A stretch of DNA of 37,865 nt from Ministeria vibrans ATCC 50519. Its lineage: Eukaryota > Protista > Filasterea. Below the pieces are notes generated by a model. It was not told the origin of the DNA. It saw only the letters and a list, made by a program, of their open reading frames with translations, and made no database searches. A program made the translations under genes and the position numbers. Shown here piece after piece: positions 1 to 37,865 of the stretch (position 1 is the stretch's first letter; each line of letters begins with the position of its first letter). The stretch lies in the NCBI GenBank assembly GCA_943704425.1, contig CALSCP010000317.1:1-37865 (forward strand), in the 5' to 3' direction.

Positions 1-841
1 CCCCCCCACCCCCATCGGGACCTGACCCCACGCAAGCACCGATCTCTTGCTTTGGCCATGGTTTTGAGCCCCATTGCCTACGGATTCAGTCCCACCCACC
101 TTCGTGCGCTCGACTACGCCAAACTCGAACAAACAGCGCCTGGACCTCAGAAGGAGTCACTTGCATGCTGCACTGCGCGTTGGCATTGACGCAGTCACCC
201 GAGCGCACACCCTCATGCATGGCCGGCTTCCTTCAGCGCATCTCGTCGTCCGCAGCCCGCGCCGACCCTCCTGTAGCAACGATGATCCTTGTGACACTGC
301 GATCTCAGAATGTCAGTCGCCACGCGCGCCACCATCAACATTGCGACCTACCGCTCCACCCGAATCGTGTTGCATTTGCACACCTTTATGCCACTCCCTG
401 ACCTGGACAAAGGCACCCCAGATGTTGCTGCATCTACTCAGCGCCACGTTCGTCACATCCTTTGCCATGCCCGCCCTGGGACACCGTGGGTGTCTCTTGG
501 CAGGGAGTTCGCACTTGACAGGGAGAGAACTGCTCGAGTACGGACCCCCAAGGTTGTTGTTGGACCTGACCGGCTGCGGCGCGCCCCCGTCATCCCGTGA
601 CGCACAGAAGGAACTAGTTGGCTGCAGGGTTAGGTTGGTTAGTGTACTTGTTGTCGTGAGTGTGATTAAGATGACGTGGTATAGGTAGGGAAAGTCTGAG
701 CATAGCAGGTTCCCCGTGAATCAGCTTCAGATTGCTTTTCATCTTCCCCAGGGAATGAAATCAATGGGTCGGCTTGCTGTCGGTGCATTACCGAGAGGGT
801 GCTATGAAGCAGAAAGGTTACTGGGCTCTCCAGTTAATAAA

Positions 842-1107
842 TTAATAATTATTTCGTTGCTTTTGTTGTTGTTGTTGTAATGTTGTTTGTTTGTATTCTT
901 GTTGTGGTTGTTGTGGCTGCGGGACGGCCTCGCACGCGCAACACCGAAACACGTTGGCCGTTGGGGAAGCCAGGAATACTAATAGTGGCAAGGCTGGTGA
1001 AGAGACAAGCCCCACCGCCGTTGAGTGAGTGACCAAACACGAAACTCACACTCACTTACCCACTGGGAGGGAAGGAGGCACTTACGTATAGCGATGATGG
1101 TGTGCAT
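842..1107 (-). CDS. Speculative 57-aa spliced small protein with signal-peptide-like N-terminus (exons 1107-1086, 993-842)
   Basis: ATG at 1107, GTAAGT donor at 1085 and CAG acceptor at 994 are phase-compatible. Product: MHTIIAIPLPLLVFLASPTANVFRCCACEAVPQPQQPQQEYKQTTLQQQQQKQRNNY. No homology recognised. Confidence 0.25.
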
Positions 1108-1278
1108 CCAGATCTGACTGATCCAAGAGTGCTACTGTCTTTCAATGGTTGGCCGGCAGTTTATTGCTGCACGCCTTGAGGCGCTGCTAGGGGAAGAGGT
1201 TTGGGGTTGTGTGATTAAGTGTGAATGGATTATGATGTCAAATCAATACCTATTATTGTTTTATTTTCTTTTTCTTCT

Positions 1279-4664
<3,386 letters not shown>

Positions 4665-4755
4665 AGAGAAAGCACATATGAAAAAAAACTTATGCGTTAT
4701 GACTACAGTATATTGAGAAAGAGAGAAAGAGAGAGAGAGAGGGAGGGAGGGAGAT

Positions 4756-5943
4756 TCAGAAGAGCACTGAGGCAAGGTCGCTGCCCGGGGGCACGCCGGC
4801 CTGCTGCATGGCGACAGCCACGCGCACCACCCGCCGCTTCTCTGCCTTGCGTGTGAATGGGAGGCCATCCGAGTCGAGCAACGTGCCTCCGAGACGCCCT
4901 TGCACGGCCTCACTGAGCTCACTGAGTCGCTCAAGAACGCGCCCTGGTGCATGGAAACCCGCTGTGTACAACTGAAACTCAATGGTACGCACACAGGGCG
5001 TGTCGCTGTCAGCCCACAAGGGATGTGTCCACGGCGGACTCGTCACAACCGTAATGCACGGCTCCAACGACCCATCGGGGTACTTGGCCATGTGGGCGTA
5101 GGAGTAGGGCATCTCGCTGGTCGTCGTCGCCGCCGCCGCCTTCTTCTTCTTCCCTTCCTCCTCCTCCTCCTCCTCCTCTTCCTCCTCGTCGTCGTCGAGT
5201 TGTGGCTCCAGTCCAAGCTCGTCAAACACAGCAAACACCGAAGAGACTGAGTAGGGTGCCTCACCGGCACTCGTCAGGGACACACACACGGTCTCGTCAA
5301 AGTGCTGCATCACTTCGTTGGCCGCCTCAGCACGCTGCACGGCATCCGGAATGAGTCCGTGCGACACGGAGCAGTTTTGGAATCCCTTGCGCACCGCGAC
5401 CACGATCTGTTCAAGCTCGTCCACCGACAGAATATCGCCGTACACGTCGTAGGGCGACACGGGTCGATTGGAGTCGCGCACAAGAGCGACGTAGATCTGC
5501 GCGCGATCCAAAACGGGGTCCTCGTCAATATCCTCGCCCACATCGTCCCAGTCCTCTTCGCTTGCGTCCCCTTCGTCGCAGTCGTCTCCGTTGGCGTCGT
5601 TGGCGCGGTCGTGGCTGTGGTCCTTGCCCTCGCAGTCGGTGGCTTCCGCGTCGCGTGCGTTGGCCGCTCTGCTCTCGTTGTACGCGTGAAAGACTTGCCA
5701 CTCGTCGTCGTCGTCGCCATCAATGTGCCCCAACACAAGGTAGGTCGTGCCACGAAGAACAGCCAGTGCGGCGGCCAGGACTTCGCTCATGGGTCGATTG
5801 AGGCCGATCACATCAATGGCGAACTCCACGGCGCTCTGTCCCGGCGGATTGGGCGGCGGAAACGACACCTCCAGCGGCTTGATCGCCGTTTTCTTGCTTC
5901 GTTTCGCAGCAGGCTCAACAAGGCGGGGCACTAACTCATCCAT
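4756..5943 (-). CDS. Intronless 395-aa protein resembling bacterial ZipA C-terminal FtsZ-binding-domain proteins
   Basis: Single clean ATG-to-TGA ORF filling the space between SGK3 and TFB1M. The C-terminus (RVLERLSELSEAVQGRLGGTLLDSDGLPFT...AMQQAGVPPGSDLASVLF) fits the ZipA_C pattern as I recall it: LGG.L.D....P.T, and the betaproteobacterial-type tail M...G..PG...A..LF. Confidence 0.75.
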   Translation of the reverse strand: MDELVPRLVEPAAKRSKKTAIKPLEVSFPPPNPPGQSAVEFAIDVIGLNRPMSEVLAAALAVLRGTTYLVLGHIDGDDDDEWQVFHAYNESRAANARDAEATDCEGKDHSHDRANDANGDDCDEGDASEEDWDDVGEDIDEDPVLDRAQIYVALVRDSNRPVSPYDVYGDILSVDELEQIVVAVRKGFQNCSVSHGLIPDAVQRAEAANEVMQHFDETVCVSLTSAGEAPYSVSSVFAVFDELGLEPQLDDDEEEEEEEEEEEGKKKKAAAATTTSEMPYSYAHMAKYPDGSLEPCITVVTSPPWTHPLWADSDTPCVRTIEFQLYTAGFHAPGRVLERLSELSEAVQGRLGGTLLDSDGLPFTRKAEKRRVVRVAVAMQQAGVPPGSDLASVLF

Positions 5944-6034
5944 TGATAAAAAGAGTATAATTTTATTAATTTATGACTTATGTTGCAATCGCCAATGACC
6001 AATCAGTTTTTCTTTAAATTCCTACGACACTTCG
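5944..6034. promoter_or_regulatory. 91-bp AT-rich divergent promoter with tandem CCAAT boxes (5992-5996, 5999-6003)
   Basis: Lies between head-to-head ATGs; GACCAATCAG matches the NF-Y consensus RRCCAATSR. Confidence 0.5.
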
Positions 6035-6884
6035 ATGTATCGCTGGTTTCCGAACCTAGCAAAAGCATCACAGGCGAGTGGCACGCGGGCGTGTTGGCGC
6101 GGCTTCAAGCGCGGCCTACCGCCCATGCCAAGCACAAGCGATCTTCTGCGCGTGTACGGACTCAAAGCGAAGCAGCAGCTCAGCCAGAACTTCATCTTGG
6201 ACCTACGTGTCACCGACCGTCTTGTCGCTGCCCTCGGCGACGTGTCGGACTGTGCCGTCATCGAAGTCGGACCCGGTAAGCCTGCAAGAAGGCTCCCCAA
6301 GCACTCGATGAACTTGACGCGTCTCGGCAGGCCCAGGCTCGCTCACCCGCTCCATCATCGCCGCAAACCCTCGGGAAATCGCCGTGGTGGAGAAGGACAC
6401 TCGATTCCTGCCCGCTTTAGAAGTATTCGCCGCGCGCGTGCCGTCCGATGCGCTGCTGACCGCTTCTTCTCGTAGCTGCTCAAGGATGCGTGTGCGTGTC
6501 CGCTCAAAATCGTCGCAGGAGACGTCCTCAACGTCGATCTTGCCGACTTGGTCAATGCAGACGATGCAGTGCCCTGGGACTCAGGTGAGAGACGTCGAAC
6601 GGGACACAAAGCACCCTCACTTTGTGGTTGTTAACTCATCTCTCTCTCCCTCCGAAGACGAGCCTGCCCGAGCCGCAATCATTGGCAATCTACCCTACTC
6701 CATTTCAACACCTCTTCTCATCAAACTTGTCCGCGATGTTGCATCTCAGTACGACACATCTTCTTGAGAGTGTCAATCAACCATGAAATACGCTGTTTAG
6801 AACGGGTGCGTTTCGGTTGGGACGTGTGAAAATGCTGTTGACCTTTCAACATGAAGTCGCAGAGGTACAAAAGGAGAGAGAGAG

Positions 6885-6976
<92 letters not shown>

Positions 6977-8005
6977 AGTGATAGAGAGAGAGATGGGAGA
7001 AACAAAGTGATAGAGAGGGAGAGGAGAAAGAAACAAAGTGGTAGAGAGAGATAGGGAGAAAGAAACAACGTGATAGAGAGAAAGGAGGGAGAAAGAACAT
7101 AGTGATAGAGAGAGGAGGAGGAAAAAGAAACATAGTGATAGAGAGAAAGGAGGGAGAAAGAAACAAAGTGATAGAGAGGAAGAAGAGGAAGGAGGAGCAA
7201 AATGATAGCGAAAGAGAGAGAAGCAAGTAATTGGGAGAGAAGCAAGTAATTGGGAGAGAAGCAAGTAATTGGGAGAGAAGCAAGTAATTGGGAGAGAAGC
7301 AAGTAATTGCAAGTAGAGAGAAACACAGTGATAGAAAGAAAGTGATAGAGAGCGAGAGACACATTGGTTACCCTCGACACACAATGCACCTTACTCCTTT
7401 GTTCTAGCGCATTCGCGCACCCATAAACTGCGCTGACCGCGGACGACTGAGTCCAATAGTTCAGAACTACTTTCATGTGCGTAAGGCCGCCCGACTGCCT
7501 CCACAGGTGTTTGTGCCTCCTCCCAAAGTGCTCTCTCAAGTAAACACATGCACCGCGAGTGAGTGTGTATGTGACAGACGCACCCTCTCTTTTTCAGGCA
7601 GTGCTGTTTGAGCCTCGCTTAGTGCCTCTCTATGGCGGACGTGACACTACCAAACTAGATATGTTTGAAAAGGTTTTGCGCGCAGGTTTTCGTTCGCGTC
7701 GCAAGTACATTGTCAATAACCTCGCGTAAGTCACACACAAACAAAAAAAAAAAAAAGAAAAGAAAAAGAGAACAGACATGCTAAAGAGAATTCTAATGCT
7801 TACTCACTCACTCACCGACGCTGTCTCCAGTGGCTTATGGGGCACCGGGCGCGAGAACGCGGGTCGCATGGACTTGGCGCGTGCGGTGTGTGCTGAGGCG
7901 GATGTGTTGTTGACTTCGCGTGCAGAAACCCTCTCGGTTGTGCAGTGGGGGCGACTGACCGATGCCTATCTTGAACAGCACTCGTGCAGCACCCATCCTT
8001 CTTAG
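6035..8005 (+). CDS. TFB1M: Mitochondrial rRNA dimethyladenosine transferase / transcription factor B1 (KsgA/Dim1 family), ~343 aa, 8 exons (6035-6275, 6331-6422, 6476-6584, 6658-6748, 6801-6864, 7408-7539, 7598-7725, 7831-8005)
   Basis: LPPMPS..DLLRVYGLKAKQQLSQNFILD, VIEVGPGPGSLTRSI, VVEKDTRFLPALE, IIGNLPYSISTPL, LTFQHEVAER, FVPPPKV. Basic presequence-like N-terminus. Confidence 0.93.
6873..7360 (+). repeat. Compound repeat in TFB1M intron 5: (GAAA)n, (GA)n, GAAACAAAGTGATAGAGAG minisatellite copies, and a 19-bp tandem GGGAGAGAAGCAAGTAATT x5 (about 7216-7309)
   Basis: Directly visible periodicity. Confidence 0.9.
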
Positions 8006-8115
8006 GACACACACATTCCCCTTCTCTTCTGTGAGGCGATGAACTCTGTGTAAAGTGTAATCATTGTTGTTGTACTTTGTCTCTGTCTCTCTCTGTCTCT
8101 CGTGGTATTATACAG

Positions 8116-10303
8116 TTACTTCTTGCGGTTGAGCGCCGGTGAGGACGCGCTGCTGTGCGTGGCACTGGCTGTAGCGGTGCCGGGGTTACTGTTGCTGGCG
8201 CTGTTGGCGGCTGCCGTCTTGATGATGTCTGCAAGCGACACAGACGGATTGTCGCGGTAAAGCACACGGCCCATCGATGCATCGCCATCGCCATCAACCT
8301 TGCTCGCACCTTCAACGCCCCCTTCGCCATCCTTGACATCCCCATCACCACTACCCGTCGCAGCAGCAGCAGCAGCCACAGCAGCTGCAGCAGTAGCTCC
8401 ACCCGCCCCACCACTCATACCCACTGCACCCGCTGGCGCTCCGCCTCCGCCTCCTACTCCTTCCCCTCCTCCTCCATCGGTGATCCCGCGCGGAAGAACT
8501 TTGCTTACCAGTGTCCCGCCCCGTTTCAACGACGCCTTCACCTGCGTTGTCATTTTCTTTCCAAACAGCAGCGTTGCCTTTAGTCGATCACTCGGCGCGC
8601 GTGGCCTACAAATAATAATTATTAGTTCTCTCCTCTTTGCTTGTTTCTCCCTCCTTTCTATCACATTGTGATGATTCTTTCTCCTCTAACACATTGTGTT
8701 TGTTTCTCCCCCTTTCTCTCTATCACAATGTGATTCTTTCTCCTCTATCACTTCGTTTGTTTGTTTCTCCATTCCCCTCCTCTCTTACTCTTCGTTTGTC
8801 CCATCCAAATCATCGCCACGGCGAATGCGAAGCTTCTCCTTGATCGCCTGCGCCACAATGGCCGTCTGGCTGTCCGCCTTGATCTGCATAAGCAGGTCCA
8901 GCCACGTCAGTGTGCGGTTGTGATACTCGAGCATCCCCAGCTTGACAACAAAGTTGTGGTAGTCCTCAATGTTGTAGTCCTTCTCGCCCTTGTAGCTCAC
9001 ACAGATCTGCAGTGCCGGAATCTTCACATAAATGAACGCCAGATTCTTGCTGGCGCGTGCCTTCATCAAGCTCACATGATCGCTTCCCTCCGCCACCCGC
9101 TTCTTCTTCTTAGCAGCCGCCGCACTCTCCGCTGTCGTCATCTCCGACTTGCCCCTTCGTCCATCCTCGTCGCCGGGGTCGCTTCCCGTCGAGCTCGTTT
9201 GGTCGCGCAGTCGCTGAAGTGCTCGCGTATCCAGTGACAACATGGACGTCTCAAGCGGCGGCGAAGTGAACGTGTCACCGTCGCGCAGCCCCTGCAGCGA
9301 TAACTCACCAATGGAGGCGCGTCGCAATCGAAATCTACCGCCGCCTCCACCGTCGCTGCTCCCACCGTCGTGTCCCTGTCGTGACGACATCATTGGACTT
9401 GCGGTCCCACGCAAGTTAGGTACATGGCGGTAGTTGGCACTGCCCGCCGCACTACCATTGCCACTGCCACTGCCTGACGAGCCGCCAGTAAAGGCATGAC
9501 GCGAACGACGACTGCTCGGCAGGTCGTAGAGCGTTATTGCCTTGGACGACGCCATTGCGCTGTTGCTGCTGTTGGACGCGGCTGCGGCTGCAGCTGCGGC
9601 TGCCGCGGCCGTTGCTGCTGCGGCTGCCGCGGCCGATGCAGCCGCTGCAGCATTGGCCTTCTTCGACTCGGGCTCCTTGGGAAAGAAGTACTCGAGGAAC
9701 ACTTCGTAGAGGCGCGCTGTGAACTGGATCTTGACCGGAACCAAGTTCACCTCAAAGTGACTCACCACCGGAATGCCACCAACAGGCGCCTTGTAACGCG
9801 TGAAGATGCGCAGCATGAGATTGCGGTCAAAGGCAATGTGCTTGCCGGTCGGATTGAATACGCCCAGCGTGTCCGTGTACTTGCTGTCTGGCAGTAGATT
9901 TACCACTTTCATGTCGCTCACCTCAAGACGCGTCTCGGACGAATCGTCGTGGTTTGCCGCCGTTGAAAAGTCCACACCAACCAAGTTTGCCCGTGCAATG
10001 TCCGCCTTGTGACCGTCGCGCAGCATCCAGTCAACTCGGTCGAGGCCAATCTCAACCACATTAAGTGGGCGTGCCAGGCGCGGCGCATTGATCAGTCGCT
10101 GTCGACGCAACTTCTCCTTGAACACCTTCACGACAAAGTGCAAGTCTCGACGTGCTACTGCAAGCGCACTCTTTGCGCGCTCCAGCTCTAACGACGGACG
10201 TGGATAGTACTGTGCCGCTTGTTCATTCCCCAGCAACATCTGCGAGTACGACACCTTGCTTCGACCACCCGCACCGCCAGAGACACCGCCACTGCTAGCA
10301 GCG

Positions 10304-10346
<43 letters not shown>

Positions 10347-13300
10347 TAGTAGTAGCCGCGGTGTCAACGGTGCCGCGAGCACGCGCACCACTGATGCCCA
10401 CGCCCACACCGACACCCGCACGACGACCAACTCCACCGCTACTGCGACCACCACGACGCTCAGACACCTGAACGCCACTCGTGTCCTGTGTCGATGACCC
10501 ATCGCGGAATCTGCCGCCTCCTACCCCCCCTCCACCACCACTCCCATCACTTCCCCTTCCTCCTCCTCTTCCTCCGCCATCAACCATCAACTTGTCGCCA
10601 CCCATCGCGTCGTGGCGCTGCCGTCGTCCGAACCACGACATGACATTGCTCGGGTGCGCTGGCACAGCCGTGTGTACCATCTCCTCCACACCCCCATCGT
10701 CACCAGCGCCATCACTACTGCCATAGCCAAACAGACTGTCGTCGTCGTAATCGTCACCACCGCGACCGTCCTCGTCGTTGCGTCGTCGCTGCGCATACTG
10801 CGTCGACGACGACGACACACCCAAGCCACTGGCGACACTCTCAGCTTCGCGGTAGCGACATTCTTCGCCCATCACATACTCAATCTGACGAATGCGCTTC
10901 ACCAGCAAACGCACACGATTCTGCAGCTGTGTGATGGGCTCACGATCGTCCTCAATATTGGTCAGCTCCAGTGTGTACCGAATGGTGTCCAGACGATCCG
11001 ACGACTCCTTTGCCCCGGGTTCCGAATACAAAAGCACATTCGACACAATGTCCATCGCAATCTGGTACTCGTCCGCATTGGCTGCAATGCTGCACTGTGG
11101 GAAGTTGATGGCAAACGTGTCAATCATCTTCTGAACCGTGTCGCCTGCAAGTCCATCTTCCTCCACGGCAAACGAGCCGCTGTCCATCTGGCCCGACTGA
11201 GCTCGCTGTCGGTCCTGACGAGCCTGCGCTTCGCTCGCCTGTGCCTCGGTAACGTCTTCGTCGTCAAAAAACACATACGAGAACTCACACGACGTGTCCG
11301 CCATGACCATGGAAAGCGCCTCGTTTAGATTGCCACCACCGCCCGCCTTGGCCCCACCGCCGCCACTTCCACCACCAGGACCACTGCCGAGACTGTTGCT
11401 ATTGAGAGTTGTTGAAGAAGCATTGGCCGCGGTCGGTTTGCGCTTGGTTTTGCCCTTCTTTGACGTGGCTGGCGCAAGTGGGACATTCGATGTGGAGGCA
11501 CCAGTACCACCGACCATGGTCGCGACAGAGGTCGACGACGCGGTCGCTGTCGCAGTTGTTGTTGCAGTACCGCCGCTCGAGGTGGCGTTGGTGCGCTGAC
11601 GCTCAGCAAATGGGAGCCAGAGGTTGTCGTCGACTTCGGCACTGATAAAAATGCGCATGTGCAGAAAACTGCCGAGCCACGACTTCTTCACGACGGGATC
11701 TGTCAGGCGCATGTAAGGCGAGTGCGTGTGCATTTTGAAGCACATACGCTCAATCTGCATGATAGCCACGCCGGGTGTCTCCTCGCCAAGTATCTTAATC
11801 TGACCATCAATCACCTCAATCATGACGCGATTCTCAACCACATCGTCGCCGCTGCTCGTCATCAGGTTGCGTGCCGTCTTCTTCTCTTGTGGCGGCGCCG
11901 TCTCGTCATCCGTGTGCACCAGAAATTTGCTCTGTGCCTCGTTCACGAGTCGTCGCAGCATGTCCGTCGGGTCCATGTACACACCTGTCTCGGCGACTCC
12001 ACCGCCCGCACTGCTGCGCAGCACTGTTCCACTAAGCGCATCCGCTGCCAGGTCGTTGGTCATCCACTCCGCCTCCTTGTAGCGTTGAATCAGCCAAAAA
12101 ATAGTCTTGCGATTCTCGAGGGTCCACGTGAGATGCAGCCCCTTGATGGAGACCTGGTGCGAGTAAGGACGCGAGGCACGGTCTTCAACGGTACTCAAGA
12201 AACTCGCAGTGCTGTCGGAGCGTTGACTGTAGCCGCGCGTCACCGAAATGGGCGGTGGCGGTGGCGGAGGCGGAGGGGGTGGAAGAGATTGCAGCAGCGA
12301 CGAGCCACTACCGGCACTACCGCCACTCGAGCCAAGCGCACCCAATGGTGTTGTGGGTTCAAAGGAATTGTCGGAGCCTGGCACACCCGTCGTTAGGTGG
12401 CGCACCTGCACACTACTGGGTGTAGCGCGCAAGATGCGTGGCGACAGCGGCGTGAAGCTCGACGTGGCACTCTCGCTGTCGTGTCCCATGATGTTTTCAA
12501 CGCCCGAGAACACACCGGACCCAGACGATTCAAACAGCAGTGGGTTGGACGACACAGCCGTGATAGACGACGAGCTGAGACCGTTCACATTGGCCAAATT
12601 GGGTGTCGTGAAGCTTTGCCGATGAGGCAGAACGGGCGTTGTGACGGGACTGACGCCACTCGTGCTGCCAAACGACGCCGCTCGTCGATGCATTCGGTAG
12701 GTCGACGACGATGGTGACGTTGTGCCGTCCGACGCACTGCCGCTACGCCCCCCAACAGCAGCACCACCGCCAGCACCAGAGTGCGCGCGTGGATCTGCGG
12801 CATTCAGCATGTACGTGATGAGCGAGCAGTACACGAGGTCACTGGGGGTCTGTGTGTTGCCATGGTGTAAGACCCCTGAAAGATTGACCGACTCGACGCA
12901 ACAACGCTCAAGATCCCATTCAGCGGACGCGCGCGAAATGAGCTCGGGTCGTTGCTGGAGGTAGGTGATGTCGTAGTCGAGAATAACAATGGTGCGGCCA
13001 GCATGCGCAACGGCGCCCGTGCGGTTGGTGGGCGTGTGCCAGTAGCGCAATTCAAGCTGTGGGAAGAAAAAGTAGAAGCTGCTGCGACTAAAGTGACGTC
13101 CGAGAGTGAGCTTGGTAGGTGACTTGAAACCTTGCCAGAGTGTCCCCCGACGAATGGGTAGCGTGTAGTCAATAAAGGACGCACCCCACCACCGCGAGAG
13201 CCAGGGAAGCACACGGGAATGCAATGTCATAAAGGGCACGTTGCGCTCGACAAGCGTCTCCTCCGTCTCGTGCACCGTAAAGGCTAGCTCGTACGCCAAT

Positions 13301-16300
13301 GATTCGCTGCGGAAGACACGGAACGAGTCATGGTCGGCGACAGCACACGGAATCTACATAGCAATGCATAATGCAATAACAACCAATGAGTACTAAAGTT
13401 GTTCTTTGTGCAGCGCATACCTTGTCGGGAGCGTAGGGCATGACAACGTGGTGGTTGTCCTTGTCGCCCTTGCAGTAGAAGATGACGCCCCAGCTGACAT
13501 GCAAGTTTGGCATGTGCAAAAAGTGGACTTCGTTGAGTTTGCTAGCGGCGCGCACGTACACATCAAAGCTGGAGGAGCGCAGGTCAAAAAGACCTGGAGT
13601 CCAGTCAAACGAAAAGCGAGAGCAGCCAAAGTCTAGCATGTCGTCGCAGTTGTACGGATTGCGCGATGCCAAGTTGTGGTACCACATCTGTTCAGACTTG
13701 AGGACCAGACGACCGTGCAGGTTGAGACGCATCTTGTCCCACCAGGGAAGTGCGGGCGACGGGTCCACCGTCACCTTGGTCATAAAATCCGATGCGGCAC
13801 TCACATCGGCAAGCGGATAGTCATACGCAGGACCCCAGCCAATTTCAAGCGCATCGGTATCGCCAAAAATGTCATAGTAGAACTTGAGTGGTGGCATTTT
13901 GCGGCCCACCACAATGGGGGGACGGTGGTCGCCGGCAAAGACGGAGTTGTAGCGCACAGCGTGGGGCGCTGCCTCTGCCTCAGCCCCCATCAGTGTCCCG
14001 TGGATGCTCACCTGAGTCGTCTCCACCAGTGGCTTCGGGTGGTCCCGCAGTTGCATTGTGACCCGATCTGCGGTCCACACAATCTAAAATAACAAGCGAA
14101 GGGAAAATTAGTCCAAACAAATAAATGGTTTGTATATTTCGAACCTTTCGACCCCAAAGAGTGTCAAATTCAAGACCGTCGTCCGGATACGGGCTGAACA
14201 AAACACATCATGATAAAAAAAGAAAAATCAAATTAATAAAAATAAAAATATAATAATTATTATTATTATTGTTATTATTGTTACCTGACGTGATCGATCT
14301 CTTTGAGACGGGCAACACAGGCAGAGAGGCCACAGAGGTCAATGTCAGACATAAAGGCAAGATCAACATTCTCAAGGATGGTGAGCATGAGGTGAGTGCG
14401 CTTGGGCCGGAGAGCGCGTGTTTGTTGGTGGCGCATGTGCAACACACGCGCATTCTGACGGTGGAGCTCGTCAAACATCTCACGCAACTTCTCTTCGGTC
14501 AGGTGCAGGTGACCCGCTCGCTCGCGGATTTGTGCCAGTCGCTGTTGCAGCACTTCTTCACGGAGCTCTCGTTCGCGTTGCTCGTCGAGTCCCAGCTCGT
14601 AGTTCTCGCTGAGCGCCACCTCAAAAGGCGCGTCGCCCACCTCCCACTCGCCACGACGGCAGCGCACACGCACATTGGCCCAGAGTTTTTGCTTCTCCTG
14701 GATCACCTTGGACGGAATGTTGTGGATCTTCTTCACTGCCTTGAACGCATTCACAAGCTCCTCCATGGCCGCCGCAAAGTCAAACTTGTGTTCAAACACC
14801 ACCCGCAACTGGTCCAGATCGTAGACCCAGGTGATCTTGGAGCCATCGACGGGTGCAAAGGAAGGCCCGTCGCAGCAGACGGGACCACGAAAAGTCTCAT
14901 TGGTGTCCGAGATGATGTCTTCACCTTCTTCGTCGTCGTCCAGGAAGAAGCTACCGCGTCCCGTGGGCCCCATGCCTTTGCGTCGATCCGCGTTGTTGTT
15001 GAGGTTGTTGTAGTTAGTATTTGAGGCAGTGCCGGTGTTGTCGTCACATTGGGTACCGCGGTATGGCGCCTGGGTCTCGTTGACGAAGCCACCGTTGACG
15101 TACCGAGCCCCCTGATTATCTGCAAAAAACTTGCTCTTGGGCTCCTCCAGCACATCCGCCTGTGTCATGCGGATGGTGGCATCGCGACAGTCAGCAACGT
15201 GGGAGTCGTTGATGGTCAAGTTGGAGAGGCGCACCGTCACACGCACCGGAGTGCGTGCTGTGGTCATGGCCAAGTTGACTGTGGCGCTCACATCCTGGTT
15301 CTCCCAGTGGAGATCGACGGTGGGTGCTGGTTTGATGCGCAGCACAAACGTACCCAAGGTCACGTTGATGATCTTCTCCGCAGCAAGCGCAGCCGCCGAC
15401 ATGGATTCCTCTGCAACACCAGCGCCCGCAGCACCACTTGCGCCGCTGCTCAACGGCTCGTTAGTTACGACTCGCGCAACCTCAACACCATCCAAGACTG
15501 GACCGTACTCACTGTAAACACCGTCCACGTCGACAGTGCCACCTCTGATGATCCCCTCATTCTTGGCATCGTCCTCGTCGTCACTGAAGTCGTCATCACG
15601 CTCGTCGCCATCGTCGCCACATTCTTCTACATCACCATCGTTACCACTGCGTCGTCTTGCAAGTCGTTTGGCAGGTGACGATAGTGGCGCGCTTGTACTA
15701 CTCGCACCACTGCCGACAACAGCAGCACCAAAACCGCTGCCACCGGTTGTTGTTGTTGAGGTATTTGTAGTAGTAGCAGTGGTAGGAGTAGTAGTAGTAG
15801 TAGTAGTAGAAGTAAAAGTAGTAGAATCAGCAGCAGTGGCAGAAACAGCAGTGGCAGCGACTCCAAGAGCAGCAGAATTGGACATGCGACGAAAGGCACG
15901 GCGAAGCATGAATGGTTCGTAGGTGGGTGCGACCGAAGGATGTTTGGGCAGTGCAGTGCCACTCGAGGATAGTAAGGCAGCGTCAAGATCGCCATAATCT
16001 CGTTCTGAGTCTGAAGAGGAAACAGATGTGGACGAAGCAGAAACAGCAGTCGTGGCAGCCAAAGTGGCAGTCGTGGTAGTGGCAGTAGTAGTAGTAGTAG
16101 TATTGACAGTGCGTCCGCCAATGGGACCAGACACATCGAGGGCACTTGCACCGTTTGAGAGCTCACCATCAAAGGCGATGTTGCTTTGAGAGGATCGTTG
16201 ACGGTAGTGTTGACGCATAAACTTGCGGCGTGCTTGACGTCGTGACAAGCACGTGTCTTCCACAGCAGTGACAGAAGTTGCTTGGGCAAGATCACTTGCA

Positions 16301-19278
16301 CCAAATCCCATTGCTGTGGCACCTCCTGTGATATCAGCGCCACCACGAGCGATCGGAAGCAATTCGTTGCGCAGCTTGACGACAAACTCGCTAACGCTCA
16401 TGGCCATTTCGGTGCAGTTGACGTGAAATGGGACAGCCCAGGAGACATCGAAGCGTTCCATGGCAAGGTTTTTAGCCTTGCCGCGCTCCTGCGAGTACGA
16501 AAAGGGACCAATATCGAGCCAACGTGCCTCGGGGTTGTCCAACACATTGTCGAAGACAACCGAAGAGCTCTTGAGCATCGCTGCATTGAGTGTGGCACAG
16601 CGAACGCCGTTTCCCTCGACGCCAATGCGCGCCAGAGCCGACGCCGCATCAAAGGTGAGGGTCAGATTGGTGGCACTGGCGCACAGCGCGAGTTTGTCAT
16701 GCGACCACCAATCTTCGGCGACGAACACTGTCGCGCGGCTACATGTGTAGTGCACCGTGGGCTTGAATGCGCCCAGGTACAGTTCATGGGTGTCGATTGA
16801 TGGTGCTTCCACCAAAGAGGGCACAAGGGTGGCAACGGAGGATTGGGACGGAGGCACACCGCGTCGTCTGCTGCTGCTATTGTTTTTGGAGTGAGCGCCA
16901 CTGCGGCCCACATGACGCACAGGCTTTGTTGCGGTAGTAGTCGTCGTGATCACGGACGGTGACGACGACGATGATGATAATGTTGTTGTTGCTGCTGCTG
17001 TTGTTGTTGTTGTTTTCGGAGTAGAAGCAGTGGAGACACGGTCACCGTGAGCCTGTGCGGCAAGATGCAAAGCAAAAGCGAGAAAGTCGCAGAGGGAGCG
17101 CGACAGTTCAATTTTGGCGCCGTCCATTTCAATGAGAGCGTGACCCTGTCGCGAAGCACGCGTGAGAGGAACCTCAAGTCGTACATGAAGGCGATTGACT
17201 TCGGCACAGCGGCCCCACACATGAGTGCCAACGGGCTGCTCAGGCGCATCGGAATCGCTCTCCTCCTCCACGTCGTCAGTGTTGTTGCTCTCGTGCTCAT
17301 CCGCGGAGTTGTGAGAGCGGGCGGTAATTGGATCGTGTTTGGCGCGTCGGAGTTGATCAAAATGACGTTTGAGGCGCGAAGCTTTGCGCGCAATGCCGAG
17401 CTCAAAGATAACGGAGGAGTGAGTTCGGGCCGACAGCGTGTCATTGTTGTCGGAGGAGGACGAGTCGTCGCCGGTGTGTTGTTTTCTTCGGTCTCGTGAG
17501 TCACTTGTGTCGCTCTTGTTGTTGTTACTTTTGTTTTTGTCTTCGTTCTCGTCCGACATGCCGTTGTCATCCGACGAGCAAGAGGGTGTCGGTGCTGACG
17601 ATGGTGATGGTGGGTTACGGAATGGACAAGTGACTGCCGCGGCGCCCTTGAGAACAAATGATAGGTCGGCGGAGGGAACGCCACGGCGCGTGCTGAGACG
17701 CACGCCCACATGTCGGATGGCCGACGTAATCAGTGGCGTAGCGTCGGCCTTGTAGGCTGTGATGGCCGCATCTGAGATGCGCAGGAACACTTGAGAGGAG
17801 ACGTTGAGAAGGGAGAGGGGAGCACTAGCTATGCGAAGAGAAGAGTGTTCAGCATCAAGTGATGGAGGTGACTCGGTGACGACGGTTGGCACTGCTGGTG
17901 GCAGTGCGTCTGCCGCCAATGGCGATTGTGTTTCTTCAGCGGGCTCGCGTTGCTGAATGACCTTGACTGACTGAGAGATGAGAGCAAGCCACTGCGAAGC
18001 TTCGTCGCCCGACGAGATGTGCACGGCGTCAATGGAGAGTCCCAGCGCGACATTGTTGAGAGTTGAGAGAACATTTGGGGGGCAGTGTGTTGGGGGTTCG
18101 TCAAAGAGAATGGCGCACTCGGCTTTGGTGTGGGCGAGCGAGAGGCGCGAGAGGGTGTCGCCGAATCGGCCGCGCACGCTGCCCAGTTCGAGGGAGAGAT
18201 CAAGGCCATCTTGTAGACGATGGTAGGCAGCACGAATAACACCGATGCGCATGGAAGCGTCGTGTCCCGGGCCCAGTGAGACGCTGTAGTTGACGCCTTG
18301 ACTGAGCGAGAAGGAGATGGCGTGCGGCAGCCTGAGCCAGGCGCGGTTGAGGAGACGGAGAAGGGAGAGGTGGGTGCTTTTTTCATTTGAGCTGGTCGGT
18401 TGCTGTTGCTGGACAACGGCTGAGCGTCGTCGGGGTGGAAATGGGGATTGCAAGTTGGATAGGGTGAGAAAGTCGGAGTGGATAGTGAGGGGATGAATGT
18501 CGACGGAGACGTCGCGGATTTCGATGATTCCCTTGTCAGCGTTGGGGTGGATAGTGGAAGCGGCAGAGAGGCCGGCGCAAACGGAAGCGGCAAGGGCGTC
18601 TGTGGGAGAGAGGAGTTGCGCAATGACGGGCGGGATTTCAACGGTGGCCGTGAGCGAACGGGCCGTCGGGCAGGACGCGAAGAGACGCGCGCGATGTTCC
18701 ATGCGCACGGAGACACGCGAGCCAACGGGACTGACGAATTCGACGTGGACATCGGAGATGGAGAGCTGGACGTGTCGCGAAAGCCAGAAGAAGAGTGGCA
18801 AAAAGCGTTCGAGCTTGCGACCGCTTCTGGGAGCGACTGTGGGCAAAGAGGCAGGCGCCTGCGATGCACTAGGCTCAACAGGCAAGTTGTCGGTGCGGGG
18901 AGCAAGCGGCGAGCCTTGTGCAGGCGCTCTGGACGGCGAAAGTTCGTTGGAATCGACGGAGAGCGCTGCTGCGTTGGCTGTCGCGGGAAGGGGGAACGCG
19001 AAGCTGCCGTGGAGTCTTGAGAGAAAGACGGTGACGAGGGGCGCGGCGGGGTTTGCACGGGCACCCCACAGAGGCTTGATGCGAACGCCGAGCTGGTCGA
19101 TGTTGACGGTGGTTTCGCCGTAGCGGACGCGGATGTCGTGCACACAACCCCAGCCAATGCGCGCCAGTTGCACTGAGAATTTGTAGCGCGCGCGCACAAA
19201 CGCGATCGCCAGGAGCGTGGCCACAATAGGCAGGCACACACCCAAGCCTACCAGTGTCACGGCAACCCACCAGCCCAT
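8116..19278 (-). CDS. BLTP2: Bridge-like lipid transfer protein Hobbit/KIAA0100/FMP27 family, ~3,586 aa, 5 exons (19278-14285, 14193-14145, 14083-13421, 13353-8789, 8605-8116)
   Basis: N-terminal TM anchor. Motifs DAPFEVALSENYELGLDEQRE, EFDTLWGR, QLRDHPKP, DPSPALPWWDKMRLNLHGR, HDSFRVFRSE, PIRRG, PVGGIPVVSHFEVNLVP, MKARASKN..FIYVKIP...CVSYKGEK, LEYHNRTLTWLDL. Exon total 10,761 nt = 3,587 codons. Confidence 0.93.
8620..8780 (-). repeat. Third copy of the GAAACA..GTGATAGAG minisatellite, in BLTP2 intron 4 (8606-8788)
   Basis: Minus strand reads GAGAAACAAACAAACGAAGTGATAGAGGAGAAAG...TGTGATAGAGAGAAAG... Confidence 0.7.
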
Positions 19279-19371
19279 AAATAATTTTTTCTTTTATATT
19301 ATTCAATTTTCGATTATTCGATCGTTGCCAAATTTTGAGTTAGATCATTTCAATTTAATTTTCCCAAAGAA

Positions 19372-19701
19372 ATGCTGGTGCTCCGTCCAACGTCCATTGT
19401 GGCACATGTGGGTCAACAGTGCGTGAGGGCATACCGTAGAACGGGGCTGCCGCGTTCTTTGGCGGAGACGCCCAATGAAATTGCTGTTGGATTTTACAGG
19501 AAACAAGTGAGGCGCACGCGTCTGCTGTACATTGTAAGGGCAAGAGGGGGAGAGGGAGAGGGAGAGGGGAGGGGGAGGGGAGAGAGAGATAGATAGAGAG
19601 AGAGACAGACAGAGAGGGAGAGAGAGAGACAGAGAGAGTTTGTGAGTGTGTGTGTGACTGTGTGACTGTGTGTGTGTGTGTGTGTGTGTGACTGTGCGTG
19701 C

Positions 19702-19732
<31 letters not shown>

Positions 19733-20267
19733 AACGAGATTAAGCGGAGAGGAAAGACGTGGAGAACGAGAGAGGAAGAGAAAGATGTCATGAGTCACTT
19801 CGAATTTTTAACCTTGTCGGTTGCAGAAAGAAGTTGCAGCGCTGAAGGCGGTGAAGACAATGGAGAAGGCAGCGGTGCAGTCGAAGCGGGAGAAGATTCG
19901 CGAGATCAACCAGGCGTACACGGCATTGACGAAGATTGCACGCGAGACGGAGCACACAAGCGAGCTGACGGCGAATGCGATGGCGCACCAGGCGCGTCTT
20001 GTGGCCGCACAGAGTCTGTGGGAGGCCAGATGGAAACGGAAGCAGAGATTTGTGTTTCACCGCATTGCACCGCTGCTGTCAACAACACCCGTGAGCGACG
20101 ACAACCTTGCGTCTCATCTCCACAGGGCACTCTCCAAACCCATCGAATTCAACGAGACACCCCTGCCCGTTCCGTTCAAGCGTCAGCGAAAACGCCGTCC
20201 CGTTCACGAGAAACTTAGTCTGCGGCGAGTCAAAGGCGACGAGAAAGAGTGGAAAACCAAATACTGA
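19372..20267 (+). CDS. MRPS26: Mitochondrial small-subunit ribosomal protein mS26, 200 aa, 2 exons (19372-19533, 19827-20267)
   Basis: Presequence-like N-terminus. YRKQVRRTRLLYIKEV, IREINQAY and DNLASHLHRALSKPIEFN parallel mS26 blocks as I recall them (YRQTVRALRMEF..EV, WNQAEN, ENLEARVEAALDSRKNYN). Phase-0 GT-AG intron. Confidence 0.7.
19545..19732 (+). repeat. (GA)n, (GT)n and (GTAT)n microsatellites in the MRPS26 intron
   Basis: Visible di- and tetranucleotide runs. Confidence 0.9.
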
Positions 20268-20418
20268 CAATAAAAACAAAAAGAACACTCATCATTAATT
20301 TTTTTGGTATCAGGGTTGGAAGCATGACGATGCAAGTGACGGCAAAAGCGCTTATGAAGCGCCTTGTAGTGTTTTTGTACTATTTTGTCATAATACGCGT
20401 AGGGCATGATATATATCG

Positions 20419-20560
20419 GTGTGTGAGTGTGCGAGTGAGTGAGTGAGTGAGTGTGTGTGTGTATGTATGTATGTGAGTGTGTGTATGTATGTATGTGTGA
20501 GTGTGTGTATGTATGTATGTGAGTGTGTGTATGTATGTATGTGTGTGAGTGTGTGTGTGT
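20419..20560 (+). repeat. Compound (GTGA)n/(GT)n/(GTAT)n intergenic microsatellite
   Basis: Visible runs. Confidence 0.9.
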
Positions 20561-20898
20561 AAGGAGGTTCACACATTGATTATTGAAAATCTGATTAGAA
20601 AAGCGACCTTGGTCTCGTAGGGTATCACTAGTTAGTAGTTTACTCTTATGTTCCCAAGTCACTTCCAGCATAAGACAGGGCGATAAGACAGTGAATTAGC
20701 GCACGCGTTTCTTCATCCATGTATATATATACCAGGGATCAGTTTGAGTGACCTAACGATGCGGGACTTAAGGAACAGATATAAGCAAAGAGTGGGGATG
20801 GGGAGAAAAGCTTCAACAATCGAGGAAAAAATCAGTAAGTAAGATACATTAGTTCTACATTAGTAGGTAAGGCAATATGAGGGCGGAAGCACTGAGAC

Positions 20899-21453
20899 TC
20901 ATTTTGGACCATTTGAGGTGGCAGAACGCGCAAGATGCGAAGAAGAAGGAGCAAGACGAGGAGCGCTGGGAGTGGCGGAGGTTGTGGCGGTGAAAGGGTT
21001 GCTGGGGGCGGCAGAGGCGGCTCCCGGTGCAGTTGGGGTGCTGGCGGAGCGCAACGCTTGAGCGGACGACGAGGACACACGCATCTCGCTGGCCTCGACG
21101 CTCTGGCAGACGCCCAGGATGTGTTCAAGGGCCGGCCGTGCCTTGAGAACCTCTTCGTACACTTGCGCCTTGGCACGCAGCTCAAGCACTTCGCTGTTCT
21201 TCGCGGCCGTGATCAGTCGCATTCTTCTCAGTTCCTACGCAGCCGAGAAAGCCATCAGCGTGCGCATGGCAGTGCCGCGATGCCCCCTCCCCCCCATAGC
21301 AAGGAGACGCCTGCACATGAAGAGCGGTACCTCTCGAGCTTCCGTGAGAAGTCCTTCGAGTTCCGAAATGGTTGCAGCCTGCTCAGCATTGTCATGGACG
21401 AGCTTGGAGATGTGTACGTTGGCCTCTGAGATGGCCGACTTGGGAATGGACAT
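20899..21453 (-). CDS. Small coiled-coil protein similar to VMAC (vimentin-type intermediate-filament-associated coiled-coil protein), 152 aa, 2 exons (21453-21331, 21234-20899)
   Basis: MSIPKSAISEANVHISKLVH and ELRAKAQVYEEVLKARPALEHIL resemble the VMAC ends as I recall them ([43 protein letters not shown]). Phase-0 GT-AG intron. The start is next to an N gap. Confidence 0.65.
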
Positions 21454-21515
21454 GATGCGCAATAGNNNNNNNNNNNNNNNNNNNTAATAGAGAATCGAAA
21501 GTCTCATTCGGAAGT

Positions 21516-21640
21516 TTCGGATTGGTCAGCAATTCGAAGTACTTAAGACACTAATCCCACAGCAACGGCGAATTTTCTCTAACAAACAAAGCAATGCCTT
21601 GGCGGCCGCCGTAAAAGGTCTCGATTGGAACCAATCAGCA
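21516..21640. promoter_or_regulatory. Cluster of CCAAT boxes upstream of the VMAC-like gene (ATTGG 21521-21525; inverted pair GATTGGAACCAATC 21623-21636)
   Basis: Motif matches only. Confidence 0.4.
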
Positions 21641-21707
21641 GACACCAAACACGATATTGCGTGGCGTATTATGATTATGATCAATGGTCAGATCCACAAT
21701 AGTAACT

Positions 21708-22835
21708 TCATTGGGCTGCAGTGGTTGGGGGCGCACCTCCTTCGCGCTCCTTCTCGGCGGGCTTTAAGAACTGCATAATAACCATTGGAACGATGTAAAT
21801 CCAATACTTTCGCAACTACACACAGACAGAAGAGAAAGGGAGAGAGAGAGAGAGAAGTGAGTTGCAAATTTCTCTGCTTTTTTGTTGTTGTTCTGGCTAC
21901 GAATTTGATAATCCAGGGCCCATCGTCCTCCTCCTCCAACTCCTCTCCTCCTTCCTCGCCATTCGCTTCGCCTTTGCTCTTTCTTCCTTCTTCCTTGCGT
22001 CGCTTCTTCATCTCCTTCTCTGCCTGTTTGCGCAGCTCAGACGGCACTTGCGGCACAGACGCCCCGTCGGCAGTTTTCAGGGCCACTTTGGACGTGAACG
22101 CCCCTTTGGATTCAATCTAGAGGGACATAGAAACCATCAATTGTGTGTATGTGTGTGAATGGGCTCTTGACAGTCTTACCTTGCGTGAAGACACTCTATA
22201 GTCAATGGCGACAATTTCTGAAGAAAGAAAGTCATCAATCGAGTGATCAGGGGTTCACACTGCATGTACAATACAACCAAACGCAATTTAAGAGCCGTAC
22301 CGTCGTCAGACATGTGAAGAGTGTAAAAGTCGCGTTGGCCACTCGACAAAAGCTGTTCGGCCGGAATAAACGACGACACCCAGCACTCCTCGGCGGGCGG
22401 GGCACTCTCCTCGGCATTGCAGGCAACACGCACACGGTAGAGGCCTTTGTTCTCGGCCAGCACCTGAGCAACACGAGCCAGAGAGTTCAAGAGAGAGAGT
22501 TCAAGAGAGAGAGAGGGTTAGCAATCAAACGAGGCAATGCATGCGACTGACCTGCAGCGCACTGAGCACCGCCTTGGGGTCCGACGCGGCCGACTCGATC
22601 GTCAGTGTCACACCCTTGGTGGCCTAGACGGAAAGTGAGGGTCAGCGCCGTCGAGAACGGCATGGGGGAAGGAGGGGAGGGGAGGGAGGGGAGACAGTAC
22701 GGAGGAGGGCAGGGAGACCGTGCCACGGTCCACAAACGAGCCGTGGCCGTCGAAACTGTGCTGGAAGCGAACCAGCCGATCACCCGCAACCGAAGCAGCC
22801 AAGCTGACGATCGCGATGAATGTTATTCGGAGCAT
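21708..22835 (-). CDS. EMC10: ER membrane protein complex subunit 10, 237 aa, 6 exons (22835-22719, 22623-22552, 22463-22301, 22217-22180, 22116-21901, 21815-21708)
   Basis: Signal peptide, then QHSFD...FVDRGT, GLYRVRV, SSFIPA..L..S...D..TLH. C-terminal FLRKYWIYIVPMVIM TM segment typical of EMC10. Confidence 0.88.
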
Positions 22836-22982
22836 GCAAGAAAATTATGTTGAATAATTTTAATTCCTCGTATTTTCAATTTTTCATTATATTTTTACAC
22901 TTTCTCATTCTTTCTTCTGGTAGCCTCAAACTTAGTCTCCTACCGTGTCTACTGGTCTTTTTTTGTTGCTTGTTAGTCGACT

Positions 22983-25900
22983 ATGGTGGAAGTGGCTGGG
23001 GAAGGGAGCGAGAAGATTGCCAATGAAAATCACCATGGCGACGCAACTGTGGACAGCGCCACGGAGCCCGACGACGGTCTCAGTGACTCGGGAAGTGACA
23101 GCGACATGTCGGATCTGAGTGTCGATGACTGTGCGGCGCGCGAGAGGCGTCTTCTCGAGGGCAATCGGCCTGAATCAACCTCGTCGCGCGATTCAGCCGA
23201 CGAGCGTCCAGAGGAGGCGGAGGAGCAAGCGAGCGACTCGGCGTCACGCCAGCGCCGTCTCTTGCGCATGCCTCGTTCAGTGTTTGCCGCCAACACGCAC
23301 GAGTGGCTTGCACAAGGACACTCGGCACCGCGATGGCCGCACGGATTCCGGAACCTCATCTACCCTGGTCCACAGCCGTGGCCAAGTGAGCCGGCGCACC
23401 GCGAGCCATTCTGGACGCGCGACAGCAGCCTGCCACCCGTACCACGGCCTGCTGTTGGTGGGACTGGTTGTAGCAAAACGCGATCAAAGGTCACGAAGAG
23501 CAACGCGGCTGGGCTGGCCGTCGTGGTGTACGATGCGAGCGACGACGTGTGTGCTCGCCAGCGGTACTTTGACGGACGCTCCTATTCGCCCGATCGCTGC
23601 GACGGCGACAACTCCAACACGCTTCCTGCCCCCTGGTACACACTGCAGTCGCCATCAGACACCACAGTGGTTTTTGAGGCGCGTTTCGAGAGCGGCAATT
23701 TGTTGCGTGCGGTGAAAATTCCCGACGGCAGTGGGATCGACGTGGATGCTTACGAGCTGGAGCTGCGCAACGACTTGTACACCCAGCGGCACACGCAGTG
23801 GTACTACTTTCGTGCGGCCAACCTGCGCCGAGGACGTCGCTACCGCTTTACCATTGTCAATTGCATGAAGAAAGAGTCGCTGTACAACGACGGAATGCGG
23901 CCGTTGGTGCTCAGCGAAACACACCAAAATTTGACCGTAATGGACAGAAAAAACTTTTCTTGTTTCATGTATAATAGTACTAATAGAGTGCTTCACAGGG
24001 AGAGACGTGGCGACGGGGCGGAGAGGAGATTGCGTACTACGGAGTGAGCGGGACGCGGTATTATGCACTGACATGGACATACACGGGCGAGCACGAGCAC
24101 GACGCCTGCCTGTTCGCGCACTGCTACCCTTACACGTACACTATGCTGGAGCAGTCGCTGCGCACCATGGTAGGCAATCCGGCTCTTGAAGGGTTTGTGC
24201 GCCATCGCATTATGTGCAAAACACTCGCGGGAAACAATTGTCATCTCTTGACCATTACCAATTTCACAAACGATCCTGGTTAGCCACCAATGATATCAGA
24301 ATCGCAAATTAATCCATACCTTGTATAGAAGTACTGCGTCTGCGCAAAGGAATTGTGGTGACGGGGCGGATGCATCCGGGGGAGACGCAAGGGAGCTGGA
24401 TGATGGAGGGGTTCCTGGAGTTCATCACAGGGGACTCGAGAGAGGCACAGTGGCTGCGCGAGCACGCTGTGCTCAAGGTGGTCCCCATGCTCAATGTTGA
24501 TGGCGTAGTCTGTGGCAACTACCGCTGTTCGTTGGACGCACGCGACTTGAATCGCGTGTGGAACCGTGCGAGTAAGTCGCTCCATCCGTCAGTGTACTAT
24601 ACGCGTGAAATGATCCGTCGGCTCAAGGGGGACCGTCCCGTCGCGGCCTTTGTCGATTTGCACGGGCACAGTCGCAAGAACAACGCATTCATTGTACGAG
24701 TCACCCGAATTGCACACACTTGCACGCTATTCTTTCTCATGCTGCTGTTGTTTTGTAGTACGGGTGTCCTGCGCGCGAGGGGGCACAGCGGTTCAGCGAA
24801 CAGCTCTTCCCGCGACTGGTCCACATTTGCGAACCGGACAAGTTCAACCTGGAAGGGTGCACCTACCAGGCACAGGCGAGTAAGGCGTCAACGGCACGTG
24901 TGGTCGTCTTCAATGAATTTGGCGTGGACCACTCGTTTACGCTTGAGGCGACATTTAGTGGCAGTACACTGGGCAGTGAGCAGGGGCTGCACTTCTCGCG
25001 AGAGGGCTTTGGAGCCATTGGGCACGCCGTAGGCAATGCGCTCTTTCGCTTTGTGACCAACGAAGTGGAGGGCGTAAACGCGCGCAAGGAAGCTCTGCGT
25101 GCAGCTGAGCGACAGGCGCGCGTGCGCATTGCCGCACTCATCAACAATCGGGCAAAGCGCCTCACTCGACAGCGCTCGTTCCCCAGCGCATACGCACCCA
25201 CCACCGCATCAGCAGCTACAAGTAATGGCACTACACCACCACCACCATCATCATCACCACCACCACCAGTTGTACACGAGGCGTCCTGGTCGTCGCTGCC
25301 CTCGCCTACCAACACCACTCCAACGACTACTCTATTCCCTTGTGACACACATCATCTCCCCACTTCTGAGCATCTCACCACCACCACCACCACCACCACT
25401 TTTTTGCAACAAAGAGCGCCTTCCTCTGCATCTTCTATTGCTCTTGCTTCTCGCAAGACAACCAAAGGGCGCAGCAGCGCGGGACGCGCGTCAACCACCA
25501 GCCGCAAGATCAAGTGGCCCAGTGAGTCGTCATGTGTTGTTGACCCAGACTCGATTGATCTCGACGCTGTCTATGCAAAGTACAGTAGACAGCTCAACTG
25601 CGACGACGGTGGTTCCGACTCGAGCCTGAGCGAAGATGAATGGAATAAGCAGCGACGTCAGCGCAGGCAGTTGGCCCTCAAACGTCGCAAGGAACGCAAT
25701 GCCATCCGCGAGCGCGCCAAAAGTGCCATTGTGTCAGCCAAGAAACAACGACAACAACTACAGCAGCAGCAGCAAGAACAACAAAGCACTCCTCCAGTGG
25801 TCGTATCACCGCCCACCCAACTGCAATCGGTCACAGCCAAAATCGACAGTCGCAACACAGCTTACACTCGTGCCGAAGACCAGTTCTCTCTGCCACCTGT

Positions 25901-26216
25901 CACTCACTCTCCTCGCGACATTCACGACAAAGCACGCGCTTCATATACTCCCCACAATAACTACGGTATTTCAAAAGGCAGCAAGCACACACCGCTGCCG
26001 CCAAAATCCTCACGATTACCCCACGATCAGTCACCCAGTCATTCTCGCTCAGTCAGTCACACTCCTCCGTCAGTCAGTCAGGCCACCGCACTTCCTCCCC
26101 TTCTTCCGCCTCCCACTACCACCACAGCTTCAAGATCGACTACTTCCGCCAGAACACCCGTCTCGCTCGGCCTCTGTGTGCTCGGAAGCTCAGCCCAATA
26201 CTCGCACAAACATTGA
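22983..26216 (+). CDS. Cytosolic carboxypeptidase (M14D tubulin deglutamylase), CCP2/CCP3 (AGBL2/3)-like, ~1,018 aa, 4 exons (22983-23936, 23999-24278, 24329-24693, 24759-26216)
   Basis: [45 protein letters not shown] (Zn ligands), [33 protein letters not shown]. Long low-complexity C-terminal tail. Confidence 0.93.
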
Positions 26217-26309
26217 AAATAATGATTATTATTATTATTAGTTTTTTCTTTGCAACTTTAGTACACACACACTCACTCACTCTATTGCACTCACATACAA
26301 TAAAAACCG

Positions 26310-28132
26310 TTAACGCTTTGGCTTAGCGCCCCACATATCCCGATGAGAACTACATTAGAAAAAGTGAGAAAAAACAAGTAAAAGTACAACACTTGTTTCG
26401 TACTGATAATGGTGATACAGTTTAAAAATGCGCAATCTAAAGAAATCAGAGCGACACTCAATGTTTTTTCTTCCTCTTCCGCTTTCAATACCTTTCGATC
26501 TCATAGCCATTGCCAATGACACGGTCAACACACTCCCAATCCTCTCCACCCCACTTGTCTTTGAATTGCTGCGTGTTCATCCCTCCAATTTTGGACCAGT
26601 CGCTCTTGTAGAGCGCAATCAGACCGTAACCACCCGTTTCCCAAAAGCCATTGGGTTCGCTCGGTTGCATACCGCACTCAAGGCGGACCAGCACGGGCGC
26701 AAACGCCTGAAGGCCCAGCACTGTGTGTGTGCGCACCATATCAAAGAGCGACGGAGGCATAGCGAGATGGAGATCACAGGCAAAGACGAGAGAGCGCGGC
26801 GAGTCTGGGACTGCGTCAATGCCTGCCTGCAGACCACCTGCGCGACTAAATTTGCCTGTGAGGCGTACCAAGGTGTATGCAATACCGCTAGCCTTGAGCA
26901 CTGCGTCCACATCGACATCGTCGCTCGCATAGTCGACAATGACCGAGTGCACCCCCGTGTGGTCGCCCGTCTCCTTGGCAATCGCCGCCATGTTGTCCGC
27001 GTAGAAGCGCACCCACTTGCCTTGGTTCTTCACCGGAATCACCACATACACGATGGCGTCCTGGCTCCACTGAAACTCCTTGGGCATACACAGCGAATTG
27101 ACATTGCCCGCAGGCGCAATCACATAGCGCGAGTAGCGCTCCAAAGTGGCACTGCCCGTTTTGCGCACCGCAATATCCACCAGCAGACGTGACATGCCCC
27201 CGCGTGACTTCAAGTCGACATTGAGAATGTGGTCGAGCGTGTAGCCGGGCAGGGAGGCCGCAACACGCTCGGCAGCGCCGCGTGCAAGCTGCTCGGGAGC
27301 CGCCTTGTTGCCCGTCTGGCGCTGCGTCAGCTGGTACAGCTTGTCGGTCTGGTCAGCAGGCCACACGTACGACTCGAAAACGTGTTGAATGCCCGAGTAT
27401 AGACTCATTTTGCGGTGGAGCAGATACGACGGGTTGTACGGGCAGTTAGGAAGGGTGCTTTCGGGGAAGGGGGAGGCCCACGGAATGCGCTGAAGGTTTT
27501 CACGCTCGTCCGGTTCAAAATGAATGAACGGGTACAGGTTGGGCACATTAGACGTATCGTGTGCGGGTACACCTTGCAGCATCCGCTGCAGCTCACTGGC
27601 TGACGCCTGACCGTCCTTGCTCGCATCACGAATGCCCAACAACGCTGAGCCAGGAATCACAGCAAACTTGGCGGCGCCCGGTGTCTTCCAGCCGGCCGAG
27701 AAGTGTGCGCCGTTGGAGCCCTGTTTATGCAGCCCCTCAATGAAATACCGTTTGCCCGCCTCAAGTCGAACGGGGCCCGAGCGGATGCTTGGAAAGCCCG
27801 CCGTATCAAATGCTACCAGAAATTAAAAAAGAAGGAGAATGGACATACAATGAGTATTACTCGGTATAGGCGAGAAAGAGAGAGAGATATTGATCGATAC
27901 CGTTTCGATCGGTCCATTGCATTCCCTCTTTGTCGTCGACCTTGCCGAGGTACGCAATGCGCTTTTCGTGTGCTGGATCCTCGTCTGTGGAAAGCCACAG
28001 TTCGGAGTGGTCGTCGCTGGCAACGGCAAAGTAGTAGTCGCCTGTCGTGGGCGCAATTAGAAGGCCAAAAAGTCGTTGAAAGTACGAATCGCCTTCGATG
28101 ACCGACTATAATAATAATAAAAAATAAAATAT

Positions 28133-28191
<59 letters not shown>

Positions 28192-28780
28192 CAATGATAA
28201 TAGTATTATGATGAAGTGAAAAGGATACGATCATATCTTTGAAATTTGGCAATACCTCAAAGGAGGGCATGGTGTCGCGCAGATCGGGGTGGTTGGGGAA
28301 CTTTTTGCTTTGTTTTCCAGCAGCGACTTTGCCACCGCACGACTCGGCAAAAACATGGCGCGTAATGCAGTTGGAGATGGTCGCGACGGACGGGTCCCAG
28401 TCGCCGTGTCGGTGGTCCTCGTGGCTCTCAGCGGGGGGTGGGTCGACGACGGCGACAGCTGGCGCCGCTGGCGGTGGCTGGGGTTGGTCGTGGTGCGTTG
28501 GAGGCGGTGGTGTGTCAGGCACGACAACGGCATTCTCTTCAGCCGGCGCTACGTCGGCAACGGGCATGTTATTGGGCGCCAGCGGCGGTGGGGGTGCTGA
28601 GGGGGGCATGACAAAGCGCTGGGCAGAGTCGCGCTCGTGAAGGGCGTGCATGAGACGCTCTCCTTGGGCAGCAAACACTTTGCGTTCGTCTGCGACAAAA
28701 TCAGGCATCATGTAAAACACACAGCACACCACGAGGGCGGATACGACGACGAAACGAGCAAAGCCCCAAGGGATTCTCAT
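26310..28780 (-). CDS. Beta-1,4-N-acetylgalactosaminyltransferase B4GALNT3/4-like (type II TM + PA14 + GT7/CHGN-like domain), 716 aa, 5 exons (28780-28229, 28105-27901, 27812-26492, 26436-26404, 26349-26310)
   Basis: N-terminal TM and Pro-rich stem. PA14 block YYFAVASDDHSELWLS and YFIEGLHKQ. Catalytic blocks VIPVKNQGKWV, FACDLH, FAPVLVRLECG, YKSDWSKIGGMNT..FKDKWGGEDWE; spliced tail LYHHYHSHRDMW. Confidence 0.88.
28108..28190. repeat. (AAT)n/(ATT)n microsatellite in B4GALNT intron 1
   Basis: Visible runs, (AAT)n followed by (ATT)n. Confidence 0.9.
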
Positions 28781-29018
28781 TGCACCGAGCAAAACTTGTA
28801 AAAGAAGATCATTTAGAATTTTGGTCCCTTTAGATCAATTTAAAAAATCTTTTATGATGATTTAGCGTTGCATGTTTGTTTGTAAACGACAAGGCACACG
28901 TAGACGGCGGATGGAGAAGCGAACCCCAACTAACTCAAGAAGATCATCATGTTGCGAGACGAAAGATAGTTCTGAAGGCTTTTCTTTGTTTGCACAAGGG
29001 GTTGGTTGATAAGTTTGT

Positions 29019-29653
29019 TTACTCGGCTGCTGCGGCCTCGTGCGTCACGCGAGTGTACACGAGCTGGCTACCATGGACGACGACGGGCTTGATGAGCTCA
29101 CGCTGCACCAGGTCCTTGATGGCACGGCGGGCAAGAGAGCCACGGCACTGCACGCAAATGTGTGTGTTAAAACAAGACATCAACATGACACTTGTCACAA
29201 AATGAGTCACCTTGAATCGCTCGGAGATGACCGAGGGCGTCACCAACTTGCCGGTGGGGATCTGTTTGAGGAGCGAGTCGTACGCGGCCTGCTCGAAAAG
29301 CACGCAGTTGTTCAACTTATCGCGAACCTTGCCCTTGGACCACTTCTACGCTCGCACAGGGGAAAGAACAAGCGTGTTACAACCAATGCAGCCGCAACAA
29401 AGTGTGGACCACACAGAAAGAGAGAAAGAGAAAGAGAGAGAGAGACATGAAGATAAAAAAAAGAAAGTCCTTCTTGCCTTTTTCTTGGCCTTGCTGCTCG
29501 ACATGGCAGCCTTGAGCTTCTGCTCCTTCGTCTTCTGGATCTTCGGCGGCTATACAGGCGAAACAAGAGAACGAGGGAGAGGGAGAGGGAGAGAGAAAGA
29601 GAGAGAGAGTCAGATAGAAATAAAAAAAAGAATTACAAGACAATGCTTACCAT
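29019..29653 (-). CDS. RPS25: 40S ribosomal protein eS25, 112 aa (coding exons 29653-29651, 29549-29478, 29345-29211, 29147-29019)
   Basis: MPPK...[20 protein letters not shown]....YD.L...[23 protein letters not shown]. One intron requires a GC donor. Confidence 0.96.
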
Positions 29654-30407
29654 GACCGAATCTGAGAGAGCGAGAGAGCGAGAAGACGCGAGTCGGGACA
29701 GAGTGAGTGAGAGAAGAAGAAGAAGAAGAAGAAGAGGAGAGTGAGCAAAATTTTTTTTTGTCTTTTTTTTCGCTAAGGCCAACTCGTGGCTTAACGCGCA
29801 CTAGCAGACACACACGGCACGCGCGGGGTGCCGGCGTTGCTGGACACGCGCGGGGTGCTGCAGCCAGGACGGCAGTGTGCGGTAGAGCGACGACACGAGG
29901 GATTCACCAAATGGCAAAAAGTGTCCTTCTTGATGCGCTTGAGAACGTGCAGAGNNNNNNNNNNTTTTTTTTTTTTTTTTTATGACTCGCTCAGTTTAAT
30001 GCACAGCAAACGACAGGCAGCAGACGAAAGAGCCACACAGAGTAAGGGAGAGAGGGGGAGGGCAGTCAGAGCGGTAGACAAGGGAGAACAAGAGAAGAGA
30101 TTCATTTTTTTTTTTTTTTTTAGAGTCGCAGTCGCAGTAGGGACGCCCAAGCGGCGTTGCGACGGTGCGATGCTGCTGGGGCATCCCCCGTTGCTCGCTA
30201 CACACGCATGACTTACCAAAAGGAACAAAATAAAAGGTCGATTGTAATTTATTTTGCTTTGGTTTTTTTACATTCGTTGATCGCACGTCAAAACGAGCAC
30301 CTTTTCCCATTGCTGCTGAGTCTGTTCCACTGTCTTCACCGGCTTCACATCAGTTGTTTCTTTGTTTTCCGCGACGCACACGGTTCCATCCAGTGTACGC
30401 TTTGGTG

Positions 30408-31108
30408 ATGGCAGACGTGGGATCGCTTGAAGCGGCGGCAGTGGCACGCAAGGAGCGACTGAAGGTAGCAAAGTCAAACTTGAGCTGTTTGTGCGATTCT
30501 GACACGCTTCCCCGCGCTTTCCTTGGGGCACGCGCGCAGGCACTGAAGTCAAAGAGTTCGGGTGGCGGAGGAGCAAGCGGGAATGAGGCGGTGACAGCGA
30601 CGCAGGAGGCAAGAAGGGACGACGACGACGTCGCCATGGCCGACGACGAGCCGACGGCGAAGCGCCCGCGGACCGACGACGCGCCGATGCCCCCGTCCAA
30701 AGCATTGAAGTTTAGAAACTACGAACCGAAAGACGAGGCATTGGCGGTGAGTTGCAGTTGCACGGAACACACAACAAGAGAGAGAGAGAGAGCGAGAGCG
30801 CATCGTCTTATGCACTGTGCACATAGGAGAATCGCATTGGCGACAGTGAGCTTCCCGCAGTGGAAAAACAGGTTGAAGACCTAGTGGCAGAGAAGGACAC
30901 ACCCATTGTGGGCGAAGAAATCGACATTAGCTCGCTGGCACCGCGCAAACCCAACTGGGACCTCAAGCGGGCGATCGCAGGGAAGATGGAGCGACTGGAA
31001 CGACGCACGCAGAGAGCCATTGCGGAAATTATCCGCGAGCGAATGGGCGATAATCTGGCAGGTCAGGTTGCAGCGGCTGGTCAGGCCGATGGGAATATGA
31101 GCGATTAA
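30408..31108 (+). CDS. CCDC12: Spliceosomal protein CCDC12/Cwf18, 181 aa, 3 exons (30408-30464, 30540-30746, 30827-31108)
   Basis: SLEAAAVARKERLKALK, LKFRNYEPKDE, DISSLAPRKPNWDLKR...KMERLERRTQRAIAEIIRER. Confidence 0.93.
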
Positions 31109-31190
31109 GTTTTTTGTTTTTGTTTTTATTGGTTTGTACTGGGAAGAGAGACGGTGTTGGTTGAAGGAAAACGACTTTTTATTATTATTA

Positions 31191-32712
31191 TTATTGTGGT
31201 TTCTGATTTGCTTTGCGGTACGCATACAGATCATCATCGTAGTCGTTGAGATAGTAATCCATTTGCTTATCGCGCTTCTGCTTTTTCCGCTGTGCTACTT
31301 TTTCATCAATTTGCTTTTGACTGAGCTTTGGCGCTTTTCGTTTCTTGGTCGTTCCCTAAAAGAAAAGGGTTTCACATTTTGACTTGGAAAAGAGAGTATT
31401 CATTTGTTGTGGTACGTCATCATTTAAAGCAGTTGTAACGTCACAGTAACGCGCTAATTGTCTCATTGAACTGTCTAATGGGATTCCTCTGCAAAAGAAA
31501 GAACAGAGAGGAGAACAGACATGAACAAAACGTGACATTTTTTCGCGGAATCTATCTTTTTTGCTACTTTTGCTCAAGATATTCTTCGTTTGAAACGGCA
31601 GTAAAACGACCATTTCGAGCATTGAAGCGGACAGTGGTTGCGTAAGAGTCCTCTTCCCGAATGCGAACGGTCTAGTTAAGCACAATAGAGTTAGGATTAG
31701 AGTAAAAGTTGAGAGTACTGTTTCGTACTTGAGCCCTCTCTCTCTCGAGTCTCTGTCGTTCTCTCTCCATTGCGGCCGTTGCGCGTTCCAGTTCGGCTCT
31801 GCTTGTTGTAGGCACTCGGCCCTGCTGCCGCTCAACCGATTCAAGTACCGAGTCCAGGGCTGAAAGGGGCGCAATCACATCCTACGACACCCAATCGCAT
31901 AAATACACATAATAATAATAATCATTATTATTATTATTATATATATATAATATCGGTAAGCTTTTACCGGAGTGAGAATGGTTTCAGTCTGCTGTGCCTG
32001 TTTCGCCAGTGACTCGATGCGTTTGGCGCTCAGTCCTCTTTGCACTGCCTCCCGTCCCACGTAAGCTCCATCTGCGTCCACCCCATACACATACTCAAGA
32101 CTACACACAAACGAAGGTTATTACAAGCCACTTGCTGTCAGGGTGCTTCGTGACGTACGAGCATTTGGTCCAGTCAAGATTGTAGCCGTTGTGACAGGCG
32201 AGACACCGAAACGACGGGATGGGCTGCATGCGGGCCACTGAGACTGGCACGCGCAGTACCTCGGCCCAGCCGCGTGCCACGAGTGCCCGTAGCAAGGGCG
32301 TGCCTTCGTTCTCGGCCAGCTCGGCCGGATCTCTTGCTTTGGTTTCTTCCGTGGCGGTCGTTTCAGTCGTTTCAGTCGTTTCAGTGGTTTCAGTCGTCTC
32401 AGCCGTTTCAGTCGTCTCAGTTGTCCGTTTTTCCTCACTCCTACTCTCCTTCTCCTTCGCGCCGTGCGCCCCCTCGCCCCTGCCAGTCTCAGTGCAGTGC
32501 GTTGGCGACCCCTCCCCGTCCGCATGCGCCGGCGCTTCCTCTCCGTCGTCGTCACTGCTGCTCTCGTCGTATCCGTCGTATCCATCATCACTTGCCCCTT
32601 CCCCTCGCTGCTCCTGCTCCGCTGCATCGTCCTCCTCTACCACCACAATGTATCTCGGTGCAAACCCTCCGCATCCCGGGCACACGCCATTCTCAGACTG
32701 TGGATATGCCAT
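31191..32712 (-). CDS. Uncharacterised 393-aa protein with split CxxC...CxxC N-terminal module and basic C-terminal region, 6 exons (32712-32159, 32100-31968, 31881-31729, 31671-31568, 31488-31416, 31355-31191)
   Basis: Five phase-consistent GT-AG introns join the ORF fragments. Motifs CPGC, CLAC, FNARNGRF, RQLARYCDV, KKRKAPKLSQKQI..K...RKKQK. Confidence 0.7.
32357..32423 (-). repeat. Coding 9-bp tandem repeat encoding (TET)n
   Basis: TTTCAGTCG-type units on the + strand; translation TTETTETAETTETTETTETTET. Confidence 0.9.
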
Positions 32713-33039
32713 GATATTACAAAAATATTTGGTGATGTGTTTAAAACGTAATCTCAATTGATCAGTTAAAACAAGGAGACAGATACACCTACAATGATGC
32801 ATGCAAAGTCGCAATTCGTATTTCATCCGATCTACCAGTCACCTCGTCAGTCGTTGTGGACTGAGGCCTGTGAGTTGAGTCTCTCAACAGCGACTTGTTA
32901 CACACTTGTTATCGATAGCCTTGATATTTATATGAATATTGATCAACAGAAAATAAGACAATCAACAATCACTAATATCTTTTTTCTTACGTTCGTTCGT
33001 TCACGTTGTGCATTGAGCAATCTTGATCGAGTTTGCGCA

Positions 33040-34635
33040 ATGGCTCTAGCTGCCTCTGCCGGTGGCCCCGATGCAATGAGAGGGTAACTTGCGTTGGTGT
33101 TTCGTTCGCTCGTTGTGGACTGTTTCCATTCTCCGAACGCATTGCGTCGCTGCGCCAATGCCGCCATACACTGTGTATGCGTCGGTGCCATCTTGAGATC
33201 TCTCTGTTTCGCTGTCCACTCAAGTGAAATCTCCATTTTCGCTCTTCTCTTTTCCCCTTTTCCTTTCCGCTCTTCTCATCGTGAGCCTTTCTGCGACCCT
33301 TCGCTCTCCCCGACGCGGCCCTGTTGCTTCCTTCCCCATTGTCCACCCACAGCGTATGGCGAATCGCGCCTCTTTGGCTTCTTTTTGCTTCTTCAGACGA
33401 GACTCATCAGTCGTCAAACCTTTTTTGAGCCAAAGGGCTCTGCAGTGCTCCTGTGGGGGTTCTCATGCTTTTTATGCTCTCCGTAGCTGGCTCACCAAGC
33501 AAGGAGGTGCTCATCGCTTTGAAAGAGAGAAGTTTCTGCCTAACATTGCGCTGAAGGTGAAAAAGAGAGAGAGCGACATCTTTTTTTCTCTCTGCGCTCT
33601 CTCAACGCGTGTGATCTGTTGCAGAACTGGAAACGTCGATACTGTGTATTGCGTGACACCAAACTGTACTATTACAAGGGCGAAGATGTAAGGAGAGGGA
33701 GAAACAACCCCAAAAAAGAAAAAAGAAAAAAGCGAAACCATAATAATATAATTACGACAAATGAATTGATATGTTTTGCACACACAGTCGCACGAACCAC
33801 AGGGCATATTCGACATGATTGGCACCGGGTGCCGAGTTGAAGAGAGCACAGGACGCTTCAGCTACCAGCATGTCTTCGAGGTGTTCAACGGCATCAACAC
33901 ACTGGTGCTTGCGGCGGAGACACGCGATGCCATGGTGCTGTGGATTGCGTCGATCCGCACGGCCGTCGACAGTCCCATTGTTGCTAGCGTCACCGCGTCA
34001 ATAGAGGAATCTCGTCTGCAGGGCAACACCGTGCGCCCCCTCTCCGACATGGTCGCGCTGGGCTCGCCTGAGACGGCCCGCTCGGGCGGATCGAGCTTTG
34101 GCGCAGGAGACGAGGAAGACGACCATGTCTCAACGTCGCTCCCCACTACTCCCCTGCGAAACATCCCTCGTGCCGTTATTGCGACTGGCCGCGTGCGTCC
34201 ACTCTCCATGAATTTAGACTCCCTTAAGACCCCGCAAGTCTCGCGCAAAGGGAGCCTTTTCAAACAGGGCGGCCGAGTCAAAGTACCCCACCAAACACGT
34301 CTTTCACACAATTGTCTAATGCTCGAGTGTGTAGAACTGGAAGAGGCGCTTTTTTGTGCTGGAAGGCACACGACTGCACTACTACAAAGGCTCATCTCAG
34401 GTAAGCAAGCAAAAAAAAAAAAAGGTGTTGAGACACTCAAAGAATGAACAAGACGGGCAGCAGCAGCAGCAGCAGCAGGGGCCATGGGCGTACCATGTCG
34501 ACGGAGCTCTGTCGCAGTCGCAAGTTCTCTGCTTCGAGTTTGGCACAGCGCGCACGCAGTTCCGCTGCTTGCTCCGTCGTCAGAGACGCACCGGAGTCGT
34601 CTCTATCCATTCTGCAAAGTGCAAAAGAAAACTAA
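33040..34635 (+). CDS. PH-domain protein with one full and one partial PH domain (exons 33040-33083, 33487-33556, 33625-33687, 33788-34282, 34335-34400; last exon uncertain, about 34453-34635)
   Basis: MRGWLTKQGG...NWKRRYCVL...LYYYK...QGIFDM...HVFEV...LVLAAET...MVLWIASI. Second unit RKGSLFKQGGRVKNWKRRFFVLEGTRLHYYK. Confidence 0.8.
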
Positions 34636-34885
34636 GAGGAATCAAGAAAGAAGAAAAGTGATCAGTGAGCAGTGACTGAGTGAGTGATTGGGATGACTGA
34701 GTGAGTGAGAGACTGTGAAATCGCATTGCTCGGGGTTTGCAACATTGGATATTGTGATCAACACTTTGAGTTTTGACGAATGACGGCTCTTGAGTCTTTA
34801 CAATACGTTTACATTCTTTTGAGCCATTTCTTGCAAAATGAATTTCTAGTCAAGATCAACTCATGCGAATTCATTTTTTTATTCA

Positions 34886-35371
34886 ATGCCACCCAAGACG
34901 GCTGCCACAGCAAAGAAAAAGACTCCCTCGAAGGAGAGCACAACGAAACGTCCCCGATCGGAGTCCAGCGCGGGTGCGGCGGACGGCGGCGATGCGAACA
35001 AGCGCCATAAGAAACGACCGAAGCGGTAAAGGCAAAAAAAAAAAAAGAAAAGCATAAAAACGAGCGGTGTTCGCAATGGAGACTGAAAAGGAGGTGTTTG
35101 TGTGGCGCATAGGGATGCTGGCTCGGCTCTGGCGCAGGCCCGGCACCTTTGGTCGGAGGTAAGTCGGTCGTTTGTGCGTACACGTGTGAGCGTGGGTTTT
35201 GCTCTCTCTCTCTCTCTCTCTTGCGCCGTTTTCTCACGCTCGCTTGTGTGCTTTCGCCGCGGCGGTGTAGGCTCGCTCGAAGACGCTCACTGACGAAGAG
35301 CGCAAGCCGAAGATGGAAGAGCTCATGAAGACAGTCAGCACATTATTGCCTGAGGTATGATCACTCACTCA

Positions 35372-35411
<40 letters not shown>

Positions 35412-37437
35412 GTCTCACGCTGTGTGAGCGACACAGTTTCCCCCATTCCCTGGCTCATTGCTGCTTGTTGGTCTTGCCATTGTGCTGTAGGGTCTCATGA
35501 AGAGCGACGTGTCGCGTATCCTGCAAACCTGTGCAAAGTACTGCAGTGACGAACAGCGACACGAAATTCTCGAGCATGCCAAAGGTATTATATTAATATT
35601 TGTGTTTCTTCTTCTTCTTCTTCTTCTTCTTCTTCTTTTGCTTATGCTTGTCCCTCGCCCTTTTTCTTTGTCGTGTTGTTTCCTGATAGGCAAGCTTGTG
35701 GATCTCTCGTCGGGTCTGTACACAAAAAAATTTGTCATGAGATTGTACGAGTTTGGCAACGATGCAGTGCGCAAGACCATTGTCGACGAATTGAGGGCAC
35801 CCGTGCGAAGACTGGTGCGCCATCGCGAAGCGTCTGATGTCATCGACTTTATCAACGACCTTCCGTCGACCAAGGACGTGCACCGCCAGGTTCTCGTCGA
35901 CGAGTTCTTTGGCAAGCAGTATGCGCTGTTCAAGACTGACAGCGACCAGGGCCGTCTGGCGCCCCTCTTTGCACGCCACCCAACGAAACAGCCCTTTGTG
36001 ATGCAGCACTTGCGAACGTCGCTTGACGAGTGCCTGGAGCGCGGGACCATCTCCAGTGTGTTGGTGCACCGTCCGCTCGCAGAGTACCTGAGCCACGCGA
36101 CGGTGACCGAGGCCAGCGGCATCATCGACGCCGCATCGGATGCCTTTGTCGAGATTCTGCACACTCGCGACGGCGCACGCGCAGCTATGGAGGCTTTGTG
36201 GAAGAGCACACCCAAGCAACGCAAGGAGCTGATGCGCAGCTTCCGCTCGCACGCCATTGCCATTGCCGAGGATGTCTGTGGCTATCTCGTGCTGTGCGCT
36301 GCCTTCGAGTGCATCGACGACACAGTCACCATGAGCAAGATGCTCGTGGCCCCTCTCGCCGCGGCTGCTCCGCGTCTTGCTCTCGACCACGACGGCCGCA
36401 GAGTTCTCATCCACTTGCTGCGTCCGCGCGCGCCTCAGTTCTTCAATGGCGACACGCGAGCGTTGCTTGCGCTGGGCGATGGCAATGTGTACACCAAAAA
36501 GGACGCGCAGACGCGACAGAAGGAGTTGTGCCGCGCCATTGCTCCCTCGCTTGTGGCCATGCTCACCCTGTCGTGCCGCAAGGCCCTTGCCGCCACTGAA
36601 CGTGCCGTCAAGAAGGCATCGGCCAAGCTGGAGCGCGAGCGACTGGCTCTGGACGCCAGCAACAAGGATGCCGCTAAGGCAGCGGCAGCAGCAACAGAAG
36701 AGGGAGACGACGCGGACGACGACGACGACGCTCACGCCATGGACATGGCACCCGACGGGAGTGCCGCGGCCGATGCCGAGACGGTTATGGGCACTCTGCT
36801 GTTTGACCCCAAGGGCTTTATGCTCATTCCTGAGATTCTTGCGCACACTCCGTCTGTCTCCGACGCCGACAAGCAGAGTGCGTACGAGCTTCTCGCGCGG
36901 CTGTGTGTCATGCAGAAGCCCACGCCTGGGCGCACTCCCGGTGTGGGCGCAGAGCGGGCGCCTCTTGCAGAGACCATTCTGGCCGACAAGGTACTGCACC
37001 GCACCATCAAGCGCATCATCAACGAAGTGCCCGCGTTTGGCTCTGCGCTGCTGGACCAGCTGCAACTAGGCCCTGCGCCCAAGGGCTCCTTCCTGCTTCC
37101 GCTTGCAACGCAGCCCCGCTCTGTCTTTATCTGCGTTGCCCTGTGCCAACAGCCTCTGAATGCCGACGCGCGTCTCTCCGCCGTCGCCGACCTCGTCCCC
37201 GTCCTCACACAGCTCCAAGCCATCGACGACGCCACCGTCCCCGGCATCGCCATCCTCACGGCCCTCGTCGCCTCAGCCTCCGCCGAACTCGATCAAGACC
37301 AAGACCAAGTCCAGCCGCCCGCTGCGGCCCCTTCAGACCAGACCCAACTCACCGAAATCACCCCCACTCCTCAGAAAACGAAGAAATCCTCTGCTAAATC
37401 TCCCGCTTCAAAGAAAAAGACCCCCAAAAAGAAGTAA
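34886..37437 (+). CDS. PUM3: Pumilio homolog 3 / Puf6 / Puf-A nucleolar RNA-binding protein, ~703 aa, 5 exons (34886-35025, 35113-35158, 35271-35354, 35491-35584, 35690-37437)
   Basis: K-rich N-terminus, ARHLWSE, KSDVSRILQTCAKY, RRLVRHREASDVI, EILHTRDGARAA, TPKQRK, FECIDDT, GRRVLIHLL.PR, GDGN..TKKD...RQKEL. Confidence 0.92.
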
Positions 37438-37865
37438 AAGGAACCAAAATATGATCGACTCTCTTTGTACACCAAATACACTCTGTTGTTTTGTCTTTTC
37501 AGTCTTTATTTCTTTTCGAATATTGTAACGGAGGATAACATTCTCTCATCCGACGAATATATTATCGTGAAAGAATAAAAGTATGTTGGAGGGCAATTCA
37601 GAGGGGGTCGGTTGAGGAGAGGGATACGTATGTGATGGAGCGATAGATGAAAATTGACTGCAGAAATAGGTTTTTTCAAAGTGTAACAATAATAATAATA
37701 ATAAGAATAAGAATAAGAATAATAATAATAGTAAAAAATCAATAATATATTTTCATTCTTTTATTGAGTCCTTTTCGGTCTGTCCCGCCGCGCACAAAAA
37801 CTCCAAATTGTACATATTCTCATCGCACCTGTAAAAAGAAGAGGGTCAAAAAAAAAAAAAAAAAA

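Follow-up and report, generated by a model that had tools for sequence, protein, structure and literature searches.

A transcribed gene with a predicted ZipA C-terminal fold and apparent bacterial ancestry in the chromosome of Ministeria vibrans

Introduction

The ZipA C-terminal fold (ZipA_C) is known, in the literature that could be searched, only from bacteria, in which the single member studied so far anchors FtsZ at the membrane. In Escherichia coli ZipA the C-terminal peptide of FtsZ is contacted by residues M226, I228, M248, V249, K250, F269 and R305, and the substitution F269S abolishes both binding and function (PMC8669495).

Here we describe an open reading frame (ORF) of the filasterean Ministeria vibrans ATCC 50519 whose predicted product has the same fold, in our model, as the C-terminal domain of E. 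coli ZipA (PDB 1F46/1F47; Pfam PF04354; NCBIfam equivalog TIGR02205), but no direct sequence match to that protein. The product lacks the N-terminal transmembrane anchor and the P/Q linker of E. coli ZipA, and it has an extra C-terminal tail. A second comparison is with the 'long' ZipA of beta-proteobacteria (for example L049), which shares a colinear layout and a C-terminal ending (..AGSPLARRLFS vs ..PPGSDLASVLF) with the bacterial family that is nearest to the ORF. These shared traits are what an earlier sequence-only reading had in view when it likened the ORF to the long ZipA proteins of Neisseria and other beta-proteobacteria.

Other bacteria-to-protist transfers resemble the ORF in being intronless and of bacterial ancestry, in lying amid intron-bearing host genes, and in having a near-host composition and host-like low-complexity insertions; in contrast to the ORF, none is reported in the searchable literature to have brought a ZipA_C fold into a eukaryote. 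The remark of the sequence-only reading that no eukaryotic ZipA had been described thus holds for the literature that could be searched. That literature, on ZipA in eukaryotes or in Planctomycetes, likewise contains no paper on the bacterial family to which the ORF is closest.

The M. vibrans genome was assembled from culture metagenomes that contain bacteria (PMC9492541). The stretch analysed, called the window below, comprises positions 1 to 37,865 of contig CALSCP010000317.1 (assembly GCA_943704425.1).

Results

An intact frame between two host genes

The ORF is a single open frame of 395 codons on the minus strand, starting with ATG. It is present once in the 29.7-Mb, 2860-contig genome, in which neither a paralogue nor any other ZipA_C was found. 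The ORF, its parts and the flanking spacers are as follows.

4665..4755, no strand: spacer of 91 bp, flanked by the stop codon of the kinase gene and that of the ORF in convergent orientation; RNA contigs of the two sides overlap here (in run X16 the contig on the left extends to 4705 and the one on the right to 4693; a contig of run X8 spans 4547-5112)
4756..5943, minus strand: whole ORF, 395 codons plus the stop codon at 4756-4758; intronless, single-copy
4759..4875, minus strand: C-terminal helical tail ending PGSD..LF, residues 357-395; more conserved with the bacterial family than any other part, absent from E. coli ZipA
4876..5298, minus strand: predicted ZipA_C-type domain, residues 216-356, supported by Foldseek, VIA-align (1f47_B) and the family profile
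5101..5187, minus strand: low-complexity insertion (poly-Glu, Lys4, Ala4, Thr3 and neighbouring residues), residues 253-281, in the loop that holds the family's WGDMD motif
5299..5514, minus strand: pre-domain region (strand, helix, strand, helix), residues 144-215; aligned to profile positions 143-215, with a homologous counterpart in the bacterial family; pLDDT 82-88 at 170-215
5515..5943, minus strand: N-terminal region, residues 1-143; no hydrophobic anchor, KRSKK motif at 14-18, acidic low-complexity stretch at about 95-143; pLDDT <50
5588..5589, minus strand: 9-nt in-frame length polymorphism, one extra Asn-Asp-Ala (NDA) unit in three of four runs
5944..6034, no strand: spacer of 91 bp from which the ORF and the RrnaAD-like gene start in divergent directions, and which presumably serves both as promoter region; bridged by the X2 DNA contig 5206-6613

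The sequence-only reading had placed the ORF 91 bp from each neighbour with no gap at either junction, and the coordinates agree: the stop of the left neighbour ends at 4664 and the stop codon of the ORF begins at 4756, while the ATG of the ORF lies at 5943 and that of the right neighbour at 6035. There is no N character within 4500-6200. The left neighbour has a Pkinase domain (Pfam, 64 bits). The right neighbour has two exons with weak, colinear matches to the rRNA adenine dimethylase family (RrnaAD profile positions 2-41 and 100-121), and is therefore consistent with a TFB1M/Dim1-type gene. The GC3 of the ORF is 0.73, compared with 0.56-0.70 in long host frames.

Integration and transcription

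Runs of 10 studies, algal and seawater metagenomes among them, contain the stretch, and four runs were compared with the window in detail. Two of these, X8 and X16, consist of RNA, since their contigs skip the six GT..AG introns of the kinase gene. Both junctions of the ORF are bridged outside the source assembly, because a DNA contig from an algal metagenome (X6) extends over 4033-5112 and another from a 2022 run (X2) over 5206-6613; the bridging contigs have 0-1 mismatches.

In X8, one contig joins the spliced kinase exons to 4547-5112 and another covers 5206-5935, with a depth of 230-306 for exons and ORF vs 2.4 for an unspliced intron piece. The kinase contig of X16 has a depth of 46 and extends no further than 4705; other contigs of this run cover 4693-4854, 5206-5677 and 5749-5913 (depth 10-21). 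Because the ratio of kinase depth to ORF depth differs between the runs (306:230 in X8 vs 46:10 in X16), the data suggest that the two genes give rise to separate transcripts, which converge and overlap in the 91-bp spacer. The RNA contigs carry no strand, and the furthest of them ends at 5935, 8 nt short of the ATG. They are colinear with the ORF and have no splice joint within it (4547-5112 and 5206-5935), in keeping with an intronless frame.

The contigs of every run, DNA included, break at 5113-5205, a GAG/GCG repeat. This break is not an intron, since the coding strand contains no GT there; an intron at the low-complexity insertion is ruled out by the same lack of GT and by the lack of an RNA joint. 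Variation among the runs is minimal: a single SNP, at 5263, is synonymous, and an insertion of 9 nt after 5588 keeps the frame.

These observations support the conclusion that the ORF is physically part of a eukaryotic chromosome and is transcribed. The earlier claim of residence in the host, as opposed to contamination, is borne out by the bridged junctions and by the joining of spliced kinase exons to the 3′ end of the ORF.

Sequence evidence for a ZipA_C relationship

Direct searches with the ORF gave no ZipA: there was no match to Pfam PF04354 even at E 10 (its gathering score is 23 bits), none to TIGR02205 or any other ZipA model of NCBIfam, and none to ZipA among PDB sequences. What these searches returned was low-complexity noise and a 19-bit match to a phage capsid model, which we take as chance. 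A six-frame search of the whole genome with PF04354 found no match. A word-indexed search for homologues was empty when the single sequence was the query and was swamped by poly-Glu words when an alignment served as the query, and the ESM Atlas gave no usable match for the ORF. Looking up the exact sequence turned up no entry for the protein, in libraries from which entries of this genome may have been left out.

By comparison, an exhaustive phmmer search against 1.84 billion representative proteins gave four matches (E 3e-4 to 8e-4). Their alignments start at query residues 300-338 and continue to the C-terminal residue of query and match alike, and all four matched proteins carry Pfam ZipA_C above its cut-off (33-71 bits). 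A pattern scan of GTDB genomes located 41 further loci of the same bacterial family, and PF04354 is matched by all 41 bacterial proteins of our alignment (A3). A family profile built from 41 bacterial proteins, with the query left out, scores 59.2 bits on the ORF (E 2e-20 for a single target), as two colinear pieces: profile positions 143-242 on residues 144-246, and 276-363 on residues 308-395. None of the controls exceeded 2.9 bits, the limit being 2.8 for 1000 shuffles and the reversed sequence, and 2.9 for the other 356 open frames of the window. When residues 253-281 are omitted, the two pieces fuse into one match (profile positions 143-363) and the score rises from 59.2 to 67.7 bits; because skipping them yields one contiguous match, these residues have been inserted into a loop, and the domain is complete apart from them. 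Thus the acidic, Lys- and Ala-rich runs that had been read as host-style insertions do include one inside the domain.

Homology of the ORF protein to the ZipA C-terminal fold is therefore supported. It is the bacterial family that connects the ORF to ZipA_C, since the query itself matches no ZipA_C model of Pfam and no ZipA model of NCBIfam. The similarity blocks named by the sequence-only reading stand to this extent: the ORF is colinear from about residue 144 to its end with bacterial proteins that bear ZipA_C (59.2 vs 2.8 bits), but these are not the Neisseria or beta-proteobacterial ZipA. The HMMER comparison that it had proposed is likewise divided, negative for ZipA_C itself and positive (59-68 bits) for a profile of relatives that carry the domain.

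A separate family of bacterial ZipA_C proteins

The nearest kin of the ORF form a separate family of bacterial ZipA_C proteins, about 360-380 aa in length (for example P0002, P0004, L003, L011 and L041). They occur in Planctomycetota, Verrucomicrobiota, Bacteroidota, Myxococcota, Acidobacteriota and a few Pseudomonadota, with a broken copy in Paenibacillus. The C-terminal half consists of a ZipA_C-type domain followed by a helical tail that ends PGS..LF. The ORF has this tail as well, and the family's RLGG motif; its identity to the family is 22-27% over about 220 residues, and it differs from these bacterial proteins in its eukaryotic host and in its 29-residue low-complexity insertion, which they lack. 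The C-terminal part that includes the tail is 43% identical to P0002 over 63 residues, in an alignment that reaches the last residue of both proteins.

The family profile scores 59 bits on the ORF, 31 on E. coli ZipA and 12 on beta-type ZipA, and a BLASTP search with the ORF matches members of the family only, neither E. coli nor beta-type ZipA. Members of the family score 39-52 bits on TIGR02205, vs a cut-off of 119.65. One Ramlibacter metagenome-assembled genome (MAG) has a beta-type ZipA (L049) as a second ZipA_C gene next to a true member of the family, and because the two coexist there, the family and the beta-type ZipA are paralogous lineages. Judged by these comparisons, the ORF is neither a canonical nor a beta-proteobacterial ZipA, and the specific kinship that had been proposed with the latter has to be given up.

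Three motifs are near-invariant in the family: GL.WGDMD.FHW, TS..PGYF.PE and RLGG. The ORF keeps RLGG, the GL, the two Asp, the His and the Thr..Pro of these, and replaces the W, G, M, F, G-Y-F and E, so that WGDMD and PGYF.PE are degenerate.

FtsZ was absent from three Planctomycetota genomes that have a family member, whereas genomes of Verrucomicrobium and Foetidibacter have both. The gene neighbourhoods of family members, viewed as a clue to function, show no conservation, and PADLOC assigned no defence family to the ORF or its relatives.

The N-terminal region

The first 143 residues of the ORF are acidic and are either unrelated to the bacterial family or unrecognisable as such; they show no significant homology, and the family profile match begins only at residue 144. 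MAFFT pairs two Trp of this region (W82 and W132) with Trp columns of the family, a pairing that may be due to chance. Within the first 110 residues the highest 15-residue Kyte-Doolittle mean is 1.55, with no lipobox and no membrane anchor, and the protein has no signal peptide. The KRSKK motif would possibly direct it to the nucleus. The N-termini of the bacterial members are mixed: there are lipoprotein-like signals (LSAC, LISC), ZipA-like transmembrane anchors followed by basic residues, and about 10 members with no hydrophobic segment. The missing anchor is thus no eukaryotic novelty, as about 10 bacterial members are also without one.

Predicted fold

With alignment A3 as input, AlphaFold gave pLDDT values of 82-97 over residues 170-250 and 310-395; from the single sequence the model was unusable (pLDDT 40). 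In a Foldseek search of the PDB with the alignment-based model, the top 10 chains were all of the E. coli ZipA C-terminal domain (probability 1.0, target TM 0.67-0.76). VIA-align against representatives ranked 1f47_B first (Z 12.8, rmsd 3.7, 140 of 144 residues aligned), with the next chain at Z 6.2. The structural comparison proposed by the sequence-only reading thus came out in favour of ZipA, in a model that depends on a ZipA_C alignment. Because its fold derives from an alignment made of ZipA_C proteins, we read the model as consistent with the ZipA fold and not as an independent proof of it.

Residues that contact FtsZ

By profile alignment, the bacterial family keeps M226 as the only one of the E. 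coli contact residues. F269 is replaced by G, S, V or A in the family and by Q324 in the ORF; R305 is a G in the family and in the ORF (G360); and M248/V249 correspond to S/T-T in the family and T/S in the ORF. At the position of M226, the ORF has Asp or Tyr, according to where the insertion is placed.

As the sequence-only reading had assumed, the host is without FtsZ: the genome has no FtsZ_C match, and its sole match to TIGR00065 is a tubulin. Tubulin is the eukaryotic homologue of FtsZ. No second ZipA_C and no FtsZ was found elsewhere in the genome. FtsZ is an unlikely partner of the ORF protein, since the host has no FtsZ, the contacts are not kept, and bacterial members occur in genomes that lack FtsZ. 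Judged from these residues, the protein probably no longer binds FtsZ, and the proposal of a transferred FtsZ-binding activity is weakened by the replacements at F269 and R305 and by the presence of the family in Planctomycetota without FtsZ.

Distribution, trees and host

No eukaryotic relative was found among the 1.84 billion representative proteins, and the Atlas clusters of the relatives are 100% bacterial. No relative emerged when JGI metagenome contigs were searched with residues 282-395, and no orthologue was found in other eukaryotes. The bacterial origin that had been claimed for the ORF is upheld by these searches (phmmer and Atlas clusters), in which the sole detectable relatives are bacterial, and the broad vertical distribution in eukaryotes that would have spoken against it was not seen in the protein libraries, the Atlas or the JGI metagenomes.

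In trees the branch of the ORF measures 5.9-7.6 substitutions per site. A tree of the domain only places the ORF beside a small Myxococcota-type group made up of P0001, a Deltaproteobacteria MAG and a Haliangiales MAG, with an SH-aLRT of only 74 and a branch of 5.9; in the full-length tree, obtained by a quick tree search, the ORF is unplaced. The ORF thus appears, weakly, to be nested inside bacterial sequences. The phylogeny proposed earlier does not single out a donor clade. Acquisition of the gene from a bacterium is supported as the only reading that would fit this distribution, and the transfer would either be old or have been followed by fast change.

The host genome contains no chlorophyll-binding proteins, and the host is therefore not an alga. 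It appears to be a marine heterotroph, because it has no light-harvesting genes and is present in seawater and algal metagenomes. We had considered an algal host in which a plastid FtsZ would be the partner of the ORF protein, and rejected it because there are neither light-harvesting or chlorophyll-binding genes nor FtsZ.

Discussion

The observations show the ORF to be a real nuclear gene that is transcribed. We think it probable that it came from a bacterium, and that its product is now a soluble docking module under selection, with a partner other than FtsZ. A gene would have been taken up from a bacterium, and the homologous region kept from residue 144 to the end. The eukaryotic copy has neither a membrane anchor nor a lipoprotein signal; it would have gained an acidic N-terminal stretch and, within one of the domain's loops, the 29-residue Glu/Lys/Ala/Thr insertion. 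The docking function is suggested by the predicted fold, in which a face formed of sheet and helix may hold a short motif of another protein. In E. coli ZipA this face is the binding site of a short peptide; in the present host FtsZ is unlikely to be the partner. A soluble, peptide-docking role is our best guess from the model. The survival of an intact 395-codon frame over about 6 substitutions per site argues that translation of the ORF is under selection. Relaxed selection, too, would be compatible with the degenerate WGDMD and PGYF.PE motifs when these are taken with the great length of the branch.

The main rival to this explanation is a transcribed relic, that is, a bacterial transfer that is expressed, by happenstance, from a compact bidirectional or convergent neighbourhood, has no selected function and is drifting. 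Several features are as such a relic would have them: a branch of 5.9-7.6 substitutions per site, the loss of motifs that are invariant in the family, a low-complexity insertion within the domain itself, and the lack of both paralogues and eukaryotic orthologues, and with spacers of 91 bp passive transcription is plausible. Yet a drifting frame of 395 codons would close over such divergence, at about 3% stops per codon by our own estimate from base composition, and the C-terminal 60-90 residues are still 33-43% identical to bacterial members. Moreover, the sole SNP is synonymous, the indel is in frame, and the RNA depth is comparable to that of the kinase in one run. We therefore regard a relic as unlikely. 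A protein that has kept its affinity for FtsZ tails, aimed at prey or symbiont bacteria or redirected to tubulin tails, would account for the retention of the ZipA_C fold in the predicted model and for the conserved RLGG hairpin region, and the host is apparently a marine heterotroph. The residues themselves speak otherwise (F269 to Q324, R305 to G, M248/V249 to T/S), as does the occurrence of the bacterial family where FtsZ is absent. In addition, the protein has no signal peptide with which to reach a phagosome, and the action on prey bacteria that had been suggested by the sequence-only reading loses its route. This alternative seems to us very unlikely.

An artefact of assembly, in which bacterial contamination has been joined to eukaryotic contigs, is suggested by the source of the genome in bacteria-containing culture metagenomes (PMC9492541), by the lack of introns and by the slightly higher GC3 of the ORF. 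It is hardly credible given that DNA contigs of different studies span the two junctions (0-1 mismatches), that one RNA contig links spliced kinase exons with the 3′ end of the ORF, that the stretch recurs in runs of 10 studies and that the sequence is free of N. We give equally little credence to an ancient eukaryotic family passed on by vertical inheritance, for which we found no supporting point, and against which stand the lack of eukaryotic relatives among the 1.84 billion representatives, the entirely bacterial Atlas clusters, the empty metagenome scan and the weak nesting of the gene among bacterial sequences.

The domain might have been re-used, in a eukaryote that has no FtsZ, to bind the acidic C-terminal tails of tubulin, some other host motif, or the FtsZ tails of ingested or associated bacteria; we consider this specific proposal quite doubtful. 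If it were true, the ORF would be the first eukaryotic use of this bacterial divisome fold.

Finally, we note what the gene and its relatives may mean for the ZipA_C fold. A single-celled relative of animals, itself without FtsZ, expresses a gene for this predicted fold, and the fold is carried by a broad, unstudied bacterial family that extends into lineages lacking FtsZ, such as Planctomycetota. Because the family has the fold in such lineages, we suggest that ZipA_C serves for peptide docking more generally than one would gather from its name. At present, the ORF represents one more well-documented transfer from bacteria to protists; a partner, if found, would show how a part of the bacterial divisome is re-used.

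Genomic setting of the ORF

Three features of the window bear on the organization of the ORF and its two neighbours:

4693-4705 (at least 13 nt, within the spacer at 4665-4755): overlap between the RNA contigs of the ORF and those of the kinase gene, which is convergent with it
5588-5589: in-frame length polymorphism of 9 nt, consisting of one extra NDA unit, in the ORF
6900-7330: AG-rich minisatellite inside an intron of the right neighbour, the RrnaAD-like gene

Because the RNA contigs overlap, the 3′ ends of the kinase gene and the ORF overlap or abut inside the 91-bp spacer. The extra NDA unit is seen in one metagenome run and both RNA runs, and is missing from the reference and the 2022 DNA run; two or more alleles or strains therefore circulate. 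The minisatellite is a dispersed repeat, very abundant across the genome, with summed contig depths of up to 400,000, and was the source of dozens of false joints.

The window stretch is also present, nearly identical, in sequencing runs X8-X11, X15 and X17-X20, which include runs bearing the names of five other organisms as well as algal and seawater metagenomes. The protist seems to be a frequent companion or contaminant of marine cultures.

Relationships and possible roles of the ZipA_C domain

ORF residues 174-378 (window 4810-5424) matched an NCBIfam model for a siphovirus major capsid protein at 19 bits (E = 6e-4). The score lies far below the 75-bit threshold of this model, and the match was taken as chance.

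In the Ramlibacter MAG, the second ZipA_C gene (L049:54-1172) encodes a ZipA of the beta-proteobacterial type whose C-terminus reads ..AGSPLARRLFS. The bacterial ZipA_C family and the protist protein have a C-terminal tail of the same kind, which is absent from E. coli ZipA and may represent an old element that is important for function.

Within the one bacterial family (loci L002-L042; e.g., L003:4977-6107, L004:4887-5978 and L028:4983-6014), three kinds of N-terminus are found, each in part of the members:

Kind 1: lipoprotein-type signals (LSAC, LISC, VVGC)
Kind 2: ZipA-like TM anchor, followed by Lys/Arg
Kind 3: no hydrophobic segment

With such mixed N-termini, the ZipA_C domain would lie on opposite sides of the membrane, depending on the species. 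Finally, three Planctomycetota genomes that carry a gene of the family (those of L024, L018 and L006) gave no FtsZ match, and the ZipA_C domain therefore has some role that is independent of FtsZ.
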